This document shows positions 1 to 64,000 of a DNA stretch of 64,000 bases, one piece after another. Within the stretch, counting starts at the first letter, position 1; each line of letters starts with the position of its first letter. Below the pieces are notes generated by a model that saw only the letters and a program-made list of their open reading frames with translations, did no database searches and was not told where the DNA came from. The stretch spans positions 591 through 64,590 of the forward strand of contig DATJSN010000045.1 in the NCBI GenBank assembly GCA_035504095.1. Reading direction: 5' to 3'. The stretch is from Phycisphaerae bacterium. Lineage in GTDB: Bacteria; Planctomycetota; Phycisphaerae; WQYP01. Made by a program: the position numbers and the translations under genes.

Positions 1-144
1 TTTGGGTAAACCATCCATAACCAGAACAACTTTTTGCCGTGAGCCTGAAACCAAAACGCAAAGTTCGCGCAGGGAAAGGCCCGATATCAGCCCGCTCATG
101 GCACTGGCCGCATGCAGGCAGTTATAAGCATCAATGATGATCAT
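1..144 (-). CDS. Partial CDS continuing beyond the window edge; the N-terminus MIIIDAYNCLHAASAM resembles NYN/LabA-like (YacP-type) nuclease-domain proteins.
   Basis: Hand translation of the minus strand from the ATG at 144 stays open to position 1 (48 aa). The IDxYN motif is typical of NYN domains. The ATG lies 34 bp downstream of the pyrC stop on the same strand. Confidence 0.35.
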   Translation of the reverse strand, partial: MIIIDAYNCLHAASAMSGLISGLSLRELCVLVSGSRQKVVLVMDGLPK

Positions 145-177
145 CGATCAGGCCCGGAACATCGCGTCCCCGCCATT

Positions 178-1479
178 TCAATGTTCGGCGGGCCGCTGAT
201 AGACCATTTTACCGGCCAGGAGCGTATAACGAACCGCGCCGGTAACCATGCGACCGGCAAAAGGCGTATTGCGGCCCTTGCTGCGGAATTTGTCCGGTTC
301 AATTTTCCAATGGCGATTCTGATCGACAATTGCGATATCCGCGATGGCCCCTTCCAGCAGGTTGCCACGATCTTTAAGTCGTAGAATGGCCGCCGGTTTG
401 GCGCTCATTTTTTCGATCAATTGCTGCCAATTCAGCAGTCCCGGCTTAACCAGTGCTTCAGCATAAAGTGCCAAAGCTGTTTCCAGACCGACGATCCCAA
501 ATGGCGCTTTATCAAATTCAACTTCTTTTTCTTCGCGTGTATGTGGGGCGTGATCGGTGGCCAGGGCGTCAATGGTTCCATCCGCTATACCTTCAAGGCA
601 CGCTTGCACGTCGGCCCGGCTGCGCAACGGAGGATTCATTTTAAAGTTGGTATCGTAACCATCACACGATTCGTCGGTCAGCAGCAAATGATGTGGCGTA
701 ACTTCCGCGGTAACGTGATGCCCCGATTTTTTTGCCTGGCGGACCAACTCCACCGCGCCCGCCGTACTGATGTGCTGCACATGGTAGCGCGCGTTGATCC
801 TACGGTTGAGCAACAGATCCCGGGCGATTATCAATTCTTCAGAAACGCCGGCAATTCCGCCCAGGCCCAGCCGTAACGCGGTTGTGCCGGCATTCATCGA
901 ACCTCCGGAAAGCGTCGGTTCCTCGCAGTGTTGGCTAATCAGACCGTCAAACATTTTTACGTATTGCAGGGCTTTATGCATGACCGAGGCTTCGCCTACG
1001 CTGACACCGTCATCGGTAAAACCGATCGCCCCCGCTTCATGCATGAGCATCATTTCAGAAAGTTCCTTGCCCTCGCGATCCTTGGTGATCGCGCCCATCG
1101 GCAATACATTGCATAAACCCGCCCGCGCAGCCTGCGTTAGCACAAATTCAATCTGCGTATCGTTGTCGATCGCCGGACTGGTATTAGGCATGCAACAGAT
1201 CGTGGTAAATCCTCCGGCGACCGCGGCCGCCGCTCCGGTCGCAATGGTTTCCTTGTGCTCCTGGCCCGGCTCACGCAGATGCACGTGCATATCGATAAAA
1301 CCGGGTGCTACCAGACCACCGGCGGCATCCAGCACGGCGGCATCGGGCGCAAGGCGTTTGAGGCCGGTTCCGACCTTGGCCACCCGCCCATCAACCACGA
1401 GTAATTCCGCTTCCCGGAGCTGTGGATGCACCGGATCCAGAATGGTTCCATTGGTAATCAACAACTGGTTCGGATTCAT
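178..1479 (-). CDS. pyrC: Dihydroorotase
   Basis: 433 aa. FIDMHVHLREPG metal-binding motif and the ...TTICCMPNTSPAID... region are characteristic of the amidohydrolase dihydroorotase. Confidence 0.9.
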   Translation of the reverse strand: MNPNQLLITNGTILDPVHPQLREAELLVVDGRVAKVGTGLKRLAPDAAVLDAAGGLVAPGFIDMHVHLREPGQEHKETIATGAAAAVAGGFTTICCMPNTSPAIDNDTQIEFVLTQAARAGLCNVLPMGAITKDREGKELSEMMLMHEAGAIGFTDDGVSVGEASVMHKALQYVKMFDGLISQHCEEPTLSGGSMNAGTTALRLGLGGIAGVSEELIIARDLLLNRRINARYHVQHISTAGAVELVRQAKKSGHHVTAEVTPHHLLLTDESCDGYDTNFKMNPPLRSRADVQACLEGIADGTIDALATDHAPHTREEKEVEFDKAPFGIVGLETALALYAEALVKPGLLNWQQLIEKMSAKPAAILRLKDRGNLLEGAIADIAIVDQNRHWKIEPDKFRSKGRNTPFAGRMVTGAVRYTLLAGKMVYQRPAEH

Positions 1480-1526
1480 GGTTCTAAAGTATAAGCAGTT
1501 GCAGTATTCACGGCGAGTGGAGAATT

Positions 1527-3662
1527 CTATCCAACTTCATGGAACTGGTTTTCAAAAAGCTGCCGGTAGGTTTCACAAGAATCCAACAATTGGGCGTGCG
1601 TCCCTATGCCCACTATTTGCCCGGCTTCCAGGCAAACAATCATGTCCGCTGAAACAACGGTGCTGAGGCGATGGGCAATTACAAACGTCGTTCGATCTTT
1701 CACAAATTCTTTAAGCGCCAGAGAAATTTTGAATTCACTCTCCGAATCGATTTGACTGAGCGCTTCATCAAGAATCAAAATTGCCGGATCGCGCAAAATG
1801 GCGCGGGCAATGGCGATCCGTTGCCGCTGGCCGCCGGAAAGCCGTATGCCCGACTGGCCCACCATGGTCTCGTATCCTTTTGCCATGTTGACAATGAATT
1901 CGTCCGAGAAGCTGCGCCGGCTGGCATCGAGCACCTGTTCGCGGCTGCAGTGCCGGCTGCCATAGGCAATGTTGTTATAGATGGTATCAGCGAAAAGTAT
2001 CGTTTCCTGCGTCACAAGGCCGATTTGTTTGCGCAGCGAACGCAGCGACACGCCGGCGGTATCCACGCCGTCGATCAAAATCCTGCCCCGTGTCGGTATA
2101 TACAAACGCGGTAAAAGTGAAAGAAGCGTGGTTTTTCCCGAACCATTGCCCCCCACGATGGCCACTGTCTGGCCGTGTTCCACGTTCAAGTTTAAATTAT
2201 GCAATACTTCCTGTTCATGGCCGGGATAGGTAAAACTAAGATGTTCAAACCGAATGGATTCTTTGTGCCGAGGCAATTGCGGCAGCTGATGCGAATAGTT
2301 TGGCTCCGGCTCCATATCGATGACTTCGAAAATGCGGCTTGCTGCGGCGTTGGCGCGCTGGATGGTGGTGTTGACATCCGAGAGTTTTCGGAACGGTTCA
2401 AGAAACGCCAGAAAGCATCCGCCCAGCATGAAAAATGTTTCCCGGTCGACTTTGTTGTTCACCACTAAATATGCCGCAATCATCAACGGAATGCTGACCA
2501 GAATGATGGAAAGCGTTTCCACGACCGGTTTGGAAGCGGCCGCATAATGCCCAAGTTTGGCCTGTTGCAGATAAAGACGGCGATTGGACCGGGTGAAGCG
2601 TCGGCGTTCATAACCTTCACCCGAGTAAGCTTTCACTATGCGCAAGCCGACCAGCGTCTCGTTGATAATGCCCAGCATGCCGGCCCACTCTTCAAGTCCG
2701 CGACGGCTGGCCCGGCGCATGCGATGGGAAAATTTATAAACCGGTATGGCGATAAATGGCAGACATGCCGCCATTCCCAGACATAGCTTCCAATCCAAAA
2801 AAAGAGCAAAAATGGCGACGAAGACAGCCTTTGCCGGCTCCAGAATCATTTTGCCTGTAAGCGTACTCAGACCGTCGGTAAGGATATTAGTGTCCTGCGT
2901 GAGCCGACTGGCCAGATCGGATGTGCCTTTTTCAGAAAAATAAGATGCGGGAAGCTGTACGATCCGGTCATACATGCTTCGTCGGATGTCAATGACCACT
3001 CGTGAACTGGTAGTGACAGTCAGATACTGTTGAAAATAACGGAAGATGCTGCCAATGATGCAAAGAAAAATAAACAGGATCAATATCCACAAAAGGCTTT
3101 GAAATGGTGGTTTTGGCAGGAGATTCACCAGCGCTATAAATTCTCGCACGTACCAGTGTGTGCCCGGCAGCGTCAAATTGATTGCTGGTAATGCCCCACC
3201 ATGGCTGGATGTGACCATCAGCCGAATGGCGGATCCCTGCGGACCGCCGGCCAACAGAGCCATCATATCGAACCATGAATCGCTCTGGCTTGTTATTTTT
3301 CCGGTTGCGTCCAGCACCTGAACACGCGTAATTCGGTCGCCTTGTTGCAGGGATTGCAGCTGAACGGGAGTATTTGTGGTCGTGGCGCCGATGACAAGGG
3401 CTAAATTAGCGTTTTGTCCGGAGGCCGTTTTCTCAACGGAAACGTCCAGGTTCTGAATATTCAGGTGCAGACGCTGTTCAACTGCGATTTGATTAACCCA
3501 CCCGTGGACGCCCTCATCGCTGAGGAATATTTTCATTACTGGAAACAGGGTGGCGATGCCCGAAGCATAACTTAGGCTTACGCCTAGCACACAAAGCAAA
3601 CTCACAACGATACGCCAGCGATACGGCCAGACGCCTTTAAGTGCTCGCCATAAATCTTTCAT
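1527..3662 (-). CDS. ABC transporter permease/ATP-binding protein (MsbA-like exporter) with a ~150 aa periplasmic, PDZ-like insert after TM1.
   Basis: 711 aa. Walker A GGNGSGKTT, ABC signature LSGGQRQR, Walker B ILILDEA. Six TM helices follow an extra N-terminal TM plus a soluble segment (QQGDRITRVQVLDATGKI). Confidence 0.9.
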   Translation of the reverse strand: MKDLWRALKGVWPYRWRIVVSLLCVLGVSLSYASGIATLFPVMKIFLSDEGVHGWVNQIAVEQRLHLNIQNLDVSVEKTASGQNANLALVIGATTTNTPVQLQSLQQGDRITRVQVLDATGKITSQSDSWFDMMALLAGGPQGSAIRLMVTSSHGGALPAINLTLPGTHWYVREFIALVNLLPKPPFQSLLWILILFIFLCIIGSIFRYFQQYLTVTTSSRVVIDIRRSMYDRIVQLPASYFSEKGTSDLASRLTQDTNILTDGLSTLTGKMILEPAKAVFVAIFALFLDWKLCLGMAACLPFIAIPVYKFSHRMRRASRRGLEEWAGMLGIINETLVGLRIVKAYSGEGYERRRFTRSNRRLYLQQAKLGHYAAASKPVVETLSIILVSIPLMIAAYLVVNNKVDRETFFMLGGCFLAFLEPFRKLSDVNTTIQRANAAASRIFEVIDMEPEPNYSHQLPQLPRHKESIRFEHLSFTYPGHEQEVLHNLNLNVEHGQTVAIVGGNGSGKTTLLSLLPRLYIPTRGRILIDGVDTAGVSLRSLRKQIGLVTQETILFADTIYNNIAYGSRHCSREQVLDASRRSFSDEFIVNMAKGYETMVGQSGIRLSGGQRQRIAIARAILRDPAILILDEALSQIDSESEFKISLALKEFVKDRTTFVIAHRLSTVVSADMIVCLEAGQIVGIGTHAQLLDSCETYRQLFENQFHEVG

Positions 3663-3738
3663 ACAACCTCATGAGCCTGCCGTAATTCCAAACCCGCGAT
3701 TGTAACATGTTTCGATGTCGGTGGCACGGTGAACAACA

Positions 3739-5067
3739 TTACGGCCTCTGGGCGCTGGCGGTTCTTTGGGTTGCTTCGGGCTGGCCGGTGGAAACCGGGC
3801 CGATCAGCCCCACAAGCGTATTAACCACTGGCTGAGGACGTGCGCCCTGTTGATAAAGTTGCTGGACCGCCACATGAGCCAGCGTACGGTTAATGCGCTC
3901 GTTCTGTGTCGCGGGGTCATTCATGAAAACCCTGTAATTTGTCAGTGCTGCGTACATGGTTCGATCGCGCAAGATGCCTGCAGGAAGAGCCGTTGCGGCC
4001 TCTTTGAGGAGTTTTCCGGCCAGATAGGCGTCATCGGTATTAACTGTGCCGGCTTCCAAAGCATCATCAAGAACTGCGGCCATTCCGGTGGGCCATAGCC
4101 TCATAATCGCCGACCGCATTTGCGGCCAGTCGCGGATAAAACGCGCATACAAATATACTGGCACACTGGCATCTGGATTGCCCTGCTGAACTTTTACATA
4201 TTCCAGATCAAGATACTCAATCATCTGCCTGGTCTGAACAATAAGCGTTCTGGCTATATCCATTTCGGCCATTAGCGGAGCGTTCGCACGAACCGCCCTG
4301 GTTTCATGTATGCCCAGCATGGAAACGACTCGATTGGCCGCATCAAGTTGTCCTGCATCCAGAAAATCGATCGTTAATTGAACATTTGCGCGTTCAGCAA
4401 GGACGGCATACTGCTGCCGGTTTTGCAACGGAGTCGCATGCACCGATGCCAAAAGATGACTCATGGTCCAGATTGGCGCAATCTGCACCGGATTATTGAC
4501 ATCGATCACGAGTTGCATGTATCGCTCTAATGACTGCTGGGCTAACGGCGAAGAAAAACTGGAATCATAAGTCAGGGCAAATGTTCTAAGAGCCAGCAGT
4601 CGCCCCAATCCAATGCTTCCGGCTTGCACTGAGGCCGTAAGCAATTGCTCAGCGACGGCCGCTCGCTCACCCGCCGAGGCCGAAACCAAACCACTTGTGA
4701 CATTGCCAAATTGTTTTTGATAATCCTGCCAATCCGCCGCGGTATAAAGTGCTGTAAAATCTTCCGGAACAATCGAAGGAAACTGCGGATTAAGGGATAA
4801 ATCGGGCAAGAACTCTTCGAGAGTCAGCTGCGGCGGTAATAAAGGACTATTCAGCGACACTGTAGCCTGTCGGGAAGAGTTGGTTGCTTCCTCCGCTGCC
4901 GTAACGAAATACCCGGGAAATAAACAAGCGATCAGTGCGACCATGGCAAAAATAAGCGTTCCGGAAATGCGCGCAACAACATAAGAGCCGGGTAATGCAT
5001 CCATGCATTTATTACGGAATGTCATGGAGTCCATTATCCAAACTGACGCCGTCCAGAGCAAATCCAC
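3739..5067 (-). CDS. Hypothetical membrane-anchored protein
   Basis: 442 aa ORF with an N-terminal hydrophobic helix and no recognisable catalytic motifs. It is co-directional with the ABC exporter downstream of it. Confidence 0.6.
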   Translation of the reverse strand: MDLLWTASVWIMDSMTFRNKCMDALPGSYVVARISGTLIFAMVALIACLFPGYFVTAAEEATNSSRQATVSLNSPLLPPQLTLEEFLPDLSLNPQFPSIVPEDFTALYTAADWQDYQKQFGNVTSGLVSASAGERAAVAEQLLTASVQAGSIGLGRLLALRTFALTYDSSFSSPLAQQSLERYMQLVIDVNNPVQIAPIWTMSHLLASVHATPLQNRQQYAVLAERANVQLTIDFLDAGQLDAANRVVSMLGIHETRAVRANAPLMAEMDIARTLIVQTRQMIEYLDLEYVKVQQGNPDASVPVYLYARFIRDWPQMRSAIMRLWPTGMAAVLDDALEAGTVNTDDAYLAGKLLKEAATALPAGILRDRTMYAALTNYRVFMNDPATQNERINRTLAHVAVQQLYQQGARPQPVVNTLVGLIGPVSTGQPEATQRTASAQRP

Positions 5068-5095
5068 GCTATAATGCTGTTAAATAGACCGCATT

Positions 5096-6262
5096 GTGTG
5101 GTTTAAAGCCGGTGTTCATATGCGTTATTCATACTCTGAATTCGACGGGCAGGAATTTCCCACGCCTGAAAGTCTCTTTAATTACTCGAATATTTTTGAT
5201 TTTATTCTGACCTATGGCGAACAAGCACTCGAGGCCATGGACAAATTAAAACCCGCTGATGAGCACATATTGCAAGAGCTTATCGAAAGTGGACTACTGG
5301 AAAAAGCTGCCGGACGGTTCAGGCTCACACCACGAGCCATTAACGCCATGCAGAAAAAAGCTTTGATGGAAATTTTCGCCAATCTGCCGCGAGGCAGTCG
5401 GGATTCGCATCCCACCACCAGCACCGGCAACGGCTCAGACAGGCTCGAAGGCACGAAAAAATATCAATTTGGCGATCCGATCAGCGAATTGGATATGACC
5501 TCTACACTTCGTAATGCCATCCAGCGCATCTCGGCGAGCGGCGTTCCGGTCGGTCTGCCGATCAACATCAAAGAGTCCGATATGGATTTGCATTTGCTTG
5601 AATCAACGACCAACTGTGCGTTGTGCATTCTGATTGATATGTCGGGCAGTATGCGGCGTTACGGACGGTTTCTGGCCGCTAAAAAGGTGGCTATGGCTTT
5701 GACTGCCCTGGTACGCGAGCGATTTCCTCAGGATACGGTCGATCTTGTCGGTTTTTATACTACGGCCATTCCTGTGCGAGAAACCCAATTGCCGCTGCTG
5801 ATGCCCAAGCCGGTCAGCACCTATGAATATGAGGTGGATGTTACGCTGCCTCTGGCGGACGCGGCCCAAACTCACCAGCACTTCACCAATCTCCAACTGG
5901 GTATGCAGATGGCCCGGCGACTGCTCAGCGCACGTTCGGCCCAGCAAAAAATCATGTTTATTATCACGGATGGCCAGCCTACGGCGCACGTCGACGGCGA
6001 AACGCTTCATTTGCATTATCCGCCACGAAAAATCACCACGATGGCGACTCTGCGTGAAGGACTTCAATGCACTCGCGCCGGTGTTCGCGTGGCCAGTTTT
6101 GCACTGATCGAAGATTACTGGGATATGGAATGGGTTGAATTCATCGATCAGCTTACCCGGCTGTGCAAAGGAACTGCCTTTTACTGCACGGGTGAGAATC
6201 TGGCCAGTTGTGTGATGGAAAGTTATTTGAGCGGCAAAAAACGCAAGACGTATATTGCCTGA
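5096..6262 (+). CDS. von Willebrand factor A (vWA) domain protein, CoxE-like. The likely true start is the ATG at 5120; the track ORF begins at a GTG at 5096.
   Basis: The MIDAS motif ILIDMSGSM, with downstream conserved T and D residues, is typical of vWA domains. Confidence 0.8.
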   Translation: MWFKAGVHMRYSYSEFDGQEFPTPESLFNYSNIFDFILTYGEQALEAMDKLKPADEHILQELIESGLLEKAAGRFRLTPRAINAMQKKALMEIFANLPRGSRDSHPTTSTGNGSDRLEGTKKYQFGDPISELDMTSTLRNAIQRISASGVPVGLPINIKESDMDLHLLESTTNCALCILIDMSGSMRRYGRFLAAKKVAMALTALVRERFPQDTVDLVGFYTTAIPVRETQLPLLMPKPVSTYEYEVDVTLPLADAAQTHQHFTNLQLGMQMARRLLSARSAQQKIMFIITDGQPTAHVDGETLHLHYPPRKITTMATLREGLQCTRAGVRVASFALIEDYWDMEWVEFIDQLTRLCKGTAFYCTGENLASCVMESYLSGKKRKTYIA

Positions 6263-6279
6263 TCCATTTCGAAGCGCTT

Positions 6280-6807
6280 CTACGCCGCAGGCAGTACGAA
6301 CTCCTCAAGCTGCGATGGAAGCGATTTAAGTCCTCTTTTTTTGGCCAACCGCACATAGTGCTGCATGCTTCGTCGATAATGCCGCCGGACATGTTCGTCT
6401 ATGGGAATATCGCGTCGTCGCATTTGCTCAAAGGCCCATTGCCAGACGTGGTATTCCTCCAGACAGCGCGGCCTGAATTTCCTGAAACCGACTGCGTGGT
6501 GCCCCACTTCATGTAAAAATATGCAGGCACTCACCGGCGAACGCGGTCGCGGTGCTGCCACCATCCGCTTAATTTCTCCATTGTTGTAATGGAGTTCGTA
6601 GGCGACTCCACTCATGCTGCGTCGCCATTTACGGATGGCAATTCCATATTCATTCTTCATTTGCGCAACCAGTGCATCATAAAAGCGTCTTCGCTCGGCA
6701 GTTGCAGAGCCACCGGTTTTTATTACGCGGTAATATTTTTGCGGAGCTGTCGGATAATTTTTTTCGATGATCCCCAAGAAGGCCAACTGTTCCTCGATCA
6801 TTTGCAA
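6280..6807 (-). CDS. Hypothetical small protein with an HExxH (zincin-like) motif
   Basis: 175 aa. LHEVGHH motif, basic/aromatic-rich, convergent with the vWA gene. Confidence 0.5.
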   Translation of the reverse strand: MQMIEEQLAFLGIIEKNYPTAPQKYYRVIKTGGSATAERRRFYDALVAQMKNEYGIAIRKWRRSMSGVAYELHYNNGEIKRMVAAPRPRSPVSACIFLHEVGHHAVGFRKFRPRCLEEYHVWQWAFEQMRRRDIPIDEHVRRHYRRSMQHYVRLAKKRGLKSLPSQLEEFVLPAA

Positions 6808-7110
6808 TTTCCGCCGCTGATGGGTTGATTATCGTAATTCTGTAGGCAGGGTTAACGTTTGGTTTACAAAATATTTACGCAGCGCCTGTGCCAAACGAGA
6901 ACCGCTGCAGAAAAAAGGAATCGGATTTTTACACTACATTAACTGAGCGGCCTGCCCGCCGTTTGCGGTTGAGCATCTGCCGGCCTTTTTTGGATTTCAT
7001 ACGGGCGCGAAAACCGATTTTCCTGACACGCTTACGATTGCTGACCTTGTGGGGATAATGCACGCTAAAACTCCAATACAACCTTTTTGAATTTTAATCT
7101 CAATTGGTAC

Positions 7111-9324
7111 TTATTGCACCTTCACCAGCACGGAGGCATACGCGTTATTACCCTGGTCATCCGTAGCCAGGATCACTACGCGATGCGACCCGGGGTCCAG
7201 AGCTTTCGTAATGGCGCTGAAGCCCTCCAGCGGCGAGTCGAAAATAGTATCCGATGCCGCCGCAGGCTGCCAGTTTGTCGCGGAATCGATTTGGAAGCTT
7301 ACCTGAGTAACCGGCGAGAGTTTATCGCTCGCGATGCCGGTAATCTCTACCTGTCTTCCAGGTAGAGCCTTCCACTGCAGATTGGCGATAGTAGGCGGTG
7401 TATTATTGACCAGGAACCATTGGGTTTGACGGGCCACTTCAAAAGCATTTTGCGGTGGATTGTCCGGTGCATCCGAAGCGATCACCCTTACCTGATAATA
7501 ACCGTCGGGAAGCCCCGTCGTGTCCCAGGAATATTGAGTATCGGACAAATCTTTGGCAATCGAAATCCATACCGGGATACCCTGCTGTTGATAAGAGAGT
7601 TTGTATGCCAGTGTATCGTTATTCGCATCCGAAGCCTCCCACTGGATCGTGAGCTGGTGAGGCGAGTCGGATTGTGGTTGCACCTGCACGCTGGAAATCT
7701 CCGGTGGTACATTGATCTGTTGATAGGAAATTCGCCCAAGATGAACCACCGGAGTTTGCCCGTTTTTATCCGCCTGCAGTGTCAGACGAAACTGCAAATA
7801 CCGTGCGGTGGGGCTGGAAATTTTGCGATATTCATTGGCCGGCATCGGAGCGGACCATGCGCTCCAAAATTTGCCCAGGGTATCCACGTCCGGCAAATTT
7901 CCGCTGCGTGTTTGAATTTCAACATCGGCTCCTTCAGGAATGTCGGCGTCAATATGCGCTGCGCCCCAGTTAGCCGGCAATTGGGCATCCAACACTTTAC
8001 TGGTGTACGTGCCGCCGTCTACCGTTCCTGAAGAGAGTTCATAAACCTGTCCCTGATTGGCGGTTCCCAGATAAAGTTGTCCGTCGGGACCCAAGGTCAT
8101 GCAAAGGATATTCGCTTCGTTCAACCGTGCGATCAGTGATCGTGTCTGTGTGGCGGGCGTAAAAAACAATAATCGTCCATGATCACTAAGTCCCAGCATC
8201 AGTACGCCCTGATTGTAGAGCATCGAAAGAATCATGTCCGGAACATGCAGTAAAGTCGTAATCCTTCCCGCTGGTGTAATTTCGTAAACAGCGTTGGTCT
8301 GCGATGACTGCCCCTGTTCGTCTTGGTCCGACTGCGGCTGTGTTGAATTCGCATCATCGCTGGCGTCGCCCTGATCATCTGCGGGGTTTAAATCGTCCTG
8401 GTCATCAGCGGCATCCTGACCCTGTCCGTCGCCGGAAACGGCGCCGCCAGTTACATTCAACGTTGCGGGTTGACCGCCTGTGTGACTCTGTGGTTGAAAT
8501 AAACCACCGCTTCCCTGGGCAAGTCCTGGTGAAGCTGTAGCTGCAAAAACATTACCAGCGGCATCGGCAGCCAATGAGGATATTTCGGCATGGTCGGCGG
8601 ACATCAAAACAAACGATTCTCCGCTGGAAGCATTGACGCGAATCACCAGTCCCGGGCCATCGGTGCCGGCATACAGATTGCCATCCAGCCCAACGACCAG
8701 AGACGTAATGTTGTGTACATCCGCGCTAAAAATTTCTTTTGACGTTCCCTGTGGATCAACCCTCCAGATCTGGCCGTGTGGTCCGGTCGCCAGATAAATG
8801 GACCCGTCCGCACCTTGTTCAATCGCCCATATATATTCAACGGATGCCTGTTGAAAAAGAGTCGTTGTCGTGACCTTACCGCCAACATTGGAGAGGCGAA
8901 TAAGCTGGGCGGAGGACCCGCAAGTGCCTGCGAGCAGGGCTCCATCTTTATCCATGGCCAGGCTTAAAATGTCTGTCTGTCCTGCCGGAGGTTGGTAATA
9001 TGCGCTGGTTTGCCCACCGGAAATTTTATATATTTTTCCATTGGGTGATGTGCCGAAATAAATGCTGCCGTCCGGGGCCGCTGCGATGGCGCTAATCATG
9101 GTGAACATCGTGTGGTTTAGCAGAGGTTTAAGTTCCCGGCTTAACTGTAACTCACCAAGATTATTCACCACGGTATTGTGAAAGCTTCCATCGGCATACG
9201 AAGATTCTGTATTAAATTCCCAGTTTTGAGCTTCCACCGCCCAGGCAATCGGAGTCGCAATCAGCAGAACGGCTCCGATCGCAACCAAGATGTTTACCGT
9301 CCGATAAATTTTTTCTGCCAACAT
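7111..9324 (-). CDS. Large secreted/anchored protein: repeated beta-propeller-type blades, an acidic D/Q-rich low-complexity linker and a C-terminal Ig/Fn3-like region.
   Basis: 737 aa with an N-terminal signal-anchor. Repeated DGSIY(F/L)GT...G(Q/K)I(Y/W) blades occur about 6 times. Low-complexity segment DDQDDLNPADDQGDASDD. Confidence 0.8.
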   Translation of the reverse strand: MLAEKIYRTVNILVAIGAVLLIATPIAWAVEAQNWEFNTESSYADGSFHNTVVNNLGELQLSRELKPLLNHTMFTMISAIAAAPDGSIYFGTSPNGKIYKISGGQTSAYYQPPAGQTDILSLAMDKDGALLAGTCGSSAQLIRLSNVGGKVTTTTLFQQASVEYIWAIEQGADGSIYLATGPHGQIWRVDPQGTSKEIFSADVHNITSLVVGLDGNLYAGTDGPGLVIRVNASSGESFVLMSADHAEISSLAADAAGNVFAATASPGLAQGSGGLFQPQSHTGGQPATLNVTGGAVSGDGQGQDAADDQDDLNPADDQGDASDDANSTQPQSDQDEQGQSSQTNAVYEITPAGRITTLLHVPDMILSMLYNQGVLMLGLSDHGRLLFFTPATQTRSLIARLNEANILCMTLGPDGQLYLGTANQGQVYELSSGTVDGGTYTSKVLDAQLPANWGAAHIDADIPEGADVEIQTRSGNLPDVDTLGKFWSAWSAPMPANEYRKISSPTARYLQFRLTLQADKNGQTPVVHLGRISYQQINVPPEISSVQVQPQSDSPHQLTIQWEASDANNDTLAYKLSYQQQGIPVWISIAKDLSDTQYSWDTTGLPDGYYQVRVIASDAPDNPPQNAFEVARQTQWFLVNNTPPTIANLQWKALPGRQVEITGIASDKLSPVTQVSFQIDSATNWQPAAASDTIFDSPLEGFSAITKALDPGSHRVVILATDDQGNNAYASVLVKVQ

Positions 9325-9355
9325 TTGTTCTCCAGAATATTTGTTTTAAAGCCAA

Positions 9356-11404
9356 TTAATTTTCTTCGGCTCCGGAATCATCGGAACTGCCCGGCGGCGG
9401 TGGTGATGCCGGTTCCGGCGACGGCGGTTGTGCGAAACGCTCATCAGCATGGAGGCGAACCTGAATATGAAACTCACGCTGGCCGCCGTCCTGTACCACA
9501 GCACCAGCGTCCACGCTCGTTACAGCCTGATTATAAATAGGATACACATCGCCGCTTTGGTAGGCTGCCAGAAGTTCCATGCGGCTCGCCGGCAGATTTT
9601 CCATAGCCTGCTGCCCCTGTTGAATGCCCTGGACGTTAAGTATCAAACGGGCATAAACGCGATCCTGGCGGTAGGCCAAAAGACGCCTGATGTCTGTCTT
9701 TAAAGATTCAATGTCGGTTGGATTAAAATACTGAGGAAAATAATTGGCTTCCTGTTGTACTGATTCCCCCGCCGATCCCACAACCAGATCATAATCACCA
9801 TCGGGCGTATCCCGGGGAATCACGAGTTTCATATCAACTGGTGTTACCGGCATATCCGTTGCTTTAAGTTGTACCTGTATGTGAACACTGTCGCCCGGCG
9901 CCACTATTGTTCGATCCACCGCCGCTGAAAGTATCTGGGCGCCATGATCAACAGTGCTTTGCTGAATATTCAGATTGACGCTTTGAAGGTCCAGATTATC
10001 AAAAGGATTATTGGTCAGCAGCGACACTGGAAGCAGAGTAGAAGTCGGATCAAAGTCTCCGGTTTGCTTATCCTGGTCCATACCGGTGGATGCCTGCTGG
10101 TTAATCTCATATATCTGGCCGCCGGCCTTGATCTGACCCGTGATGGACAAGGTGTAATTGGTTGTTTTGCTGACCAGCGTGCGACGTGCCGTCATCGAAC
10201 CTAAGATCGCCCCGGCAAGTGCATCCATGGTGGAATTCGGCCCGGGATAAAGTTGATAGTGAAAAACACGATCCTGATCCGGATCAAAATTTTGGACGGT
10301 AATGGTCACGGGAACTGAGGCTCCCGTTTCTCCTAAGGCACCAACGATTCCCGTCGCATTGTCCATAACCAACTGTCCCTGCGGCATAAAACTTGTACCC
10401 ATTTTGAACGATTCATCGTATCCTGGAATAATTGTATAAATATATGTCGTTTCTATCGGTAAATTATTCGGTCCCTGGGCGAAAAATTCGTGACCAAATG
10501 CATAAACATGATCACCGACCACGTCTGTCACCGTGCCGATTGCCGACATATCCACGTCACCTGTGAGAAGGGGAACCGCAATTCCGGAACCGGGCTCCAA
10601 ATGCACCACCGACGGTCTTATCTGGGTCATTCCGCCGAGATATTCGTCGCCGCCCGATGCGGAACCGGCAGCCAGCGGCACCAGACCTTCATCGGCTAAT
10701 GTCCGCTGCAGGTAATGAAGCACTGTCGGGGAAGCCCCACTGACCATCAGCGGAGATGCCAGTGCCATCAATCCCAGACGCCGTTCATTTTCACTTTGGG
10801 TTTGGGAATCCTGGTTATTCATTCCCGAATTGCACTTAAATACATTAGCAACCAGGTTCGACCAGCCTGAAAGTTGTGCAGTCATGGCCGTCCATTCCAC
10901 TTGAGATGGGCTTTGCGCCGCTAAATTCGCCGGCGCAGCAGGATTGGGCAACGGAATACCGAGCATCTGGCGTATCGGCTGAACACCCGCAATGGGATCC
11001 TTGGAAAAACCCCAACCGTAGGCAATTGCTCCAATCAATTTGCCATCAATGTAACATGGTGATCCACTCATGCCGGCGATAATCCCCGAATGTTCGAGGC
11101 CCAGACCGCTGCAGCGCACCAGAATGACATTCATGTCCGGTTGAAAATTTTTGATTACATCAATCACCTTGAATTCAAATTTGTCTATTGTCACCCCGTG
11201 CATCACGGTTAAACCGTAACCGGTCATTCCCGGAAAAATGTCATTTTCAAACAGGCATTGATTCGCCGCCTGAGTTAAAGCCGTTGATTGAGCGGCGGGC
11301 AAAGTCTGGCCGAATACCGATGGCTGGCAAAAAACGAGCGCCCCCGCCAAAGCCGCCGTCATGTTCAAAACATACCGTTTAATATCGCGTTGCGCCATTT
11401 TCAT
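9356..11404 (-). CDS. Secreted putative serine peptidase (trypsin-fold, S55/SpoIVB-like GxSGSP motif). The track ORF extends to 11530; the preferred start is the ATG at 11404, giving an N-terminal signal peptide.
   Basis: GMSGSPCYIDGKLIGAIAYGW resembles the catalytic-serine motif of trypsin-fold peptidases. MKMAQRDIKRYVLNMTAALAGALVF reads as a signal peptide. Confidence 0.7.
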   Translation of the reverse strand: MKMAQRDIKRYVLNMTAALAGALVFCQPSVFGQTLPAAQSTALTQAANQCLFENDIFPGMTGYGLTVMHGVTIDKFEFKVIDVIKNFQPDMNVILVRCSGLGLEHSGIIAGMSGSPCYIDGKLIGAIAYGWGFSKDPIAGVQPIRQMLGIPLPNPAAPANLAAQSPSQVEWTAMTAQLSGWSNLVANVFKCNSGMNNQDSQTQSENERRLGLMALASPLMVSGASPTVLHYLQRTLADEGLVPLAAGSASGGDEYLGGMTQIRPSVVHLEPGSGIAVPLLTGDVDMSAIGTVTDVVGDHVYAFGHEFFAQGPNNLPIETTYIYTIIPGYDESFKMGTSFMPQGQLVMDNATGIVGALGETGASVPVTITVQNFDPDQDRVFHYQLYPGPNSTMDALAGAILGSMTARRTLVSKTTNYTLSITGQIKAGGQIYEINQQASTGMDQDKQTGDFDPTSTLLPVSLLTNNPFDNLDLQSVNLNIQQSTVDHGAQILSAAVDRTIVAPGDSVHIQVQLKATDMPVTPVDMKLVIPRDTPDGDYDLVVGSAGESVQQEANYFPQYFNPTDIESLKTDIRRLLAYRQDRVYARLILNVQGIQQGQQAMENLPASRMELLAAYQSGDVYPIYNQAVTSVDAGAVVQDGGQREFHIQVRLHADERFAQPPSPEPASPPPPGSSDDSGAEEN

Positions 11405-11563
11405 AGAACCTAATACGATTGCCCGCACATCAGAGTTTATAGTCAAATCGCTCAACCTCAAACGATCCGGTACTATGCTCTGTGGGCAATTGGTTGTAAA
11501 GTATAACGCCATGGCCGGCTGTTGACTCAAAGGCGGTTTTCACAGCAAAAAGTTCTTTAACTT

Positions 11564-12871
11564 TTGAGCATCCAAATTGACATGAATAAGAACGTTCTGG
11601 TGACAGATTCACCTGATCAGGCTGATAAACTCGCGTCCGTTTCCGGATCTTTAACAAATTTTCCCAAAATAAGCTTTGCCGCGATTATTCCCGTCTATAA
11701 CCATTCCGAGAGTGTGGGCGCCGTTATCAGAAATGTACTGCACCGCTTCCCGTTTCTGCCCATCTTTGTTATCGACGATGGCAGCACCGACGGCACGGGT
11801 CTTATTCTGGATAAACTTGCACAAGAAATAAATGACCTTACGGCATCCGATCATCCCCATATTCGTGTGATCCATCATTCAACCAACCAGGGCAAAGGAG
11901 CCGCACTTCTTACCGGTTTTCAGACCGCGACTGAGGCTACTCATGCGGTAACAATCGACGCCGATGGCCAGCATTGCATTAATGACGTTTTTCGATTGCT
12001 CGAAATCGCGCGCATGTTCCCCGATGACCTGATCATCGGCGACCGGCAAATGGATTCCTGTGATGTTCCTGTCGCTTCCCGGCGTGGTCGGGACATATCT
12101 CGATTTTGGCTGTGGGCGCAAACCGGACAGGACGTTCCAGACAGCCAGTGTGGTTTGAGGGTTTATCCTATTGCTCAGACACTACAGTTGAAACATATTT
12201 TTCAACGCTATGATTTTGAAACAGAAACGCTTATTCGTCATGCCTGGTCTGGTTTGCGTATTCGCTCTGTTCCTGTCACGTGCATTTATTTTCCCCACGC
12301 GGAGCGCATATCGCACTTTCGTCCTTTTCGCGATACGGTGCGGGGCGTCCGGATCAACGTCATACTGACCACATGGCAAATCATTTATCCCCTTGGCCAC
12401 AAACGTCATCAATCACTTTTTTTTCCTTCGCCGCCCGGCAAGTCATATAATTTCCGCCAAACACTTGGAAAATTATTTCTCTCTGATCTTCGCGATTCTC
12501 AGATTTCAGCCGCCGTTGGCGTAGGGATATTAATTGGTTTTATTCCGGTGTACGGTTTTCAGACGCTTCTTGCGTTCTATGTAGCGCGGAAAATTCATTT
12601 AAATACTCTTATTACCATGCTTTTCGCACAAATTTCCACCCCGCCGCTGATGATGTTCAGCGTTGCCCTGAGCATTAACATGGGTGAACTGCTTGTGCAT
12701 GGCCGACTTTCAGATGCGCCTTTTGGCACATTAAATTCCTGGCACTGGGCATTCTATAACTATGGTTTTTCTTTAATTATCGGCGGATTGATTTGCGGCA
12801 TCCTCGCCGGCGCGACAGCGTTACTATTGACGCGCACTTTGATCAAGGTTATTCGAAATTTATCTACATAA
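11564..12871 (+). CDS. Glycosyltransferase family 2 fused to a C-terminal DUF2062-type membrane domain
   Basis: N-terminal GT2 signature (IIPVYNHSESV...VIDDGSTDGT; DxD region TIDADGQH). The C-terminal ~150 aa is polytopic membrane (DUF2062-like). Confidence 0.85.
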   Translation: MSIQIDMNKNVLVTDSPDQADKLASVSGSLTNFPKISFAAIIPVYNHSESVGAVIRNVLHRFPFLPIFVIDDGSTDGTGLILDKLAQEINDLTASDHPHIRVIHHSTNQGKGAALLTGFQTATEATHAVTIDADGQHCINDVFRLLEIARMFPDDLIIGDRQMDSCDVPVASRRGRDISRFWLWAQTGQDVPDSQCGLRVYPIAQTLQLKHIFQRYDFETETLIRHAWSGLRIRSVPVTCIYFPHAERISHFRPFRDTVRGVRINVILTTWQIIYPLGHKRHQSLFFPSPPGKSYNFRQTLGKLFLSDLRDSQISAAVGVGILIGFIPVYGFQTLLAFYVARKIHLNTLITMLFAQISTPPLMMFSVALSINMGELLVHGRLSDAPFGTLNSWHWAFYNYGFSLIIGGLICGILAGATALLLTRTLIKVIRNLST

Positions 12872-12879
12872 ATTACGGC

Positions 12880-13671
12880 TTAGCAGTAAACATGGAAATT
12901 CAGTGCTTCTTGGAGTGAAATGCAGCGCAATCCCCGATCTTTCATGGTTTTGAGTATCTCAGGGAGCGCATTTACTGTCTGCGCTTGTGAGCAATGCGAA
13001 CGGGAAGGTTCCAACCCGTCGTGCATGGTTACAATATCGCCGCCGCGGGCGTTTTCCCCAATGTGTTTCACAACTGATTCAAATCCTACGTTCATGGTAT
13101 CCCACGCCCGCAATCGCCAGGCGACGTACTTCGCCCCATTGATTGCCACGGCTTTAGCTTGATGTGGTGTTTTAAACCCCATTGGGGCACGGAATAACAT
13201 TGGCCGAACACCTGCGGCTTCTTCAATTGCCGCGCTGGTTTTTTCCACCTGACCGACCCAGTAAGCCAGCGAACCCATAATGCCATGGTGATGATGATCC
13301 CATGTGTGATTGCCGATGGTGTGCCCTTCATCAACCATTCGTCTGAGCAATTTCTTATTCGCTTCCACATGCCGTCCGATTACAAAAAAGCTGGCATGCG
13401 ATTTATGATCTGCCAGAATATCCAATATCTGACTGGTAAATGGTTCTGTCGGCCCGTCGTCGAAGCTAAATGCTATAGCATCATTCTGATCGATGGTCCG
13501 TATGACCGGCGCAAAAAAACCGCTGCCGGAATAAAAAACCGACCATCCAATCCGCGCTGCCAGACCAAACCCAACAACAGAAGCCGCGGCTGCTGTGGCG
13601 CCGATTGGATATTGCTCGATAAAACTCTGAATACCGTCCATGCACCGTTGGTTTGAAAACACAGATTCCAA
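12880..13671 (-). CDS. Polysaccharide deacetylase (NodB homology domain) with N-terminal TM
   Basis: FSFDDGP, HTWDHH and FRAPMG motifs typical of carbohydrate esterase family 4. Confidence 0.85.
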   Translation of the reverse strand: MESVFSNQRCMDGIQSFIEQYPIGATAAAASVVGFGLAARIGWSVFYSGSGFFAPVIRTIDQNDAIAFSFDDGPTEPFTSQILDILADHKSHASFFVIGRHVEANKKLLRRMVDEGHTIGNHTWDHHHHGIMGSLAYWVGQVEKTSAAIEEAAGVRPMLFRAPMGFKTPHQAKAVAINGAKYVAWRLRAWDTMNVGFESVVKHIGENARGGDIVTMHDGLEPSRSHCSQAQTVNALPEILKTMKDRGLRCISLQEALNFHVYC

Positions 13672-13676
13672 TGAAC

Positions 13677-14603
13677 CTATAATGTCCCTGTTGCGTGGTA
13701 AGCCAAAATGCCTTGCGCCAGGTTGTATTTTGGCTCATAGCCAAGAACTTCGACGGCCCGCTTGATGTCTGCTTCTGTATGAGTCTGGAAAAACGAATAC
13801 GGATTCTCAAAATAATCAGGTTCAAGTGATGTCTTTAACACATTATTCAGCGTTGCAATCACTGTATTAAATGATTCCGCCCGTCCGCTGCCCACATTAA
13901 AGATATGACAACATTTGGCGTTGGTTGCCACGTGCACGGCCAGGAGATTAGCCTGCATAATATCATCAATCCATACAAAATCGCGTTTCTGACTTCCATC
14001 ACGAAAAATTCGCGGTCTTTTACCCGCCTTCATTTGTTGCGCCAATTGATGGATCATCGATGCAAATTTTCCTTTATGCGCTTCGCCCGGTCCATAGACA
14101 TTAAAATACCTAAGGCCAATGATCGAATTGGCCGTTTCCCGGTGCCAGCGATGTGCCATGCGTTCCATTACCAGTTTAGAATAGCCGTATACATTCAGTG
14201 GAATTACCGGTGAGTCTTCCGCCATGGGCGGATTGATATTTCCATATACCGCCGCTGATGATGCCCAGACGACGCGCGCCTTCCAGTGCTCCGCCCATGC
14301 CAACACGTTGCGGAACCGCTCCACGTTATTCGTCATCATTTTGTTTTCATCAGTAACTGTTGTATCGGTGATGGAGGCCTGATGAAAGATGATTTCGTAA
14401 CGGCCGGGCGGCTGTGTGTCTCCATTGGATGTGATGATTTCACCCGGAAATCCGACCAGGTTGGTAAAAGTGCCTGATGAAAAATTATCCAGAATTGTAG
14501 TATCATACCCCTCGTCAACCAGGTACTTGGCTAAATTCGATCCGATAAATCCTGCGCCGCCCGTAATCAGCGCCTTCTTTCCGCCCATGTTTATCCCGTC
14601 CAA
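13677..14603 (-). CDS. hldD: ADP-L-glycero-D-manno-heptose 6-epimerase
   Basis: GGAGFIGSN Rossmann motif. PLNVYGYSK, RYFNVYGP, HKGKFAS and GSGRAESF blocks match HldD/RfaD closely. Confidence 0.88.
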   Translation of the reverse strand: MDGINMGGKKALITGGAGFIGSNLAKYLVDEGYDTTILDNFSSGTFTNLVGFPGEIITSNGDTQPPGRYEIIFHQASITDTTVTDENKMMTNNVERFRNVLAWAEHWKARVVWASSAAVYGNINPPMAEDSPVIPLNVYGYSKLVMERMAHRWHRETANSIIGLRYFNVYGPGEAHKGKFASMIHQLAQQMKAGKRPRIFRDGSQKRDFVWIDDIMQANLLAVHVATNAKCCHIFNVGSGRAESFNTVIATLNNVLKTSLEPDYFENPYSFFQTHTEADIKRAVEVLGYEPKYNLAQGILAYHATGTL

Positions 14604-14627
14604 AGTCAGCGCCCTTCGTGATTTTCA

Positions 14628-15842
14628 TCAGGCGGGCTGCTGTTGCGTCATACAGTGTAATGTACCTAACCCCCAAACCAAATCGCGACAATATATGGGT
14701 ATGATTTTACGCCTTTTAAAACAATCTTCCAGTACATTTAGTGCCTTGGCATCTGCGGGATCATTAAATACCGGAACTAATACGCCTGCATTGCAGATAT
14801 AAAAATTAGCATAACTCGCCGGTAATCTCTGGCCGGCAAAGATCACCGGCGCCGGCATCGGAAGTTCTATAATCTCCAGCGCCCTGCCGTTCTGATCGCT
14901 CATACGCTTAAGGCGCCGATAATTCTCCTCAAGCCGCCGATGATTGGCGTCGCGCTTATTGTGTTCCCGGCAAATGGCAATGGTTCTCGTCCCAACAAAT
15001 CGCGCCGTATCGTCAATATGCCCATGCGTGTCATCGCCGGCGATTCCTTTGACCAGCCAGAGTATTTTTTTAACTCCCAAGTATTCACAGAGCGTTTTTT
15101 CGATTTGATTTTTCGCCACTCCCGGGTTGCGCTGTTGCACACGTGAAAGCAGGCATTCTTCAGTTGTCATCAGACACCCGGCCCCGTTTACATCGATGCT
15201 TCCACCTTCCAGCACCATTCGTTTGAGCCTGCCATGTCGGTCTGGAACGTGCGGTTCCCGGTAAGGAACGTCTAAAAATTCTGCAACATAGCGCGGCAAC
15301 TTTTCATCCCGGTGATAATCTGAATATTTCGCCCAGGCATTAAACTGCCACCCTACTATTCCTATATTTGCCCGGGATAAAGAATCGTTTTTAATGAAAT
15401 GTGGTCCCGAATCTCTCGTCCATATGCGATCTGTTGGTAAAACATGAAACTGCACTTTGGATAAATTAACTTGCGACTTTTCCAAAATTATTTTTGCTTC
15501 TCTTTTTTCTTTATTATTTTGAACCAATAAATGGACCATCTCTGCTGAAGAAATGTGCCGAATAATTTCCGCGATAATCCAGGGAATAGGTCCGAACTTT
15601 CCCGGCCAGTCTTCTTGGTTATGCGGCCAGGCCAGCCAGGTGGCTTCATGAGGTTCCCACTCTGCCGGCATGCGATAACCCATACTTGCAGGCGTAGCAG
15701 CGGCAATTTTAACTCTACTCACGGTAATCCTTCTTTTATCTTTTATTGTGGGACAGGCTTCCAGCCTGTTCTCCGTGATTTCTATGACAAAGGAACTGAG
15801 ATTTTTATGAAAAACGCTCGAGCAATGGCCCATAAGCATCAA
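14628..15842 (-). CDS. aguA: Agmatine deiminase. The probable true start is the internal ATG at 15683 (MGYRMPAEWEPH...); the long ORF overlaps aguB by 38 nt.
   Basis: MPAEWEPHEATWLAWPHN, the N-terminal hallmark of the agmatine deiminase / PAD-porphyromonas family. Catalytic Cys near the C-terminus (TLHCMTQQ). Confidence 0.9.
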   Translation of the reverse strand: MMLMGHCSSVFHKNLSSFVIEITENRLEACPTIKDKRRITVSRVKIAAATPASMGYRMPAEWEPHEATWLAWPHNQEDWPGKFGPIPWIIAEIIRHISSAEMVHLLVQNNKEKREAKIILEKSQVNLSKVQFHVLPTDRIWTRDSGPHFIKNDSLSRANIGIVGWQFNAWAKYSDYHRDEKLPRYVAEFLDVPYREPHVPDRHGRLKRMVLEGGSIDVNGAGCLMTTEECLLSRVQQRNPGVAKNQIEKTLCEYLGVKKILWLVKGIAGDDTHGHIDDTARFVGTRTIAICREHNKRDANHRRLEENYRRLKRMSDQNGRALEIIELPMPAPVIFAGQRLPASYANFYICNAGVLVPVFNDPADAKALNVLEDCFKRRKIIPIYCRDLVWGLGTLHCMTQQQPA

Positions 15843-16686
15843 TTCGGCGATCGCGGAAGAAAGGCCAGTTGCGCCGCACTGTTTCCTGCAATTTTGGATC
15901 TACCGTCGCTGTTAGAATTTCCTCTTTGTCAGTGGAACCACGCGCCAACCACCGCCCGAACGGATCGCAGATGAATGAACTACCGAAAAATTCCAGTCCC
16001 CCGTCAGCCGGCCCTTCATGGCCAACCCGGTTTGGTGACGCCACATAAATGCCATTGGCGATTGCGTGCGAACGCTGAATGGTCTGCCAGGCATCCACCT
16101 GGGCTTGCCCAAATTCAGCTTTTTCACTCGGGTGCCATCCAATTGCGGTGGGATAAAAAAGCACGCTCACATTTTTCATAGCCGTAAGCCGCGCCGCTTC
16201 CGGAAACCATTGATCCCAGCAAACCAGCACACCGATGCGACCATAACGGGTCGCAAATGACTTAAATCCCATGTCGCCCGGTGTGAAATAATATTTTTCG
16301 TAATAAAGCGGATCATCCGGAATGTGCATTTTGCGATAAAGACCCAATAGCGTTCCATCCGCATCGATGACCGCGGCAGTATTGTGGTACACCCCCGCCG
16401 TCCGGCGTTCAAAAAGTGAAATAACCAGAACTGTGTTCAATTCCTTGGCCAACTTGCCAAACAATTCAGTGCTCGGGCCTGGAATAGATTCAGCCAGATC
16501 GAACGTATCCGTCGATTCTTTCTGGCAAAAATATTCCGAACAGAACAATTCCTGTGTAGAGATCACTTGTGCGCCCTGTTTGGCTGCATTGCGAATTAAG
16601 CCGGCGGCTTTCTCTCTATTTTCCGAGGGCTTGGCGGAACATTTCATCTGAATAATGCCGATCTTAAACTCTGGCGGAGTTTCCAT
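15805..16686 (-). CDS. aguB: N-carbamoylputrescine amidase (carbon-nitrogen hydrolase)
   Basis: 293 aa nitrilase-superfamily protein with the catalytic E-K-C triad context. It is adjacent to aguA, the classic agmatine-to-putrescine pair. Confidence 0.88.
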   Translation of the reverse strand: METPPEFKIGIIQMKCSAKPSENREKAAGLIRNAAKQGAQVISTQELFCSEYFCQKESTDTFDLAESIPGPSTELFGKLAKELNTVLVISLFERRTAGVYHNTAAVIDADGTLLGLYRKMHIPDDPLYYEKYYFTPGDMGFKSFATRYGRIGVLVCWDQWFPEAARLTAMKNVSVLFYPTAIGWHPSEKAEFGQAQVDAWQTIQRSHAIANGIYVASPNRVGHEGPADGGLEFFGSSFICDPFGRWLARGSTDKEEILTATVDPKLQETVRRNWPFFRDRRIDAYGPLLERFS

Positions 16687-16782
16687 TTATTTCTCCAAAT
16701 CGCGCCGGAACCTCCGGCACGGAAGAAATTATACTCTTGTAGTATCTATTTCTAAATCTGTCTGTAATCTTAGTGGCTAAAA

Positions 16783-17793
16783 TTAGAACTGTTCGAGGAA
16801 CCGCACATCGTTTTCAAAAAACGCCCGGATGTCGTCAATGCCATGCTTGCGCATGGCGATGCGTTCGATCCCCAGGCCGAATGCAAACCCGGTGTATATT
16901 TCTGAATCAATGTGCAGCATCTCCAGAACGTTCGGGTCCACCATGCCGCAACCGCCCAGTTCAATCCACCGCGATGATCCATCGGGGTAGTGAAATAAAA
17001 TGTCGACTTCGGCACTGGGCTCGGTGAAGGGGAAAAAGCTGGGCCGAAAACGCGTTTTAACTTCCGGCCCGAAAAATCCCCGCGCGAATTGATTGATGCA
17101 CGTTTTCAGATCGACCATCGTCACGTTTTTATCCACTACCAGCCCTTCAAGCTGGTAAAACATGAATGAGTGCGTAGCGTCCACCGTATCCGGCCGATAA
17201 ACGCGACCGGGTGCTACGATTCGCACCGGAGGCTTTTGGCTCTCGAGCACCCGAATTTGCACGCTGCTGGTTTGGGAGCGCAGCATATAGGGCGCCGCCT
17301 TCGCCGCGCGCTGCAGATAAAAATTATCCAATGGATCACGTGCCGGATGCTGTTTCGGCACATTGAGCGCTTCAAAATTATGAAATTCGTCCTCAAGTTC
17401 GGGGCCGTCGGCGACGGCAAAACCCATCCGCGCAAATAACTCCGTCAGTGCATCGATCGTTTGCGTGATCGGGTGCAACGTCCCTAGATGGTAAGAATCA
17501 AAAGATATTTTGCCCGGTTCGGTTACGTCGATATGTAATTGTACATCCGCGGCCTGCGCATCAATGCGCGATTTGGCCTGGTCAAATCCAGCCTGTACAG
17601 CGTCTTTAACTTCGTTAAGTTTCTGGCCGAATTGGCGTTTCTGGTCCGCAGCGATCGTACGCAACTGTTCTGCGGCTTGTTTGAGCAAACCCTTGGTACC
17701 AAGGTATTTGATGCGGAATGCTTCGACCTGCTCTTTGGACGCCAGAGAGGCCAGTTCCGTTTTGGCAGCGGCAAGCAGGTCATCCAGATTCAT
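16783..17793 (-). CDS. pheS: Phenylalanine--tRNA ligase alpha subunit
   Basis: FRPSFFPFTEPSAEVD and GFAFGLGIERIAM class II aaRS motifs. Confidence 0.95.
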   Translation of the reverse strand: MNLDDLLAAAKTELASLASKEQVEAFRIKYLGTKGLLKQAAEQLRTIAADQKRQFGQKLNEVKDAVQAGFDQAKSRIDAQAADVQLHIDVTEPGKISFDSYHLGTLHPITQTIDALTELFARMGFAVADGPELEDEFHNFEALNVPKQHPARDPLDNFYLQRAAKAAPYMLRSQTSSVQIRVLESQKPPVRIVAPGRVYRPDTVDATHSFMFYQLEGLVVDKNVTMVDLKTCINQFARGFFGPEVKTRFRPSFFPFTEPSAEVDILFHYPDGSSRWIELGGCGMVDPNVLEMLHIDSEIYTGFAFGLGIERIAMRKHGIDDIRAFFENDVRFLEQF

Positions 17794-17830
17794 CGCGGCC
17801 GATCCATTGGCTCAGAAAAATTATGAATTT

Positions 17831-18199
17831 TTATGCAGCTTGTAAGCCAAGCGCTTCACGAACTTTTGCCGCCAAAGCGTCAAACGCCGCCGGATCGGCA
17901 ATGGCGATTTCACTCAAACTCTTGCGGTTCAATGTGATCTTGGCCTTGGCCAGACCCGCAATCAGTTGGCTATAACGCAATCCCCGGCTACTGGCCGCGG
18001 CGGATAATCGCGTGATCCATAATGCCCGGTAGTCGCGTTTCTTTTCCTTGCGTCCACTGAAACGATTCGCCCCGGCCCGCAGCAGCGTCTCGTGGGCAGT
18101 TTTATAAAGTTTGCTGCGTCCACCAACGAACCCCTTGGCTCGCTTGAGAAGCCGTTTGTGCCGTTGTTTTCTGGCAGCGCCGATTCTTACACGTGGCAT
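17831..18199 (-). CDS. rplT: 50S ribosomal protein L20
   Basis: MPRVRIGAARKQRHKRLLKRAKGFVGGRSKLYKTAHE is the canonical L20 N-terminus. Confidence 0.95.
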   Translation of the reverse strand: MPRVRIGAARKQRHKRLLKRAKGFVGGRSKLYKTAHETLLRAGANRFSGRKEKKRDYRALWITRLSAAASSRGLRYSQLIAGLAKAKITLNRKSLSEIAIADPAAFDALAAKVREALGLQAA

Positions 18200-18235
18200 A
18201 TGAAAATCCTCTTACTCGTTTTTCCGATTGATTGA

Positions 18236-18442
18236 TTACGTCCTGGCGCCCGGGCCAAGCAATGTAATCATTTTATCCGCGAACGGCCCGGTCAGAGCCG
18301 TAGTGCCGCGCAGGCGGCGACGGCGATTTCCGGACTTGTTACTCTGTAAATGTCCCTTATTATGTTTATGAAACTTTACCTTACCGCGAGCGGTTACTTT
18401 AACCCGTTTTTTAAGCCCTTTATGCGTTTTCATCTTTGGCAC
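18236..18442 (-). CDS. rpmI: 50S ribosomal protein L35, GTG start. The track ORF 18236..18586 is an upstream over-extension.
   Basis: (M)PKMKTHKGLKKRVKVTARGKVKFHKHNKGHL is a canonical L35. The reverse complement of 18431-18442 is GTG CCA AAG ATG. Confidence 0.85.
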   Translation of the reverse strand: MPKMKTHKGLKKRVKVTARGKVKFHKHNKGHLQSNKSGNRRRRLRGTTALTGPFADKMITLLGPGART

Positions 18443-18714
18443 AACAGTATCTCCATTTCGCCCAATTCGAGTTTGTTCCGTCCGCCGTCCGCGGTTTGAA
18501 TCAGGTAATTTAACCGAAGAATTCCTAAAATAAAAGTTAAGTCCATGTCGAGCCGGTTCAAGCTGGTGGTTCCGCACCTGCGCCATGTAAAACCGCAGTC
18601 TGATGTTAGCGGATGCCTATGTATACGAAATCTATATATCCGGATTAAGTCAGAAATGGAGGCTGGACCGGATCAAGATAGAGCCATAGGGTCACCATAT
18701 CAATTTATCTGTTA

Positions 18715-20184
18715 TTATTGAGCGGACAAGTAAGCATAAAATTTTTGAGCGTCCTCATTTCCGAGATGCGCGGCTCTTGCGGTCCAGGCAACCGCCTTGT
18801 TAATGTCTTTATTCACACCATAACCATAATAGTAGCAATAACCGATGTTATACATAGCCTCTGTATTTCCGGCAGCAGCAGCATTTTGAAACCAATACAG
18901 AGCCTGTTTGTAATCTTGGGCCAAGCCACGGCCGGTGGCATACATCAAACCGATGTTGTTCATAGCATTAGGATTTCCACATGTCGCAGCCTTTTGAAAC
19001 CAGTCCATTGCCTGCTGATAATTCTGAGCTGCACCTTCGCCGTATTCGTAATCAACACCGATATTGAACATAGCCACAGGTTCACCTAAAGCTGCGGCCT
19101 TTTGATACCATACAAAAGCTTGTTGGTAATCTTGATGGACGCCATGACCTTGATCATATGCCACACCGATATTGTACATCGCATCAGAATTCCCCAGTGC
19201 CGCAGCCTTTTGATACCATGCAAAAGCTTGCTGATAATTTTGAATTACACCCTCGCCATTGGTGTAAAGAATACCAACGTTATACATGGCTTTAGCATTC
19301 CCTAACGCTGCGGCCTTTTGATACCATGCAAAAGCCTGTTTGTAATCCTTGTGGAGTCCCAACCCATCAAAGAATAAAGAGCCAATTCCATCCATAGCAT
19401 CGGCATTACCAAGTTTTGCGGACTTTTGTAACCAAATCATGGCCTGTCCATAATCCCGCTGTATTCCATCACCACTTTCATAAAGCTCAGCAATGTTTTG
19501 CATTGCCAAGGATGATCCACCATCAGCAGCCTTTTCCCACCAGAAAAGAGCTTGATGGGGATCTTTGGGAACGCCATGCCCCTGTTTATAGAGATTACCA
19601 AGGGCGAACATTGCCAATACGTTGCCTCCATCAGCGGCTTTTTTATACCACTGCATTGCTTGTCTAAAATCCTGCATTACGCCCAAACCCTGATCATAAT
19701 GCTGACCGAGGTTATACATCGCGTCGACAACTCCCGCAGCGGCAGCCGACTGCCACCAATCAATCGCTTTGGAGCGATTTTGAGCGATGCCCAAGCCCTG
19801 GTCATAAAGCTGTCCAATATTAAACATCGCCTCGCCATCGCCGCCGATGGCGGCTTTCTGGAACCAAATCATTGCTTGCGAATAATCCTGAGCTACGCCA
19901 TAGCCATTCTTGTAAAGATCACCAATGTTGTTCATGGCATCAAAATTACCTGCTGCCGCCGCCTTTTGAAAATACATCATTGCCTGTTGGTAATTTTTCT
20001 GTTCGAAAGCTTGCCCACCAATCTGGTAATCGGCATCATCGGGTGCCGTCGATTCAGTGGTTGTCGGCACAGCCGCAGCATTTGTTGCGGCTGCGCTGAA
20101 AAAGTAGTAGGTGGAAAGTAGAAAATAGAGTATTATCATTAATGCAAACAATTTAAATAGAATTTGGAAACGTTTCATCTGCAT
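18715..20184 (-). CDS. Sel1-like (TPR-family) repeat protein with signal peptide. The start is trimmed to the ATG at 20184 (MQMKRFQILFKLF...) to avoid overlap with trpS.
   Basis: More than 12 tandem ~36-aa Sel1 units (AMYNLGxxYxxGxGVxQDYxQAxxWYQKAAxxGN). Confidence 0.85.
   Translation of the reverse strand: MQMKRFQILFKLFALMIILYFLLSTYYFFSAAATNAAAVPTTTESTAPDDADYQIGGQAFEQKNYQQAMMYFQKAAAAGNFDAMNNIGDLYKNGYGVAQDYSQAMIWFQKAAIGGDGEAMFNIGQLYDQGLGIAQNRSKAIDWWQSAAAAGVVDAMYNLGQHYDQGLGVMQDFRQAMQWYKKAADGGNVLAMFALGNLYKQGHGVPKDPHQALFWWEKAADGGSSLAMQNIAELYESGDGIQRDYGQAMIWLQKSAKLGNADAMDGIGSLFFDGLGLHKDYKQAFAWYQKAAALGNAKAMYNVGILYTNGEGVIQNYQQAFAWYQKAAALGNSDAMYNIGVAYDQGHGVHQDYQQAFVWYQKAAALGEPVAMFNIGVDYEYGEGAAQNYQQAMDWFQKAATCGNPNAMNNIGLMYATGRGLAQDYKQALYWFQNAAAAGNTEAMYNIGYCYYYGYGVNKDINKAVAWTARAAHLGNEDAQKFYAYLSAQ
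18760..20000 (-). repeat. Intragenic tandem ~108 bp DNA repeats encoding the Sel1 units
   Basis: Periodic recurrence of TGGTATCAAAAGGCTGCGGCA-like and CCATGCAAAAGC-like blocks through the gene. Confidence 0.7.
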
Positions 20185-20282
20185 ATTCAAACTCAATATT
20201 ATAGATTCCAACTTTGTTACATCACGCCTGATCCATGCCATGATATCTGCTGAATCCCTGAATTCCGTTGTTGTAAACCGCT

Positions 20283-21392
20283 TCAATCGGAGAAAATGAT
20301 TTTGCGCGGAACAAAATTCTGTTTCATCGCCTTTTTGGCTGCCAACAATGTTTCTTCCGCGATGGCGTTGGCTCTGGCCGTTCCTTCGCACAGCACCTTT
20401 AATACATGCCCCTGGTCTTTTTCGTATTCTTCACGCCGTTTGCGCATTGGCTCAATCAAAGCTATAAGCACTTCGACAAGTTTTTTCTTACAGTCCACGT
20501 CTCCGATGCCTCCGGCGCGATATTTTTCTTCCGCCTGATGTACCCATTCTTTATCCGGATTGAACGTTTCATGAAATATCCAAAGCGGGTTATTTTCCAC
20601 CGTACCCGGATCGGTCGCGCGCTTTCGATTCGGATCGGTATATATCGCCATCACTTTTTTCCGCACCGTATCCGAATTGTCGCTTAGATAGATGGCGTTG
20701 TTGAGCGATTTACTCATTTTTAATAATTGCCCCTCGGCATTTGGCGGGCCAATGCCCACCAGCCGTTTTACCCGGCCCAGCAGCGGTTCAATAATTGGAA
20801 ATAATCCCCCTGCCGCTACATTATCCTCATCCGGCGTTTGCGGATTTACGCCGCAATACATCTGGTTGAAACGCCTCGCCACTTCGCGTGTTAATTCCAG
20901 ATGGGCAAGCTGATCTTCGCCCACCGGTACAAGTTTCGGACGAAACGCCAGAATATCCGCGATCTGCCCCACCGGATAAAGCAGGAATCCGAAACTGTAA
21001 TTATCGCCCAGGCCTTTATCGCGAATTTCATCCTTGAGTGTAGGATTGCGCATCAGACGGCCGAAGGGGACCAACATGCTCAGGAAAAATGTCAGTTCCG
21101 CAATCGCCGGCACTTCTGACTGGACAAATATGGTACTTCGTTTTGGATCGATGCCCGCAGCAAGATAGTCCATGGTAATTTCGATGACGTTCTGCCGGAT
21201 TTGGCCCGGTTGATCCGCCTGCGTGGTGAAAGCATGTGCATTGGCGATGATAAAGTAACACTCGTACTGGTCCTGCAATTTGACCCGATTTTCCAGTGAA
21301 CCGACCCAGTGTCCCAGATGCAGTTTTCCCGTAGGCGTATCGCCCGTTAGGATTCTGGGTCGGATATTTTGACTCGATGGCCGCTGATCCAT
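20283..21392 (-). CDS. trpS: Tryptophan--tRNA ligase (long form)
   Basis: Class I motifs: HIGH-like TGDTPTGKLHLGHW and KMSKS (KMSKSLNNAIYL). Confidence 0.9.
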   Translation of the reverse strand: MDQRPSSQNIRPRILTGDTPTGKLHLGHWVGSLENRVKLQDQYECYFIIANAHAFTTQADQPGQIRQNVIEITMDYLAAGIDPKRSTIFVQSEVPAIAELTFFLSMLVPFGRLMRNPTLKDEIRDKGLGDNYSFGFLLYPVGQIADILAFRPKLVPVGEDQLAHLELTREVARRFNQMYCGVNPQTPDEDNVAAGGLFPIIEPLLGRVKRLVGIGPPNAEGQLLKMSKSLNNAIYLSDNSDTVRKKVMAIYTDPNRKRATDPGTVENNPLWIFHETFNPDKEWVHQAEEKYRAGGIGDVDCKKKLVEVLIALIEPMRKRREEYEKDQGHVLKVLCEGTARANAIAEETLLAAKKAMKQNFVPRKIIFSD

Positions 21393-21534
21393 TCACCGCA
21401 CTCCATATCAATGCGAATGCATTATCCTATCGCTAAAAAACTTGTAAACCCATTTAACCAGTTAACTTGGAATTCTTCGAAATATTTGAACCCGTCTGGA
21501 TTCTCACAGCGGTCTGCGTTATTCTATCCGGCGT

Positions 21535-21593
21535 GTAAGAGCCTCTAACCAAATTTGATGCGGATTCAGGCTCATTTTGGTTAGATGCTCTCA
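21535..21593. repeat. Mini inverted-repeat hairpin element sharing its arms with the terminal inverted repeats of the 59477-59762 element
   Basis: GTAAGAGCCTCTAACCAAAT ...(20 nt)... ATTTTGGTTAGATGCTCT: about 17 bp arms with one mismatch, lying between trpS (5' leader on the minus strand) and ptsI. Confidence 0.6.
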
Positions 21594-21702
21594 ATCATCC
21601 AGGCCCTGCCGTTCCGGCCGGATATCGGTTTTTTCGGTTCAAGCTCCGGGCCCCCCTGCCGACATTGCTCCGCGGCGGGCCTCGCAGCCGGTGAATTTGC
21701 AA

Positions 21703-23460
21703 ATGGAAATTAAAAAAGGCATCGGTGTTTCCTCAGGGGTCACGGTAGCTCCCGCCTTGGTTCTTAGCGATGACGAACTTCGCATCGGACGTCGCTCGAT
21801 TACTGAATCTGAAATTCCCGCCGAACGCAAACGCCTTCTCGCCGCCATCACCGCCGGCAGCGATGATATTCGCGATCTGCGGGACAGTACCTCGCGAAAC
21901 CTGGGCAAAGAAACCGGCGCCATCTTCGATTTTCACCTGGGTCTGCTTAACGACACTCAGCTTATGCACACCATTACCCAGGGTATTGAACAGAGTCATT
22001 TCACCGCCGAGTTTGCCGTCCATCGTGCCTTGCGCGACTATGGCAAAAACTTTCTGGAACATCCGGATGCCTATTTTCGTGAGCGTATCAAGGATATATA
22101 CGACATCGAAAAACGTCTTCTGCAAAAGCTCATGGGACGGGAAAAAATCCGGCTCAGCGACGTCACCGGACCGGTGGTGATTATCGCCCGCGATCTGACC
22201 CCCTCACAAACCGCCTCGCTAAACAAGGATCTGGTTAAGGGAATCGCCATTGAGGCCGGTGGACAGACCAGCCACACCGCGATCATCGCCAATTCCATGG
22301 GAATTCCCGCCGTCGTGGGCTTGGAAAACATGGCCCATGAAATTACCTCCGGCGACATGCTGATCATCAACGGCTACAGCGGTTTGGTGATCATTGATCC
22401 TGATGAGGCCACCATCGCTGAACACAAGTTGTACGAAAAACGCCAGATTAAGTATGAAACTTCGCTCAATTCCATGCGTGATTTGCCCGCGCGTACCAAG
22501 AACGGCGTGGAAATTGAACTTATGGGCAATATCGAATTCCCGCATGAAGTCGACAACGCCCTGGACAAGGGCGCCATAGGAATCGGGCTATATCGAACTG
22601 AATTTCTCTATCTGGCCAGCGACCGTGAACCGACGGAAAGTGATCATTACGCCGCCTATGCCGAAGTTGCCCGTAGATTAGCGGGAAAACCCGTCGTTAT
22701 TCGCACTCTGGATCTCGGCGCGGATAAATACTCACCATTTCAGGATCAAATTCAGGAAGCCAACCCATTTCTCGGTTGCCGTTCTATTCGCCTGTGCCTG
22801 GCTAACATTCGCATGTTCAAAACTCAATTGCGTGCGATCTTGCGCGCCAGCGTACTGGGTGATGTTCGGATGATGTTTCCGATGATTACCACGCCCATGG
22901 AGCTTCGTCAGGCCAAAATGGTCCTTAAAGACACCATGGAAGAGCTCGAAGAAGAAGGCATCCAATACAACCGGCACATGAAAACGGGCATGATGGTTGA
23001 AGTTCCATCTACCGCCATGGTTCCGCAATTGTTCGTGCGCGAGTGCGATTTTCTATCCATCGGCACCAACGACCTGATCCAATATACGCTCGCTGTTGAT
23101 CGTGGAAATCAACGGGTCGCACCGCTTTACAGTGCCGCCAACCCCGCCGTGATTAAATTGATCCAGAATGTCGCTCGCTCGGGAAAACGAGCTGATCGCA
23201 GCGTTTCCCTGTGCGGAGAAATGGGCGGCGATCCCGAATTCACCATTTTGCTGGTGGGTCTGGGTCTGCGCACGCTTTCCATTGCGCCGCACAATATTCC
23301 CCAGGTGAAAAAAGTGATCCGCAGTATTCATACCGACCACGCGGAAAACATCGCGCGTCGCGTCATGAGCTTTGAAAATTCTCAACAAATTATGAATTTT
23401 CTGCGCGAAGAAACTCGCAAGGTCCTTCCTGACATCTTTCGCGAAGATCCTGGACATTAA
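21703..23460 (+). CDS. ptsI: Phosphoenolpyruvate--protein phosphotransferase (PTS Enzyme I). The start is placed at the ATG at 21703 (MEIKKGIGVSSG); the track ORF starts at 21577.
   Basis: GGQTSHTAIIANSMGIPAVVG phospho-histidine region and the C-terminal PEP-utilising TIM-barrel motifs (RTEFLY, NDLIQY). Confidence 0.9.
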   Translation: MEIKKGIGVSSGVTVAPALVLSDDELRIGRRSITESEIPAERKRLLAAITAGSDDIRDLRDSTSRNLGKETGAIFDFHLGLLNDTQLMHTITQGIEQSHFTAEFAVHRALRDYGKNFLEHPDAYFRERIKDIYDIEKRLLQKLMGREKIRLSDVTGPVVIIARDLTPSQTASLNKDLVKGIAIEAGGQTSHTAIIANSMGIPAVVGLENMAHEITSGDMLIINGYSGLVIIDPDEATIAEHKLYEKRQIKYETSLNSMRDLPARTKNGVEIELMGNIEFPHEVDNALDKGAIGIGLYRTEFLYLASDREPTESDHYAAYAEVARRLAGKPVVIRTLDLGADKYSPFQDQIQEANPFLGCRSIRLCLANIRMFKTQLRAILRASVLGDVRMMFPMITTPMELRQAKMVLKDTMEELEEEGIQYNRHMKTGMMVEVPSTAMVPQLFVRECDFLSIGTNDLIQYTLAVDRGNQRVAPLYSAANPAVIKLIQNVARSGKRADRSVSLCGEMGGDPEFTILLVGLGLRTLSIAPHNIPQVKKVIRSIHTDHAENIARRVMSFENSQQIMNFLREETRKVLPDIFREDPGH

Positions 23461-23509
23461 CGAAACGCTTTTTTTGCCAGAGACTCTCTATTTCGTTTAA
23501 GATTGCTCT

Positions 23510-23788
23510 AGAATCTATCTCAAACCATAGCGAGAGCCGCGTTTGGCATCAAAGTGGTCAGATGCAAGGAAGAGCGACGAGGTTATATTCGAAAGATAAT
23601 ATGGTGAGGAGTGTTGACGCCGCAGATGGCCGCTTGGAGGCCAAACCCTTCGGGACGAGGCTGCCTGACCCCGAATCCGGCGTCGCACCTTCTCGCTGTA
23701 TTGTATTTTAATACTCGCTCGTCGATGCTCCTTGGCTCGGAGCCAGGCAGCCGACGTCGCGGCCTCGATATGTTTTGAGATAGATTCT
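23510..23788. repeat. Copy A of a ~280 bp structured inverted-repeat element (candidate ncRNA or MITE-like), bounded by 15 bp terminal inverted repeats AGAATCTATCTCAAA / TTTGAGATAGATTCT.
   Basis: The core aligns with 59500-59740 in shared blocks: GAGCCGCGTT(T/G)GGC, CAGATGCAAGG, CGCCGCAGATGG, CCCTTCGGGACG, GGCGTCGC, CTCGCTGTATTGTATT(T/C)TAATAC, TCGTCGA(T/A)GCTCCTTG, CAGC(C)GTCGCGGCC. A sub-hairpin shows compensatory changes (ATATT-cgaaagat-AATAT versus GTATC-cgaaggat-GATAC). It ends 2 nt before the ATG at 23790. Confidence 0.7.
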
Positions 23789-23789
23789 T

Positions 23790-24314
23790 ATGCCCAAAGA
23801 AACACTGTCTCCCCGAATACGGCACATTTTGCTTTTGAGTACAATGATTGTCCTCGGGTTGCTGGCTTTAGTATTTGCCGACTTGGTAATGCACTGGCGC
23901 GCGAAAGTTGACCGGATAGCATTTACGCCGCCTAGTCACGACTTTGTTCCCACCCAATCCAGTGTACTACTACTTAACGGCCGGTCACGATTAATCGACC
24001 GCTTCAGTATTTCATTAAATGGCGGCTTCTCTAATGATCCGCAGTCCTTAATTAATGAACTTTTTGGCCAGGTTCTTTCCGATGTATCGAGCGACCTTAA
24101 CAAGACTGGATCCCCGGAAGTTTCCTTATCGAATAACGGTCCATTTTATACTTATAAAGCTTTTTGGCCCAATAATCAGGGCTTCCTTTTCATGAACTTT
24201 TTGGTCAGTTCTGGTGAGCTTGAGGCCATCAGTTATTTTGGAATGGGCGAGAGTTTTCCACAGGACGATCAGTATTTTCAGGCGCTGTCTGTTAAAATAT
24301 TCTCCGGAGACTAA
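23790..24314 (+). CDS. Hypothetical membrane protein
   Basis: 174 aa with an N-terminal TM (ILLLSTMIVLGLLALVFADLVM). The start codon abuts the right terminal inverted repeat of element A. Confidence 0.6.
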   Translation: MPKETLSPRIRHILLLSTMIVLGLLALVFADLVMHWRAKVDRIAFTPPSHDFVPTQSSVLLLNGRSRLIDRFSISLNGGFSNDPQSLINELFGQVLSDVSSDLNKTGSPEVSLSNNGPFYTYKAFWPNNQGFLFMNFLVSSGELEAISYFGMGESFPQDDQYFQALSVKIFSGD

Positions 24315-24334
24315 AAAGCCGCAATTCGGCGGCG

Positions 24335-26020
24335 TTGTCCCTGGTGGAAATGAGGAAAATAAATTTGTTGGTTCATAACCGTATGAAAATCTCCGCTTTT
24401 ATTCTAACTTTTGTTGTCATCATTGCGTCGGCGTTCAACGATTCTGTAATGCTTTCTGCCCAGAATCAATCGTCGCTTCAAAGTCAACAGAATCCAGCCA
24501 GTCAGCCTGCTTTTGCATCACCTGATCAGGCCGGTGGACTTCCTCAGGCACTTTTGGCCGGTCCGCCAACTCTTGGTCCTATCTGGCGCGATGAGGAAGA
24601 TGGCTTTCAGATTCGTCCGCCAGACGGCTGCATTGGTTACTATAAATCTCTGGCGGATTTGGCGCATTTCGAAAATCCCACACTCAAGTGGGACATCATC
24701 ATTCACCTTAGCAAACTCGCCCAACCCGCTGACGTTGATCCGCTGATGCAGGAAGTACTTGCAGAAGTTCGTCATCAGTTTCGGAACGTTGTTGTTTTGC
24801 AACAGAATCGACTGTATGTGTCGGGCCGGCGCGCCGGTTTGTTGGTGTTGCGGCTTGAATCCATAATCAATAAAACCCCCGTCGATTTAATATGGCAGCA
24901 GGTTTTTATCCAGGAAAACCCCACCACTTATTTCGTTTTAACATTTTCCTGTCCGCCGGATCAGGAAGCGGACGCGCGCGACATATTCACCCGCATGATC
25001 GGCAGTTTTCAGTTATTGGATGTTAAAAAAATGACTCAGGAGCGTGTGGCCGCGATACAAACAGGTCGCACATGGCTTCCCAAACAAACCGCGGAAAGTC
25101 TGCTCCCCAGCATGGATGCCCAGCCGCAATTATTTCGCATTGTTATCCATGGTCAGGATGCCGGTTATGTTCAATTGTCCGACTACCCCGGCGAAAAGGA
25201 TGGCTTCAAAGGCATCTTTTGCGATTTGAATAGTCGCACTTTTTTACCCGACGGTTCCATGCTATTTTCAGAATCCAACTGGTTTTGGGCTTTTGCCCAA
25301 CAACCGGGCAAAACGGGCGCCGCCGCGAATTATTCTTCCTGGATTAAAATTCTTCAGCATTTAACTCCTATCAATAATCCACGGATCGTAGCGCTTCGGC
25401 AGGAACGCCAGGTTGAAGTTGACCCGCTGACCAGGACTTTTAAAACCATTCATATAGACATTCCCTATCCAAATATGATTGTGCACTGGCAAACTGAATT
25501 GGGCATACAGCAGTCGGGGTATTTTCCTTTACTGGACAAAAACGGCAACGTCACCGATGCCTATCAATTTCAATGTCGTATTCACGTCGAGCGCGACTAC
25601 GATCTGGGCTGGCTGGAAATGCATCCCACTGCCTCCGAATCGAATGGCCCTTATGATTATACCTTTGGTTCGGACATGGCCCCCGCATTGCCCCCAGCCC
25701 TTGAATTTCTTTGGCCCCGATTGGTAAATTTAAACACACCTTCAGAAATGGCGTTTCTGGTTTTTGACTCCGACCGAAGCGTCCCCAATTTGCGCGTCCT
25801 GAAAGTTCTTGGTCCTGAAAAAATTACCATTGGTTCTCAGCAGGTTCAGGCGTATCATTTAAGCGAAGAACTTGATCCTTCTGTCTGTGATTTATGGGTG
25901 GATGCAAGCGGACATCTGTTAAAATATCAAGCAGCTGATGACAGTGTCTGGCTCCCCACAACACAGGATCAAATGAGCGCTCTTTGGGCCAGACAGCTGG
26001 CGGAGATAAACGAAAAATGA
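24335..26020 (+). CDS. Hypothetical secreted protein. The likely start is the ATG at 24383 (MKISAFILTF...).
   Basis: 561 aa with a signal peptide, a Q/S-rich linker and no recognisable domains. Confidence 0.7.
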   Translation: MSLVEMRKINLLVHNRMKISAFILTFVVIIASAFNDSVMLSAQNQSSLQSQQNPASQPAFASPDQAGGLPQALLAGPPTLGPIWRDEEDGFQIRPPDGCIGYYKSLADLAHFENPTLKWDIIIHLSKLAQPADVDPLMQEVLAEVRHQFRNVVVLQQNRLYVSGRRAGLLVLRLESIINKTPVDLIWQQVFIQENPTTYFVLTFSCPPDQEADARDIFTRMIGSFQLLDVKKMTQERVAAIQTGRTWLPKQTAESLLPSMDAQPQLFRIVIHGQDAGYVQLSDYPGEKDGFKGIFCDLNSRTFLPDGSMLFSESNWFWAFAQQPGKTGAAANYSSWIKILQHLTPINNPRIVALRQERQVEVDPLTRTFKTIHIDIPYPNMIVHWQTELGIQQSGYFPLLDKNGNVTDAYQFQCRIHVERDYDLGWLEMHPTASESNGPYDYTFGSDMAPALPPALEFLWPRLVNLNTPSEMAFLVFDSDRSVPNLRVLKVLGPEKITIGSQQVQAYHLSEELDPSVCDLWVDASGHLLKYQAADDSVWLPTTQDQMSALWARQLAEINEK

Positions 26021-26054
26021 ACTTTCAGGTTACGCTCACTTATTTCAGGAATGT

Positions 26055-26819
26055 ATGAAAAATTTTCTTAAAACGATTGTATGGCTGGTCGTAGTTGCAA
26101 CACTTGTTGCCGGCGGTGTCTCCCTCGTTCAGGTGTACGTGACCCGTCATTCCCTCCAGGTACAGCTTGAAAAACAACGCAAAGAATTTGAAGACATCAT
26201 TGACCGGCTTACCGGTCGTACGCGCCGCGCTCAACTCGTGGTGGACAGTCAGGTCGTCGATGGCTCCAGTCAGGTGGAAAGCACCACTCTGCTCTGGCAG
26301 GAATATACCGTCGGCCCGCAGGGTGAGCCGGAGGCCATGCCCATACAAAAATTCACTATCCCTGGCGATACGCCGCATATCGATGCATTGACCATTAAAT
26401 TCCAGGATAGTTACGTGGAAGAGGGCGACCTGCTGAAAGGAAAAACCCTGGTTTTTTTCCGCCGCATCTATGGCGATTCGCAAGCCCCTGATCAGGGCGC
26501 ATCGCTGCTTGGTCCGGACAATGTCCCCTTGGTCCTGTTGGGTAATGACGGTCAACCGCCGAATCATTTTCTAACAGAAATGTGGAACAACATCTGGCAA
26601 TTGATTGATAATCAGAAATTTGCTGAAAGCCAAGGCGTTGATGTTGCTGAGGGATCCGTAGCATACAAACAAGTTGTACCGGGTAAGCTGTATTCGATTT
26701 TTGCTCCCAACGACGGCAGTGGATTGGATTTTGTGGAGGAGATCGGGGAATCGGATCTGGTACAGGCGATGCTCAAGCAGGCCGACGAATCAGAATCCCA
26801 GACGCCATCGACTCCATAA
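26055..26819 (+). CDS. Hypothetical membrane-anchored protein
   Basis: 254 aa with an N-terminal TM (TIVWLVVVATLVAGGVSLV) and an acidic C-terminus. The antisense ORF 26040..26567 is rejected. Confidence 0.65.
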   Translation: MKNFLKTIVWLVVVATLVAGGVSLVQVYVTRHSLQVQLEKQRKEFEDIIDRLTGRTRRAQLVVDSQVVDGSSQVESTTLLWQEYTVGPQGEPEAMPIQKFTIPGDTPHIDALTIKFQDSYVEEGDLLKGKTLVFFRRIYGDSQAPDQGASLLGPDNVPLVLLGNDGQPPNHFLTEMWNNIWQLIDNQKFAESQGVDVAEGSVAYKQVVPGKLYSIFAPNDGSGLDFVEEIGESDLVQAMLKQADESESQTPSTP

Positions 26820-27049
26820 GGTCATTTGTAAGTATTAATTGTGAGTTCTCAAAGATGATTTAAGGAATGTCGCTTGACACAGTACTCTTGTATCGTACGG
26901 TCAACACACTACAATCAGATTTGACGCGACATTGCGTCCAATCCGCAGCGCGGGCGATCTATTTTCAGCTTGCGGCTCGAAGCAAACCGCATGCAGTGGC
27001 GACACAGCGGATGTTTTCTGTCATTTATTGTTAGTTGGGTAGCTCCAAT

Positions 27050-28456
27050 ATGGCGTCAGATGAAAACCCACCGGTAATTGAGGGACCGGGAAAAGGAAAA
27101 GCATATTTCGATCGCGCTCGTACCGTTGCGGACACCGGCAACTACGATTATGCCATCGACATGTTTATTGAAGGCCTTCTTCGCGAGCCTTTGAACATGA
27201 AGGAACACGAAACGCTGCGCGACGTGGCACTGAGGCGCAAAGTAAAAGGCGGCAAGGCCGCCGGGGGTATATTTGGCGTCAAAGCCTACTTCAAGGGCAA
27301 ATCTCCCAAGGAACAAATGCTCAACGCCGAATGGGTTCTTGCCAAGGACCCGGGCAACATCAGTGCCATGTTGACTCTTCTGCGCCAGGCGGCCGCAGCG
27401 GGCTATAGAGAAGTAATTCAGTGGTTTGGACCTTTCGTGCTCCAGGCCAACCGCACACAGAAAAAACCTGATTCAAAAATATACGTCGAACTTGCGGACA
27501 TTTACGAAGGCATTGAAGAATTCGCCAAAGCCAGTGAAGCGGTCCAGCTTGCCCAGCAAATGGCGCCCACAGATGCAGAACTGGATGCGCGCATTAAGGA
27601 ACTTGCGGCGCGCGAAACGCTTACCAAAGGCAAATACGAAACTGTTCAGGACTTCAAAGAATCGCTTCTGGATAAGGAAAAGACCAAGGACTTATTGCAA
27701 AAAGAAAGCCTGAGCAAGACTGATGAATTCAAACTTAAGATGATTGCCGAAGCCCGAGTCGCTTACGAACAGAACCCCACTGAACATCAAAACGTCGCCA
27801 AGCTGGTCAAGGCTTTGATTGACATCGAGACTGATGAATATGAAAACGAGGCCGCCGAGGTTTTGCAAAAAGCCTACGAACAGACAAGCACCTATCGCTA
27901 CAAGATGATGATGGGCGATGTCAGAATCAAACAATTCCGCAGGCGTACACGAATAGCCAGAGAACAGGCCAAGGCGCATCCTGAAGATCAGGCCTTAAAA
28001 CAAAATTACCACGATCTCGAGGCCGAACAATTGAAATTTGAACTGCAGGAATACACCGAGCGTGTGGAACACCTTCCGTCGGACATGACCGTTCAATATG
28101 AATACGGACGGCGGCTCTATATGTCCAAGCGCTTCGACGAAGCCATAGGTGCGCTCCAGCAGGCGCAAAATAGCCCGCGATTTCGCTCAGACGCACTCTA
28201 TTTTCTCGGGCGTTGTTTCCTTGAACAATCCATGAACCACGAAGCAGCCGAAACGCTGCAGCGCGCCATCGAAAGCTACGAACTTGCTGAGACGGGGGAT
28301 CAAAAGAGCAAGGAAATGCATTATTGGCTTGCCCGCGCCTATGAGGCAGTCAACAAGCCAGCCGATGCCGAAAAAACCTATAGCCGCGTGACTCAATGGG
28401 ACATCGGATTTCGTGATGCCCGCCAGCGCCTTTCTGAACTGCGAAAACTGCGTTAA
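27050..28456 (+). CDS. TPR-repeat protein
   Basis: About 470 aa of helical-repeat sequence with TPR-like A/Y/L periodicity (YFLGRCFLEQSMNHEAAETLQRAIE; YWLARAYEAVNKPADAEKTY). Confidence 0.75.
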   Translation: MASDENPPVIEGPGKGKAYFDRARTVADTGNYDYAIDMFIEGLLREPLNMKEHETLRDVALRRKVKGGKAAGGIFGVKAYFKGKSPKEQMLNAEWVLAKDPGNISAMLTLLRQAAAAGYREVIQWFGPFVLQANRTQKKPDSKIYVELADIYEGIEEFAKASEAVQLAQQMAPTDAELDARIKELAARETLTKGKYETVQDFKESLLDKEKTKDLLQKESLSKTDEFKLKMIAEARVAYEQNPTEHQNVAKLVKALIDIETDEYENEAAEVLQKAYEQTSTYRYKMMMGDVRIKQFRRRTRIAREQAKAHPEDQALKQNYHDLEAEQLKFELQEYTERVEHLPSDMTVQYEYGRRLYMSKRFDEAIGALQQAQNSPRFRSDALYFLGRCFLEQSMNHEAAETLQRAIESYELAETGDQKSKEMHYWLARAYEAVNKPADAEKTYSRVTQWDIGFRDARQRLSELRKLR

Positions 28457-28475
28457 ATTTGATACCCAAATATAC

Positions 28476-29300
28476 TTAAGCCCCGGTCTTTTCGAGCACT
28501 ACCAGCGCCCGAAATCCTAAAAGAGGCGCTAGCGGCGAACAGATGCGTTCTAAAGCTCGGGCTGTTGGAAATGCAAACTGTGGCAACAGCACTGGCTTGC
28601 TGAATCCTCCGGATAATGGATATACCAGCATGCTGTGAATGTGTCGGCTCCGGATAGCCAAATCAGGAAAATGCTCGCGAAATTTGTTTACCTGACGAAA
28701 GAACATCAACGTCGGTATTGCCTGGTTGCTCGCGAATGCACCGACTCCGCGTGTCGCCGGAGCAAGTTCGCCTGCATGACCCGGCGAATGAGGAAAAATT
28801 TCCACGCTCATATCCAACGGTTCCGGATGCATTAGTTTGTAAAAAACCCATGATACCGGCGATGCATAAGGTTCAGTCATCACCACTCTTCCGCCGCGGC
28901 TAAGTACGCGCTGTGCTTCAGTCAAAAACGTCAGCGGGTAAGCCAGATGATGCAGGACATCGTGCATGACGATATTATCGACAGATCCATCGGTAAAAGG
29001 CAGCCGCATGGCGTCTGCTGCTAGATCAATGTGTGAACACGGCACAACGTCTGTAACGATCGCGTCGGGGAAAAATGTTTTGAAATGGCCTGCTCCGCCC
29101 CCCACTTCCAACACCCGGCCATGGCGATGCGGACCTGACGCATTACGCACCACAAACCAATCCGTCATCTGCTGGAAATATTCATTGTAAACTGCCCGAA
29201 GCACGGGACGGTTATTCCAGGCAATGGCCCGAGCATCAAGAACTTCGCGATCGGCTTGCTCTTGTTTGGCGGCATCTTGATATGGTTTATCTTTAAACAC
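28476..29300 (-). CDS. Class I SAM-dependent methyltransferase
   Basis: VLEVGGGAGHF motif I and the downstream acidic and hydrophobic motifs of methyltransferase type 11/12. Confidence 0.8.
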   Translation of the reverse strand: MFKDKPYQDAAKQEQADREVLDARAIAWNNRPVLRAVYNEYFQQMTDWFVVRNASGPHRHGRVLEVGGGAGHFKTFFPDAIVTDVVPCSHIDLAADAMRLPFTDGSVDNIVMHDVLHHLAYPLTFLTEAQRVLSRGGRVVMTEPYASPVSWVFYKLMHPEPLDMSVEIFPHSPGHAGELAPATRGVGAFASNQAIPTLMFFRQVNKFREHFPDLAIRSRHIHSMLVYPLSGGFSKPVLLPQFAFPTARALERICSPLAPLLGFRALVVLEKTGA

Positions 29301-29311
29301 CGGATCTAAAC

Positions 29312-30319
29312 TTAAAAATCCACGTGCAGGTCAAAACCTTCATCTTGAATCTGTTTAACCAGGGCATGTAAATCGTCGACTGTTCCTTTAAGCCGCTCAG
29401 TTACATCCAATAAAGCGTTGTATAATCGGGGATCCTTTACCAGCAATCCAGCCGTCCCTTGTCCCTGCTGGATTGAGCCGGCGATGCTATTGACCTTTTC
29501 CAGGATTTGCGTCATTTGTGCACTCAAAGAAACAATACTTTGATGTGCCGCATCTGCCGAAGTATCGAATTTTTGAGCCGTTACCGACAATCCCTGCAGC
29601 GTGGTCTTAAGATTTTTTGATGATTCGTCGACGTTGGCGATGATTTCGCGAATCTGGCTCTGAAGTTTAGGATCAGCCAGAAGATTGTTAAGCGAATTGA
29701 TCGTTGTATTAAGTCTCTGAATCAACGCACTCACGTTGTTTATGTTCGACGACGTCATATTTTGTTCTGTGGTGGAGGTTGTATTCACGGGTTGCAATAA
29801 AACATGCATATCATCGGCTACCATGTCCAGCTTGCCGCTGAGCGTAGTGAATTGATCTTTTAAAGATGCGAAATCCTGTATAACAGAGTCCGGGATCAGT
29901 CCCGTTGACGCAAGTTGAGCATTCAAAACCGCGGAACCATCTTTAGGCAGTGTTGTGGCCGCCGGAGTGCCCACTACGCTCAAGGTCATATAAGGTCGGC
30001 CCAGGTTGTCAGCGCCAATGATTGCCCGCGTATTCTCAGGAAGACTCACGTCTCTGTAAACGCCGATGGTTATTTTCGCTGAACCCAAATCTTCGCTTAA
30101 TTCCACGGTGCGTACGGTGCCCACTGTCACGCCATTAAATGTAATAACGTCCTGGCTGTTCAGATTATCCGCACTCGGAGAAATTACAGTCACTTGATAG
30201 GGCGCGTTGGGACCAATCGCCGGCAGCCGCCCCAACAAGAACGCACCCCAGATTACCAAGGCGACGGAAATAACAATTGTCAGGCCGACAATAACGTCGC
30301 GAGCTCGTTCATTAATCAT
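29312..30319 (-). CDS. MlaD/MCE-family protein (solo, no mlaE/mlaF adjacent)
   Basis: N-terminal TM followed by an MCE domain (YQVTVISPSADNLNSQDVITFNGVTVGTVRTVEL) and a long coiled-coil/T-S-N-rich C-terminal region. Confidence 0.85.
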   Translation of the reverse strand: MINERARDVIVGLTIVISVALVIWGAFLLGRLPAIGPNAPYQVTVISPSADNLNSQDVITFNGVTVGTVRTVELSEDLGSAKITIGVYRDVSLPENTRAIIGADNLGRPYMTLSVVGTPAATTLPKDGSAVLNAQLASTGLIPDSVIQDFASLKDQFTTLSGKLDMVADDMHVLLQPVNTTSTTEQNMTSSNINNVSALIQRLNTTINSLNNLLADPKLQSQIREIIANVDESSKNLKTTLQGLSVTAQKFDTSADAAHQSIVSLSAQMTQILEKVNSIAGSIQQGQGTAGLLVKDPRLYNALLDVTERLKGTVDDLHALVKQIQDEGFDLHVDF

Positions 30320-30421
30320 ATTCTGCTTTCGCTCTTAGAGTTCCTTATCCGGCTTCTAGTTTCTCCACACAGGCTTCGAAAGGCAACTACCGCGGACCAC
30401 AATTTGATTTAAGGTCTTTAG

Positions 30422-32533
30422 TCATTTCTTATTCATCAATTTAACCGGTGCCAGCACCTGTGCCGTGCGGTTTGGCAGATAAATTTGCACGCTCTGGTTG
30501 CGCCCGTACATCGGCACGCTCTGCAGTGGATAAGTTGCGTCCGCCGCGGTGCGTCCGAGACCATCAAATTCCGGACGGTCGGTGTCCAAAATAACCCGGT
30601 AATCATTCGGATCCGGCACGGGAATACGCAGGCCGGAAAACGACTCGGAGGGATGAAAGTTAAAAACAAATACCAGTGGGCCCCGCCGGTATGCGATCTG
30701 GCGCGTGTCTTCATGCACCAGCAGTTGCTCGATGAATGGATCGTTGAGCAAATTCCATTGTTCGTCGAGGATTTGCATCGCCCGATCGAAATTATTCAGC
30801 CCGCGATAATGCAGATCATCGCGATTCGCCAGCGACCATAGCCGGCGGGCATAATGAAATGAAAATTGGTTGCCCGGTCTTGGAAAATCGACCCATTCCG
30901 GATGCCCGAACTCATTGCCGATAAAATTAAGATACCCTTCGCCCGCCAAAGAAAATGTGATAAGACGGATCATCTTGTGCAGCGCCAATCCGCGATCCAC
31001 AATGATATTTGGCGTGTTTTTGCCCATAAACCAGTACATTTCCTTGTCCATCAGCCAAAACGCGATGGTCTTGTCCCCTACCAGTGCCTGGTCGTGGCTT
31101 TCGGCATAGCCGATGTGTTTTTCCTGCCTTCGGCGGTTTATCAGCGTGTGATACAATCCGTTAAGATTCCAGTCTTCGTCGCGCTGCTCCTTGAGAAGTT
31201 TGATCCAGTAATCCGGAACGCCCATCGCCAGACGGTAATCAAAACCAAGCCCTCCTTCATCAACCGGACGTGCCATTCCAGGCATGCCGGAAACGTCTTC
31301 GGCGATGGTTATGACATCCGGACGCAATTCATGCACCAGTTTGTTTGCCAGTTGCAGATACGCCAGTGCATCGGAGTCTATATTTGGGCCGAAATAACTA
31401 TCGTAACTGGTGAATTTTGCGCCTAGCCCATGGTCCAGGTAGAGCATGCTCGTAACGCCGTCAAATCGAAACCCATCGAATCTGAATTCCTCCATCCAAT
31501 AACGAAGATTACTCAGCAAAAAACGCTGTATCTCAAATTTGCTGTAATCAAAGCACAGCGAATCCCATGCGACATGCTGACCGCGCACACCGCTGTGAAA
31601 ATACTGATATTCGGTTCCATCAAGCAGGTTCAATCCCTCATTAAGATTTTTCACCGCATGACTATGCACGACATCCAGCAATACGGCGATCCCCATACCA
31701 TGCGCGACGTCTACGAGCTCTTTGAGATCTTCCGGCGTGCCAAAACGTGAAGACGGAGCATAGAAATTGCTGACGTGATATCCGAACGATCCATAATAAG
31801 GATGTTCCATTATCGCCATTAGTTGGATTGCGTTGTAGTGAAGATCGTGCACGCGCGGCAAAATGTTTTGCATAAATTCGCGATAAGAACCTACTCTTTC
31901 CACCTCCTGGGCCATTCCTATGTGTGCTTCGTAAATACGTAGAGCGCCTTTCCGGCTTGCGGCCTGCGGTAGTGAATTTTTCCATTCGTAGGGCGCAGGT
32001 GGATTCCAGTATTGTCCGGAAAAGTCGTGGCTTTGTGGGTCCTGAATCACGCGACGAATATATGCTGGAACACGATCCATCGGACCAATGCGTGAAGTCA
32101 CATGTAGTTTTATTTTTCCAGCATGCACCAGCCGATGAGAATAAAACTCATCGGGCAGAAAAATACTCCAAATGCCGTATGAATCCCGTGATAGTAAATG
32201 CGAGTGGCGATTCCAATCGTTAAAATCGCCGAATACACTTAACTGCGTCGCTCCCGGCGCCCATTCCCGATACCATACGCCAGGTTTGCCTTTGAATTCC
32301 CCGCGATTGAATCCATAATAATGGTGTCCTTGACTTACCATTCCTGTAAGCCCGCCCGCGTCTTCGATACGCGAGAGCAGAAAATGATAATGCGCATAGC
32401 GGTCGCGTAACTGTTGGGCATGCGGCGCCAGCCATGGATCGACGCTAATTAGTCCGGTTCCATCTGGGGCTTTCTTTTCATCTATATTTTGATTGGTAGA
32501 TATTTTAGTTCTACTTCCATTTTTTATTGTCAT
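30422..32533 (-). CDS. glgB: 1,4-alpha-glucan branching enzyme (GH13). The start is the ATG at 32533 (MTIKNGS...); the track ORF uses a TTG at 32566.
   Basis: FDGFRFDGVTSMLY catalytic region, GH13 conserved regions and an N-terminal CBM48-like segment. Confidence 0.9.
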   Translation of the reverse strand: MTIKNGSRTKISTNQNIDEKKAPDGTGLISVDPWLAPHAQQLRDRYAHYHFLLSRIEDAGGLTGMVSQGHHYYGFNRGEFKGKPGVWYREWAPGATQLSVFGDFNDWNRHSHLLSRDSYGIWSIFLPDEFYSHRLVHAGKIKLHVTSRIGPMDRVPAYIRRVIQDPQSHDFSGQYWNPPAPYEWKNSLPQAASRKGALRIYEAHIGMAQEVERVGSYREFMQNILPRVHDLHYNAIQLMAIMEHPYYGSFGYHVSNFYAPSSRFGTPEDLKELVDVAHGMGIAVLLDVVHSHAVKNLNEGLNLLDGTEYQYFHSGVRGQHVAWDSLCFDYSKFEIQRFLLSNLRYWMEEFRFDGFRFDGVTSMLYLDHGLGAKFTSYDSYFGPNIDSDALAYLQLANKLVHELRPDVITIAEDVSGMPGMARPVDEGGLGFDYRLAMGVPDYWIKLLKEQRDEDWNLNGLYHTLINRRRQEKHIGYAESHDQALVGDKTIAFWLMDKEMYWFMGKNTPNIIVDRGLALHKMIRLITFSLAGEGYLNFIGNEFGHPEWVDFPRPGNQFSFHYARRLWSLANRDDLHYRGLNNFDRAMQILDEQWNLLNDPFIEQLLVHEDTRQIAYRRGPLVFVFNFHPSESFSGLRIPVPDPNDYRVILDTDRPEFDGLGRTAADATYPLQSVPMYGRNQSVQIYLPNRTAQVLAPVKLMNKK

Positions 32534-32683
32534 CCGCCCACGTCTCCTTGCTAGAAGTGCCGCCAAAGAATGTTAACATACAATCGCTATTGATGCCGCC
32601 GATATGCGCTTTGTTGCAGGCAAATATACATTAACCGCTATCGTTATTCACACATATGCGAACAACAGCAATTTGGGCAATTC

Positions 32684-32704
32684 TAATTGAGACTATGTCT
32701 CAAT
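32684..32704. promoter_or_regulatory. Perfect 9-3-9 palindrome AATTGAGAC-TAT-GTCTCAATT about 115 bp upstream of sufB, a candidate operator for a dimeric regulator of the suf operon.
   Basis: Read directly from the sequence in the divergent glgB/sufB intergenic region. Its family is unassigned; it does not match Fur, IscR, PerR or DtxR consensus sites. Confidence 0.4.
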
Positions 32705-32818
32705 TGACTTAACTCGCACTTTTGCCCTAACATAGCGTGAATAGGTGGATAAAACTCCGTTTGCTCAGTAATTCTGATGACGGGAGATACTGCCGGATTT
32801 GTGTGAGGTTTACTTTCC

Positions 32819-34264
32819 ATGCCTACTGATGAAGGCACAATAGAGTCTCTGGCTAACAGAGAATATAAATGGGGATTCATTACTAATATCGAATCTGATA
32901 CCCTCCCCAAGGGTCTTAACGAAGACATTATCCGTGAGATTTCTCGCCGTAAAAATGAGCCGGTTTTTCTCTTGGACTGGCGGCTTAAAGCCTATCGGCA
33001 CTGGCTCACTATGACCGAGCCTGCTTGGCCCAATATTAAACATCCTCCAATCGACTATCAGGATATGATTTATTATTCAGCCCCTAAGCCTAAAAAAAAG
33101 CTTGAGAGCCTGGATCAGGTCGATCCTGAATTAATCCAAACCTATAAAAAGCTTGGTATACCGCTGGAAGAACAGAAACTTCTCTCCGGCGTCGCGGTCG
33201 ACGCGGTCTTTGACAGCGTTTCCGTGGCCACCACTTTCAAAGACAAACTCGCCGAAATGGGAGTGATTTTCTGCTCCTTTTCTGAAGCTGTTCAAAAACA
33301 CACTGATCTTGTGCGCAAATACCTTGGAACCGTCGTTCCCTATTCCGACAATTTCTACGCCACACTGAACTCAGCCGTTTTTAGTGACGGCTCGTTCTGT
33401 TACGTTCCTAAAGGCGTTCGTTGTCCGATGGAATTGTCAACGTATTTTCGCATTAACGCCCGAGATACGGGCCAGTTTGAACGTACACTCATCATTGCTG
33501 ACGAAGGTGCTTATGTAAGCTATCTCGAAGGCTGCACCGCGCCCATGCGCGATGAAAATCAGCTTCACGCGGCGGTCGTTGAACTCGTTGCTCTTCAGGG
33601 AGCGCAAATTAAATATTCCACTGTGCAAAACTGGTATCCCGGCGATAAACAAGGCAAAGGCGGCATCTATAACTTTGTTACCAAGCGTGGCAAATGCCTT
33701 GGTGCTGATTCGCGCATCAGTTGGACCCAGGTTGAAACCGGCTCGGCCATCACCTGGAAATATCCCAGCGTAGTTCTGCAGGGAGATCGCTCTATCGGCG
33801 AATTTTATTCTGTTGCACTGACTAACAATTATCAGCAGGCCGACACGGGAACCAAGATGATCCACATCGGCAAAAACACCCGCAGTACGGTAGTATCCAA
33901 AGGCATTTCCGCCGGCCACGGTCAGAACACATACCGAGGTCTGGTCAAAATGCTCAAGGCCGCCACCGGTTCGCGCAATTACACTCAGTGCGATTCGCTA
34001 TTACTCGGTGACAAGTGCGGCGCTCATACGTTCCCTTATATTGAAGTTCACAACACTTCATCCAAGGCCGAGCACGAAGCATCTACTTCCAAAATCGGCG
34101 AGGATCAACTTTTTTACTGTAAACAGCGCGGTATCGCGCTGGAAGACGCCGTCAGCATGATTATCAACGGCTTCTGTAAAGAGGTGTTCAAGGAACTACC
34201 CATGGAATTCGCCGTCGAAGCCCAGAAACTTCTCGGCGTAAGTTTGGAAGGTTCCGTTGGTTAA
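32819..34264 (+). CDS. sufB: Fe-S cluster assembly protein SufB
   Basis: 481 aa. [21 protein letters not shown] and C-terminal SufB/SufD beta-helix blocks. Confidence 0.95.
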
Positions 34265-34296
34265 ACCCCGCTAAATACGAGGAAATAATACAAACA

Positions 34297-35058
34297 ATGG
34301 CTTTATTGGAAATTAAAAATTTACGTGCGGCGGTCGGCGGCAGGGAAATTCTCAAGGGCATCAACATCAGCATCAATAGCGGCGAGGTTCATGCCATCAT
34401 GGGTCCCAATGGCTCTGGAAAAAGCACGCTCGCCCAGGTGCTGGCCGGTCGCGAAACGTATGAAGTCACTGGCGGGCAGGTATCTTTTGATGGCAAAGAC
34501 CTGCTGGAACTTTCAGCAGAAGAACGTGCCTGCGAAGGCCTGTTTATGGCTTTTCAATATCCTGTGGAGATTCCCGGCGTAACCACGAGTTATTTCCTCA
34601 AGGCGGCGATTAACGCTATCCGCAAATATCACAATCAATCGGAACTTGATGCCATGGATTTTCTCAAACTTATTAAGGAAAAATCCAAACTTTTGGAAAT
34701 GGACCAGAGTTTTCTCAATCGTTCTGTTAATGAGGGGTTTTCCGGTGGGGAAAAAAAGCGCAATGAAATCCTCCAGATGGCCGTGCTTAATCCGCGCCTT
34801 GCGATTCTCGATGAAACCGATTCCGGCCTCGATATTGACGCCATGAAAATTGTTTCCAAAGGTGTCAATTCACTCCGCAGCCCCGACAGAGGCATTCTCG
34901 TAGTCACACACTATCAGCGTCTGCTCAATTACATCGTTCCAGACTTTGTTCATGTGCTGCGCGACGGCAAAATCATTAAATCCGGCGATAAAAATCTGGC
35001 AATGGAACTGGAGGCTCGCGGCTATGGCTGGCTGGAAAGTCCCGCCGTCGTTGCCTGA
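34297..35058 (+). CDS. sufC: Fe-S cluster assembly ATPase SufC
   Basis: Walker A GPNGSGKST, signature FSGGEKKR, Walker B LAILDE, 253 aa. Confidence 0.95.
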   Translation: MALLEIKNLRAAVGGREILKGINISINSGEVHAIMGPNGSGKSTLAQVLAGRETYEVTGGQVSFDGKDLLELSAEERACEGLFMAFQYPVEIPGVTTSYFLKAAINAIRKYHNQSELDAMDFLKLIKEKSKLLEMDQSFLNRSVNEGFSGGEKKRNEILQMAVLNPRLAILDETDSGLDIDAMKIVSKGVNSLRSPDRGILVVTHYQRLLNYIVPDFVHVLRDGKIIKSGDKNLAMELEARGYGWLESPAVVA

Positions 35059-35095
35059 CGCTGCCCGCCGGTGTTAACTTGCTGAATAAGAGAAT

Positions 35096-36448
35096 GTGAA
35101 AATGATTCAAACCGCTGATTTGTCCAATAACCTTGAGTTTTTTGCTCAGCTTGCCACCGATACCCCGTCCTACGGAGCTGACTGGCTGGAATCTCTGCGC
35201 CGCGAAGCCCTGAGCGAATTCCTTCGTCTCGGTTTTCCCACCACTCATGATGAACAGTGGCGTCTAACCAACGTTGCTCCGATCCTGCGCACCGCTTTTG
35301 TTCGCCCCGGCCCGCGATCCGCCACGCGCCAACAATTGGCTCATCTAATTGGAACGGTGAGCCTTCGAGCCATTGATTCTCACGAACTGGTTTTTGTCAA
35401 CGGCGAATTTTGGCCCGAATTTTCATCGACAAAAGGGTTGTCCATACATGTCGGTACGATCTCGGAAGCCATCCACCGGAATGATCAAACTTCGGAATTA
35501 ATTGCGCGCAATCTCGGCCGTCAGACCGCCGCCGTCGTTGACGGTTTCGCAGCGCTCAATGTCGCCGGTTTCCGCGATGGGGCATTTATACACGTGCCGG
35601 ATGAAACCATTATCACCCAACCGATACATCTGCTGTTTTTAACCATCAGCGGAGATGAACCCGTTATCGTACAGCCGCGAATACTGATCGTCGCCGGTCA
35701 TGGCGTGCAGGCGACCTTTGTTCAAAGTTACGCTGGCGCCGGCGAAACAGCGAATCTGGCCAACGCAGCATGTGAACTGTGCATCGGCGCCAACGCCCGC
35801 ATCGAAATGGTAAAACTCCAGCGCGAAACGCCGCAGGCTTTTCATGTTGCTCATGATCACGTTCGTCTTCGGCAGGGTGCCAACTTTCAGTCTTTGGTGA
35901 TTAATATTGGCGGCGCTCTGGTTCGCAATGACCTTGCCGTAATCCTTGATGGACCGGGCGCTGAGGCAACGCTCAACGGTCTTACGCTGAGTACCGGGCG
36001 CCAGCATATAGACAATCACACTATGCTCGATCACGCTTGTGATCACTGCCCCAGCCACGAACTTTATAAATGCCTCCTGGGTGGAAGTTCCAGCGGCGTA
36101 TTTAAAGGAAAAATTTTAGTTCGCCCCGGTGCTCAGAAAACCGATGCCAAACAAACCAGTAAATCTGTTTTGCTCTCAGATGAAGCCGTGATGAATTCCC
36201 AGCCCCAGCTTGAAATCTATGCCGATGATGTCAAATGTACCCACGGCTCGACTACCGGACCGCTGGATGACGAACAATTATTTTATCTGCGTTCGCGCGG
36301 CATCGAAGAAGCTCAAGCCCGTGCTTTGTTAACTTATGCCTTCGCACGGGACGTACTTTACCGCACCTGGCATCATGGTCTTCGTTCGTATTTGGAAACC
36401 CTGATCGTCGCAGAATTGCATCGTTTGCATCTGGATCAGGCAACGTGA
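35096..36448 (+). CDS. sufD: Fe-S cluster assembly protein SufD
   Basis: 450 aa SufB/SufD-family paralogue lacking the SufB N-terminus; C-terminal DDEQLFYLRSRGI block. Confidence 0.9.
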   Translation: MKMIQTADLSNNLEFFAQLATDTPSYGADWLESLRREALSEFLRLGFPTTHDEQWRLTNVAPILRTAFVRPGPRSATRQQLAHLIGTVSLRAIDSHELVFVNGEFWPEFSSTKGLSIHVGTISEAIHRNDQTSELIARNLGRQTAAVVDGFAALNVAGFRDGAFIHVPDETIITQPIHLLFLTISGDEPVIVQPRILIVAGHGVQATFVQSYAGAGETANLANAACELCIGANARIEMVKLQRETPQAFHVAHDHVRLRQGANFQSLVINIGGALVRNDLAVILDGPGAEATLNGLTLSTGRQHIDNHTMLDHACDHCPSHELYKCLLGGSSSGVFKGKILVRPGAQKTDAKQTSKSVLLSDEAVMNSQPQLEIYADDVKCTHGSTTGPLDDEQLFYLRSRGIEEAQARALLTYAFARDVLYRTWHHGLRSYLETLIVAELHRLHLDQAT

Positions 36449-36502
36449 TCTATGAGAACCGCCTCGCTAAAACCTCGCCGGACTACGCGTAAACAGCCGC
36501 AG

Positions 36503-37723
36503 ATGGTTTTCGATCCCACTGCCATCCGGACCGATTTTCCGCTGCTCCAGACGCAATCTCACGATCATCCGCTGGTGTATCTAGACAATGCCGCCACCAG
36601 TCAAAAACCGCAGGCAGTTATTGCCGCACTCACACGATATTACACGAATCAGAATGCCAACATCCATCGCGGCGTATATAAACTTAGCGTCGACGCCACC
36701 ACTGCGTATGAATGCGTCCGTGAAAAAGTCGCGAATTTTATTGGCACCGGTCAGACACATGAAATTATTTTCGTTCGCGGCACTACTGAAGCTATCAACC
36801 TTGTTGCAGCAAGCTGGGGCGGACAAAATATCAAAGCCGGTGACCAAATTATTCTCTCAGAACTTGAGCATCATTCCAATATTGTGCCCTGGCAACTGCT
36901 TGCGCAGAGAACTGGCGCTAAAATTTGCGTTATTCCCATAACTGACGCCGGCGAATTACGCCTTGACGAGTATGAAAAATTACTCAACGACACCACTCGT
37001 CTCGTAGGCATAACCCATATTTCCAACGCACTGGGGACAATCAATCCTGTTAAGCAGATCACGGCTCTGGCGCACAAATATGGTGCCAAGGTTCTTGTCG
37101 ATGGCGCCCAATCCGTGCCTCACATTCCAGTAAATGTCAAAGATATTGATTGCGATTTTTTTGCTTTTTCCGGCCACAAAATTTGTGGACCCACAGGCGT
37201 TGGCGTCCTTTGGGCGCGGCAGGAAATCCTTGAAGCCATGCCTCCCTATCAAGGGGGCGGCGACATGATCAGTTCCGTCACCTTTGAACAGTCCACATGG
37301 AACGCCGTGCCGTACAAATTTGAAGCCGGCACGCCCAATATCGCAGGCGTCATCGGCCTCGGAGCCGCCATTGATTACGTCACCGGTATAGGCATGGACA
37401 AAATCGTTGCGTATGAAAATGAACTGTTGGGCTATGCTCTGGAAAAAATCTCTGCCATTAAAGGCGTCCGGATCGTTGGTTCCGCCAAACAAAGAGCCGC
37501 GGTAATCTCATTCGTCATGGATGGCGTACATCCCCACGATATCGGCACGATTCTTGACGGCCAAGGCGTCGCTATCCGCACCGGTCATCATTGTTGCCAA
37601 CCGGTTATGGACCGTCTGAATATCCCGGCCACTGCACGGGCTTCATTGGCATTCTATAACAATCGTGAAGACGTTGATCGGCTCTTGGATGCCATTAAAA
37701 AAGTACGGGAGATTTTTGGCTGA
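36503..37723 (+). CDS. sufS: Cysteine desulfurase SufS (class V aminotransferase). The start is the ATG at 36503; the track ORF starts at 36452.
   Basis: PLP-lysine context SGHKICGPTGVGVLW and the catalytic Cys loop RTGHHCCQP. Confidence 0.9.
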   Translation: MVFDPTAIRTDFPLLQTQSHDHPLVYLDNAATSQKPQAVIAALTRYYTNQNANIHRGVYKLSVDATTAYECVREKVANFIGTGQTHEIIFVRGTTEAINLVAASWGGQNIKAGDQIILSELEHHSNIVPWQLLAQRTGAKICVIPITDAGELRLDEYEKLLNDTTRLVGITHISNALGTINPVKQITALAHKYGAKVLVDGAQSVPHIPVNVKDIDCDFFAFSGHKICGPTGVGVLWARQEILEAMPPYQGGGDMISSVTFEQSTWNAVPYKFEAGTPNIAGVIGLGAAIDYVTGIGMDKIVAYENELLGYALEKISAIKGVRIVGSAKQRAAVISFVMDGVHPHDIGTILDGQGVAIRTGHHCCQPVMDRLNIPATARASLAFYNNREDVDRLLDAIKKVREIFG

Positions 37724-38175
37724 TGTCGGACCACCGCGAACTATATCAGGAAACGATCCTTGACCATTCACGTTCGCCACGCAATAAACACGCCATGCCT
37801 GACGCGAATCACCACGCCGATGGGTACAACCGTTTGTGCGGCGATAAGCTGAGCTTGTATCTGAAAATCGAAAACGGCGTCATTGAGGATATCAGTTTCA
37901 TCGGCGAAGGATGCGCTATTTCCACCGCTTCGGCTTCACTAATGACTGAAACACTCAAAGGTAAACGTCTTGAAGATGTATCGCCGCTATTTGAAAAATT
38001 TCATAATATGGTCGCAGGATCAGTGGAAAAGATTGATGATGAAGAAATGCTCGGTAAGCTTTTAGTTTTTTCCGGCGTGCGGGAATTTCCTGTCCGCGTC
38101 AAATGCGCCACGCTTGCCTGGCATACGCTTCAGGCAGCGTTAAAGGACAATTCAAAGACCGTGTCGACTGAATAG
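37723..38175 (+). CDS. sufU: SufU/IscU-like Fe-S scaffold / sulfurtransferase
   Basis: NRLCGDKLSLYLK...GEGCAISTASASLMTE. The start overlaps the sufS stop (ATGA). Confidence 0.85.
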   Translation: MSDHRELYQETILDHSRSPRNKHAMPDANHHADGYNRLCGDKLSLYLKIENGVIEDISFIGEGCAISTASASLMTETLKGKRLEDVSPLFEKFHNMVAGSVEKIDDEEMLGKLLVFSGVREFPVRVKCATLAWHTLQAALKDNSKTVSTE

Positions 38176-38185
38176 AGAACCCATT

Positions 38186-38890
38186 ATGCCCATTGATTTA
38201 ACTGAAATTGCCGCCGATCAGATCAGGAAAATTCTCAAAGATCAGGGGATGTCCGATCAATCTGTATTGCGCGTTGGTATTAAAGGTCGCAATACCGCCG
38301 GCTTTAATTACATTCTCGATTTGACTGAAGTACGCCACGAAGATGATGTTGTCGGCCAGTCGAATAACATTACCATTGTTTCCGATCCAATCAGTTATCC
38401 GAGCCTCGACGGAACCGAAATCGATTTCCGCGACGATTCATCCGGTCGGGGGTTTGTATTTAAAAATCCACACGCGGTCAAATTGCCCGTTCATCCACCC
38501 AGTACATCAGGTGCAGCGCCATCGACTGGTGTTCACGCAGCGCAGGGCGATGGCGCCACTGGCACAACCATCACCGACGCATTACAGAATAAAGCCCTGG
38601 AAGCAGCCATCGTCGAGAAATTACGCTCCATTTTCGATCCAGAAATTCCGGTTAATATTTATGATCTGGGGCTGATTTATCGTATTGATATTTCCAAAGA
38701 TAAGGACGTCACCATTGATATGACATTAACCGCACCCGGTTGCCCGGTGGCCGGTTCGATGCCCCCATCAGTTCAGCAAGCTGTAGAAAGTGTGGAAGAG
38801 GTCAAATCAGCCAAAGTGAATTTGGTATGGGAACCGCCTTGGAGCAAAGATCGTATGTCTGAGGAAGCGGTGCTGCAATTGGGGTTATAG
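38186..38890 (+). CDS. Fusion protein: N-terminal HesB/IscA-like A-type carrier fold lacking the three conserved Cys, plus a C-terminal SufT (DUF59/MIP18) Fe-S assembly domain
   Basis: N-terminal LRVGIKGRNTAGFNYILDL...GFVFKNP resembles IscA/SufA but without the CxnCGC Cys ligands. The C-terminal IFDPEIPVNIYDLGLIYRI...TLTAPGCPVAG is the DUF59/SufT signature. Confidence 0.7.
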   Translation: MPIDLTEIAADQIRKILKDQGMSDQSVLRVGIKGRNTAGFNYILDLTEVRHEDDVVGQSNNITIVSDPISYPSLDGTEIDFRDDSSGRGFVFKNPHAVKLPVHPPSTSGAAPSTGVHAAQGDGATGTTITDALQNKALEAAIVEKLRSIFDPEIPVNIYDLGLIYRIDISKDKDVTIDMTLTAPGCPVAGSMPPSVQQAVESVEEVKSAKVNLVWEPPWSKDRMSEEAVLQLGL

Positions 38891-39011
38891 AAACGTCTTG
38901 TCCATAGGCAAATTTTTTTCTGGTTCGCGACCCTTGTTGTTTAACCTTGCACATTGGCCATGTCGGCGTTCAACTTTGCTGTTACCATTGAGATAAGTTT
39001 AAAACGAGGAC

Positions 39012-39863
39012 ATGGGATCCACCATGACTCAACCGCTCTTTATCATAGGCAATAAGCGATCAGGAACGTCACAACTCGTCCGACTACTTAATCTCCACCC
39101 GCACATTTATGTTTCTCATGAATCTGATATTGGCTGGATTCTTTATCAATACCACAATGGCCGTGGGTTTACCGCTCATGCATGGGATTCCGATCGTGGC
39201 ATGCGCACCACGCTGGAATTGGCCGACAATCTCCTGCAAGCTGACAAAAGCCCCAAAGACAATTTTCTCGCGGTGCAGACATGCCTGATGAAAAAAGGAA
39301 CGCCATGGCAATCGCCCCAGGAAAAGACAGACTTAAAGTGGATCGGTGACAAAAAGCCGTTTCAACACACCGATTCGGAATTGCTGGCATTTCTACTAAA
39401 ACATTTTCCTGATGCCCATTTTCTTCACATTGTACGGCACCCTTTCCATGTGGTGGCGAGCTCTGATCGGTTTAATCAGACCACAAGCGGAGATTTCTGG
39501 CTGGGGCTTTCGCCCGCGCAAAAGTTGGAACGCTGGACGTTTCATGAGCAGCAGGTGATTAAACTTCGCGAGATGCTTCCTAAACGCTTGCATACTCTGC
39601 GCTACGAGGACCTATGCAGACGAACAAGGCGGGAATTATCCGGTGTTTTTTCGTTTCTTAAAGTAAACAATGACGCAAAAATTCTGCGTGAGGCAGCGTG
39701 CCAGACCATTCTGACAGCCACGCCGGTACCGCCGATACCTTGCTCTGATGAAACGCTGCGCGTGGCCGCGATATATGGTTATGATCTTCGGCATCCTCCG
39801 GGACGAATAAAAATTACGATGCAAACATGGTATTGGGGACTGGCGAAACGGTTAGGAGCCTGA
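39012..39863 (+). CDS. Sulfotransferase family protein
   Basis: 5'-PSB-like loop IIGNKRSGTSQL near the N-terminus and an RxxS 3'-PB-like region; 283 aa. Confidence 0.7.
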   Translation: MGSTMTQPLFIIGNKRSGTSQLVRLLNLHPHIYVSHESDIGWILYQYHNGRGFTAHAWDSDRGMRTTLELADNLLQADKSPKDNFLAVQTCLMKKGTPWQSPQEKTDLKWIGDKKPFQHTDSELLAFLLKHFPDAHFLHIVRHPFHVVASSDRFNQTTSGDFWLGLSPAQKLERWTFHEQQVIKLREMLPKRLHTLRYEDLCRRTRRELSGVFSFLKVNNDAKILREAACQTILTATPVPPIPCSDETLRVAAIYGYDLRHPPGRIKITMQTWYWGLAKRLGA

Positions 39864-39866
39864 CTG

Positions 39867-40463
39867 GTGCATCCAAAGGTTTTCAAAGTTTTTGACGAAA
39901 TTTGCCGTGAACATGCGGTTCAGGGCGCGGTGCTGGAGATCGGCGCTACGCCGGATGCTTCGACGTTACTGAATCTTCCGGCATTGGCTGGGGCAACAGA
40001 AAAAATCGGTATTAATAAAGCGGGAAGCAGCGAATTCAGTGGTTTTCGTATCCTTGAATGCAACGCCAATGAAATGGCCTGTTTTTCCAATGCCAGATTC
40101 GATGTTCTCCTCTGCAATGCCGTTCTGGAGCATGATCCGTTCTTTTGGAAAACACTTTCCGAAATTCGCCGGGTTGTCAGGAGCGGCGGCGTTGTCGCGA
40201 TTGGTGCGCCGGGATACATGAAATTGCCTTTTGAGTCCAAGTTTCGCAGGCTGCTGTCAAAAATGCCGCGATTGCCGAGTAATTCCGATGGCTGGGCACT
40301 GCAACATTCCACACTGACATTGGGCGTTCATAATTTTCCGGGCGATTATTATCGCTTTAGTGAGCAGGCGTTTCGTGAAGTTATTTTTGAGGGAATGCAT
40401 AATGTGGTTATTCACACGGTTTTAGTTCCCCCGCGCATCATAGGCGTAGGCATTCGGAGTTGA
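39867..40463 (+). CDS. Class I SAM-dependent methyltransferase (GTG start)
   Basis: VLEIGATPD motif I and motif II/III (LLCNAVLEH; GGVVAIGAP). Confidence 0.7.
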   Translation: MHPKVFKVFDEICREHAVQGAVLEIGATPDASTLLNLPALAGATEKIGINKAGSSEFSGFRILECNANEMACFSNARFDVLLCNAVLEHDPFFWKTLSEIRRVVRSGGVVAIGAPGYMKLPFESKFRRLLSKMPRLPSNSDGWALQHSTLTLGVHNFPGDYYRFSEQAFREVIFEGMHNVVIHTVLVPPRIIGVGIRS

Positions 40464-40491
40464 TCCTTCCCGATTAATTTTGTTAGAGGCT

Positions 40492-41535
40492 CTAGCCGAC
40501 AGAATTCGTGACTTGATTCAGCATAGTTACCCAATGACCGGCCCAATGGGCAATCGAATAATTTTCTATCACATGCCGACGACCGGCGTTTCCATACGAT
40601 GAACGAAGACTTTCATCTTCGGTGAGCCGTCGAATGGCCAGACGCCACTCTTCTGGACCTGTTGCCCAATAACCATTAACACCATCAACAACGATTTGAC
40701 GATTCACACCCACGGGGGTCGCAATTACCGGAAGACCGGCAGCCATGTACTGCAATAATTTAGCGCCGCATTTAGCGGCTTGGTAGGGATTATTTTCCAG
40801 CGGCATAATTCCCACGTCAATGTGCATGGAGATCGTGCGCTCCAGTGTTGGTGACCAATTTAAATAGCGCACCCAACGTGAGTCCTTCATGAATGAGGCG
40901 GGCCGATCTGAAATGACCACCAGTTCGAATTTCAATTCCTGCTGCAATTCGTGAAAAACTTTCGCCATGGGTGCCAGGGTGTGCTCTATCGACATTGAAC
41001 TTCCAAGCCAGCCGATGCGCAATGGCCCATTTAATCGATGGTTTTCACGCACACTGTAACAATCGGTATCAACGGCTGTAGGAATGATGACGTGCTTGCG
41101 AGTAACGCTCGAAATGGCATCCGCAATGGATTGATTTCCACAGATGATAACATCGGCCCGACGACATAGTGCTTCAAAACCAGTGCGATCGCCACCGAGA
41201 TAAATTGCATCATCGACGTCCAATATAAGTGGATTGGGTGCATTCAAAAATGGGCGCTTGCTTACAGGCAACTCACGACTAATCACAATTGGTTGATGTG
41301 GACCAAGTTTATGAAGCGCGGACGAAGCTTGCAGAGTACGCCATCCCCGCCGTAAACGATGTCCGGTGCGGCCGAACCACTTTGTCTTTGGCAAACTCGA
41401 CTGACCTATTCCGGAATCAAAATGATGTATTCGTAGTCGCCAGCCGCTTTTCTCCAGGTGCGGAGCATAAGCCGCAATCCTCATCCTGGACGAAGGATGG
41501 TTGACGCCCAGAGAAAACGCCAGAACATTTTTCAC
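40492..41535 (-). CDS. Glycosyltransferase family 4 (GT-B, GT1 clan)
   Basis: C-terminal E-x7-E-like region, with AAKCGAKLLQYMAAGLPVIATPVG typical of GT4. Confidence 0.85.
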   Translation of the reverse strand: MKNVLAFSLGVNHPSSRMRIAAYAPHLEKSGWRLRIHHFDSGIGQSSLPKTKWFGRTGHRLRRGWRTLQASSALHKLGPHQPIVISRELPVSKRPFLNAPNPLILDVDDAIYLGGDRTGFEALCRRADVIICGNQSIADAISSVTRKHVIIPTAVDTDCYSVRENHRLNGPLRIGWLGSSMSIEHTLAPMAKVFHELQQELKFELVVISDRPASFMKDSRWVRYLNWSPTLERTISMHIDVGIMPLENNPYQAAKCGAKLLQYMAAGLPVIATPVGVNRQIVVDGVNGYWATGPEEWRLAIRRLTEDESLRSSYGNAGRRHVIENYSIAHWAGHWVTMLNQVTNSVG

Positions 41536-42671
41536 GCTCTTTCGGTTCCTTTTTGCAGGCTAAAATAAAGGTCTTCAAGTTGCATAAAGCATTTGTCTTC
41601 ACTGATTTCGGAAACTAACCGTTGTACGTTATTTCGCAAACGGTTTCGCAAGTCTGGATTGAGCAGCCGCTTTATCGTATTTGCCAACTCCACGGCATCC
41701 CACGGATTTTGCAGAACTATTCCATTTTCATCGGAATTTATGAGTTCCGCCGATCCGTCAAATCTGCTGGTGACCACTGCGCAGCCGGCATGGATTGCTT
41801 TGAGTGTAGATAAACTTCCCGCATCATGGTAAGTAGGATGCAGGAAAACATCTGCTGTGTGATAGTAAGGATCTATAGCCGGAACCCACCCCACAAGTTT
41901 ACAGCATTTTCCCAGGCTGTGTTCATCGATGAATTTTTGAAACGTTTTATTCTGATTGTCCCCAGTAACCACAACAAGCAATTTGCTGCGCATATCTGTA
42001 TCAAGCATGCTTAGTGAACGCAAAATCGTCATGATCCCCTTGAGATAAAAATTTGCCGCCGAAGCCAGCATAAGAACACGATCACCAGCATCTAGTGATT
42101 CCCGTAATACCCGCAAATCCGATTTCGTCGGTAAAAAAGATAGGGGAATGCCATTGCGAATCACTACGACGTTCTGGCGTCGCAATTGTTTAAAATCCCG
42201 AGCGGCAAGATTTGAACACGCCACGAGGGCGCGACAATGGCTGCTTTGACGAAATTGCAGGCGTACGTCGCGCCAGGAGCGAATCCGCCATAAATGACGA
42301 AATGCCAGAGTTTTCGGATAGGAACACAGTTGTCGCTTCCAGTTGTGTACCAATGAACCCATTAGGGGGTGAAAAATATCTGACGATTCAAGACACCCTG
42401 TGTCGTGAACCAAATCCGCGGAATAATCACTGACAAACTCGCGAAGGACACGAGCCCGGCGCCAGGAGTTTTTAGTATGTCTGCTTGGCGGCAGTGCCCG
42501 CAAATCGCACCCCTCCGGAGCCCCTGTATCAGCACGTTCGCAAATTATGCGGACCTTATGACCACGCCGAACGAGCCAGCGGGCATAGTTGTAAACCCAC
42601 TCCGCCGCCCCACCATGATTCGGCTCATAGGTCCCTATTGCCAAAGCGATACGCAAAGATGCAGCGGCCAT
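41532..42671 (-). CDS. Glycosyltransferase family 4
   Basis: GT-B fold. C-terminal KAIHAGCAVVTSRFDGSAELI matches the GT4 consensus. The start overlaps the downstream gene by 4 nt. Confidence 0.85.
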   Translation of the reverse strand: MAAASLRIALAIGTYEPNHGGAAEWVYNYARWLVRRGHKVRIICERADTGAPEGCDLRALPPSRHTKNSWRRARVLREFVSDYSADLVHDTGCLESSDIFHPLMGSLVHNWKRQLCSYPKTLAFRHLWRIRSWRDVRLQFRQSSHCRALVACSNLAARDFKQLRRQNVVVIRNGIPLSFLPTKSDLRVLRESLDAGDRVLMLASAANFYLKGIMTILRSLSMLDTDMRSKLLVVVTGDNQNKTFQKFIDEHSLGKCCKLVGWVPAIDPYYHTADVFLHPTYHDAGSLSTLKAIHAGCAVVTSRFDGSAELINSDENGIVLQNPWDAVELANTIKRLLNPDLRNRLRNNVQRLVSEISEDKCFMQLEDLYFSLQKGTERA

Positions 42672-42675
42672 GCAA

Positions 42676-43866
42676 TTACGTCTCCTGATTGAGCAATTGA
42701 TTGCCTGCTTCGGCCACCTGTTGCCAGGAAACGTCCTGGATACACGGAGCGCTTACGTTGTGTGGAATGTTATAAATGCATTTCCAGTCGCAGCCGGCAC
42801 AAGGAACCGTCTTATATATCACTGGAGCACGTTGGGTAAATTCAGCTGGATATGGAAAGTATCTGGATGGTATTCCACTTCCTCCGACGGCAAGTACGCG
42901 ACAATCCAGCGAGACACCCAGGTGATATACACCGCTGTCATTGACCAGTATCAGCTTTGCATTAACCAATACGGCAGGTAAATCTTCAGTTGGAATTTTG
43001 CCACGAAGGTCTATCAGTTCCGGAGCATTTTTGTCGGGTTGTGGCCAAATCAACGGATAATTGTCTTTTTCTGTACCGATCATAACGACCTTAAGTTTGT
43101 GTCTAAGCGCTAATTCTCTGGTAGCCTGCAAAAAATTTTCCAGCGGCCATGATCGTTTGGCATCTGACGCCTTTGGACAAACCACCATGTATGCCGTTTC
43201 GGTAACAGGATTTTTTCTTTCAAAGCCGGCAATCAACCGCCACGGCTTGGAAGAAATTGGCATTCCCACGGCGGTCATAAACTCCGCATATCTTTCCAAT
43301 TCGTGCATTCGTCTTGCCTCTTGATTGACAATCTGTGTATAAAAATGATCCCCGATTTTACGTTCCAACGACGTTATAAACGGAGCATGACCGGCACTTC
43401 CAATTCTCATTGGCGCGCCTGTTGCGCGAATCAGACAATCTTCAACCATCAATGTGCGGTTATATGTGGGTTGAATTGCTACAGCAAAACGACCCCTGAT
43501 GTTCCGAATCACCGTTGCGCGGTATTTCAAATTACGTCTGCGCTCGAAGCGGCGTCGATCAATTCCTTCAATGTGATCTACCGGAAAATTCTGCCGGGCG
43601 AATTCAACCAATGCTGGCTGAACGTAAAGTACCGATCTCAATCCCTGCTTGTGCATATGCGCTGCCAGACGTTCAATGGCGTTTCCCGCAAGCAGCAAAT
43701 CGCCCAGTCCATGCAGGCAGAAAATCGCTCCCTCTGTCCGCTTGCGCGGCTCCTGGAACTCCGCAAGCATGGCAACATCCACGGTTGCAAGTATCATTCC
43801 ACGTACAAATCGGGTAAAAATTTTCCAGGTGTCGCGATAACTCCTCTTCATGCAAGACTCCGCCAC
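42676..43866 (-). CDS. Glycosyltransferase family 9 (heptosyltransferase-like)
   Basis: LILVNDSGVYHLGVSLDCRVLAVGG matches the GT9 xNDSGPMHxAAA region; 396 aa. Confidence 0.8.
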   Translation of the reverse strand: MAESCMKRSYRDTWKIFTRFVRGMILATVDVAMLAEFQEPRKRTEGAIFCLHGLGDLLLAGNAIERLAAHMHKQGLRSVLYVQPALVEFARQNFPVDHIEGIDRRRFERRRNLKYRATVIRNIRGRFAVAIQPTYNRTLMVEDCLIRATGAPMRIGSAGHAPFITSLERKIGDHFYTQIVNQEARRMHELERYAEFMTAVGMPISSKPWRLIAGFERKNPVTETAYMVVCPKASDAKRSWPLENFLQATRELALRHKLKVVMIGTEKDNYPLIWPQPDKNAPELIDLRGKIPTEDLPAVLVNAKLILVNDSGVYHLGVSLDCRVLAVGGSGIPSRYFPYPAEFTQRAPVIYKTVPCAGCDWKCIYNIPHNVSAPCIQDVSWQQVAEAGNQLLNQET

Positions 43867-44774
43867 TGATCCAAAAGACTTTGTTCCAGTGTATATTGCG
43901 GACGCCAGTCAAAATTCTGCATGAGTTCCGGATTTCCCACACTTCGCCACAGGCATTCTGGAGAAATTTCTGTTGAAATTGCTTTAATTTCAACTCTTGC
44001 CAAAGTCGCTATTTTCGCTGCAAGTTCGCCGACACTTACGGACTTGCCGGTGCATATATTGACGATTGGTGGAGGATCTGCAGCCATGCCCAGAATGACC
44101 AGCGCTCTGGCAACGTCACGGATATCGATCCAATCGCGTAGATAATTGGCGTTATCCACTCGTAAAGAGCCCTCACCAGCGCGAATCCGTTTCATTAATG
44201 CACCCGCAAATGCCCGCCCGTCCTGGCTTGGGCCTATCGGGTTGAAAAGTCGTGCGGTAATAATATCCAGGCCATCCGATATGAAGCGGGATGCAAGCTC
44301 GCTCTGTAGAACTTTAGCCCAACCATATTCCGAAAGCGGCTTGGGGGTATCCTGCTCTCGAGAGCCGGATTTCGGTGAATTGCCATATTCCGCAGCCGAA
44401 CCAAGAAGAATTACTCGACATTGTGGAGTTTCCTTTTGCACAGCGCTAAGAACATTTAATGTGCTCCGGTGATAAAACTCCCGCATCGCGGATGGTGCGA
44501 TATTTGATGGATGCCCAACGGCGTTAATTAAAATTACCGGTTGAATCTCTCCAAATAGTTCGCGCAAAACGCCGTCATTATCAACATCTACCGTTCGATG
44601 CACCTCGTTCATATCCGCTTGGTCTATTTTCAATTCGATTTCAGAATGGAAAACCTCCGTTACGTTATATTGTCGTGATTTTAATTCTCGACATGTTGTA
44701 TGCCCAACAAATCCTGATGCTCCCAGCACCAGCCAATTACCTTCATATATGTTTTGTGGCGAACCGCTAAGCAT
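43848..44774 (-). CDS. NAD(P)-dependent epimerase/reductase (SDR, 4-keto-6-deoxy-sugar reductase-like)
   Basis: LVLGASGFVGHT Rossmann motif, YxxxK context and 308 aa. It overlaps both neighbours, indicating a tight operon. Confidence 0.8.
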   Translation of the reverse strand: MLSGSPQNIYEGNWLVLGASGFVGHTTCRELKSRQYNVTEVFHSEIELKIDQADMNEVHRTVDVDNDGVLRELFGEIQPVILINAVGHPSNIAPSAMREFYHRSTLNVLSAVQKETPQCRVILLGSAAEYGNSPKSGSREQDTPKPLSEYGWAKVLQSELASRFISDGLDIITARLFNPIGPSQDGRAFAGALMKRIRAGEGSLRVDNANYLRDWIDIRDVARALVILGMAADPPPIVNICTGKSVSVGELAAKIATLARVEIKAISTEISPECLWRSVGNPELMQNFDWRPQYTLEQSLLDQWRSLA

Positions 44775-45516
44775 TCTTTCGCCCGTATTGCGACGTCTTG
44801 GGCGGTGTAATAAAGCATTCCTTGTTTTTCAGAAAAACTTCCTGAGCCTCCAGGTAATCATCGCGCCGTCCAATATCGAGCCAGATTGCGTCGGCCTCAT
44901 AACATGACACCTTGCACTTTTCCGCCAGAAGTCGGAGCACGAGATCGGGAAAATCGAAGTATTTTACAGGTGGTATGTAATCCAGAACTCGGCGATCATA
45001 AACATATATTCCCATGCTTACTGGATATATGTACCTTGGCTTTTCAATGTAATCGACAACCTCAGACTTATCTCCATTCAGTTTGAGTACGCCCAGATCA
45101 ATTTGTATTTGCTTGCGATAGCCTGCGATCGTCAGCATCGCACCGTTATCCTTATGAAATGCCATTAATTTTTGATAATCCAATGTGGTTAACACGTCAC
45201 CATTAGTAACCAGAAAAGTCTCAGGTAGATTCGGTACAAGGCGCAACGATCCGGCGGTTCCGGTTGGTTCTTCCTCGTCAACGCATTCTATTTCAATTTG
45301 TGAGGCAAGGGTCTTCTGGGCCCCAAGATATGAACGGATAAGCTCTCCCATGTGCCCGAGGGAAAGCGTAATACTTGTGCATCCGCTTGCGATAAGCCGG
45401 CGAATAATGATCTCCAGGATCGGAACATCCCCTACTGGCACCAGTGGCTTGGGAAGCGCAGCTGTATATGGCGCCAAACGCGTGCCGCGTCCGCCGGCGA
45501 GTATAACTGCCTTCAT
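44767..45516 (-). CDS. Sugar-1-phosphate nucleotidyltransferase (glucose-1-phosphate cytidylyltransferase-like)
   Basis: MKAVILAGGRGTRLAPYTAALPKPLVPVGDVPILE N-terminal signature motif; 249 aa. Confidence 0.85.
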   Translation of the reverse strand: MKAVILAGGRGTRLAPYTAALPKPLVPVGDVPILEIIIRRLIASGCTSITLSLGHMGELIRSYLGAQKTLASQIEIECVDEEEPTGTAGSLRLVPNLPETFLVTNGDVLTTLDYQKLMAFHKDNGAMLTIAGYRKQIQIDLGVLKLNGDKSEVVDYIEKPRYIYPVSMGIYVYDRRVLDYIPPVKYFDFPDLVLRLLAEKCKVSCYEADAIWLDIGRRDDYLEAQEVFLKNKECFITPPKTSQYGRKNA

Positions 45517-46493
45517 AACGCATACTCCGCTGGTCTAAGTAAATCGCGATTTTCGCGCATCCATTGGATAGTCTGTATAAGTCCCTCGCGTAACGATATC
45601 GTTGGTTTCCAGTGCAAAAGTTTGGCGGCTTTGGCGTTACAGCTTATCAGTTCCATTACTTCACTGGCTTTTGGCCGCACGCGCTGAATATCGCTGACAA
45701 TGGCTGGTGAAACTTTAAGAATTTCAAAGATCATTTGCGCCAGATCGCCAACGCTCACGGCTTCGCCGCTTCCCAGGTTAATTGTTTCTCCAATAGTTCC
45801 ATCTGCTTCACCCGCCTTGATGAATCCATCGACCGTATCTGTAATGAAAGTAAAATCTCGCACGGGATTCAGTGCGCCAAGTTTTACATGGTTGCCCGAC
45901 AGTACCTGCATAATGATATTGGGAATAACCGCGCGGGCCGATTGCCGCGGACCATAAGTGTTGAAGGGTCGCACGATAACCGCCGGTAAATCGTAACTGC
46001 ACACAAAACTTTCTATAACTTTGTCGGCTGCAATCTTGGACGCGGCATATGGTGATTGCGCATGAAGCGGATGCTCCTCATTCAACGGTGTATATTGCGC
46101 CGTTCCATATACTTCGCTGGTGGACGTGTGAACAAATCGCTTAATACCGTTTTTCAGCGCTGCTTGCGCAACATTTAACGTACCATCCACGTTGGTACGA
46201 ATATAAGATGCAGGAGCATGATAGGAATATGGAACTGCGATTAACGCCGCCAGGTGAAACACCACATCACAGTTCTTGAGAACATCTAACGTCCAAAATG
46301 GATCTGTAATATCTCCCAGTATGACATTCAAATTCGGCGGCGTGAGATGATGGTGTTTTTCAAGCCAACCCCAGGTTCCTCTGGCGTTGTAATGAATCAG
46401 CGCTGTAACGTTACACCCTCGCGTAAGCAACGCTTCTACCAAATGACTGGCGATAAATCCTCCTGCTCCGGTTACAAAAGCGTTAGCCGTCAA
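45513..46493 (-). CDS. NDP-sugar 4,6-dehydratase (extended SDR)
   Basis: GAGGFIASHL; catalytic TSTSEVYG and YAASK. Confidence 0.85.
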   Translation of the reverse strand: MTANAFVTGAGGFIASHLVEALLTRGCNVTALIHYNARGTWGWLEKHHHLTPPNLNVILGDITDPFWTLDVLKNCDVVFHLAALIAVPYSYHAPASYIRTNVDGTLNVAQAALKNGIKRFVHTSTSEVYGTAQYTPLNEEHPLHAQSPYAASKIAADKVIESFVCSYDLPAVIVRPFNTYGPRQSARAVIPNIIMQVLSGNHVKLGALNPVRDFTFITDTVDGFIKAGEADGTIGETINLGSGEAVSVGDLAQMIFEILKVSPAIVSDIQRVRPKASEVMELISCNAKAAKLLHWKPTISLREGLIQTIQWMRENRDLLRPAEYAL

Positions 46494-46890
46494 TCCGCCG
46501 CTCCTTTCCTAAAATTAGATGCCCCATTGCGGCGTTATTATATTCTCACTAGTAAACTTATAAACTGTTTCTGTGTTTTATAAATTAAACTTGGAGATGA
46601 CAATAAGAAACTCCGGTCACGGGCTTTGCCGTGCCAGTCGATAATTGCGTTGAATATAAGTTAATTTGACAAACGAACACATGTTCGCTTTCACGTAAAT
46701 TTGCACCGTTAGATGAGATCGTAATATTAAAATTGACCGATAATTATTAAATAAATTTTTTTATTGTCATGCATTGTTTTTCGCTATACAATCTTGCGAG
46801 TATTAAGGTTATGGGAGAGTGTATCTTCCTTATTGGCGAAAAATTCCCCTGAGAAAAATGGCATAGTGGGCGTGTTAGTAGAGGAGAAAA

Positions 46891-47709
46891 ATGGGTAGTA
46901 AGAGAGCTCGGATTTCTTTCTTGATATCCTCTGCGGCCGTAGCAACTCTGGTTCTGAGCTGTCCTTCTACGGCAACAGCTACGGTGGTGACGTTCGCTCA
47001 ATTCGATCAAAGCTCATCCGGCAATCCATTCTATTACGATGATGTCCCCAGCGCAGGAGACGCAGAACTGATTACATCCAATGGCGTTATCTCCAATGGT
47101 ACTTATACCGTAATATCAATACCTGTAAGCTTCACATTTTTGGTACCCATGCCTGCTGATTTAACCGGCCCTCAACAGGCGACCTTAAAGCTCATTTCGA
47201 GCACCGAATCCAAAGTCTACGATCCCTGGTCCCCAACTTATGCCAGCGGTAGCTATTCCAGTCAACAGTTTTTGGGCAATGGTGCACTTGCGGATATTCT
47301 TACCGTGACCCGCGATACCGCGGCTGCCGAAGGAACTGGCAACAAAACCAACTTGCTGACTATGGACTATACCGGCCAAATTGCCGGGAAGATCAGTTCA
47401 GTAACGCCTCAATTGAGCGGTAATACCGTTTTGGGCAATACGGTCACTTATACTTCAGATTTTATGAACTTTGCCAATTCAACCCAGCAGGATTTCTCTT
47501 TAACTTTTAGTTCCTGGACCACACTAAATGGCGGCGGTGGACTGCAAGTCGATACAGAAGATCAATACTATGATTCAGCATACGCCGCTGGAGCAGCCAC
47601 TTTTGACGTTCAAGCGACTGTTCCCGAACCCGGAACATTGAGTCTGGCAACCTTCGGTCTGGCGGGCATACTGCTTCGTCGCAAACAAAAAATAAAGAGC
47701 CCTCAATAA
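46891..47709 (+). CDS. PEP-CTERM sorting-domain secreted protein
   Basis: Signal peptide; the C-terminal VPEPGTLSLATFGLAGILLRRKQK is the PEP motif plus TM plus a basic tail (exosortase substrate signature). Confidence 0.85.
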   Translation: MGSKRARISFLISSAAVATLVLSCPSTATATVVTFAQFDQSSSGNPFYYDDVPSAGDAELITSNGVISNGTYTVISIPVSFTFLVPMPADLTGPQQATLKLISSTESKVYDPWSPTYASGSYSSQQFLGNGALADILTVTRDTAAAEGTGNKTNLLTMDYTGQIAGKISSVTPQLSGNTVLGNTVTYTSDFMNFANSTQQDFSLTFSSWTTLNGGGGLQVDTEDQYYDSAYAAGAATFDVQATVPEPGTLSLATFGLAGILLRRKQKIKSPQ

Positions 47710-47743
47710 TCTGAACCAAAACGACTACTGTTTATAAGCCTTG

Positions 47744-47773
47744 GGTCGCATTCATATGCGGCCTTTTTTATTT
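47744..47773 (+). terminator. Rho-independent terminator after the PEP-CTERM gene
   Basis: 8 bp stem GGTCGCAT / ATGCGGCC (one G-U pair) with loop TCAT, followed by TTTTTTATTT. Confidence 0.7.
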
Positions 47774-47838
47774 CACATCGCGTAAGTTCATACTTTAAAC
47801 TACTGGAGGCTTTTCCATTACTTTTATAAGATCACAGC

Positions 47839-49950
47839 ATGAATCATCTCGCCGGTGAAAAATCTCCTTACCTGCTCCAACACGTCAAAAATCCGATTGA
47901 CTGGTATCCGTGGGGTACTGAAGCATTTGCCAAAGCAAAACGTGAAAATAAGCCCATTTTTCTTTCCGTCGGATATGCCGCCTGCCATTGGTGCCATGTA
48001 ATGGAAAGGGAATCGTTTGTCGATCGGCAGATCGCGGACTTTCTCAACGGACATTTTGTGGCGATAAAGGTGGACCGGGAAGAACGTCCTGACGTTGACG
48101 CCATTTACATGGAGTTTGTAACAGCCACGACAGGCCGCGGCGGCTGGCCGATGACGGCGTTCTTAACTCCTGACCTGCAACCTTTTATGGGCGGTACTTA
48201 TTTTCCGCCTGAAGATCGTGGCGGCATGCCCGGCCTGAAAAGCATTTTGATCCGTATCAATGAGTTATGGGTTAAGGAACGGGAAAAAATAACAAATTAT
48301 GTTCAACAAATCAGAGAAGTCTTGTGGGAAAAACCTTTGGAAACGCCATTGGAAGATGCCGATTTATCTCCCGCGCCGTTGAATGCCGGTTACGAACCGC
48401 TCCGAGCGCATTTTGACTCGACTTTCGGTGGTTTCGGCTCTGAACCAAAATTTCCCTCGCCGACAACGCTGGATTTTCTTCTGCATTATTATCACCGCTC
48501 CGGTAAGCGTGAAGCCCTGGAAATGGTTCTCAAGACGCTCAAGGCCATGGCCAATGGCGGCATCTACGACCAATTGGGCGGTGGCTTTCATCGCTATTCA
48601 ACCGACCGGCGATGGTTTTTGCCGCACTTTGAAAAAATGCTTTATGACCAGGCGCAATTAACGAACGTTTATCTTGACGCATGGCTGATCACACGCGACC
48701 CGTTTTTTACCGACATTGCCCGCGACGTTTTGGAATATGTCTTGCGCGAAATGACCGCTCCAGATGGAAACTTTTTTTGTGCCCAGGATGCCGACAGTGC
48801 TCTGGCCGACGACGCATCTGGAGAAAAACATGAGGGTGCTTTCTTTATCTGGAGTTTTCAGGAACTTGCCGCTGCGTTGACATCAGATGAATTGCAAACT
48901 TTTACCCACCATTATGGCGTTAAAGAAAAAGGCAACGTCGAACATGACCCCTTTAATGAATTTGCCGGTAAAAATGCGCTCTATATCGCAAATACAATCG
49001 ATCAGACGGCCAAACAATTTGCCAAAAGCACCTATGAAGTAGCGGAATTAGTAAAAAGTGCCCGACATAAACTGCTGCGCATTCGCGGCCAAAGGCCCCA
49101 TCCGCTCCTTGACGATAAATCGCTGGTTTCCTGGAATGGCCTGATGATTCGGACATTTGCCCGTGCAGGTCGCGTTCTTTCCGAACCCCGCTATCTGTTA
49201 GCCGCCACCAAAGCCGCGGAGTTTATCTATGCGAATCTCTATAACCCACAGACCACGACATTGCTGCGCCGATGGCGTGACGGCCAGGCCGCAATCACCG
49301 GTTTTCTTGATGACTATGCATTTTTAATTCAGGCTCTGTTGGATCTCTATGAATGCACATTAGAGATTCGCTGGCTTAAGTGGGCAGATCAACTGCAGGA
49401 TGCTCAGGATAAATTATTCTGGGATTCACAGCGGAATGGGTATTATTTTACTCCGGCTGATGCTGCCAGTTCACTTCCCCGAACCAGAGATCGTGGTGAC
49501 AACGTTGAACCCGCTGGTAACTCGGTTGCGGCCCTGAATTTATTGCGTTTCGGATATATACTCGACCAAAAAGACCGCATCCTGAAAGCTAAAAAGACGC
49601 TCAGTTCTTTTACGGAGCAATTCAACCACTCCCCCACCGCCTGGACGACGATGCTGACGGCGTTGAATTGGTATCTGAATAAACCCAGGCAAATCATTTT
49701 GGCTGGCAGTCCGTCGGCTCAATCGACTTTGGATATGCTGCATCATGTTTTCAATCTTTATATGCCAATCCAAGTGCTTCTTTGCGCCGATGGCGGAACG
49801 GGTCAAAATTTCCTGGGCCAATATGTGGAATTTATCAAAGCCATCAAAGTTATTGATGGCAAAACCACGGTATATGTTTGCCATGACTACACTTGTCAGA
49901 CGCCGACTTCCGACCCGGCTGAACTATCCAAAATTCTGCAACAGGCTTAA
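47839..49950 (+). CDS. Thioredoxin-domain protein (DUF255, YyaL/SPATA20-like) with a six-hairpin glycosidase-like domain
   Basis: [23 protein letters not shown] is the DUF255 hallmark; 703 aa. Confidence 0.9.
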
Positions 49951-49954
49951 AGCT

Positions 49955-50773
49955 CTAATCAAGAACTCTTCGAAGACATTCGACCATGGGACGCTGACGG
50001 AATAATTCCAGGCCGCGTTGTGCCTGGTTTTCGCGAAGCTCGGTATTTTTTAGATAATCCAAACATGTTTGTGTTATCTGTTCATACGCAACATCAGCGA
50101 TCATGCCACTGAAAGGATTGGCTGGAGAATCTTCGGAAATCACGCAACATCCATTATTGAGCAGATACGAAACCCTTACCTGCTCCATGATTTTTGTCTG
50201 ATAGTAGTGGACATTCAACACAATCTTGGCGCGGGCAATCCAAGCATCGCGTTGCGCGCCATAAAGACCATAAATGGTTTCCAAACGACAACGTTGCCGA
50301 AGTTCGTCAAATATCTTTTGGCGGCGCGCATTCATTGAGCCGTAAAATAGCACATCGACGTCCTGGGTGGCATGGGGAATGGCCCTTAACGCCTCGTGAA
50401 AGCCAATCGGCAGAAGTTTTAGATTGTTTAAACCCTTTCCCTTAAGAAAAGCGATGTTGTCCGGACTGAAATCCCAGATTTCACGTGCACGCTGAAGCAC
50501 TGCCAGCCGAGTGGCGTTAAACCAGCCTTCCTTGTCAGAAAGTTGTTCCAATTGATAGATAATGCAATCATAGCCCTTTGGGATCGATTCAGCAGCAACC
50601 AGATGATATCCCAGCAGCACATTGACCGCTTGGGAATCCAACTCGTTAATCCTTAATGTCGAGGTCCGTCCAAGTGACGCAAATGAATAGTGCAGCAGCC
50701 GACCGATATCCCACAACGCCATGGAATGCGGATAGTTCGCCGGTTGCGCCAAGATCACGTTATAGCCGATCAT
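49955..50773 (-). CDS. Hypothetical protein, possibly GT-B-like glycosyltransferase C-terminal half
   Basis: 272 aa; DVLFYGSMNARRQKIFDEL...VISE resembles GT-B C-terminal domains. Weak evidence. Confidence 0.5.
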   Translation of the reverse strand: MIGYNVILAQPANYPHSMALWDIGRLLHYSFASLGRTSTLRINELDSQAVNVLLGYHLVAAESIPKGYDCIIYQLEQLSDKEGWFNATRLAVLQRAREIWDFSPDNIAFLKGKGLNNLKLLPIGFHEALRAIPHATQDVDVLFYGSMNARRQKIFDELRQRCRLETIYGLYGAQRDAWIARAKIVLNVHYYQTKIMEQVRVSYLLNNGCCVISEDSPANPFSGMIADVAYEQITQTCLDYLKNTELRENQAQRGLELFRQRPMVECLRRVLD

Positions 50774-50969
50774 TTTTCCACTGTTCTAAATAAAATGCAG
50801 ATTCCATGTTAAAACGTGTTTCATAATCCAAGATTATTCCAACCACTTTTTTATCGCAAGCAAAGATTGCCATGCGAACGACTGAGCTTCACAACCTTCA
50901 TCATTTGTTAATTTTTTTGCAGGCAAACCACTTATAATGATGATAGAATCAACGCACTTTTGGTGAGAC

Positions 50970-51653
50970 ATGAAAAGAAAATCGAATAAACACCGGGTGG
51001 TATTTCTCTTCGACGTGGACAATACGCTTCTGGATAACGATCACGTAGTCCGAGACCTTCAAGAGCATTTGGACCGGAAATTCGGCGTCGAATCGCGCAA
51101 GCGTTATTTTGAAATTTTTGAAGAATTGCGGAGCGAACTCGGATATGCGGACTATCTTGGCGCCTTACAGCGTTATCGTCTGGGAAATCCCACCGAGCCC
51201 AGGCTGTTGGAGATGTCATCTTTTCTGGTGGATTACCCTTTCGCCAACCGGCTTTATCCCAATTCACTCGACGCCGTAGCGCACTGTAAGCAATGGGGAC
51301 CGGCGGTCGTATTATCCGATGGAGACGTGGTATTCCAGCCGCGCAAGGTGCAACGCTCCGGGATTTTCGAAGCTGTCGACGGCCACGTTTTGATTTACAT
51401 TCACAAGGAGCAGATGCTCGACGACGTTGCCGCACGTTATCCAGCCGATCATTATGTGCTGATCGATGACAAAGTGCGGATTTTGGCCGCCGTTAAGGAG
51501 CGCTGGGGACCGCAGCTTACAACGGTATTCCCTCGTCAGGGCCATTATGCCCTGGATCAGAAAGCCGTTCGATCGTTTCCGCCACCGGATATCAAACTCG
51601 AGCGCATCGGCGATTTGACCCAATATGATCTGGTGGATTTAATTAAACCCTGA
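50970..51653 (+). CDS. HAD-superfamily hydrolase
   Basis: Motif I FLFDVDNTLLDN (DxDxT); 227 aa. Confidence 0.75.
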   Translation: MKRKSNKHRVVFLFDVDNTLLDNDHVVRDLQEHLDRKFGVESRKRYFEIFEELRSELGYADYLGALQRYRLGNPTEPRLLEMSSFLVDYPFANRLYPNSLDAVAHCKQWGPAVVLSDGDVVFQPRKVQRSGIFEAVDGHVLIYIHKEQMLDDVAARYPADHYVLIDDKVRILAAVKERWGPQLTTVFPRQGHYALDQKAVRSFPPPDIKLERIGDLTQYDLVDLIKP

Positions 51654-51674
51654 TAACCGTTTGGAGAACAAGCG

Positions 51675-52595
51675 ATGGTAGGCGGATATAACAAACCTTT
51701 GTACATTTTGCCGTTCGATCATCGTCATTCCTATGGCGCGGAAGTGTTCGGCTATCACGACCCGCTTACACCAGCACAGATTGAAGATATCGCCCAAAGC
51801 AAAGCCGTGATTTACGGAGGCTTTAAAGCGGCGCTTGAAGCCGGGGTATCCCGTCAATACGCGGGTATTCTCGTGGATGAAGAGTTCGGCGCCGCCATAT
51901 TGGAAGACGCCTTTCATCATGGCTACATCATGGCGCTCTCCACGGAAAAAAGCGGTCAGCACGAATTCGACTTTGAATACGGCAACGATTTCGCCAAACA
52001 TATTGAACGCTTCAATCCGACATTCGCTAAGGTCCTGGTTCGCTATAACCCGGACGGCGACGCAGAAATGAACAAAAGACAGGCCGACCGACTGAAAAAG
52101 CTTTCGCAATATCTCACCTCCACAAATCGGCACTTTATGTTTGAATTACTTGTTCCCGCTGAACCGCGACAGCTTGAACAACTCGGCGGTGACAAACAAA
52201 AATATGATCTTCAGTTGCGTCCGAAACTGATGGTTAAAGCAATTCAACAACTCCAGGACGCCGGGGTTGAACCGGATATATGGAAAATCGAGGGACTTGA
52301 AAGCCGCGACGATTGCCGCGTCATCGTCGATATCGCCCGCCGTGGAGGTCGAAATGATGTCGGATGTATTGTTCTGGGCAGAGGCGAAAGCGAAGCCAAG
52401 GTGATCCAATGGTTGAAAATCGCCGCCGGCGTACCGGGTTTTATTGGTTTTGCCGTCGGCCGGTCCAGCTTTTTACAATCCATTAAAGATTTGCGAGCGG
52501 GCAAAATTGACCGGGGAATTGCGGTCTCTCACGTGGCGGAAAAATACCGTGAATGGGTTGATGTCTTTCAGAATGCTCAGAGAAATGCTTCGTGA
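51675..52595 (+). CDS. DUF2090-like protein (putative sugar-phosphate aldolase / IolC C-terminal-like TIM barrel)
   Basis: MVGGYNKPLYILPFDHRHSYG N-terminus as recalled for DUF2090. The function is inferred only. Confidence 0.5.
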   Translation: MVGGYNKPLYILPFDHRHSYGAEVFGYHDPLTPAQIEDIAQSKAVIYGGFKAALEAGVSRQYAGILVDEEFGAAILEDAFHHGYIMALSTEKSGQHEFDFEYGNDFAKHIERFNPTFAKVLVRYNPDGDAEMNKRQADRLKKLSQYLTSTNRHFMFELLVPAEPRQLEQLGGDKQKYDLQLRPKLMVKAIQQLQDAGVEPDIWKIEGLESRDDCRVIVDIARRGGRNDVGCIVLGRGESEAKVIQWLKIAAGVPGFIGFAVGRSSFLQSIKDLRAGKIDRGIAVSHVAEKYREWVDVFQNAQRNAS

Positions 52596-53356
52596 CAAAA
52601 TCAGATCAAGCAGCTTTAGACAATCATGCTGCGGCCGCTTTACCGCCGAAGTTTTCCATCCTTATTCCCGCGCACAACGAAGAAAAATTCATCGGTAAAT
52701 GCCTGGAGTCTATTCACGCTGCTGCCAGAGCGTACCCGCACCAGGTCGAAATCATTGTGGCGTTAAATCGCTGTACCGACCGAACCTCAGAAATAGCCGC
52801 ATCCCTTGGCGCTGTTATTGTCGAGCAGCCTGAAAAAAGCATTGCCAAAACGCGCAATGCCGCCGCACGCGCCTCGCGCGGAGACATCATTGTTACCATT
52901 GACGCCGATTCCGTCATGTCCCCGGATATGCTGGTTCAAATTGATCAGGCCATCACCAGCGGTAAATTTATTGGCGGCGGCGTGAGGATTATGCCGGACC
53001 GTTATTCCCTGGGAATTCTTTTTACGGCGATTGTTCTTATTCCCATTCTTTTATTTCATCGTTTTTCCGGAGGATTATTCTGGTGCCGGCGTGAAACTTT
53101 TGAAACTCTTGGCGGCTTTGACGAAACCATGGTTTCGGTCGAAGACATCGATTTTTCCCGCCGATTGCGTCTTTATGGAAAATCCCGCGGCCTGCGTTTT
53201 ACCACGCTTTGGAAACCTTATATCGTTACATCGACGCGCAAGGCCGATTACTTTGGGGATTGGCATTTGCTGCGCAACCCCGGCCTGGTTGTGCGTCTTT
53301 TGAGCGGTCGCGACCGCACCGCTGCCGACCAATATTACTACGATGTTCGGCGCTGA
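52592..53356 (+). CDS. Glycosyltransferase family 2, polyprenyl-phosphate sugar synthase-like (ArnC/DPM1-type)
   Basis: FSILIPAHNEEKFIGKCLESI; DxD TIDADS; 254 aa; start overlaps the upstream gene. Confidence 0.8.
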   Translation: MTKSDQAALDNHAAAALPPKFSILIPAHNEEKFIGKCLESIHAAARAYPHQVEIIVALNRCTDRTSEIAASLGAVIVEQPEKSIAKTRNAAARASRGDIIVTIDADSVMSPDMLVQIDQAITSGKFIGGGVRIMPDRYSLGILFTAIVLIPILLFHRFSGGLFWCRRETFETLGGFDETMVSVEDIDFSRRLRLYGKSRGLRFTTLWKPYIVTSTRKADYFGDWHLLRNPGLVVRLLSGRDRTAADQYYYDVRR

Positions 53357-53371
53357 CGTATTGATTCCCCA

Positions 53372-54610
53372 CTACTGCGGCGGAAGATATAGATTAGCTA
53401 TATTTGCCTGCACCTGGTCCTGCGGAATTTTAGACAGATATTCTGCATAACCCTTTTTGCCATAAGCATTTTGCGCTTCGAGCAAAAGTGGAATTAAAGT
53501 ATCCGTGTCGATTTTTGCCCTCTGCGAACGAGGCCATTTCTTTTCATAAAACGCATAAGGTAGAATGTAATCAAGTGCTTGTTGAATCCCTGCCCCGTCC
53601 TGAGTTTTAAAATGCCATAAGTCCACGCCGGCGCTACGCGCCAGATTCGCCAGGTCCGTCTGGGCGGTCAGGTTAAACAGACAATAACTCAACCCCTCAT
53701 TGCGCACCTGTTCGAGTGGTTGCTCACCGTCGGGCTTAATTTGCCCGGGTATGCGTTTGGTCTGATCGTGCATAAAAATAGCTTTGGCTTCGTCTGTTTT
53801 GCCTAAATAAAGTAAAAGCGCTGCTTCCTGAACGTTAATCCATGTCCCGTGATTATTTTCTGCGCTGCGTTCGGCCTTGGCGTTGGGGCTGGTATCCAGC
53901 CATGAATCATAAGCCTCTAACCACGTATGCATTTGTTGTGCGTCCTGGTTGCTCCAACCCGGGGCGTCGTTTAACAATCCCAACGCGTCGACAAGCTGGT
54001 ACATCCAGCGAAATTCAATAAGCCCTTCGCCGCGAATCGTATTATCCCCAAGCACTAACTGCGCCGCTTTCATGTTTGGATTCATCCGTGTTGCCGGGTC
54101 CAGAAACCAAACTCGCAATAATTCTCCCGCATGTTCGGAATACGCTGCATTTCCCGTAAACCAGTAAGCTAGTGCAAGTCTGTATATGGCGGGTATCACC
54201 TTCTGAAAGCGCGGTGAGTCTCCCTGATTGATCACGGCGTGGTCGTAATATCCGTCCCGGCGAATGTAAGGCAAGCCATTGGGTGTATTGGGGTTCGGCC
54301 AGTAATAGTCGGCATACGAAACATAATCGTGTTTATCGCCTGATGGGCCTGCCTTGGGTTTGTCCATCACTGAAAGAGGTTTTATGTCCAAATCCTGATT
54401 GGCCTGATCGATTAGCGACTGCAAAGCCGATTCCAGCGCCGGGTCTTTTTGTTCTAAACGGTTGCGGACATCAACCAATGCCTGCGGACTTATTGAAAAC
54501 ACCCGTGGCAACTCAACAGGCGTCTGGCTATCCCCCATTGCGGGTGTGAACGCGAAAAGAAGCGAAATCGCCAGCAATAGGATTAACCCGAGAAGAAATT
54601 TTTTGAGCAT
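53372..54610 (-). CDS. Secreted alginate-lyase-family / polysaccharide-lyase-like protein
   Basis: Signal peptide. YADYYWPNPNTPNGLPYIRRDGYYDH resembles the Alginate_lyase (PF05426) conserved block. The family call is from memory, hence moderate confidence. Confidence 0.55.
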   Translation of the reverse strand: MLKKFLLGLILLLAISLLFAFTPAMGDSQTPVELPRVFSISPQALVDVRNRLEQKDPALESALQSLIDQANQDLDIKPLSVMDKPKAGPSGDKHDYVSYADYYWPNPNTPNGLPYIRRDGYYDHAVINQGDSPRFQKVIPAIYRLALAYWFTGNAAYSEHAGELLRVWFLDPATRMNPNMKAAQLVLGDNTIRGEGLIEFRWMYQLVDALGLLNDAPGWSNQDAQQMHTWLEAYDSWLDTSPNAKAERSAENNHGTWINVQEAALLLYLGKTDEAKAIFMHDQTKRIPGQIKPDGEQPLEQVRNEGLSYCLFNLTAQTDLANLARSAGVDLWHFKTQDGAGIQQALDYILPYAFYEKKWPRSQRAKIDTDTLIPLLLEAQNAYGKKGYAEYLSKIPQDQVQANIANLYLPPQ

Positions 54611-54774
54611 GTATATTCCTTAAACCATTAGCCCACCTATATAACGCCGAATAGGCAATCTTATTATTGTACTTTTAGCCTTTCTACTTTTAAATTATTA
54701 CTCCAATCCGGTCCCTTGGACTCGCCCAGGCCTATTCGTATAATCTGCTCTGGTTTTTTTGTTAGAGGTTCTAG

Positions 54775-55179
54775 ATGAAATTTATTGTCGAAGAAGTTAA
54801 GCCTGGATTCATCACACTCAACGCTCCGGGCACAAATTATCGCAACACATTCAAATGGGCCGGCACACAGATGCCCGAGGTCGGCAAAAAAATATTTGGA
54901 ACTATTTACGCCGTGGCCCGAAAAATTGAAGAAGTCAGCGACGGCGGCAACTATGTGGAGCCCCTTTTTGGCCTGCCGCGTCGCATGCAGGGACTGGTAT
55001 TGTCTCAGGACACGCTGAAAAACGAGTTATTGGTATTGGTTGGTTATCAGGTCCGCGTAACTGTTCCTGCAACCCAGAATGCTGGTGATTTTGCCGTCGG
55101 TTCGCGCGTCGGCTGGGATAACGCCGAACAACCGTCATTTATGGCTGAAGCATCCGACGCAATAACCACCGGCGCATAA
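54775..55179 (+). CDS. Hypothetical protein
   Basis: 134 aa ORF. The TTGTTAGAGGTTCTAG motif lies immediately 5' of its ATG. Confidence 0.5.
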   Translation: MKFIVEEVKPGFITLNAPGTNYRNTFKWAGTQMPEVGKKIFGTIYAVARKIEEVSDGGNYVEPLFGLPRRMQGLVLSQDTLKNELLVLVGYQVRVTVPATQNAGDFAVGSRVGWDNAEQPSFMAEASDAITTGA

Positions 55180-55229
55180 ATTCGTCGCGGTGCAGAATCA
55201 ACCTGCCAATGCTAGAATATTGCCTGAAC

Positions 55230-55301
55230 GCGGGCGTAACTCAATGGCAGAGTGCCAGCCTTCCAAGCTGGCTGTTGTGGGTTCGAGTCCCATCGCCCGC
55301 T
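55230..55301 (+). tRNA. tRNA-Gly (anticodon UCC)
   Basis: Manual fold: acceptor GCGGGCG/CGCCCGC, D-arm ACTC-AATGGCA-GAGT, anticodon stem CCAGC/GCTGG with loop CTTCCAA, T-arm GTGGG-TTCGAGT-CCCAT, discriminator T; 72 nt. Confidence 0.9.
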
Positions 55302-55415
55302 TTAAATTGACACTTCTGTACTGCAGTTTTTTGACAGAATTGTGAAATAACCTAGAATTCATTTTTCGCATCTTCGCATTACTTCGCGTCGAAGATCGCC
55401 CGGATCCACTAAAAA

Positions 55416-57089
55416 ATGGAAATCGGTGTGGCAATTTACCAGGAACATACTCCAAGTTTTGCAGACAAGTTAGCCACACGGCAATCTGCCGTTCTGAACT
55501 CTCCTTCCAACCTTTTTTTCGGCGGCCGATTTGACCGTGTGTGTGACTGGTGGGTCATAGCGTTGCTTATTATGGCAGTGTCTTGGCGGCTTATCGCATT
55601 TTTCCTGCGCATGCCAATGTGGGGCGATGAAGCCATGCTCGATCTGAACATTATGAATCGCAGCCTCTCCCAAATGCTTCGCCCGTTGGATTACGGCCAG
55701 GTGGCGCCGCCGTTGTTTCTAATTGGCGAATGGTTGATGCAGCATATCTTCGGTTCTTCGGAATTTGCCGTACGGCTCTTGCCGCTGGCGGCTGGACTCG
55801 CGGCAGTGGTCATCTTTTGGCAATGGAGCCGGATGCTTCTCGGTTCATTAGGAACGTTAATCGCCGTAGGTTTTTTTGCTCTGGGTTATTACCTGGTGCG
55901 GCACAGTGTCGAGATGAAGCCTTATTCAATGGACCAATTCGCCTCGTTGTGCCTTTATTTTCTTGGTACGGCATGGCTGATTAAACCCAAACCGTTTTAT
56001 CTACTCGCAGCCGCGGTTTTGATGCCGATTTTGTTCGGACTCTCTTATCCTGTGGTCTTTGTCGCCGGCGGTTTATGCCTGGCCGTGGTGGTGGAATTAT
56101 TAAAAAACCGCTCCATTGCTAACTGGTTTGCATGGTTCATTTATACCGTCGCCACACTGATTAGTTTTCTGGCCGTGCTGAAAATTGCCGGCGAAGGCCA
56201 ATATCAACAAACCGCACCGGCCATGCTGGCGTACTGGCAGGACTCTTTCCCGCCTCATAATCCATTCAGGTTTGTGATCTGGCTTATAAACATCCATACG
56301 GGCAACATGTTTGCCTATCCTGTGGGCGGTAGAAACGGCGGCAGCACTGCGACTTTTCTTTTATTCCTGGTGGGTTTGGCGGTTTTTTACCAACGCAAAA
56401 GAAAATTCCTGGTTTTATTGCTTGCACCTTTTGCTCTTACTTTTATTGCCGCTGTAATGCAGCGTTATCCCTATGGAGGAAGCGACCGCGTAGCTCAACA
56501 TCTTGCTCCAGTGATCTGCCTTTTGGCCGGTGCAGGCGTTGCCTCTCTGGTGGAATGGTTTGTGCAGCGAAAAGACTGGATCAGTGCAACGCCCTATGTT
56601 GCCGGTATTCTGTTCATGATTGTGGGAATAATTGGCATAACCAAAGACATTATTCACCCATATAAAACGCCTGCGGACCAGAAAGCCCGGCAGATTGTCG
56701 AAAATGTTTTATCGTTGCAACGCGGCGGCAGTGGCGTTGCAGTGCTTCAGCGGCAATCCGCTGTTCCGGTCAACTTTCAGCTTTATTTGCGCTGGTCTGG
56801 AAATGGAATCATTTGGAATGCTCTGGCCGATCAGACTTGGACGTACATGCCAACCCCGCACTGGGTCGAATTGAATTTCGATTCAAACTTAAGCGGTAAC
56901 GCGCTTTTGCCTCAGTCAAATAACGCTCAGGACATATGGCAAGTTACCGGCCAGGATACATGGTACGTGCAAATCGGGCCACAGCAGTACGGCCCTACGT
57001 TTTGCCAGGCGGTTTATTTGACCAAAGGCTTAGCGGCTTCAAATTCAGCCGCAACAACGACAAATGAGCCTTCGCTACAGCCTCAATAA
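55416..57089 (+). CDS. GT-C fold membrane glycosyltransferase (ArnT / GT39 / GT83-like)
   Basis: About 12 predicted TM helices; the first periplasmic loop motif PMWGDEAM (DE catalytic motif) matches ArnT/PMT-type lipid-linked-sugar transferases. Confidence 0.65.
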   Translation: MEIGVAIYQEHTPSFADKLATRQSAVLNSPSNLFFGGRFDRVCDWWVIALLIMAVSWRLIAFFLRMPMWGDEAMLDLNIMNRSLSQMLRPLDYGQVAPPLFLIGEWLMQHIFGSSEFAVRLLPLAAGLAAVVIFWQWSRMLLGSLGTLIAVGFFALGYYLVRHSVEMKPYSMDQFASLCLYFLGTAWLIKPKPFYLLAAAVLMPILFGLSYPVVFVAGGLCLAVVVELLKNRSIANWFAWFIYTVATLISFLAVLKIAGEGQYQQTAPAMLAYWQDSFPPHNPFRFVIWLINIHTGNMFAYPVGGRNGGSTATFLLFLVGLAVFYQRKRKFLVLLLAPFALTFIAAVMQRYPYGGSDRVAQHLAPVICLLAGAGVASLVEWFVQRKDWISATPYVAGILFMIVGIIGITKDIIHPYKTPADQKARQIVENVLSLQRGGSGVAVLQRQSAVPVNFQLYLRWSGNGIIWNALADQTWTYMPTPHWVELNFDSNLSGNALLPQSNNAQDIWQVTGQDTWYVQIGPQQYGPTFCQAVYLTKGLAASNSAATTTNEPSLQPQ

Positions 57090-57126
57090 AAATATAAAGC
57101 AGTAGACAATTCCGTCGCGGCAACCG

Positions 57127-59475
57127 TCACGCAGCCACAAACGAAACCGCCCATTGCACTTCCCGACTTACCGGAGATTCAATTGTCACCCGCGTCCAGA
57201 AGCCGGCTTCCGCGTGCGAAATTTTTACGCCCGCTGCCGTATCCGCCGATGAAACAACGACTGAAGCAACTGGCGCGCTGGCCTGACCGTTTTTCGTTAA
57301 AACTACTAACTCGGGCGCCGGTTGTGAAATGCGCAATTCATAAGCCGATCCGCCTACTACTTTGCTGGTTCCGCTGAGCGTGTTAGTTTCCGGATTCCAT
57401 TGTTCACTCACCAGGTCGACCGCCCCCTGTGTGACGTGACGGGACGTGCTGATCAGTTGCGGATTCTTTGTCCGTGGCCTAATCGCCATTACCAGACACG
57501 TTCGCCCCGGCAGATCAAATGTCCAGCTATTTAAACCGCTGATCGGTTTATTGCCCCAGAAATCAAAAGCGTCATAGACTGCGTTAGGGTCCAACCCCGC
57601 CGCTGCTGGATCAACTTGTGCCGTCCAGTGTCCGCTGCTCCAGTTGAACAAACCCAGAACGTAATGGACCTCATCGTCGACTTTATAAGTTAACATCCAA
57701 ATCCGCGCCGGATCATTATCAAACAGGTCCACTGGGCGGACCGTTTTGAATTGATGCGAAGGCATCATGCAGCGCAGTGCGTCGATGCGTTCCTGCGTGT
57801 ATTCCAGCATCCAGTCACTGGTAGTGTGATGGGCGCTAAGCAACGTCACCCATGAGCCATAACACAAAAACTCGTTCATCGGAACCGAAAGTCGGGCGTA
57901 AATCGGATCAGGATCGTTCCACCATACGCGCCCGTTAAGAAAATACAGATGCGAACCGGCGTGTGTTCCATGCTGAATATTGGCCCATTTGGATGTGTTG
58001 TCCGGCCCGATGCGCATCGCGTCGACCAACCCCAGCTCCATGCCCAGCGAACGCTCATTTTGAGGCAAACAACACCCGAGGATAAATGTATCTGGTCCGG
58101 CGGCCTCACGAATTGTCTTAAGTCCCAGCCGTGCCGCCTGCATATTGGACATGGTTTTGTCCTTGAATACCGCGTCGCCGAAGTTGTCCTCGTAATAAGC
58201 TTGATTCGCAATTTGATGAGAATAATCCTGCAGACATGCCAACCCTGTATATTGGCCGTCGATTTTCAGATAACCATACCCCCACTTATTCATCGCCTGA
58301 CTGATAAACCCTGCGACATAATCCCGTGCTTTACTGTACGTCATGTCCAGGCATGTGCCGCCCCAATAAGTGTCATATACCGAACCATCTTCCCGGCGAA
58401 CCACCAGGTCCAGCTTGTCTGCGAATATTGGATCCTGATAATCAATCGCGAACGGCAGCATCCATATTCCCGGCAGCAGTCCCAGCGCCGCGATCTTATC
58501 CGCCACCGGTTTCATGCCCGCCGCATACGGCCCTTTGGGATTCACATGATAAAAATCCATCGCCGGCCAGCCGTTGCGCTTCTGGCCGTTTTGCCAGTGA
58601 TCGTCAATTTGCACAAAACTGAACCCAAACGGGGCAAAATTTTTGGCGGCATATTCAGCGATTTGCTGCAGATGTTCCGGATCGGAAGCGGCGCCATGTT
58701 TATCCGAATACCACGTGCAATATCCCGGAGCATGTGGCTTAAGTTTGACCCCGTTAATCAAGGCAAACTGATCTGCCCAGGTTTCCAGGCCATCGCGTAC
58801 ATCGTCAAACCAGCCGATCGCCCACCAGTCCCCGCCGAATTCATCCAATGTAGGCGGAATCGCACTGCCGTAATCGTTACGCAATTTTAGTACAATTTTG
58901 CCGCCTTCCACTCTTGGAAATATCACGCCGCTGGCGGCGTCTATTCTGATCAGACCCGCCACTACGCCGCTTCGTGAGACTGGATCGGCGACTGTTGTTA
59001 CCACGTGTTGGCCCGGATTGTTCGCCGGATCATAAAGTCCGCCTGCCCCTAGTCCTTTGGTCGACGCCTCAAGACTTAATTTCGCCTCAAATACGCTCAC
59101 CCGATGTCCCGGCATGATCACGTCGGAGTTGCGCGGATCGCGGCGAATAAAAACAAACGGAACATCCTGGGCAATAACAATCCAGTTTTCTCCCGGCGAA
59201 ATTTTCAACACTTTTCCCGGACCAAATGGCGAATCCGCGCCCAGATCAACGATGCTGCACGACCCTGCTCCGGGCTGCATAAACAACCCCGATGCGAATG
59301 GACTTAAATCGGCAGCCAATGTCAGCATGCCCGTGGTCGTATCCATGCCGGCAAATACTTTGCCGTTGCTGATGATGCTCACCGGTGAATCAGTCTGTGC
59401 GTAAAGTTTGGCAGGAATGCTCGCCGCCCCCGCCGATACCAGCAAGGTTCCTACAAATTCGCGACGTGTGAACAT
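57127..59475 (-). CDS. Tat-secreted putative glycoside hydrolase (TIM-barrel, alpha-galactosidase-like). The start is the ATG at 59475 (MFTRREFVGTLLVSAGAAS); the track ORF extends to 59646 through repeat element B.
   Basis: Twin-arginine signal RREFV. The internal WGYGYLKIDGQ resembles the catalytic KxD region of clan GH-D enzymes. The family assignment is tentative. Confidence 0.7.
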   Translation of the reverse strand: MFTRREFVGTLLVSAGAASIPAKLYAQTDSPVSIISNGKVFAGMDTTTGMLTLAADLSPFASGLFMQPGAGSCSIVDLGADSPFGPGKVLKISPGENWIVIAQDVPFVFIRRDPRNSDVIMPGHRVSVFEAKLSLEASTKGLGAGGLYDPANNPGQHVVTTVADPVSRSGVVAGLIRIDAASGVIFPRVEGGKIVLKLRNDYGSAIPPTLDEFGGDWWAIGWFDDVRDGLETWADQFALINGVKLKPHAPGYCTWYSDKHGAASDPEHLQQIAEYAAKNFAPFGFSFVQIDDHWQNGQKRNGWPAMDFYHVNPKGPYAAGMKPVADKIAALGLLPGIWMLPFAIDYQDPIFADKLDLVVRREDGSVYDTYWGGTCLDMTYSKARDYVAGFISQAMNKWGYGYLKIDGQYTGLACLQDYSHQIANQAYYEDNFGDAVFKDKTMSNMQAARLGLKTIREAAGPDTFILGCCLPQNERSLGMELGLVDAMRIGPDNTSKWANIQHGTHAGSHLYFLNGRVWWNDPDPIYARLSVPMNEFLCYGSWVTLLSAHHTTSDWMLEYTQERIDALRCMMPSHQFKTVRPVDLFDNDPARIWMLTYKVDDEVHYVLGLFNWSSGHWTAQVDPAAAGLDPNAVYDAFDFWGNKPISGLNSWTFDLPGRTCLVMAIRPRTKNPQLISTSRHVTQGAVDLVSEQWNPETNTLSGTSKVVGGSAYELRISQPAPELVVLTKNGQASAPVASVVVSSADTAAGVKISHAEAGFWTRVTIESPVSREVQWAVSFVAA

Positions 59476-59476
59476 A

Positions 59477-59762
59477 GTAAGAGCCTCTAACAACATAAGC
59501 CGGGAGCCGCGTTGGGCCGCAAATGGCCCAGATGCAAGGCGGAGGCCCGAAGCCGTATCCGAAGGATGATACAACGAGGGCCGACAACGCCGCAGATGGG
59601 CCATTTGCGACCCAACCCTTCGGGACGCGGTGCCTTTCGGCCCCATACGGCGTCGCTTCTCCTCGCTGTATTGTATTCTAATACTTGCATCGTCGAAGCT
59701 CCTTGTCTGGGACCCAAATGCCCAGCGTCGCGGCCCCGCCTTATGTTGTTAAAGGCTCTAAC
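59477..59762. repeat. Copy B of the ~280 bp structured inverted-repeat element, with 22-23 bp terminal inverted repeats GTAAGAGCCTCTAACAACATAAG / CTTATGTTGTTAAAGGCTCTAAC.
   Basis: The core aligns with copy A (23525-23770). Its terminal stems have a different sequence from copy A but are self-complementary in both copies. It begins 1 nt from the ATG (59475) of the minus-strand hydrolase gene. Confidence 0.7.
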
Positions 59763-59853
59763 CCTCCTCGTGGACCGCCATTTAAATAAAACTTACCATT
59801 CATCATCTGCCGCTGCCAGTGATTTAATGGCGTTATTCCAGTAACATAACGTC

Positions 59854-60465
59854 ATGACCACCGGGCTATTACAAAATCAAACCTGGGACGTCGGCCGCAC
59901 TGCCGGTCTATGTTCTGCTTGCTCAATGACCCTTACACCAGGCACGACGTGTTGGGCTGCTTTGGTGGAATTACCTAAATCCGGCGGCAGTGCTAATACC
60001 GCCGACGCCAACAAGGATAAACCCATCAGCCCCTGGCAACGCCTCGACTTCTGCCAGGCCTGCTGGTCTGCCGGCAAACGCCCCGCGCCGCCATTGGATA
60101 TGTTTTCATTTTGGAAAACCATCACGCCCGAGCCGGAGAAAAAACGCCGGATTTTTGTTGACGATTCCGTACTCATGGATCTGTTTAATCGTCTCGTCGA
60201 TCGCACCGATATGACGGACATCCGTTTTCGTTTTGTTCTGGCGCTCCTGCTGATGCGCAAAAAATTACTTAAATACGAGGGAATTGAAACACTGCCGACC
60301 GATATGGCCGAACGCTTTAAAGAATTAACTCCTCAGCCGGAACTCTGGAAAATGTTTCCCCGCCAGAGCGATTTTTCTGTTATGGTTGTCAATCCTCACC
60401 TGACTCCTGAGCAGATCAGTCAGGTATCTGAGCAGCTTTCTACAATCCTTGCCGAAGAAGTTTAA
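59854..60465 (+). CDS. Hypothetical protein with N-terminal CxxC...CxxC zinc-ribbon-like motif
   Basis: 203 aa; CSACSM...CQACW. Its last about 22 codons are duplicated at 61849-61935. Confidence 0.6.
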   Translation: MTTGLLQNQTWDVGRTAGLCSACSMTLTPGTTCWAALVELPKSGGSANTADANKDKPISPWQRLDFCQACWSAGKRPAPPLDMFSFWKTITPEPEKKRRIFVDDSVLMDLFNRLVDRTDMTDIRFRFVLALLLMRKKLLKYEGIETLPTDMAERFKELTPQPELWKMFPRQSDFSVMVVNPHLTPEQISQVSEQLSTILAEEV

Positions 60466-60474
60466 TGTCACTGT

Positions 60475-61797
60475 TTGCTTGATAGCGCCGGGAAAATCTT
60501 GGAATTAAGCCAACAATCAACATCTGGAAACGCAACGCTTCCCACGGACCCATTGCATCTGGGCAGGAAGATTATTCCTGGACTCGATGGCCTTCGCGGC
60601 GTGGCGATCCTCCTGGTCTTAATTATTCATTACGCCAGTTTTTGGCCGCGGGATTCACAGTTTTCCATGTATCTTTATCGCACGCTGGGAATTTGTACCA
60701 CTGGCGTGCAGCTATTCTTTGTACTCTCAGGATTTCTGATTACAGGCATTCTGCTGGATTCCAAAGAAACAACGCTGCATTATTTTCGAAACTTTTACAT
60801 GCGGCGTTTCCTGAGGATTTTTCCACTCTATTATGCCGCCGTAGCCATCTTCAGCATTTATGCGCTGGCGCTGGCATTTGGGGCGGTTCGTCCCGGACAG
60901 ATGCTGGGATTCGAAAACAACGCTGCTTTGAATCCACACGAATACCTTTCATACCTGCCATGGCTTTTGACCTATACATCGAATTTCTGGTCCATGATCC
61001 ACAACGAATTGATGCATGTTGTAGGGCCTTATTGGACCCTGGCCATCGAAGAGCAGTTTTATCTGGTTTGGCCTTTATTAGTCTTTTTCCTGCCCCGCAA
61101 GGCTGTGCTTTGGACGAGCATTGGTTTGGTGTTGGTCTCTGCGCTATGGTGGTGCCTCGCCGCAACTACTGCGATGGGCTACACCACGATTTACGTTGCC
61201 ACTCCGGCTCAGGTAAACGCACTTGGCGCCGGGGCAATGCTTGCCGTCATGATGCGCGACCCAAAGATGCGATATTTGATGGCGAAGCTTTCATTACCTA
61301 TACTGGCGATCTCTGGAGTTATTATCGTTTTTGCCTTGGCATCGATTTGGACATCTAACTTCGATTGGTTTTCAGTGCACCCTGCGGTAACCCTGATTAA
61401 GACCACTGCTGGAAGCACCATCGAAATTCCGGGATTCTCGAGCGGCACGGTAAACGCTTTGTTATGGACTGTGATTGCGCTGTTTTACGCCGCTTTGCTG
61501 AGTTGTGTCCTTTTTTCGGGAGAAAAACGCGGCTTTCTGGGACAAGTGATGTCCTCCGGGATTATGACGTGGTTCGGCCGTTATAGTTATGGCATATACA
61601 TCTTACATGTCGCGGTAATGTTTACTGTTTCGGACCTGATCAGCTTCGTCGGGCGTTTGACGCGGTTGTCGGGAACGACCGGTTTGCCATCGGTGCGTGT
61701 GCTGGTTTCGTTGATTTTGACCTGTGGGTTGGCATATTTGAGTTACCATCTGTTTGAGAAACGGTTTCTGGCGCTCAAACGCTTTTTCCCGGATTGA
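60475..61797 (+). CDS. Acyltransferase family 3 (OafA/YrhL-like) integral membrane O-acyltransferase
   Basis: GLDGLRGVAILLVLIIHY N-terminal signature and about 10 TM helices; 440 aa. Confidence 0.85.
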   Translation: MLDSAGKILELSQQSTSGNATLPTDPLHLGRKIIPGLDGLRGVAILLVLIIHYASFWPRDSQFSMYLYRTLGICTTGVQLFFVLSGFLITGILLDSKETTLHYFRNFYMRRFLRIFPLYYAAVAIFSIYALALAFGAVRPGQMLGFENNAALNPHEYLSYLPWLLTYTSNFWSMIHNELMHVVGPYWTLAIEEQFYLVWPLLVFFLPRKAVLWTSIGLVLVSALWWCLAATTAMGYTTIYVATPAQVNALGAGAMLAVMMRDPKMRYLMAKLSLPILAISGVIIVFALASIWTSNFDWFSVHPAVTLIKTTAGSTIEIPGFSSGTVNALLWTVIALFYAALLSCVLFSGEKRGFLGQVMSSGIMTWFGRYSYGIYILHVAVMFTVSDLISFVGRLTRLSGTTGLPSVRVLVSLILTCGLAYLSYHLFEKRFLALKRFFPD

Positions 61798-61848
61798 AAA
61801 TTTTGTGTTTTTTATCTCTTTCGTCGTGCCGTAGTCTCGTTGTGGTAA

Positions 61849-61935
61849 AGAATATTCCCGTCACCGCACCTGAGCACCGAACAGATTAGTCAGGTCTCCG
61901 AACAACTCTCCACCATTCTCGCCGAAGAAATTTAA
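61849..61935 (+). pseudogene. Duplicated 3'-terminal fragment (about 23 codons) of gene 59854-60465
   Basis: PHLSTEQISQVSEQLSTILAEEI* versus the parent PHLTPEQISQVSEQLSTILAEEV*. About 80% nt identity with mostly synonymous differences, preceded by an in-frame TAA. Confidence 0.65.
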
Positions 61936-61939
61936 TGTA

Positions 61940-61961
61940 GCTCAGGCTCTCCAGCCTGAGC
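61940..61961. repeat. REP-like perfect hairpin GCTCAGGCT-CTCC-AGCCTGAGC (CTCTCCAG-core family)
   Basis: 9 bp stem and 4 nt loop. Related CTCTCCAG / CTGGAGAG hairpins occur at 62573-62596 and 62601-62620, flanking ridA. Confidence 0.6.
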
Positions 61962-62087
61962 ATTGTAGTAAATGGGCATGCTCCGCATGCCGTGGTTTCC
62001 GAAGTTTTATTTTTGCCTTTGTACTTTTAATTTTTACTTCGTTGTCTCGTCGTGCCGTTGTGTCGTTGTGGTGAAAAATATTCTCTG

Positions 62088-62552
62088 TTACTTCACCTGC
62101 GCCAGTAGCTCCACTTCCACCGCCGCATTCAGCGGCAGCGCCGCCACGCCGATCGTCGTTCGCGCATGCCGCCCGATCTCGCCGCAAACCGCCGCCAATA
62201 GATCGCTTGCCCCATTGGCCACCAGCGAATGCTGCTCAAACGCCGGATCGCACTGTACAAACACCCCCACCCGCACAATCCGCACTAGCCTGTCCCAATG
62301 ACCGTCGATCACATCCTTTAGCACCGCCAAAGCATTAACGGCGGCAAGCTTCGCCGCTTCCTTCGCCTGCTCTACGCTCACGGGGTTTGGAACCTTGCCC
62401 AGGTAGACGACTTTCCCTTCGCGGCTCGGCAACTGCCCGCTGATAAAAACCAGTTGTCCGGTATTGACCGCAGTGACATAAGAAGCCACGGGCTTGGGCG
62501 CCGGCGGCAGAACCAGTCCCATCTTCTGTAAATTCTCTTCAATCGAATTCAT
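62088..62552 (-). CDS. ridA: RidA/YjgF/TdcF-family reactive-intermediate deaminase
   Basis: 154 aa; VNALAVLKDVIDG...VGVFVQCDP...RTTIGVAALPLNAAVEVELLAQV matches the YjgF family. Confidence 0.88.
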   Translation of the reverse strand: MNSIEENLQKMGLVLPPAPKPVASYVTAVNTGQLVFISGQLPSREGKVVYLGKVPNPVSVEQAKEAAKLAAVNALAVLKDVIDGHWDRLVRIVRVGVFVQCDPAFEQHSLVANGASDLLAAVCGEIGRHARTTIGVAALPLNAAVEVELLAQVK

Positions 62553-62572
62553 AAAAAAACCTATAAATTGTA

Positions 62573-62620
62573 GAGCAGCCTCTCCAGGCTGCTCTATAGG
62601 AGAATAGGCTGGAGAGCCCT
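62573..62620. repeat. Pair of REP-like hairpins (AGAGCAGCC-TCTCCA-GGCTGCTCT and GGCTGGAGAGCC) upstream of ridA
   Basis: Read directly from the sequence. They share the GGCTCTCCAGCC core and the GAGCATTGTAG flank with the 61940-61976 copy in inverted orientation. Confidence 0.55.
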
Positions 62621-63056
62621 GTTCTACAATGCTCGGGCCAAAAGCCTAAGCTACTAATGCATTCTTCTCAATCATTTAAAAATCTAGCTCAGACTCCCCA
62701 GCATGAGCATGTGACCGTAAGATTCACAGTTAATAAACGGTGGGTCCGCATGCTCACTAAACGCATTCGTCGACAATGCTGCATAAAGCAAAAATCTGTT
62801 TGACAAAACAAAAATATTAGCTATTATGATAATTGAAATATACCTATCCAAAAGGGCGATGGAGTTCGCCCTAACCGCCCCATGTCCATGGGGCTGATAA
62901 CTCCTATCGGGCTTTACCCAATGGAAATATGTCAGCGCATTCGTGCTGGATTTCCTGCCCGTAGGGTTTTCAGTCGTAGCATTCCGGATAAGCAACTCGC
63001 GGATATTCTTCTCCGCGGATTCGCTTCTCTTAGGATGCTGAACATGGCGTGGCAAC

Positions 63057-64000
<944 letters not shown>

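Follow-up and report, generated by a model that had tools for sequence, protein, structure and literature searches.

A recurrent 14-nucleotide motif in a Phycisphaerae contig very probably marks the ends and debris of a family of non-autonomous transposons

Why should one 14-nucleotide sequence occur in a small hairpin between two divergent genes, in the narrow gap between two convergent genes and immediately before a start codon, all within a single stretch of DNA? The stretch that was analyzed, hereafter the window, comprises 64,000 nucleotides of a metagenome-assembled contig from a member of the Phycisphaerae (Planctomycetota). Allowing up to two mismatches, TTGTTAGAGGCTCT has six matches in this 64-kb window, compared with 0.30 expected from dinucleotide-preserving shuffles, and none of 100 shuffles reached six, so that the first-pass annotation of this DNA was right in considering the motif far above chance. 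Two matches are the arms of the hairpin between trpS and ptsI (21538-51 on the minus strand and 21578-91 on the plus strand), two are solitary copies on the plus strand (40480-93 and 54759-72), and two are the left and right arms of a longer element, copy B (59480-93 on the minus strand and 59746-59 on the plus strand). A further, degenerate copy that had been proposed at 27028-27046 does not belong with these: the segment has no match even at up to five mismatches of the 18-mer consensus, and because the leader in which it lies is conserved in L005, a syntenic relative, we regard it as ordinary gene-specific upstream sequence and not as a family member.

Our analysis leads us to conclude, with high confidence, that the motif is the outer 14–17 nt of the B-type terminal inverted repeat (TIR; GAGCCTCTAACAAA...) of a family of ~278-bp non-autonomous DNA transposons (MITEs). 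The palindromic look of TAGAG-G-CTCTA is partly contributed by the TNA target duplication that adjoins the TIR.

The position of some copies near start codons could instead be taken to mean that the motif is simply the general ribosome-binding or leader consensus of the organism. GAGG is indeed found 6–8 nt before the ATGs at 54775 and 59475, and Shine-Dalgarno-like sequences are present at ~39% of starts (GGAG, GAGG or AGGA at −18 to −5 in 21 of 54, vs 6.4% of random positions). However, the 14-mer itself occurs at only two of the 54 starts in the window, where a consensus of this kind would be expected upstream of most genes, and three of the six either have no start within 100 nt or are located at gene 3' ends. 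The left arm of copy B lies 5 nt from the start codon at 59475 on the minus strand, which the first-pass annotation did not mention. Given these counts, we consider a general leader consensus extremely improbable.

Two full-length elements are present in the window, both in plus orientation: copy A (23511..23787, 277 bp), which is bounded by A-type TIRs (GAATCTATCTCAAA.../...TTTGAGATAGATTC), and copy B (59481..59758, 278 bp), which is bounded by B-type TIRs (GAGCCTCTAACAAC.../...GTTGTTAAAGGCTC). They have a common core, 71% identical over 188 nt according to an ungapped repeat finder and detected by nhmmer in the two copies at E=1e-77 and 1e-86, and they differ from each other in the sequence of their terminal arms. 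Copy B is enclosed by a perfect TAA/TAA duplication (59478-59480 and 59759-59761). Copy A is flanked by CTA (23508-23510) and TTA (23788-23790), the latter ending in the A of the ATG at 23790; in a near-identical strain (L181), the left flank of copy A is also TTA.

Both sites are found empty in relatives. In L005, which is syntenic with the window (93% PtsI identity), the site of copy A contains a single TTA (AAGT-TTA-TGGCC), as opposed to CTA-[copy A]-TTA-TG in the window. In L182, the site of copy B is represented by a 99-bp spacer vs 378 bp in the window, a difference that fits the 278 bp of the element plus a 3-bp duplication. L005 additionally contains a shortened A-type copy one gene further on, as well as a solo A-type arm after ptsI.

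The mini-hairpin in the divergent trpS/ptsI spacer consists of two B-type TIRs that form a 52-bp mini-MITE (21539..21590), with arms of ~18 nt (approximately 21539-21556 and 21573-21590; AAGAGCCTCTAACCAAA...TTTGGTTAGATGCTCT) around a 16-nt centre. Folded on either strand, it reaches −25 kcal/mol with a z-score of about −5.8. The hairpin that had been described at 21535-21593 is therefore real, but its arms read TGGTTAG and not TTGTTAG, and the flanks, TAA (21536-21538) and TCA (21591-21593), are both of the TNA form but are not identical. The same mini-MITE is found in L181, while in L005 the trpS/ptsI spacer is without it and otherwise diverged. Minis of 53 bp with another TIR subtype were detected in L148 and L085, and recur in both orientations. 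Within the diverged spacer, a separate block upstream of ptsI (21640-21702 in the window, 9920-10000 in L005; GGTTCAAGCTCCGGGCCCCCCTGCCGACA...GCGGGCCTCGCAGCCGGTGAATTTGCA) is conserved and may be a promoter or leader element of that gene.

The solo copies contain even less of the element. At 40469..40492 on the plus strand, a B-type TIR of 24 nt (CCCGATTAATTTTGTTAGAGGCTC), followed by TAG, fills the 28-bp gap between two convergent genes, just as the first-pass annotation had described for the match at 40480, and the stop codon of the minus-strand glycosyltransferase gene (40492-40494) is composed of the last TIR base and the flank. The repeat finder matched this copy to a copy B arm over 26 nt (85%), and nhmmer placed it at HMM positions 259-284, corresponding to the 3' arm, with no core adjoining it. 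The other solo copy, a B-type remnant at 54755..54771 on the plus strand (TTTTTTGTTAGAGGTTC), is followed by TAG (54772-54774) and by the ATG at 54775, which it had been correctly said to abut; NCBI annotates the same start (HTV47927.1), and GAGG precedes it by 6 nt. Here, too, nhmmer detected no core remnant. A solo TIR of the same kind occupies the orthologous copy B site in L183. A search for the orthologous sites of the solo copies by means of a 703-aa neighbour protein yielded no close enough relative with a long contig. As part of the overall MITE explanation, and with the same high confidence, we interpret the 52-bp hairpin as a two-TIR mini-MITE and the copies at 40469 and 54755 as single TIRs that remained after deletion of the rest. 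The 134-aa gene that starts at the latter copy is followed, ~50 nt from its 3' end, by a tRNA-Gly gene (anticodon TCC; 55230-55301, plus strand).

The family, highly multicopy and common both in this Phycisphaerae genome and in soil metagenomes, extends well beyond the window. A core-only pattern (GCCGCGTT-N15-CAGATGCAAGG) matched 116 loci in JGI metagenomes, whose host GC contents range from 48 to 72%. In 46 of these loci the match is no more than 300 nt from the locus end, which suggests that the repeats break assemblies, and a contig may contain several copies. Sixty-odd complete metagenome copies have closing inverted arms of 25–35 nt, and complementarity between the arms is ~90% or higher, both for the copies of the window and for at least 60 of the metagenome. 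At least 10 TIR sequence subtypes, among which the B-type is common, surround one conserved core, and only a few TIR positions are common to the subtypes (G1, C-T at 5-7 and C-A-A-A at 11-15). Locus L097 (Ga0335074_10002389) contains three or more subtypes (GGCTCTGTCTCATA, GAATCTATCTCAAA and GAGCCTCTAACAAC) within 2 kb (6073-7826); since several subtypes are thus found on one contig, there as well as in the window, they coexist in one genome. The possibility that the core inserts into pre-existing host hairpins, in which case the arms would belong to the target, was rejected, as every subtype of arm accompanies the core at many unrelated loci.

To compare the flanks, copies were anchored at the outermost G...C pair and the 3 nt outside each end were examined. 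Identical 3-nt direct flanks were found in 16 of 49 non-redundant copies, compared with 5.06 expected (p<1e-5). These duplications consist of TAA, TTA or TGA and, in rare cases, of CTA or ATA. Perfect duplications are thus confined to a third of the copies, the TAA/TCA flanks of the mini-hairpin being one instance of an imperfect pair; of the 18 copies that have TNA at either end, 14 agree in the middle base, and the inverted combination occurs in only one. The elements form a size series of 433, 370, ~278 (the mode), 170–205, 141, 101–117 and 52–53 bp, in which the 101–117-bp forms keep the left core and then jump to the right end, and the 52–53-bp forms retain two TIRs with a centre of 10–16 nt. 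Their orientation relative to the flanking genes is unbiased (++, 7; +−, 8; −+, 7; −−, 5). No recurrent protein was identified among the element neighbours, and the only ORFs across the elements are spurious stop-to-stop ORFs.

Taken together, the duplications, the empty sites, the size series, the random orientation and the lack of a recurrent neighbour protein identify the element as a MITE, and we are confident that it represents a new family within a class of elements already known. Among the possibilities that the first-pass annotation had listed for the motif, it is a family of nested or deleted MITEs that the target-site duplications, the empty sites, the size series and the hundreds of related metagenome copies bear out. 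A puzzling recurrent motif thereby receives a largely ordinary explanation, the ends of MITEs and their debris. Out of the ordinary are the apparent use of a TIR as a Shine-Dalgarno sequence and the strongly conserved structured core. Origins of the IS200/IS605, REP or retron-like type were rejected because the elements have a direct duplication of 3 bp and no associated gene. One metagenome locus (L120, 1267-3765) contains inverted duplications of up to 121 nt, arranged symmetrically around a composite 433-bp element (2302-2734), which reflect either a genuine fold-back rearrangement or a chimera that arose where a palindromic repeat was assembled.

The core pattern had no match among viral contigs, where the 15-mer motif matched 55 loci, once each, with no clustering or enrichment seen; a plasmid BLAST search with copy B returned no match; a scan of genome contigs with GCTGTATTGTATTNTAATAC, the hairpin block of copies A and B, gave three chance matches with no flanking similarity and no taxon-labelled copy; and a literature search by element sequence strings retrieved unrelated primers only.

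It had also been suggested that the motif is a protein-binding site. If it were the operator of a host DNA-binding regulator, the palindromic TAGAG-G-CTCTA would be expected in the promoters or leaders of a regulon, and the palindromic core is in keeping with this, as is the fact that two divergent intergenic regions contain copies and that two genes are immediately preceded by one. However, the motif is absent from the orthologous trpS-ptsI spacer in L005 and from the region upstream of the ortholog of the GH36-like gene in L182, one copy lies between convergent gene ends, the similarity runs 10–12 nt further inward, exactly as in the element TIR, and the TNA flank forms part of the palindrome. 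A host operator is therefore very unlikely, and the suggestion of a protein-binding site holds only in the sense of a TIR that is bound by a transposase.

The TIR interpretation also accounts for the copies next to start codons, because the GAGG of the B-type TIR, which A-type TIRs lack, may replace a Shine-Dalgarno sequence that has been split off by an insertion. The minus-strand order around copy B is ...CGAGGAGGG-TTA-[element]-TTA-CT-ATG. The native Shine-Dalgarno sequence (GGAGG) of the 782-aa GH36-like gene (GAGGAGGG; 59762..59769, minus strand) is now ~290 nt upstream of the ATG because copy B inserted between the two, and the left TIR of copy B, which on this strand ends in TTAGAGGCTC, places a GAGG 8 nt before the ATG at 59475. 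This one gene is found in all three states: in L182 (75% identity to the window gene) the site is empty and a native GAGGAG precedes the ATG by 8 nt; in the window it holds the full copy B; and in L183 (81% identity) only a solo TIR is left (TTTTAGAGGCTC-TTA-GC-ATG), with neither a native Shine-Dalgarno sequence nor a core.

Based on the position of the GAGG and on this series of empty, full and solo sites, two TIR copies probably now serve as ribosome-binding sites, the TIR having apparently been co-opted as a Shine-Dalgarno sequence. When a B-type TIR lands between a Shine-Dalgarno sequence and its ATG, its own GAGG, 6–8 nt from the ATG, would take over, and a TIR acting in this manner would persist after the rest of the element had been lost. 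Judged by its sequence, the copy at 54759 (GAGG, 6 nt, ATG) seems to have arrived at the same final state as the solo TIR in L183. The proposal of a translation-initiation module, which the scarcity of the motif at starts and its absence at orthologous genes in relatives exclude as the primary explanation, thus appears to be apt in a secondary sense, at sites where the element split the native Shine-Dalgarno sequence from the ATG.

In the metagenome loci, the insertions are concentrated at gene boundaries. Many copies abut stop codons, which is no surprise, since TAA and TGA fit the TNA target and are restored when it is duplicated. The left TNA flank is often itself the stop codon of the preceding gene (L005 12386-12388, L147, L156, L157 and L085 are among the examples), and the start codon of a divergent gene is often only 3–14 nt from the TIR. 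Stop codons and the A/T-rich spacer that precedes the ATG provide TNA targets in otherwise compact intergenic DNA, and presumably only those insertions that leave the genes functional survive.

The conserved core poses a question of its own. Across the subtypes it folds into a three-way junction, formed by the TIR stem (P1) and two long hairpins. Pairing is kept in 94.2% of cells, vs 73.4% when shuffled and 34–49% when slid, and compensatory changes, counted without correction for phylogeny, are found at 40 of 55 pairs; covariation is also seen in P2, the second long hairpin, and in the outer stem of P3, the third. Copy B folds at −147.8 kcal/mol (z of −9). Invariant islands of the core, which include GAGCCGCGUU, CAGAUGCAAGG and ACGCCGCAGAUGG, are conserved across hosts of 48–72% GC. 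Covariation of the TIRs is expected for a transposon, but covariation of the internal hairpins is unexpected for a MITE, transposition by itself does not account for the conservation of the core, and the maintenance of one core with compensatory changes beneath at least 10 TIR subtypes, in hosts of such different base composition, hints at selection on structure. Copy A differs from its counterpart in L181 (3470-3490) by two changes at 23544-23560 (GGCATCAAAG vs GGCCTCCAAG), which break two pairs of the second helix and could reflect decay of this copy or an assembly consensus artefact.

These observations raise the possibility that the ~278-nt unit is first and foremost a family of structured non-coding RNA genes, or else a cis-acting RNA, with the TIRs as its closing helix P1, in which case the motif copies would matter as RNA, for example as a stem that sequesters a ribosome-binding site or as an RNase III target. 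In addition to the retained pairing, the covarying stems, the stable fold and the conserved islands, the excess of G-U over A-C in P2 (63 vs 26, uncorrected for phylogeny) is in accordance with this idea. In P1, however, the two are nearly balanced (33 vs 28, likewise uncorrected), as expected of DNA-level repeats, and the loop of the short hairpin occurs both as TTCG and as its reverse complement, GAAG. Moreover, Rfam yielded nothing credible over copy A or copy B at E-values up to 10, the unbiased orientation relative to flanking genes argues against a 5'- or 3'-UTR element, and the unit is a transposing one, as its target-site duplications, empty sites and deleted forms show. A riboswitch-like leader, in which the 5' arm would mask a ribosome-binding site, was rejected because the orientation of the element is random with respect to neighbouring genes. 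We regard both the RNA unit and the proposed roles of the motif copies as RNA as rather unlikely, and note that an RNA function could be superimposed on the MITE explanation but would not replace it. In that form, the core would be a functional structured RNA, or a single-stranded DNA structure, that rides in an IS5-like MITE superfamily in distant bacteria, which we likewise put forward as a tentative and rather doubtful proposal. Were it correct, the core might act on read-through transcripts, by insulating or processing them, or might aid its own mobilisation, and the family would constitute an unrecorded class of RNA-carrying MITE.

As to the transposition of these elements, the duplication, the TIR resemblance and the literature lead us to infer, by analogy, that their mobilisation depends on a TIR-binding DDE transposase of the IS5 / PIF-Harbinger type, supplied in trans. 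In neither the window nor ~765 kb of related loci did TIR-pair and generic inverted-repeat scans over 600–2500 bp reveal a convincing autonomous element with matching TIRs. Within the IS5 family, insertion sites of three nucleotides are reported to be common in the IS1031 group (PMC2516522), and the TIRs of the IS5 family include GAGACCTTTGCAAAA of ISNme1 (PMC4596501), which GAGCCTCTAACAAAA of the present family resembles in a comparison made by eye only. The closest comparison set is therefore provided by this group and by the IS5-derived bacterial MITEs, namely the ATR element of Neisseria, which has been proposed to derive from ISNme1, and the MITEs of Porphyromonas gingivalis. Compared by eye, the TIRs look alike in that they begin with GAG or GG and lead into C-A-A-A-A. 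As in these, the elements are non-coding and present in many copies, sites are filled or empty depending on the strain, and the insertion site comprises three nucleotides. In contrast to these, the present family has many TIR subtypes, a single deeply conserved and covarying core, and hosts that range from 48 to 72% GC, and it has neither a matching autonomous IS among the sequences searched nor sequence identity to described elements.

PIF/Harbinger-Tourist elements have TIRs of 14–25 bp, a TTA/TAA duplication and an IS5-like transposase (PMC2213677). The present elements are similar to them in TIR length, in the 3-bp TTA/TAA duplication and in their short non-coding body, and would by analogy likewise depend on an IS5-like DDE transposase supplied in trans. 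Unlike these eukaryotic elements, however, they are bacterial, TGA and other TNA triplets also serve as targets, and the G(N)5GTT rule fits only some of their TIR subtypes.

Among the small palindromic intergenic repeats of bacteria, the unrelated sequences of the Correia (NEMIS) elements of Neisseria and of the ERIC/IRU elements of enterobacteria, the latter with deletion variants, also invite comparison. Both form long hairpins in transcripts, are conserved across genera and affect how neighbouring genes are expressed, by way of promoters or RNase processing, but they duplicate TA and not TNA, and we know of no established role for either as a replacement Shine-Dalgarno sequence. REP and BIME repeats share with the present family the character of high-copy intergenic palindromes. 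Unlike these repeats, which are GTAG-tagged palindromes of 20–40 bp mobilised by RAYT transposases (PMC3733652) and which lack the combination of TIR and duplication, the present elements are units of 52–433 bp with TIRs and a 3-bp duplication; unlike a REP, a single TIR is not a stable hairpin, and no neighbour gene recurs.

For those who annotate genomes of Phycisphaerae or from soil metagenomes, these repeats, which break assemblies and sit on start and stop codons, can now be recognised as such. At the gathering threshold, Rfam assigns two RNAs only to the window, the tRNA-Gly and a fluoride riboswitch (RF01734; 62846-62913, plus strand; 56.5 bits); in the syntenic locus L182, genes for crcB and a DUF190 protein are located in the neighbourhood that corresponds to the riboswitch. 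A repeat of a different kind is contained in the gene at 18715-20391 (minus strand), where at least nine tandem units of 108 nt (36 aa), 62–72% identical, extend over 18840-20001 in one ORF, and their period suggests that they encode Sel1/TPR-like repeats.

Follow-up and report, generated by a model that had tools for sequence, protein, structure and literature searches.

The ~280-bp element that occurs twice in the window (the whole 64-kb stretch of Phycisphaerae DNA analyzed here) is a MITE: it is mobile and non-autonomous, and it generates a 3-bp staggered target duplication. The two copies, A and B, are members of two subfamilies of one MITE family, which is common in Phycisphaerae bacteria. 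A sequence-only reading of the window had described "a structured ncRNA or MITE" and favored an RNA closing helix. The element is indeed strongly structured, but its outer stem consists of transposon terminal inverted repeats. Taken as a whole, the best explanation, which we hold to be very probable, is that of a ~280-bp Phycisphaerae MITE moved in trans by a DDE transposase, with a fold that would aid tolerance of insertion at start sites. Two features make the family unusual: compensatory change has kept the interior fold in different subfamilies, and insertions frequently fall between a ribosome-binding site and its start codon.

Copies in the Window

Copies A and B lie at the places reported by the sequence-only reading, both on the + strand, and share 81% mean column identity over 322 aligned columns. 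A profile built from the pair finds these two as the only full copies in the 64-kb window (E about 1e-92). The profile also matches the reverse strand of each copy end to end (E = 1e-18 and 4e-16), and the element is thus a large imperfect palindrome. The CCCTTCGGG mini-hairpin and the GTATT..AATAC hairpin, both pointed out previously, are present in either copy. In total, the window harbors two full copies, one mini-element, and two solo repeats (Table 1).

Both copies are intergenic, and their neighbors are unrelated housekeeping genes (ptsI, a class I tRNA synthetase, a glycoside hydrolase, and an acyltransferase). Downstream of copy A lies a 174-aa ORF (23790-24314), the ATG of which overlaps the right flank of the element. 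The minus-strand gene at 57127-59475 has its start codon 2 nt to the left of the left TAA of copy B, and the protein encoded beside copy B is identical to an NCBI protein of a Phycisphaerae MAG (P0002); the window is itself a contig of an ENA metagenome. Across the family, copies measure 275-294 bp. The ORFs that overlap them are all short and unconserved, and no transposase gene is found inside.

Table 1. Coordinates of MITE copies, derivatives, and associated sites in the window
Feature	Position	Strand	Remarks
52-bp mini-derivative	21539..21590	+	Short loop between two terminal repeats; flanked by TAA/TCA; ptsI lies downstream
Copy A, left 3-nt flank CTA	23508..23510	.	One base off the right flank TTA
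Copy A, A-type MITE, 277 bp	23511..23787	+	Sequence, alignment, profile match
Copy A, terminal repeats	about 23511-23534 and 23764-23787
Copy A, left arm	23541-23646
Copy A, CCTTCGG mini-hairpin	23647-23653
Copy A, right arm	23654-23758
Copy A, right 3-nt flank TTA	23788..23790	.	Final A is the first base of ATG 23790
Solo right terminal repeat TTTTGTTAGAGGCTC	40478..40492	+	Followed by TAG
Solo right terminal repeat, one mismatch	54755..54771	+	Followed by TAG, then ATG 54775 of a 134-aa ORF
Copy B, target-site duplication, left copy TAA	59478..59480	.
Copy B, B-type MITE, 278 bp	59481..59758	+	Y-shaped interior as in copy A
Copy B, terminal repeats	about 59481-59505 and 59734-59758
Copy B, target-site duplication, right copy TAA	59759..59761	.
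Probable native Shine-Dalgarno, GAGGAGGG	59762..59769	-	Belongs to minus-strand gene 57127-59475; copy B now lies between Shine-Dalgarno and ATG

A Family of Two Main Types

A three-motif pattern scan recovers about 40 true copies among 59 metagenome loci, in addition to those of a Phycisphaerales MAG. In metagenome Ga0335074, more than 25 contigs carry copies, with many each of the A and B types. The motifs CAGATGC, GCAGATGG, and CCTTCGGGA were required by the scan, which in part accounts for their being invariant in the alignment, and their conservation is thereby overstated. A scan of the genome collection with two core motifs returned mostly chance matches; the true ones are confined to L012, L017, and L026, corresponding to a Phycisphaerales MAG with two full-length homologues and to a contig of another MAG with a short variant. 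Among viral contigs, the core pattern has 0 matches, and a 14-mer of the repeat gave chance single matches only.

Rfam 15 at the gathering score contains no match to either copy or to nine other loci, and raising the limit to E = 10 for both copies and nine related loci yields only noise (e.g., mir-81 at 16 bits). The element is therefore undescribed in Rfam, in keeping with the earlier remark that it matched no RNA recognized from sequence alone. A literature search for MITEs of Planctomycetes or Phycisphaerae returned no description of such a family. It thus seems undescribed and would be the first well-defined MITE of Phycisphaerae/Planctomycetota.

On L026 (2409-2966 and 3070-3257), the short variant, which comprises the left arm only, adjoins six tRNA genes in an array. 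That contig was assigned to the bin of a betaproteobacterium, Paludibacterium, which may reflect mis-binning or horizontal transfer. The sequence of the variant recurs in the metagenome locus L076. On L063, the stretch 3054-3690 holds three of these elements, as copies or fragments, nested or abutting within 640 bp.

Terminal Repeats, Target Duplication, and Mobility

Terminal inverted repeats of 22-35 bp are found in 37 copies, and their sequence is common within each subfamily. They are typically ~25 bp long and start with G(A/G)(G/A)NC-T-N-T (e.g., GAGCCTCTAAC). The outermost AGAGCC is common even to distant subfamilies. The sequence-only reading had considered the ends of copies A and B to be entirely different and each perfectly self-complementary. 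Instead, alignment shows them to be diverged homologues (A: AGAATCTATCTCAAA; B: AGAGCCTCTAACAA), and those of copy B contain one mismatch. Nor is either version private to its copy: the ends of many others are nearly identical to TAGAATCTATCTCAAAACATAGC (the A version) or to TAGAGCCTCTAACAAAATAAGC (the B version). The same reading had named shared terminal repeats together with target-site duplications as the mark of a plain MITE, and both are found: the repeats are the same within each subfamily, and 3-bp target-site duplications accompany them.

For the flanks, the element was bounded by G(A/G)(G/A)NC...G(N)(Y)(Y)C, and the 3 nt immediately outside were compared. These are T-W-A on both sides in most copies. 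The two flanks are identical in 12 of the 31 usable copies, whereas permutation gives a mean of 5.3 (P = 0.0003). The exceptions are the remaining pairs, copy A (CTA/TTA) among them, while copy B has TAA on either side. In the 11 copies in which both flanks are TTA or TAA, the repeat is direct in every case (11/11) and never inverted, which rules out a simple extension of the stem. A 2-bp TA duplication of the IS630/mariner type was also considered and rejected, since the flanks do not fit it.

The same terminal repeats occur in other contexts. They bound deletion derivatives of 188-228 bp, as well as the 52-bp mini-derivative of the window. The mechanically called TTG ORF start at 21577 falls inside this mini-derivative; the called ptsI product of 585 aa points to a start near 21703. 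On L033, elements of 162 bp (1686-1847) and 143 bp (7038-7180) carry the same terminal repeats and TWA-type flanks around unrelated internal hairpins, and the ends are thus common to several types of cargo. The same contig has phage portal and terminase large-subunit genes close to weak terminal-repeat-like matches (8694-13255), and this stretch resembles a prophage region, within a genome rich in MITEs.

Evidence for insertion also comes from the site of copy B. The two closest orthologues of the adjoining gene are found at L213 and L214 (81% and 75% protein identity). At both loci the divergent neighbor gene is retained, but the spacers, of 111 and 99 bp, lack the element. At L213, the locus of the 81%-identical orthologue, a solo terminal repeat (TTTTAGAGGCTCTTA, 620-646) is located 2 nt before the ATG. 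It may have been left behind by an insertion at that site, or an independent insertion may have been followed by deletion. For copy A, the equivalent search returned no homologues of the 174-aa downstream gene besides itself.

The MITE would be moved by a cut-and-paste DDE transposase that acts in trans and makes a 3-bp staggered cut. This enzyme is probably of the IS5/PIF-Harbinger kind, an assignment based on the duplication and on a presumed likeness of the repeats. Some IS5-family subgroups (IS1031, ISL2, and IS427) make a 3-bp TWA duplication. A 3-bp duplication is also the canonical footprint of Harbinger, which is related to IS5 (PMC12730594). In ~0.7 Mb of related DNA, no pair of repeats 0.4-3 kb apart encloses a transposase that could represent the autonomous partner. 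No transposase is found beside the solo repeats either, where the adjoining ORFs are ordinary (glycosidases, a sigma factor, QueG, and phage portal and terminase proteins).

Insertion at Gene Starts

Copies often lie at start codons. An outward-reading, ATG-initiated ORF of at least 100 aa begins 0-8 nt outside the repeat at 14 of 69 evaluable ends, as counted on our own ORF calls rather than on curated genes. Of the 34 ORF starts within 200 nt of an end, these 14 fall within 8 nt; for a window of 0-12 nt, the value at random positions is 4%. A Shine-Dalgarno-like motif precedes the duplication copy on the opposite flank at 6 of the 14 start-adjacent ends versus 6 of 54 other ends.

Several insertions separate a native Shine-Dalgarno from its ATG. 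When the site of copy B is rebuilt without the element, the minus strand reads GAGGAGGG-TTA-CT-ATG. This reconstruction is matched by the GAGGAG-N8-ATG of the orthologue at L214, in which GAGGAG stands 8 nt before the same ATG. The B-type repeat itself brings a GAGG to within 5-8 nt of such start codons; the A-type repeat has no good GAGG. In the window, a solo repeat is found 3 nt before ATG 54775.

A Conserved Y-Shaped Fold

Both copies fold far more stably than their dinucleotide shuffles (z = -8.7 and -9.8). The fold was analyzed on an alignment of 33 distinct full-length copies, by a helix-level scan in place of an all-pairs covariation listing that proved too noisy. The model that describes the family is a Y comprising the outer stem, a left arm of ~105 nt, the CCUUCGG mini-hairpin, and a right arm of ~105 nt. 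This model pairs 86.4% of cells, and double-sided change is seen at 74 of its 107 pairs. Control models with slid partners give 26-43 such pairs, and the observed value is reached in 0 of 500 shuffles. The minimum-energy fold is Y-shaped in 29 of the 33 copies. Copy A is somewhat decayed, and its own minimum-energy fold is rod-like.

A rod, i.e., a single long hairpin, was rejected as the fold of the family. It pairs 77.7% of cells with 48 of 101 pairs compensated, pairing within its internal helices ranges over 35-88%, and no more than 4 of the 33 copies, all of the A type, adopt it at minimum energy. Compensatory changes keep the Y in lineages that propagate, even as individual copies decay, which points to selection acting on the element itself, at or around insertion or during transposition.

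The internal hairpins show true compensatory change. In the hairpin that reads ATATT/AATAT in copy A and GTATC/GATAC in copy B, already singled out as compensatory from the two copies, the 33-copy alignment reveals double-sided change at all five pairs. The outer stem has to be read differently: its apparent covariation arises from the co-divergence of the left and right transposon ends and thus carries no information on RNA. An apparently novel structured RNA with a covarying closing helix has turned out to be a transposon, and co-diverging transposon ends can mimic RNA covariation, which calls for caution in ncRNA discovery.

Possible Roles of the Fold

The fold and the terminal GAGG would make insertion between a ribosome-binding site and a start codon tolerable. 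Either strand folds into a closed Y, with the arms joined at the CCUUCGG mini-hairpin. By one route, the repeat would supply a replacement Shine-Dalgarno; by another, closure of the outer stem would return the original Shine-Dalgarno to the vicinity of the AUG. That this tolerance is the role of the fold is a tentative proposal. A stronger version, in which the MITE is specialized for the ribosome-binding site as a safe harbor and is harmless in either orientation, appears unlikely. In that version, the closed Y of the transcript would re-juxtapose Shine-Dalgarno and AUG, or the terminal GAGG would serve as a portable ribosome-binding site. If true, it would account for the symmetry of the covariation between strands as well as for the solo repeats kept before start codons. 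Should the start-site preference hold genome-wide, it would provide a natural system in which translation initiation tolerates or exploits large structured inserts.

Alternatively, the fold may be needed as DNA, with a cruciform or single-stranded form pairing the ends or being recognized by the transposase, and with incidental effects on genes. This reading is rather doubtful, although several properties of the fold agree with it. The minus strand folds equally well (z = -9.7), and counts of G-U versus A-C reveal no clear preference for either strand, so that RNA, single-stranded DNA, and cruciform DNA are indistinguishable by this measure. The element has two-fold symmetry, with the same conserved blocks equidistant from each end. 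Pairs that are kept across the family are also broken in individual copies, by 45 of 74 substitutions at paired positions in the A type and by 37 of 109 such substitutions in the B type, indicating that the structure is maintained in propagating lineages rather than at each locus. Left-arm-only derivatives with intact repeats likewise look mobile (the L026 variant, identical to that of L076, and another at L081). On the other hand, derivatives without arms and elements with other cargo keep intact repeats, so that the arms are not strictly needed for mobility, and the clustering at start codons is left unexplained. We know of no DDE transposon of the IS5/Harbinger kind that needs hairpin substrates.

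The fold could also be a functionless palindrome that originated by inverted duplication and is kept by arm-to-arm gene conversion or repair, in which case the position at start codons would follow from a preference for AT-rich TWA. The two arms do resemble each other in reverse complement (z = 4-5.7 in five of eight representatives), which makes the element an old inverted duplication of "end plus arm". The decay of individual copies is compatible with such an origin, and MITEs in general are highly base-paired (PMC3049150). Nevertheless, this origin is an improbable account of the whole. The basal stems of the arms (17-20 bp) differ wholly in sequence between subfamilies and yet keep their complementarity, in two separate arms. 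Within the B subfamily, substitutions per column per copy are mildly lower in paired columns (0.044) than in unpaired columns (0.065). Nor is a bare TWA preference likely to bring 14 of 34 nearby ORF starts as close as 8 nt or less to an end.

A family of structured ncRNA genes, with the outer helix as an RNA closing stem and the paralogues expressed as ~250-nt RNAs, would account for the strong compensatory change in all helices, for the extreme folding z-scores, and for the conserved unpaired blocks that alternate with variable stems. It is nonetheless highly improbable. Direct 3-bp target duplications flank the copies, and the orthologous loci that lack the element speak against a stand-alone RNA. 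The same terminal repeats are found alone, in mini-derivatives, and around other cargo, and the co-divergence of the two repeats accounts for the outer-stem "covariation" without any RNA. The gene-facing ends are split about equally (eight left and six right), G-U pairs show no clear strand asymmetry, and single copies decay. A scan of copy B for sigma-70-like promoters and intrinsic terminators revealed none.

Kinship with an integron attC site, a REP/BIME, or an IS200/IS605-derived palindrome with a guide-RNA scaffold can practically be dismissed: the element is an imperfect long hairpin often found just upstream of start codons, and its repeats hold a CTAACAA/TTGTTAG motif that we take to recall attC core sites, but tyrosine recombinases and HUH enzymes do not make terminal inverted repeats with a 3-bp duplication, the neighbors are housekeeping genes in either orientation rather than cassette arrays, and Rfam gives no match to HEARO/omega-RNA or IS605 motifs.

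Comparison with Known Elements

The closest likeness is to IS5-derived and PIF/Harbinger (Tourist-like) MITEs, which are short and non-coding, have terminal inverted repeats and a 3-bp T-W-A duplication, and occur as many dispersed copies with subfamilies and deletion derivatives. Some repeat variants of the present family (GGGCCTGTCTGA...) presumably resemble Tourist/PIF ends as well. In contrast to those MITEs, the interior here is conserved and covaries across subfamilies, rather than the ends alone; the host belongs to the bacterial class Phycisphaerae; and the ~0.7 Mb searched yielded no partner transposase.

The Correia elements of Neisseria affect the expression of neighboring genes; to our knowledge, they have no preference for the spacer between Shine-Dalgarno and ATG. 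They are bacterial MITEs with terminal repeats of ~26 bp that lie close to genes and form hairpins when co-transcribed (PMC3049150). Unlike the element described here, they have a TA duplication, measure 100-156 bp, and lack a two-arm conserved core. For most ERIC/IRU, BOX, and RUP repeats, we are aware of no clear target duplication of the present type and no comparably deep covariation. These repeats are dispersed intergenic imperfect palindromes that are co-transcribed with their neighbors and form stable RNA structures (PMC3049150, PMC3184786). They differ from the present element in taxa, sizes, and ends.

A model for the proposed mechanism, rather than a relative, is offered by split ribosome-binding sites of the phage T4 gene 38 type. 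In these, the effective spacing of Shine-Dalgarno and AUG can be restored by an intervening stem. The T4-type hairpins are about 20 nt long and not mobile, whereas the element here is a 280-nt Y-shaped insert, and the likeness extends to the mechanism only.

Other Features of the Window

An independent assembly of the same organism (L001, a Logan contig of SRR8879135) stops in the right terminal repeat of copy A (contig position 1-26), so that the contig ends 26 nt before the downstream gene. Such a break is as expected for a collapsed multi-copy repeat. The sole tRNA gene of the window encodes tRNA-Gly (anticodon UCC; 55230-55301, + strand). A fluoride riboswitch (crcB motif, RF01734) is located at 62846-62913 on the + strand, with 56.5 bits against a gathering score of 34.

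Follow-up and report, generated by a model that had tools for sequence, protein, structure and literature searches.

Both repeats in the stretch of DNA analysed here (the window, 64,000 nt from a Phycisphaerae bacterium) are copies of a high-copy, undescribed family of non-autonomous, non-coding elements of ~280 bp that belongs to a clade of uncultured Phycisphaerae. Across the family, the ends of these elements adjoin start codons beyond chance expectation. The explanation of the whole that we favour, and hold to be reasonably probable, is a family of structured MITEs that is biased towards start codons and carried into mRNA as a 5′ leader.

A family of ~280-bp elements in uncultured Phycisphaerae

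The two similar segments of the window (23531–23718 and 59501–59688) are 71% identical, and each lies inside a ~280-nt unit whose ends form a long inverted repeat. In metagenomes, the pattern CCGCAGATGG-N12-22-CCCTTCGGGAC matched 34 loci, most of them from samples Ga0335074 and Ga0209773, and 27 full-length copies (275–292 nt, mode 280) were defined from these loci. The boundaries of the two window copies, A and B, were fixed by alignment of the 27 family members. Two main subfamilies correspond to the copy A and copy B types (identity 85–96% within and ~72% between subfamilies), and several more end types exist besides. The family also includes a chimera of an A-type core with B-type ends (L032), nested insertions (L024 and L011), a one-armed form of 186 nt (L043, 6388–6573), short forms and solo ends. 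Derivatives within the window are:

21538..21591, plus strand: 54-nt mini-derivative (left end, 22 nt, right end), upstream of ptsI and absent from relative L043
40478..40493, plus strand: solo right-end remnant TTTTGTTAGAGGCTCT
54757..54772, plus strand: solo right-end remnant TTTTGTTAGAGGTTCT, 2 nt (AG) before the ATG at 54775 of a 134-aa ORF

No reading frame is consistently open across the copies. No Rfam family matched the window at gathering threshold, and matches at copy B were at chance level only (E ≥ 4.8). A scan of species-representative genomes with a conserved 20-mer from the arm-2 apex returned chance matches only, with unrelated flanks; viral contigs gave chance matches or none, and BLAST against plasmids and phages returned nothing relevant. 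One Logan contig, L006, ends inside an element.

Termini, target duplications and transposon type

The preliminary description took the repeats to be one mobile element in two copies, each bounded by terminal inverted repeats, and target duplications and empty sites bear this out. The terminal inverted repeats are 27–31 bp long and of the GAG.../...CTC type, with ends conserved within subfamilies at unrelated loci. When elements are delimited as GAG...CTC, exact 3-bp direct repeats flank 10 of the 27 copies (six with TTA, three with TAA and one with ATA; ~0.7 expected by chance), and several other copies have a target duplication that is one mismatch off. The duplication is of the type T(T/A)A, 3 bp. 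The outermost nine bases belong to the element and not to the duplication, because left (AGAGCCTCT) and right (AGAGGCTCT) versions differ in the way inverted repeats do. On sequence grounds, the family is a family of MITEs.

Elements of the IS5 family (IS1031/IS427-type) and of the Tourist/PIF-Harbinger group make 3-bp TNA/TWA duplications and have ends that begin with GAG/GG. The Phycisphaerae family shares the 3-bp TNA/TWA duplication; an interior with a conserved fold is not known from the IS5 or PIF-Harbinger families. The 3-bp duplication, together with the end sequences, offers a lead that the family may be IS5/Harbinger-like. In the ~360 kb examined, we found no pair of ends 0.8–2 kb apart that could represent an autonomous partner, and no transposase among the ORFs checked. 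Two distant solo ends in L009 enclose ORFs that were considered as a transposase, but these encode phage portal and terminase proteins. We rejected readings of the element as a retron, a 6S-like RNA, a bridge RNA or an omega RNA, since no associated protein gene lies nearby and terminal repeats with target duplication point to cut-and-paste. The window copies have no adjacent reverse transcriptase gene, as a retron would; the ORFs next to them encode PtsI, hypothetical proteins, a hydrolase and an acyltransferase.

Insertion sites of the two window copies

Relatives without the full element were found for both window loci: L043 for copy A and L007 for copy B. In this comparison of orthologous loci, which the preliminary description had proposed, the same start codons are kept, and the native upstream sequence of each relative corresponds to the far flank of the window element. 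The flanking genes of both copies do read away from the element, as had been stated.

At copy A, the alignment of 27 members confirms the earlier placement of the right end at 23788 and of the gene start at 23790; a single T (23789) separates the end from the ATG. The features of this locus are:

23474..23503, plus strand: sigma-70-like promoter match TTGCCA-18-TAAGAT (consensus match only), ending 6 nt before copy A
23508..23510, unstranded: left target-site duplication of copy A, CTA, which differs from TTA at one base (the empty site in L043 has a single TTA)
23510..23788, plus strand: copy A, full-length element of 279 nt with A-type termini AGAATCTATCTCAAA... (covariance model, 297.9 bits)
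23510..23540, plus strand: left terminal inverted repeat of copy A, the 5′ strand of closing stem P1 (helix 1)
23758..23788, plus strand: right terminal inverted repeat of copy A, the 3′ strand of P1 (helix 1), adjoining the start codon
23788..23790, unstranded: right target-site duplication of copy A, TTA, whose final A is the A of start codon 23790
23790..24314, plus strand: 174-aa orphan gene starting 1 nt past copy A (orthologue in L043, 5828/5837–6388)

No homologues of the 174-aa protein were found beyond its own species, and the empty site was therefore reached via PtsI. In L043, PtsI is 93% identical to that of the window, and only 69 nt lie between ptsI and the orthologue of the 174-aa gene. 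The empty site reads TTTCGTTTAACATGAAGT-TTA-TGGCCAAAG, and the window reads TTTCGTTTAAGATTGCT-CTA-(element)-TTA-TGCCCAAAG; therefore, the target of the insertion was a TTA, and the A of this TTA opens the start codon. The promoter-like site 5′ of copy A would place the whole element in the transcript. The co-directional ORFs described after copy A (23790–24314, 24335–26020 and 26055–26819) are present.

At copy B, the gene start had been placed correctly at 59475, but the bounds given for the element (59477–59762) overshot by 3 nt at either end, as the TAA target duplications had been included; the true bounds are 59480–59759. The features of this locus are:

57127..59475, minus strand: gene for a Melibiase-like glycoside hydrolase with a Tat signal; 4 nt separate its ATG from copy B (N-terminus MFTRREFV kept in L007 and L008)
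59478..59480, unstranded: left target-site duplication of copy B, TAA
59480..59759, plus strand: copy B, full-length element of 280 nt with B-type termini AGAGCCTCTAACAA... (covariance model, 308.2 bits)
59480..59510, plus strand: left terminal inverted repeat of copy B, a P1 strand; its minus-strand reading ...GUUAGAGGCUCU includes the SD-like AGAGG (complement of 59484–59488)
59511..59615, plus strand: arm 1 hairpin of copy B, ~105 nt, with the conserved internal motif CAGAUGC/GCAGAUG (helices 2–5)
59616..59624, plus strand: central mini-hairpin CCCTTCGGG of copy B, at the exact centre of the element
59625..59728, plus strand: arm 2 hairpin of copy B, homologous to the reverse complement of arm 1 (helices 7–11; half-element alignment)
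59729..59759, plus strand: right terminal inverted repeat of copy B
59759..59761, unstranded: right target-site duplication of copy B, TAA, identical to that on the left
59763..59769, minus strand: native Shine-Dalgarno (SD) sequence of the hydrolase gene, GAGGAGG, shifted 280 nt away from the ATG and situated at the P1 base (in L007, GAGGAG stands 8 nt before the same ATG)

The hydrolase start codon (59475–59473, minus strand) lies 4 nt from the end of copy B and 2 nt from the duplicated TAA, and the encoded N-terminus is of the Tat type. The minus strand at this end reads GTTAGAGGCTCT-TACT-ATG. In L007, whose hydrolase is 75% identical, a spacer of 99 nt bears no trace of the element. Positions –5 to –284 of the hydrolase gene are element sequence, because the upstream sequence of the relatives matches the far flank, and copy B is thus inserted between the native SD sequence and the hydrolase ATG. 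The earlier proposal that the element end supplies the whole translation-initiation region fits the sequence at copy B, where AGAGG stands 8 nt before the ATG. The end of copy A has no convincing SD motif, GAGA only.

A second relative, L008 (hydrolase 81% identical), keeps exactly the terminal 11 nt of the element, TTAGAGGCTCT, 4 nt before the homologous ATG. This sequence belongs to the element, since it recurs as an end at numerous unrelated loci; the reading that L008 had never held the element and shows a palindromic target was dropped on the same ground. The remnant was probably left by a deletion between GTTAGAG microrepeats. Beyond the other side of copy B, the ORF at 59854–60465 that had been called a zinc-ribbon gene is present, but has no Pfam zinc ribbon match. 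An ORF of 839 aa starting at 59646 runs into the hydrolase gene.

Element ends often adjoin start codons across the family

A third start-codon case inside the window is the solo end at 54757–54772. Family-wide, when all recognisable ends are counted, 16 of 80 lie 0–7 nt from the ATG of an ORF with 100 codons or more. The strong preference for positions directly 5′ of start codons that the preliminary description suggested is therefore present in the family, leaving apart whether insertion or retention causes it. At greater distances, the counts are:

8–15 nt (ORF of at least 100 codons): 1/80 ends
16–30 nt: 2/80 ends
31–60 nt: 2/80 ends
61–100 nt: 10/80 ends
101–200 nt: 12/80 ends

In the same loci, the corresponding frequency is 2.3% for random positions, 3.3% for non-coding T(A/T)A sites and 2.1–2.9% for AT-rich T(A/T)A sites. 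The excess at 0–7 nt is significant under each null (binomial test, P-value ~1e–8 to 1e–11 by null; ~6e–9 versus ~3%), and the adjacency of element ends and start codons is thus beyond chance across the family. Among the full copies, 13 of 27 have an outward ORF of at least 80 codons with its ATG 0–6 nt from one end. Overall, ~40% of family members have one end 0–7 nt from the ATG of a long ORF, and ~60% are not beside a start codon. Solo-end remnants, too, adjoin start codons (window 54772, L008, L018 2343 and L020 6072).

Ten of the abutted genes were compared with Pfam. They encode a response regulator, a KpsF-like SIS/CBS protein, ParA, RibD, RibBA, a DJ-1/PfpI protein, pyruvate kinase, NuoE, RecR and a HIT protein, with domains that begin at residues 1–13 and mostly at profile positions 1–3. 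As far as their sequences tell, the ATG is the true N-terminus of all ten, each of which is conserved. Because conserved housekeeping genes presumably must be expressed, the insert has to be compatible with transcription and translation.

A covarying four-way junction

RNAalifold was run on the 27 full copies. The resulting fold comprises the closing stem P1 (helix 1), formed by the terminal repeats (27 pairs, 96% paired), arm 1, a two-pair central mini-hairpin CCCUUCGGG and arm 2. We found that 96.1% of cells form standard pairs (34–42% in slid controls) and that 47 of 79 pairs changed on both sides (11–19 in slid controls); none of 500 shuffles reached the observed pairing and covariation values. 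Between copies A and B alone, 24 pairs show compensatory change: the sequences of terminal repeats and stems differ in the two copies, yet pairing is at the same places. Several unpaired or internal-loop blocks are conserved despite the varying stems (GAGCCGCGTT, CAGATGCAAGG, GGCGTCGC, GCTCCTTGG and CGTCGCGGCC); two further blocks owe their invariance solely to the search pattern. The stems are thus kept by compensatory substitutions, and the internal loops are conserved.

The similarity of the left half of the element to the reverse-complemented right half extends well past the terminal repeats (alignment score 77 versus –5 ± 9 for shuffled sequences), and the reverse strand of every copy scores ~130 bits with the covariance model. 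Hence, the element is a pseudo-palindrome of two homologous arms. Owing to this inverted pair of ~100-nt hairpin arms round CCCUUCGGG, the fold of one strand is a four-way junction that the paired termini close.

The position of the gene relative to the element is also biased. In B-core copies the gene is at the arm-1 (left) end in 7 of 7 cases, and in A-core copies it is at the arm-2 (right) end in 5 of 6 (Fisher test, P-value = 0.005). The two ends are near-identical in sequence, yet the gene side is non-random. The mRNA-sense strand has the slightly more favourable fold in 11 of 13 single copies and in each subfamily overall, by an energy gap of a few kcal/mol that is confounded with subfamily. 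Together, the orientation and strand-folding data are suggestive of selection acting on the transcript.

Compensatory change could, however, have DNA hairpin repair or gene conversion as its source, rather than RNA function. One could expect this if the fold met a need at the DNA level, as a hairpin or cruciform in transposition or replication that is kept by intrastrand repair. The pseudo-palindromic DNA and the fit of both strands to the model agree with such a need, and counts of G-U versus A-C single out neither strand decisively. Nevertheless, cut-and-paste elements that make target duplications need their ends only, the internal loops are conserved while the stems vary, and the subfamily-specific orientation matches the better-folding sense strand. 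We therefore consider a DNA-level origin of the fold rather unlikely.

Origin of the start-codon bias

Adjacency to start codons might arise without any function in expression if the transposase prefers DNA at translation or transcription starts (e.g. because it is melted or bent). The very sharp peak would follow directly, and so would the overlap of the target duplication with the ATG (T-N-A-TG), which is found in 6 of 17 start-adjacent cases, copy A included. In four cases, as read from the flanks, removal of the element would leave a TAnnnT hexamer 5–7 nt upstream of the ATG, a leaderless-like arrangement. However, no motif beyond T(T/A)A is common to start-adjacent sites as opposed to other sites, SD-led and possibly leaderless genes are both targets, and the gene-relative orientation is biased despite the near-identical ends. 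Housekeeping genes such as those for ParA and pyruvate kinase also tolerate the insert, which must at least be compatible with expression. Insertion preference without an expression function is accordingly an account that we doubt, although part of the evidence speaks for it.

Copy B (GAGGAGG), L021 (AGGAGG) and L039 (GAGGA) have a clear SD sequence 2–4 nt outside the far end of the element; in these three, the element was therefore inserted between SD and ATG. SD-like 4-mers are present in 5 of 13 far flanks versus 3 of 28 other flanks (P-value = 0.08). Overall, targeted insertion is favoured by how sharp the peak is and by duplications that overlap the ATG, selection by the biased orientation and by solo ends that were retained.

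A neutral MITE could come to lie close to start codons if it inserted at random into intergenic DNA that is short or AT-rich and purifying selection then acted on the insertions. This might be expected, given that T(T/A)A is AT-rich and that the flanks are 59% AT versus 47% overall. Ends at 8–60 nt are depleted, as they should be if promoters are protected, and ~60% of copies lie elsewhere, some of them at stop codons. Still, non-coding T(A/T)A sites, AT-rich ones included, yield 2–3% versus the 20% observed, and the null-normalised density per nucleotide at 0–7 nt is ~6-fold that of the 61–200 nt class. Short intergenic spacers are not the cause, because the former spacers at start-adjacent sites were about 35–500 nt long; insertion was always at their extreme gene-proximal end. 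An orientation bias is not expected of neutral insertion either, and we regard it as an improbable explanation. A non-mobile, riboswitch-like cis-regulatory RNA that evolved in place or spread by gene duplication would share the covarying stems, conserved loops and position before genes, but is very hard to reconcile with target duplications, relatives without the full element at both window loci, nested insertions, copies at stop codons or far from genes, functionally unrelated downstream genes, genes at either element end and the absence of an Rfam match.

The element as a putative 5′ leader

In the explanation that we favour, the start-codon-biased MITE would be transcribed into the mRNA as a structured 5′ leader. 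The promoter scanner found no sigma-70-like promoter inside either window copy. An outward promoter inside the element was rejected as it has no scanner support, and the manual candidates are weak and at the wrong end for A-type copies. Outward-reading ends bear a purine-rich SD-like motif (AGAGG, ACAGG) 4–9 nt from the ATG, and this distance (4 nt plus 0–5) suits SD spacing for B-, C- and D-type ends, for A-type ends weakly. The element may be tolerated or favoured before an ATG because its outward end bears this motif, and the end may then work as a ribosome-binding site.

In the predicted hydrolase leader, the element-borne SD is fully paired within the ~30-bp P1 stem, GAGGAGG lies at the base of P1, and the AUG is 4 nt beyond P1. 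Unless P1 is processed or melts, an SD buried in it should prevent initiation. Two routes to initiation may be envisaged. P1 might melt, or be cleaved in the way that RNase III cuts the Correia hairpins of Neisseria (PMC2649163), which would free the element-borne SD; alternatively, P1 might loop the insert out, so that the native SD would stay near the AUG, and this may be another reason why the insert is tolerated or favoured there. The second route has a counterpart in phage T4 genes 38 and 25, where the ribosome-binding sites are split and a stable hairpin between SD and AUG restores the working distance. By analogy, P1 would set the native GAGGAGG next to the hydrolase AUG, although the T4 hairpins are short and fixed, whereas the insert here is mobile and 280 nt long.

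More tentatively, we propose that the RNA is the selected unit: a mobile four-way-junction 5′-leader module with conserved internal loops, delivered to translation starts or kept there, that would replace native ribosome-binding sites and bring dozens of unrelated housekeeping genes under one post-transcriptional control, by RNase III processing of the stem or a loop-binding factor. In another version, the transposase would have an undescribed mode of targeting the few nucleotides before start codons. A proposal of this reach is a possibility to be kept in mind more than one to be relied on.

Relation to known mobile repeats and significance

Several mobile repeats of other bacteria resemble the family in part. 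The Correia/NEMIS (CREE) elements of Neisseria are likewise MITEs with long terminal inverted repeats close to genes, and Correia elements are co-transcribed. Their termini influence expression, and the RNA hairpin is an RNase III substrate (PMC2649163; PMC3184786). Correia elements are 100–155 bp long, with a TA duplication, a 26-bp Correia repeat and an IHF site; the Phycisphaerae family has ~280 bp, a 3-bp T(T/A)A duplication, a four-way junction, a peak at 0–7 nt from the ATG and unrelated ends. In the Bacillus cereus group, bcr1 is a mobile intergenic repeat that is transcribed into a cruciform-like RNA kept by compensatory changes and is flanked by direct repeats (PMC3184786). It differs in its length of ~155 bp, its 5-bp direct repeats and its occurrence in another phylum, and adjacency to start codons is not reported for it. 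Neisseria REP2, Borrelia IR repeats and putative mobile promoters are located directly upstream of non-homologous genes, to which they contribute signals of the 5′ UTR and the ribosome-binding site (PMC3184786; PMC3488235). Terminal inverted repeats are absent from REP2, and the ATG is part of that repeat itself, whereas the ATG next to the Phycisphaerae element is that of the host gene, and the element has inverted repeats and a target duplication. None of the compared systems combines a covarying four-way junction, a T(T/A)A duplication and a start-codon peak at 0–7 nt, and none shares sequence or size with the family.

The family has practical consequences for genomics, as it breaks assemblies (L006) and can mislead the calling of start codons and ORFs (the 839-aa ORF). 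If the start-codon bias reflects targeting, the transposase would recognize start-site DNA with near-nucleotide precision. If it reflects function, the element would be a natural portable module for translation initiation, and would illustrate how a transposon can rewire many 5′ ends simultaneously, housekeeping genes included, in a little-studied phylum.

Start codons next to the element and its remnants

Upstream of the hydrolase gene that abuts copy B, the frame stays open through the left half of the copy to an ATG at 59646 (window 59646-59476, minus strand), and the ORF counted from this codon comes to 839 aa. Gene callers could be misled by this longer ORF. Comparison with orthologues places the true start of the hydrolase at 59475. 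At the orthologous hydrolase locus in L008, a related contig, only the terminal 11 nt of the element (TTAGAGGCTCT; L008 620-646) are left, and this remnant lies 4 nt before the homologous ATG. It looks as if the element had been excised almost precisely between GTTAGAG repeats, with the Shine-Dalgarno-like AGAGG left in place. A fluoride riboswitch (crcB motif, 56.5 bits) lies at window 62846-62913 on the plus strand; CrcB and DUF190 genes lie nearby in L007, a syntenic relative.

Reduced and rearranged forms of the element occur both in the window and at other loci.

Reduced and chimeric forms of the element
Window 21538-21591: 54-nt mini-derivative, both terminal repeats and 22 nt in between
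Window 54757-54772: remnant consisting of a solo terminal repeat, TTTTGTTAGAGGTTCT; the two bases AG separate it from the ATG of ORF 54775-55179
L043 5761-5773: solo A-type end TGAGATAGATTCT, 3 nt past the ptsI stop codon
L043 6388-6573: one-armed 186-nt variant whose insertion point is precisely the TAA that ends the 186-aa gene
L032 4314-4590, a locus shared with L034 and L041: chimeric copy with A-type core and B-type ends

The solo end at 54757-54772 is the third case in the window in which the element or a piece of it abuts a start codon. A tRNA gene (55230-55301, plus strand, 69.2 bits) comes shortly after the 134-aa ORF preceded by this solo end. The true start of ptsI, at 21703, follows the mini-derivative at a distance of 111 nt; the relative L043 lacks this mini-derivative. 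Within the minus-strand window ORF 18715-20391, a repeat with a period of 108 nt occurs seven times (18841-19994); its copies correspond to 36-aa Sel1/TPR-like units.

Nested, clustered and chimeric copies at other loci

Short-read assemblies are broken by this element family: a Logan contig carrying the 174-aa gene (L006 1-26) stops 26 nt upstream of the gene, within the right repeat of the element. Insertions can also be nested, with arm 1 of one family member holding another (L024 3054-3335 and L011 1509-1924). A prophage-like region with portal and terminase genes (L009 1686-13922) harbors a full copy of the element together with two short ones and two solo ends. At L016 2335-2650 the element is flanked on either side by an identical 10-mer, TAAACTTTTC, which lies beyond the TTA duplication, and another element end begins 61 nt downstream, at 2694. 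At the site of the L032 chimera, L034 and L041 contain a 205-nt deletion form. The combination of an A-type core with B-type ends in L032 suggests that the subfamilies have recombined with each other.

Follow-up and report, generated by a model that had tools for sequence, protein, structure and literature searches.

An acyltransferase gene between gene X and a diverged copy of its 3' end in a Phycisphaerae genome: a possible scar of illegitimate recombination between two alleles

How a single acyltransferase gene came to lie between a gene and a second, diverged copy of the 3' end of that gene is the question raised by a locus in a 64,000-nt stretch of Phycisphaerae DNA, which is referred to as the window. 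The locus comprises, in this order, an intact gene here called gene X (59854-60465, plus strand), the AT3 acyltransferase gene acyl (60475-61797, plus strand), a relic of the X 3' end (61864-61938, plus strand) and ridA (62088-62552, minus strand), which is convergent with X. A sequence-only reading had taken this order for the trace of a site-specific integration that reconstituted its target gene. The analysis described here points to a different origin, namely that the locus may be the scar of an acyl-bearing allele joined to an acyl-free allele by illegitimate recombination, and we put the probability of this reading at about one half.

Layout of the locus and the duplicated end of gene X

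Gene X encodes a protein of 203 amino acids with two N-terminal CxxC pairs (open reading frame list), for which neither a Pfam nor an NCBIfam match was found. Among its 64 homologues, the named ones all come from Phycisphaerae or Planctomycetota metagenome-assembled genomes (MAGs), and the C-terminus is very conserved across the whole set (NPHLTxEQIxEVSxQLSxILAEEI). X is a conserved hypothetical protein of Phycisphaerae/Planctomycetota. Its AF2 model has a mean pLDDT of 81 and no fold match in the PDB, and the part present in the relic corresponds to the terminal helix only. The RidA/YjgF family gene ridA is intact (PF14588 and PF01042), and its product shares 85% of its residues with that of locus L063 over the full length and 84% with that of locus L002. 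A candidate discordance in the ridA phylogeny (76% versus 84%) was discarded because it arose from a cluster representative that was truncated, the full-length identity to L063 being the 85% given above.

The second copy of the X 3' end, which the sequence-only reading had reported behind the acyltransferase gene, is confirmed by a repeat search. The resident end (60394-60468, plus strand; codons 181-203, the stop codon and 3 extra nt) and the relic (the same codons, stop codon and 3 nt) align over 75 nt with 77% identity, and the translated relic, PHLSTEQISQVSEQLSTILAEEI, is identical to the resident X end, PHLTPEQISQVSEQLSTILAEEV, at 20 of 23 residues. The homology stops 3 nt past the stop codon (TAATGT), and nowhere are the copies identical over more than 9 nt (GCCGAAGAA). 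The copy had been placed correctly except for its start, which is 61864 and not 61849; the bases 61849-61863 are without X ancestry. Behind the in-frame TAA at 61846-61848 the relic has no start codon, and it is therefore neither an open reading frame nor a gene. Local alignment of the two X ends gives a score of 41, compared with 10.5 +/- 1.4 and a maximum of 17 in 1000 shuffles. A degenerate pattern of the X end has no match in the 64 kb beyond the two copies, so the fragment is a locus-specific relic and not a general short repeat, which the sequence-only reading had named as a refutation.

A further repeat of about 40 bp, noted in the same reading, is likewise present and far above chance. 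This repeat, D3, comprises 61821-61857 (D3a) and 62047-62083 (D3b), 37 nt with 89% identity in the repeat search, and 4 nt separate the end of the 37-nt D3b copy from the ridA stop codon. With gaps, the similarity extends to 61809-61875 and 62031-62102. In the gapped alignment, the D3a region (61809-61863, plus strand) consists of a T-rich stretch, an octamer-repeat core (61821-61846), the tail AAAGAATATTCCCG and a final TCA, and it aligns part by part with the ridA 3' flank, the D3b region (62031-62090, plus strand), which is made up of a T-rich module, an octamer core (62047-62072), the tail and the ridA stop codon (TTA on the plus strand).

In the interval from the relic to ridA, folding gives two short hairpins (61940-61961 and 61975-61991), which probably served X and ridA as terminators in the original convergent arrangement; the sister lineage described below has one hairpin in the equivalent position. 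A simple terminator scan made no call at either hairpin. An Rfam search over 59300-63100 returned no family apart from a fluoride riboswitch.

Proteins of the window have exact or near-exact counterparts in the records HTV47930-HTV47933 of a Phycisphaerae MAG. Since the independently assembled strain L001, from another sample (ERZ27256608), shares both the order and the junction, a metagenome misassembly is unlikely. Of the other contigs, L067 (ERZ27256528) belongs to the window's own strain, L068 ends inside acyl and L066 begins inside ridA, and none of these adds a third complete sequence of the junction.

The acyltransferase gene and the variable slot

The acyl protein has 440 amino acids when translated from the TTG at 60475, or 432 from the TTG at 60499, which is the start used by public records. 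Depending on the start, the gene begins 10-34 nt past the X stop codon, and it is probably co-transcribed with X. Residues 35-424 match PF01757 (E 3.6e-26, 92.4 bits against a cutoff of 31) over profile positions 2-325 of 326. In characterized AT3 enzymes, the motif R/K-X10-H in the first transmembrane helix, FFxxSG and RxxR have been defined and are needed for activity (PMC7448272), and acyl carries all three as R41-GVAILLVLII-H52 (R-X10-H), FFVLSG (81-86) and RFLR (111-114). No second Pfam domain was found, and no SGNH domain follows the AT3 match, which ends at residue 424 of 440; furthermore, there was no NCBIfam match and no PDB sequence match. OafA and OatA are of the fused AT3-SGNH type, in which a C-terminal SGNH domain comes behind an 11th transmembrane helix, and Shigella Oac is AT3-only (PMC7448272, PMC9558356). 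As the SGNH domain of OafA proper is missing, the label 'OafA-type' given to the gene earlier does not hold in the strict sense. The architecture is closer to that of Shigella Oac and other AT3-only O-acyltransferases, with which acyl shares PF01757 across the whole protein and the same motifs.

Acyl also resembles AT3 carbohydrate O-acyltransferases in its genomic context, as it borders a glycan-rich region encoding GT1/GT4, GT9 and GT2 glycosyltransferases, sugar epimerases, an alginate lyase, a PEP-CTERM protein and a PMT_2 protein. A putative role in the acylation of a surface glycan is plausible, with the gene neighborhood as context only. The sequence-only reading had further regarded the gene as phage or island cargo. 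The composition is native (GC 0.493 and GC3 0.562; window GC 0.495), and the nearest homologue outside the species, with 64% identity, is part of a polysaccharide-synthesis cluster in another member of the Phycisphaerae, together with genes for a flippase, methyltransferases and glycosyltransferases. All remaining homologues share at most 38% identity. Phage-borne O-antigen acetylases differ from the chromosomal, natively composed acyl in that phage-borne homologues are at most 28% identical to it, and the idea of phage or island cargo is not supported.

The sequence-only reading had proposed an alignment with related genomes, and such a comparison finds the site empty in the nearest relatives. 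Three loci of a sister lineage (L061, L062 and L063; X 80-82%, melibiase 81% and ridA 85% identical at the amino acid level) have the order PMT_2, melibiase, X, 84 nt, ridA, with a single hairpin in the spacer, and this spacer contains neither acyl nor relic. Compared with the nearest lineage, acyl is thus an insertion, as had been supposed. In L002 (X 70% identical at the amino acid level), two PDZ/HtrA protease genes occupy the slot between X and ridA. Because the slot is empty in the sister lineage and holds other genes in L002, the convergent spacer between X and ridA is a variable slot. A scan of genome contigs with X yielded only relatives at 60% identity or below, and in these the synteny downstream of X is gone. 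Two further contigs, L003 and L004, both stop at X codon 172; as both are 100% identical to L061, this break says nothing firm on polymorphism. Among strains carrying acyl, L001 differs from the window in two clusters, 60121-60376 (19 differences) and 61804-61917 (nine), and acyl differs by about 1% (98.9% amino acid identity; eight synonymous and five non-synonymous codon differences). This clustering shows that homologous exchange among diverged alleles is ongoing and that the strains are mosaic at this locus.

What, then, remains of an integration event? The absence of an integrase, already reported in the sequence-only reading, holds for about 18 kb upstream and about 10 kb downstream. Pfam scans of the open reading frames from 41.5 kb to the end of the window revealed no integrase, transposase or phage genes, and none is listed either for contig L066 of the same species, which covers about 10 kb further downstream; the genes from 41.5 kb through the L066 part are glycan, fluoride-operon and housekeeping genes only. 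The putative 'element' would amount to a single bare gene, flanked by no more than 34 nt on its upstream and 11 nt on its downstream side. An empty site in relatives is present and fits every other insertion model as well. Elements that integrate at gene 3' ends, with attB in a tRNA, tmRNA or protein gene, resemble the locus in the duplication of the target end around an insert and in the intact upstream gene. The locus differs from them in having no integrase, no identical core and a single 1.3-kb gene as cargo; its copies differ at 23% of their bases, and the displaced copy abuts the flank of the opposite neighbor. With no integrase or transposase, no identical run above 9 nt and an 'element' of one bare gene, a site-specific integration that rebuilt its target is not supported, and on the evidence of the genes and repeats present the locus does not appear to be a phage or island integration site.

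Divergence of the relic and sequence of the junction

The second copy had also been described as old and decayed, and the kind of differences that it has accumulated contradicts this. Its 17 differences from the resident X end are 14 synonymous and three non-synonymous ones (pS 0.87, pN 0.057). Neutral decay would give approximately one synonymous per three non-synonymous differences, and the observed ratio deviates from this with P = 5e-7; if the relic alone had decayed, in place, about 1.8 synonymous differences and not 14 would be expected (P = 1e-8). The 14 synonymous to three non-synonymous differences indicate that the relic diverged inside a working X gene of another lineage and not in place. 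Over 69 nt, the relic is identical to the X gene of L063 at 56 positions and to the resident end at 52, and the resident end matches L063 at 52 of 69 positions. At the protein level, the relic (HLST...EEI) is nearer to the X C-terminus of the sister lineage than the resident end is (HLTP...EEV). It would thus stem from a third, roughly species-level X lineage, designated allele B.

The relic also varies between strains. The window and L001 differ in it at six of 57 nt, five synonymous and one non-synonymous (P = 0.004), which corresponds to a pS of 0.37, compared with about 0.025 in acyl. We attribute this difference to later exchange with strains carrying allele B, which is an extra assumption resting on six substitutions; alternatively, selection may act on the relic, and the same six substitutions are all that bears on it. 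Gene conversion was considered as well, as five of the six relic differences in L001 are 'toward' the resident X, and was rejected, since any transition at a two-fold site gives that state.

Upstream of the relic, it is the D3 region that requires interpretation. The sequence-only reading had treated the repeat as an att-like site. Its core consists of three tandem YCGTYGTG octamers and occurs exactly in 51 unrelated metagenome stretches, which makes it a dispersed motif and not an att-like site. Among these 51 matches of the metagenome scan with the D3 core, none carries or adjoins X, acyl or ridA. Within the 64 kb, the octamer motif is confined to D3a and D3b, and it is absent from about 100 kb of related Phycisphaerae loci. 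Where the D3 core recurs, it often makes up one half of a long hairpin whose loop is AT-rich, and the T-rich module also lies beside the D3 core in an unrelated locus (L032). REP/BIME-like dispersed intergenic repeats are comparable in that the D3 core, too, recurs in many intergenic places. D3 differs from them in being built of tandem octamers, and at this locus there are only half-sites, both in the same orientation, with no inverted partner of D3a at the locus in the repeat search. An integron gene cassette, for comparison, would have an attC hairpin with R''/R' core sites behind its gene and be served by an integron integrase, and no integrase was seen. No described family was found for the octamer repeat.

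Since D3 and the tail are dispersed repeats, the likeness of D3a and D3b is partly family-level. Within the family, the flanks of D3b are the closest to those of D3a among 55 members, and the AATATTC tail occurs only in the D3a and D3b copies. We read the D3a region as a putative second ridA 3' flank that includes the ridA stop codon, the stop being a call on few bases. The junction itself agrees with this reading. Its 12-mer TCACCGCACCTG (61861-61872) equals the ridA 3' end of L063 as read on the plus strand (TCACCGCACCTGCGCC). The ridA end of the window is TTACTTCACCTGCGCC and has CACCTG in common with the junction, a CACCTG/CCGCACCTG microhomology. TCA-CCGCACCTG can be read in two ways, as X codons 181-183 (P-H-L) and, reverse-complemented, as the ridA end Q-V-R-stop. 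Alternatively, GTCA-CCGCACCTG may be X sequence (GTCAATCCTCACCTG) with a 2-nt deletion.

Because an arrangement of X end, acyl and ridA flank meets one of X end, hairpins, ridA flank and ridA at a microhomology, the locus resembles two alleles of the same spacer set in tandem. From this we infer the two-allele history, the direction of transfer and the mechanism proposed below, homology-facilitated illegitimate recombination (HFIR).

Possible histories of the locus

In the ancestral state of the clade, X would have converged on ridA over a short spacer with terminator hairpins. In one lineage, a bare AT3-only gene would have been gained in this spacer, giving allele A (X_A, acyl, ridA flank); the gene may have come from within the Phycisphaerae, where its closest relative resides in a polysaccharide-synthesis cluster. 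DNA of allele A would then have entered a genome that carried the acyl-free allele B (X_B, hairpins, ridA flank, ridA). On the left side, homologous recombination in or upstream of X would have anchored the incoming DNA; on the right side, the end of the ridA_A flank (TCA CCG CAC CTG) could have paired with codons 181-183 of X_B (CCG CAC CTG) over 6-12 nt. The product would be X_A, acyl, the D3a flank, the junction, X_B codons 181-203, the hairpins of allele B, the D3b flank and ridA. Such a join would have left both X and ridA complete and brought in acyl, with 72 nt of X_B left over, and no recombinase-specific site would have been involved. As part of this explanation, the relic would have no function of its own and would sit in the 3' untranslated stretch that runs from acyl to the old terminators.

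Natural transformation is not known from the Phycisphaerae. In three transformable species, HFIR joins at microhomologies of 3-10 bp have been documented (PMC6382021), and that article cites for HFIR a work of 2002 and that of Meier and Wackernagel (2003). The likeness lies in one side being anchored by homology and the other being joined at a GC-rich microhomology (3-10 bp there, 6-12 nt here), as well as in a truncated recipient gene next to the insert and no dedicated recombinase site. Features of this kind are present here, with a short microhomology at the border of the relic and a truncated X of saturated synonymous divergence beside the insert. The differences are that HFIR is deduced here from a scar in a Phycisphaerae MAG and that the 'foreign' DNA would be a diverged allele of the same locus. 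Among the loci found, including the metagenome D3 matches, there was neither a relic-free allele A nor a full-length X_B. Sliding identity against L061 and L002 gave no clear divergence step that would mark the left crossover.

The layout is formally also that of two units, each with an X 3' end, acyl or hairpins, and a D3 flank, and it could have arisen by tandem duplication in place. A unit of about 226 bp (X codons 181-203, spacer and ridA flank) would have been duplicated by unequal crossover between direct CCGCACCTG-like microhomologies, acyl would have entered the first copy, and allelic replacement would have followed later. Microhomology is found at both unit ends, allelic exchange is frequent in these strains, and in L065 a relic-type patch (60426-60432) lies within a resident-type X, all of which speaks for this route. 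It needs three events instead of two, its version without allelic replacement is rejected by the divergence of the relic (P = 1e-8), and a duplicated unit without acyl occurs in no relative, so that we consider the duplication unlikely. A small circle with an X 3' end, acyl and D3a could also have integrated through one Campbell-type crossover in the X 3' end, either homologous or catalyzed by a recombinase encoded elsewhere. This would duplicate the target end, in line with the sequence-only reading, rebuild a complete X and leave the displaced X end right after the insert, as observed. The insert, a bare gene, is cassette-like, and contigs of related strains from one sample break at the X stop codon (L065) and just past the relic (L064). 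However, no integrase, excisionase or transposase was found within about 10 kb on either side, the identical core has at most 9 nt, and 72 nt at 77% identity make a poor substrate for homologous crossover. Furthermore, this model does not predict the ridA-flank-like sequence at the upstream border of the relic, and the low identity of phage homologues of acyl (at most 28%) does not favor it, which leaves it distinctly improbable.

A functional explanation would be that the relic has been kept, either as a recombination handle for the loss and regain of acyl or as a piece of the acyl 3' UTR. The excess of synonymous changes between the relic alleles of the two strains (five to one, P = 0.004) would fit, as would the position of the relic in frame with acyl and the contig breaks that flank the module in sample ERZ27256562. 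However, the relic has no start codon, two stop codons separate it from acyl, and it encodes one terminal helix only; the raised local divergence, which comprises six substitutions, fits imported alleles better, and we regard a retained function as highly improbable. Slightly less remote, though still very improbable, is the broader idea that the X-end repeats, and perhaps the D3 sites, are a working module that loops acyl out and recaptures it within the population. If this were true, the locus would be an integrase-free on/off switch for surface-glycan modification, and exchange with acyl-free strains would keep the relic 'fresh'. An assembly chimera of two strain haplotypes comes to mind because the window derives from a metagenome-assembled contig and several related strains share samples. 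The same junction is present in at least two samples, ERZ27256608 (L001) and ERZ27256528 (L067), and the sequence shared at the joint, 16 nt at most, is much shorter than the k-mers used, which reduces the chance of such an artefact to almost nothing.

If the locus is the scar of two joined alleles, it would provide a clean natural example of a single accessory gene, here a likely surface-glycan acylase, entering a bacterial chromosome without the machinery of mobile elements, in Planctomycetota, a phylum whose gene-transfer mechanisms are poorly known. Relic, microhomology joint and the empty site of the sister lineage would together date and orient the event. The biology is ordinary, consisting of the gain of an AT3 gene beside a glycan region, and the scar is legible and of known kinds. 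For the interpretation of similar loci, the duplication of a gene end around an insert does not suffice to call a site-specific integration, and short 'direct repeats' call for a comparison with families of dispersed repeats. A separate observation concerns a nearby multi-copy element of about 240-286 nt, which has no Rfam match, is strongly structured and shows abundant compensatory base-pair changes.

A structured element upstream of gene X

The intergenic region between the start of the melibiase-like gene and gene X, the 203-aa gene at 59854-60465 (+), contains a 286-nt structured element (59477-59762), which is bounded by 28-nt terminal inverted repeats. A second copy, of which the core is 73% identical, is located within the window at 23531-23767, where the closing inverted repeat is 15 nt long and different from that of the element at 59477-59762, and a further copy is found in the more distant relative L002 (9120-9380, (-)). 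The 286-nt element is predicted to adopt a very strong fold, with z-scores of -9 on one strand and -12 on the other, and RNAalifold run on the three copies yielded 81 pairs, 30 of which carry compensatory double changes. No match to Rfam was obtained at E <= 1. The element is present in the related strain L065 but absent from the independently assembled strain L001, where 7 nt (TCTGATG) are found at the same place. It is a candidate for a new Phycisphaerae structured non-coding RNA or structured mobile element.

For the melibiase-like gene, the mechanically called ORF (57127-59646, (-)) comprises 839 aa and extends beyond the true start, its surplus 5' portion entering the inserted element. 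Since orthologues are 773-776 aa long, the true start is located near 59457.

Mosaicism of gene X among strains

Comparison of related strains indicates that gene X is mosaic at the strain level. Between L001 and the window, 19 differences are found within the 256 nt at 60121-60376, and the sequence on either side is identical. In L065, the end of the gene carries the three synonymous states GTC TCC GAA at window positions 60426-60432, which are those of the relic, the partial copy of the gene's 3' end at 61864-61938, and the rest is of the resident type. The L065 contig ends exactly at the stop codon of gene X, and L064, a contig from the same sample, begins at window position 61974.

Repeats and a fluoride riboswitch around ridA

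The core of the D3 repeat, TCGTCGTGCCGTYGTGTCGTTGTGGT, consists of three tandem YCGTYGTG octamers and is found at 61821-61846 and 62047-62072. It is dispersed, being matched exactly in 51 stretches of metagenome sequence that come from many samples, and often forms one arm of a hairpin with a stem of ~26 bp and an AT-rich loop of 10-20 nt; other occurrences lie within tandem units of ~400 nt. Three related hairpin sequences of ~30 nt, of the GCTCAGGCTCTCCAGCCTGAGC type (61934-61963, 62567-62596 and 62681-62710), are 70-87% alike, lie on both sides of ridA and may constitute a small local family of terminator-like repeats.

At 62846-62913 (+), upstream of the gene for a metallophosphoesterase (63057-63770), the window contains a riboswitch of the fluoride class (RF01734; 56.5 bits, E 3e-14). 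The rest of the operon is seen in L066, a contig of the same species, and comprises genes for enolase, a hypothetical protein and a CMAS-type methyltransferase, then crcB and DUF190. The sister lineage has crcB-DUF190 directly after the riboswitch region.
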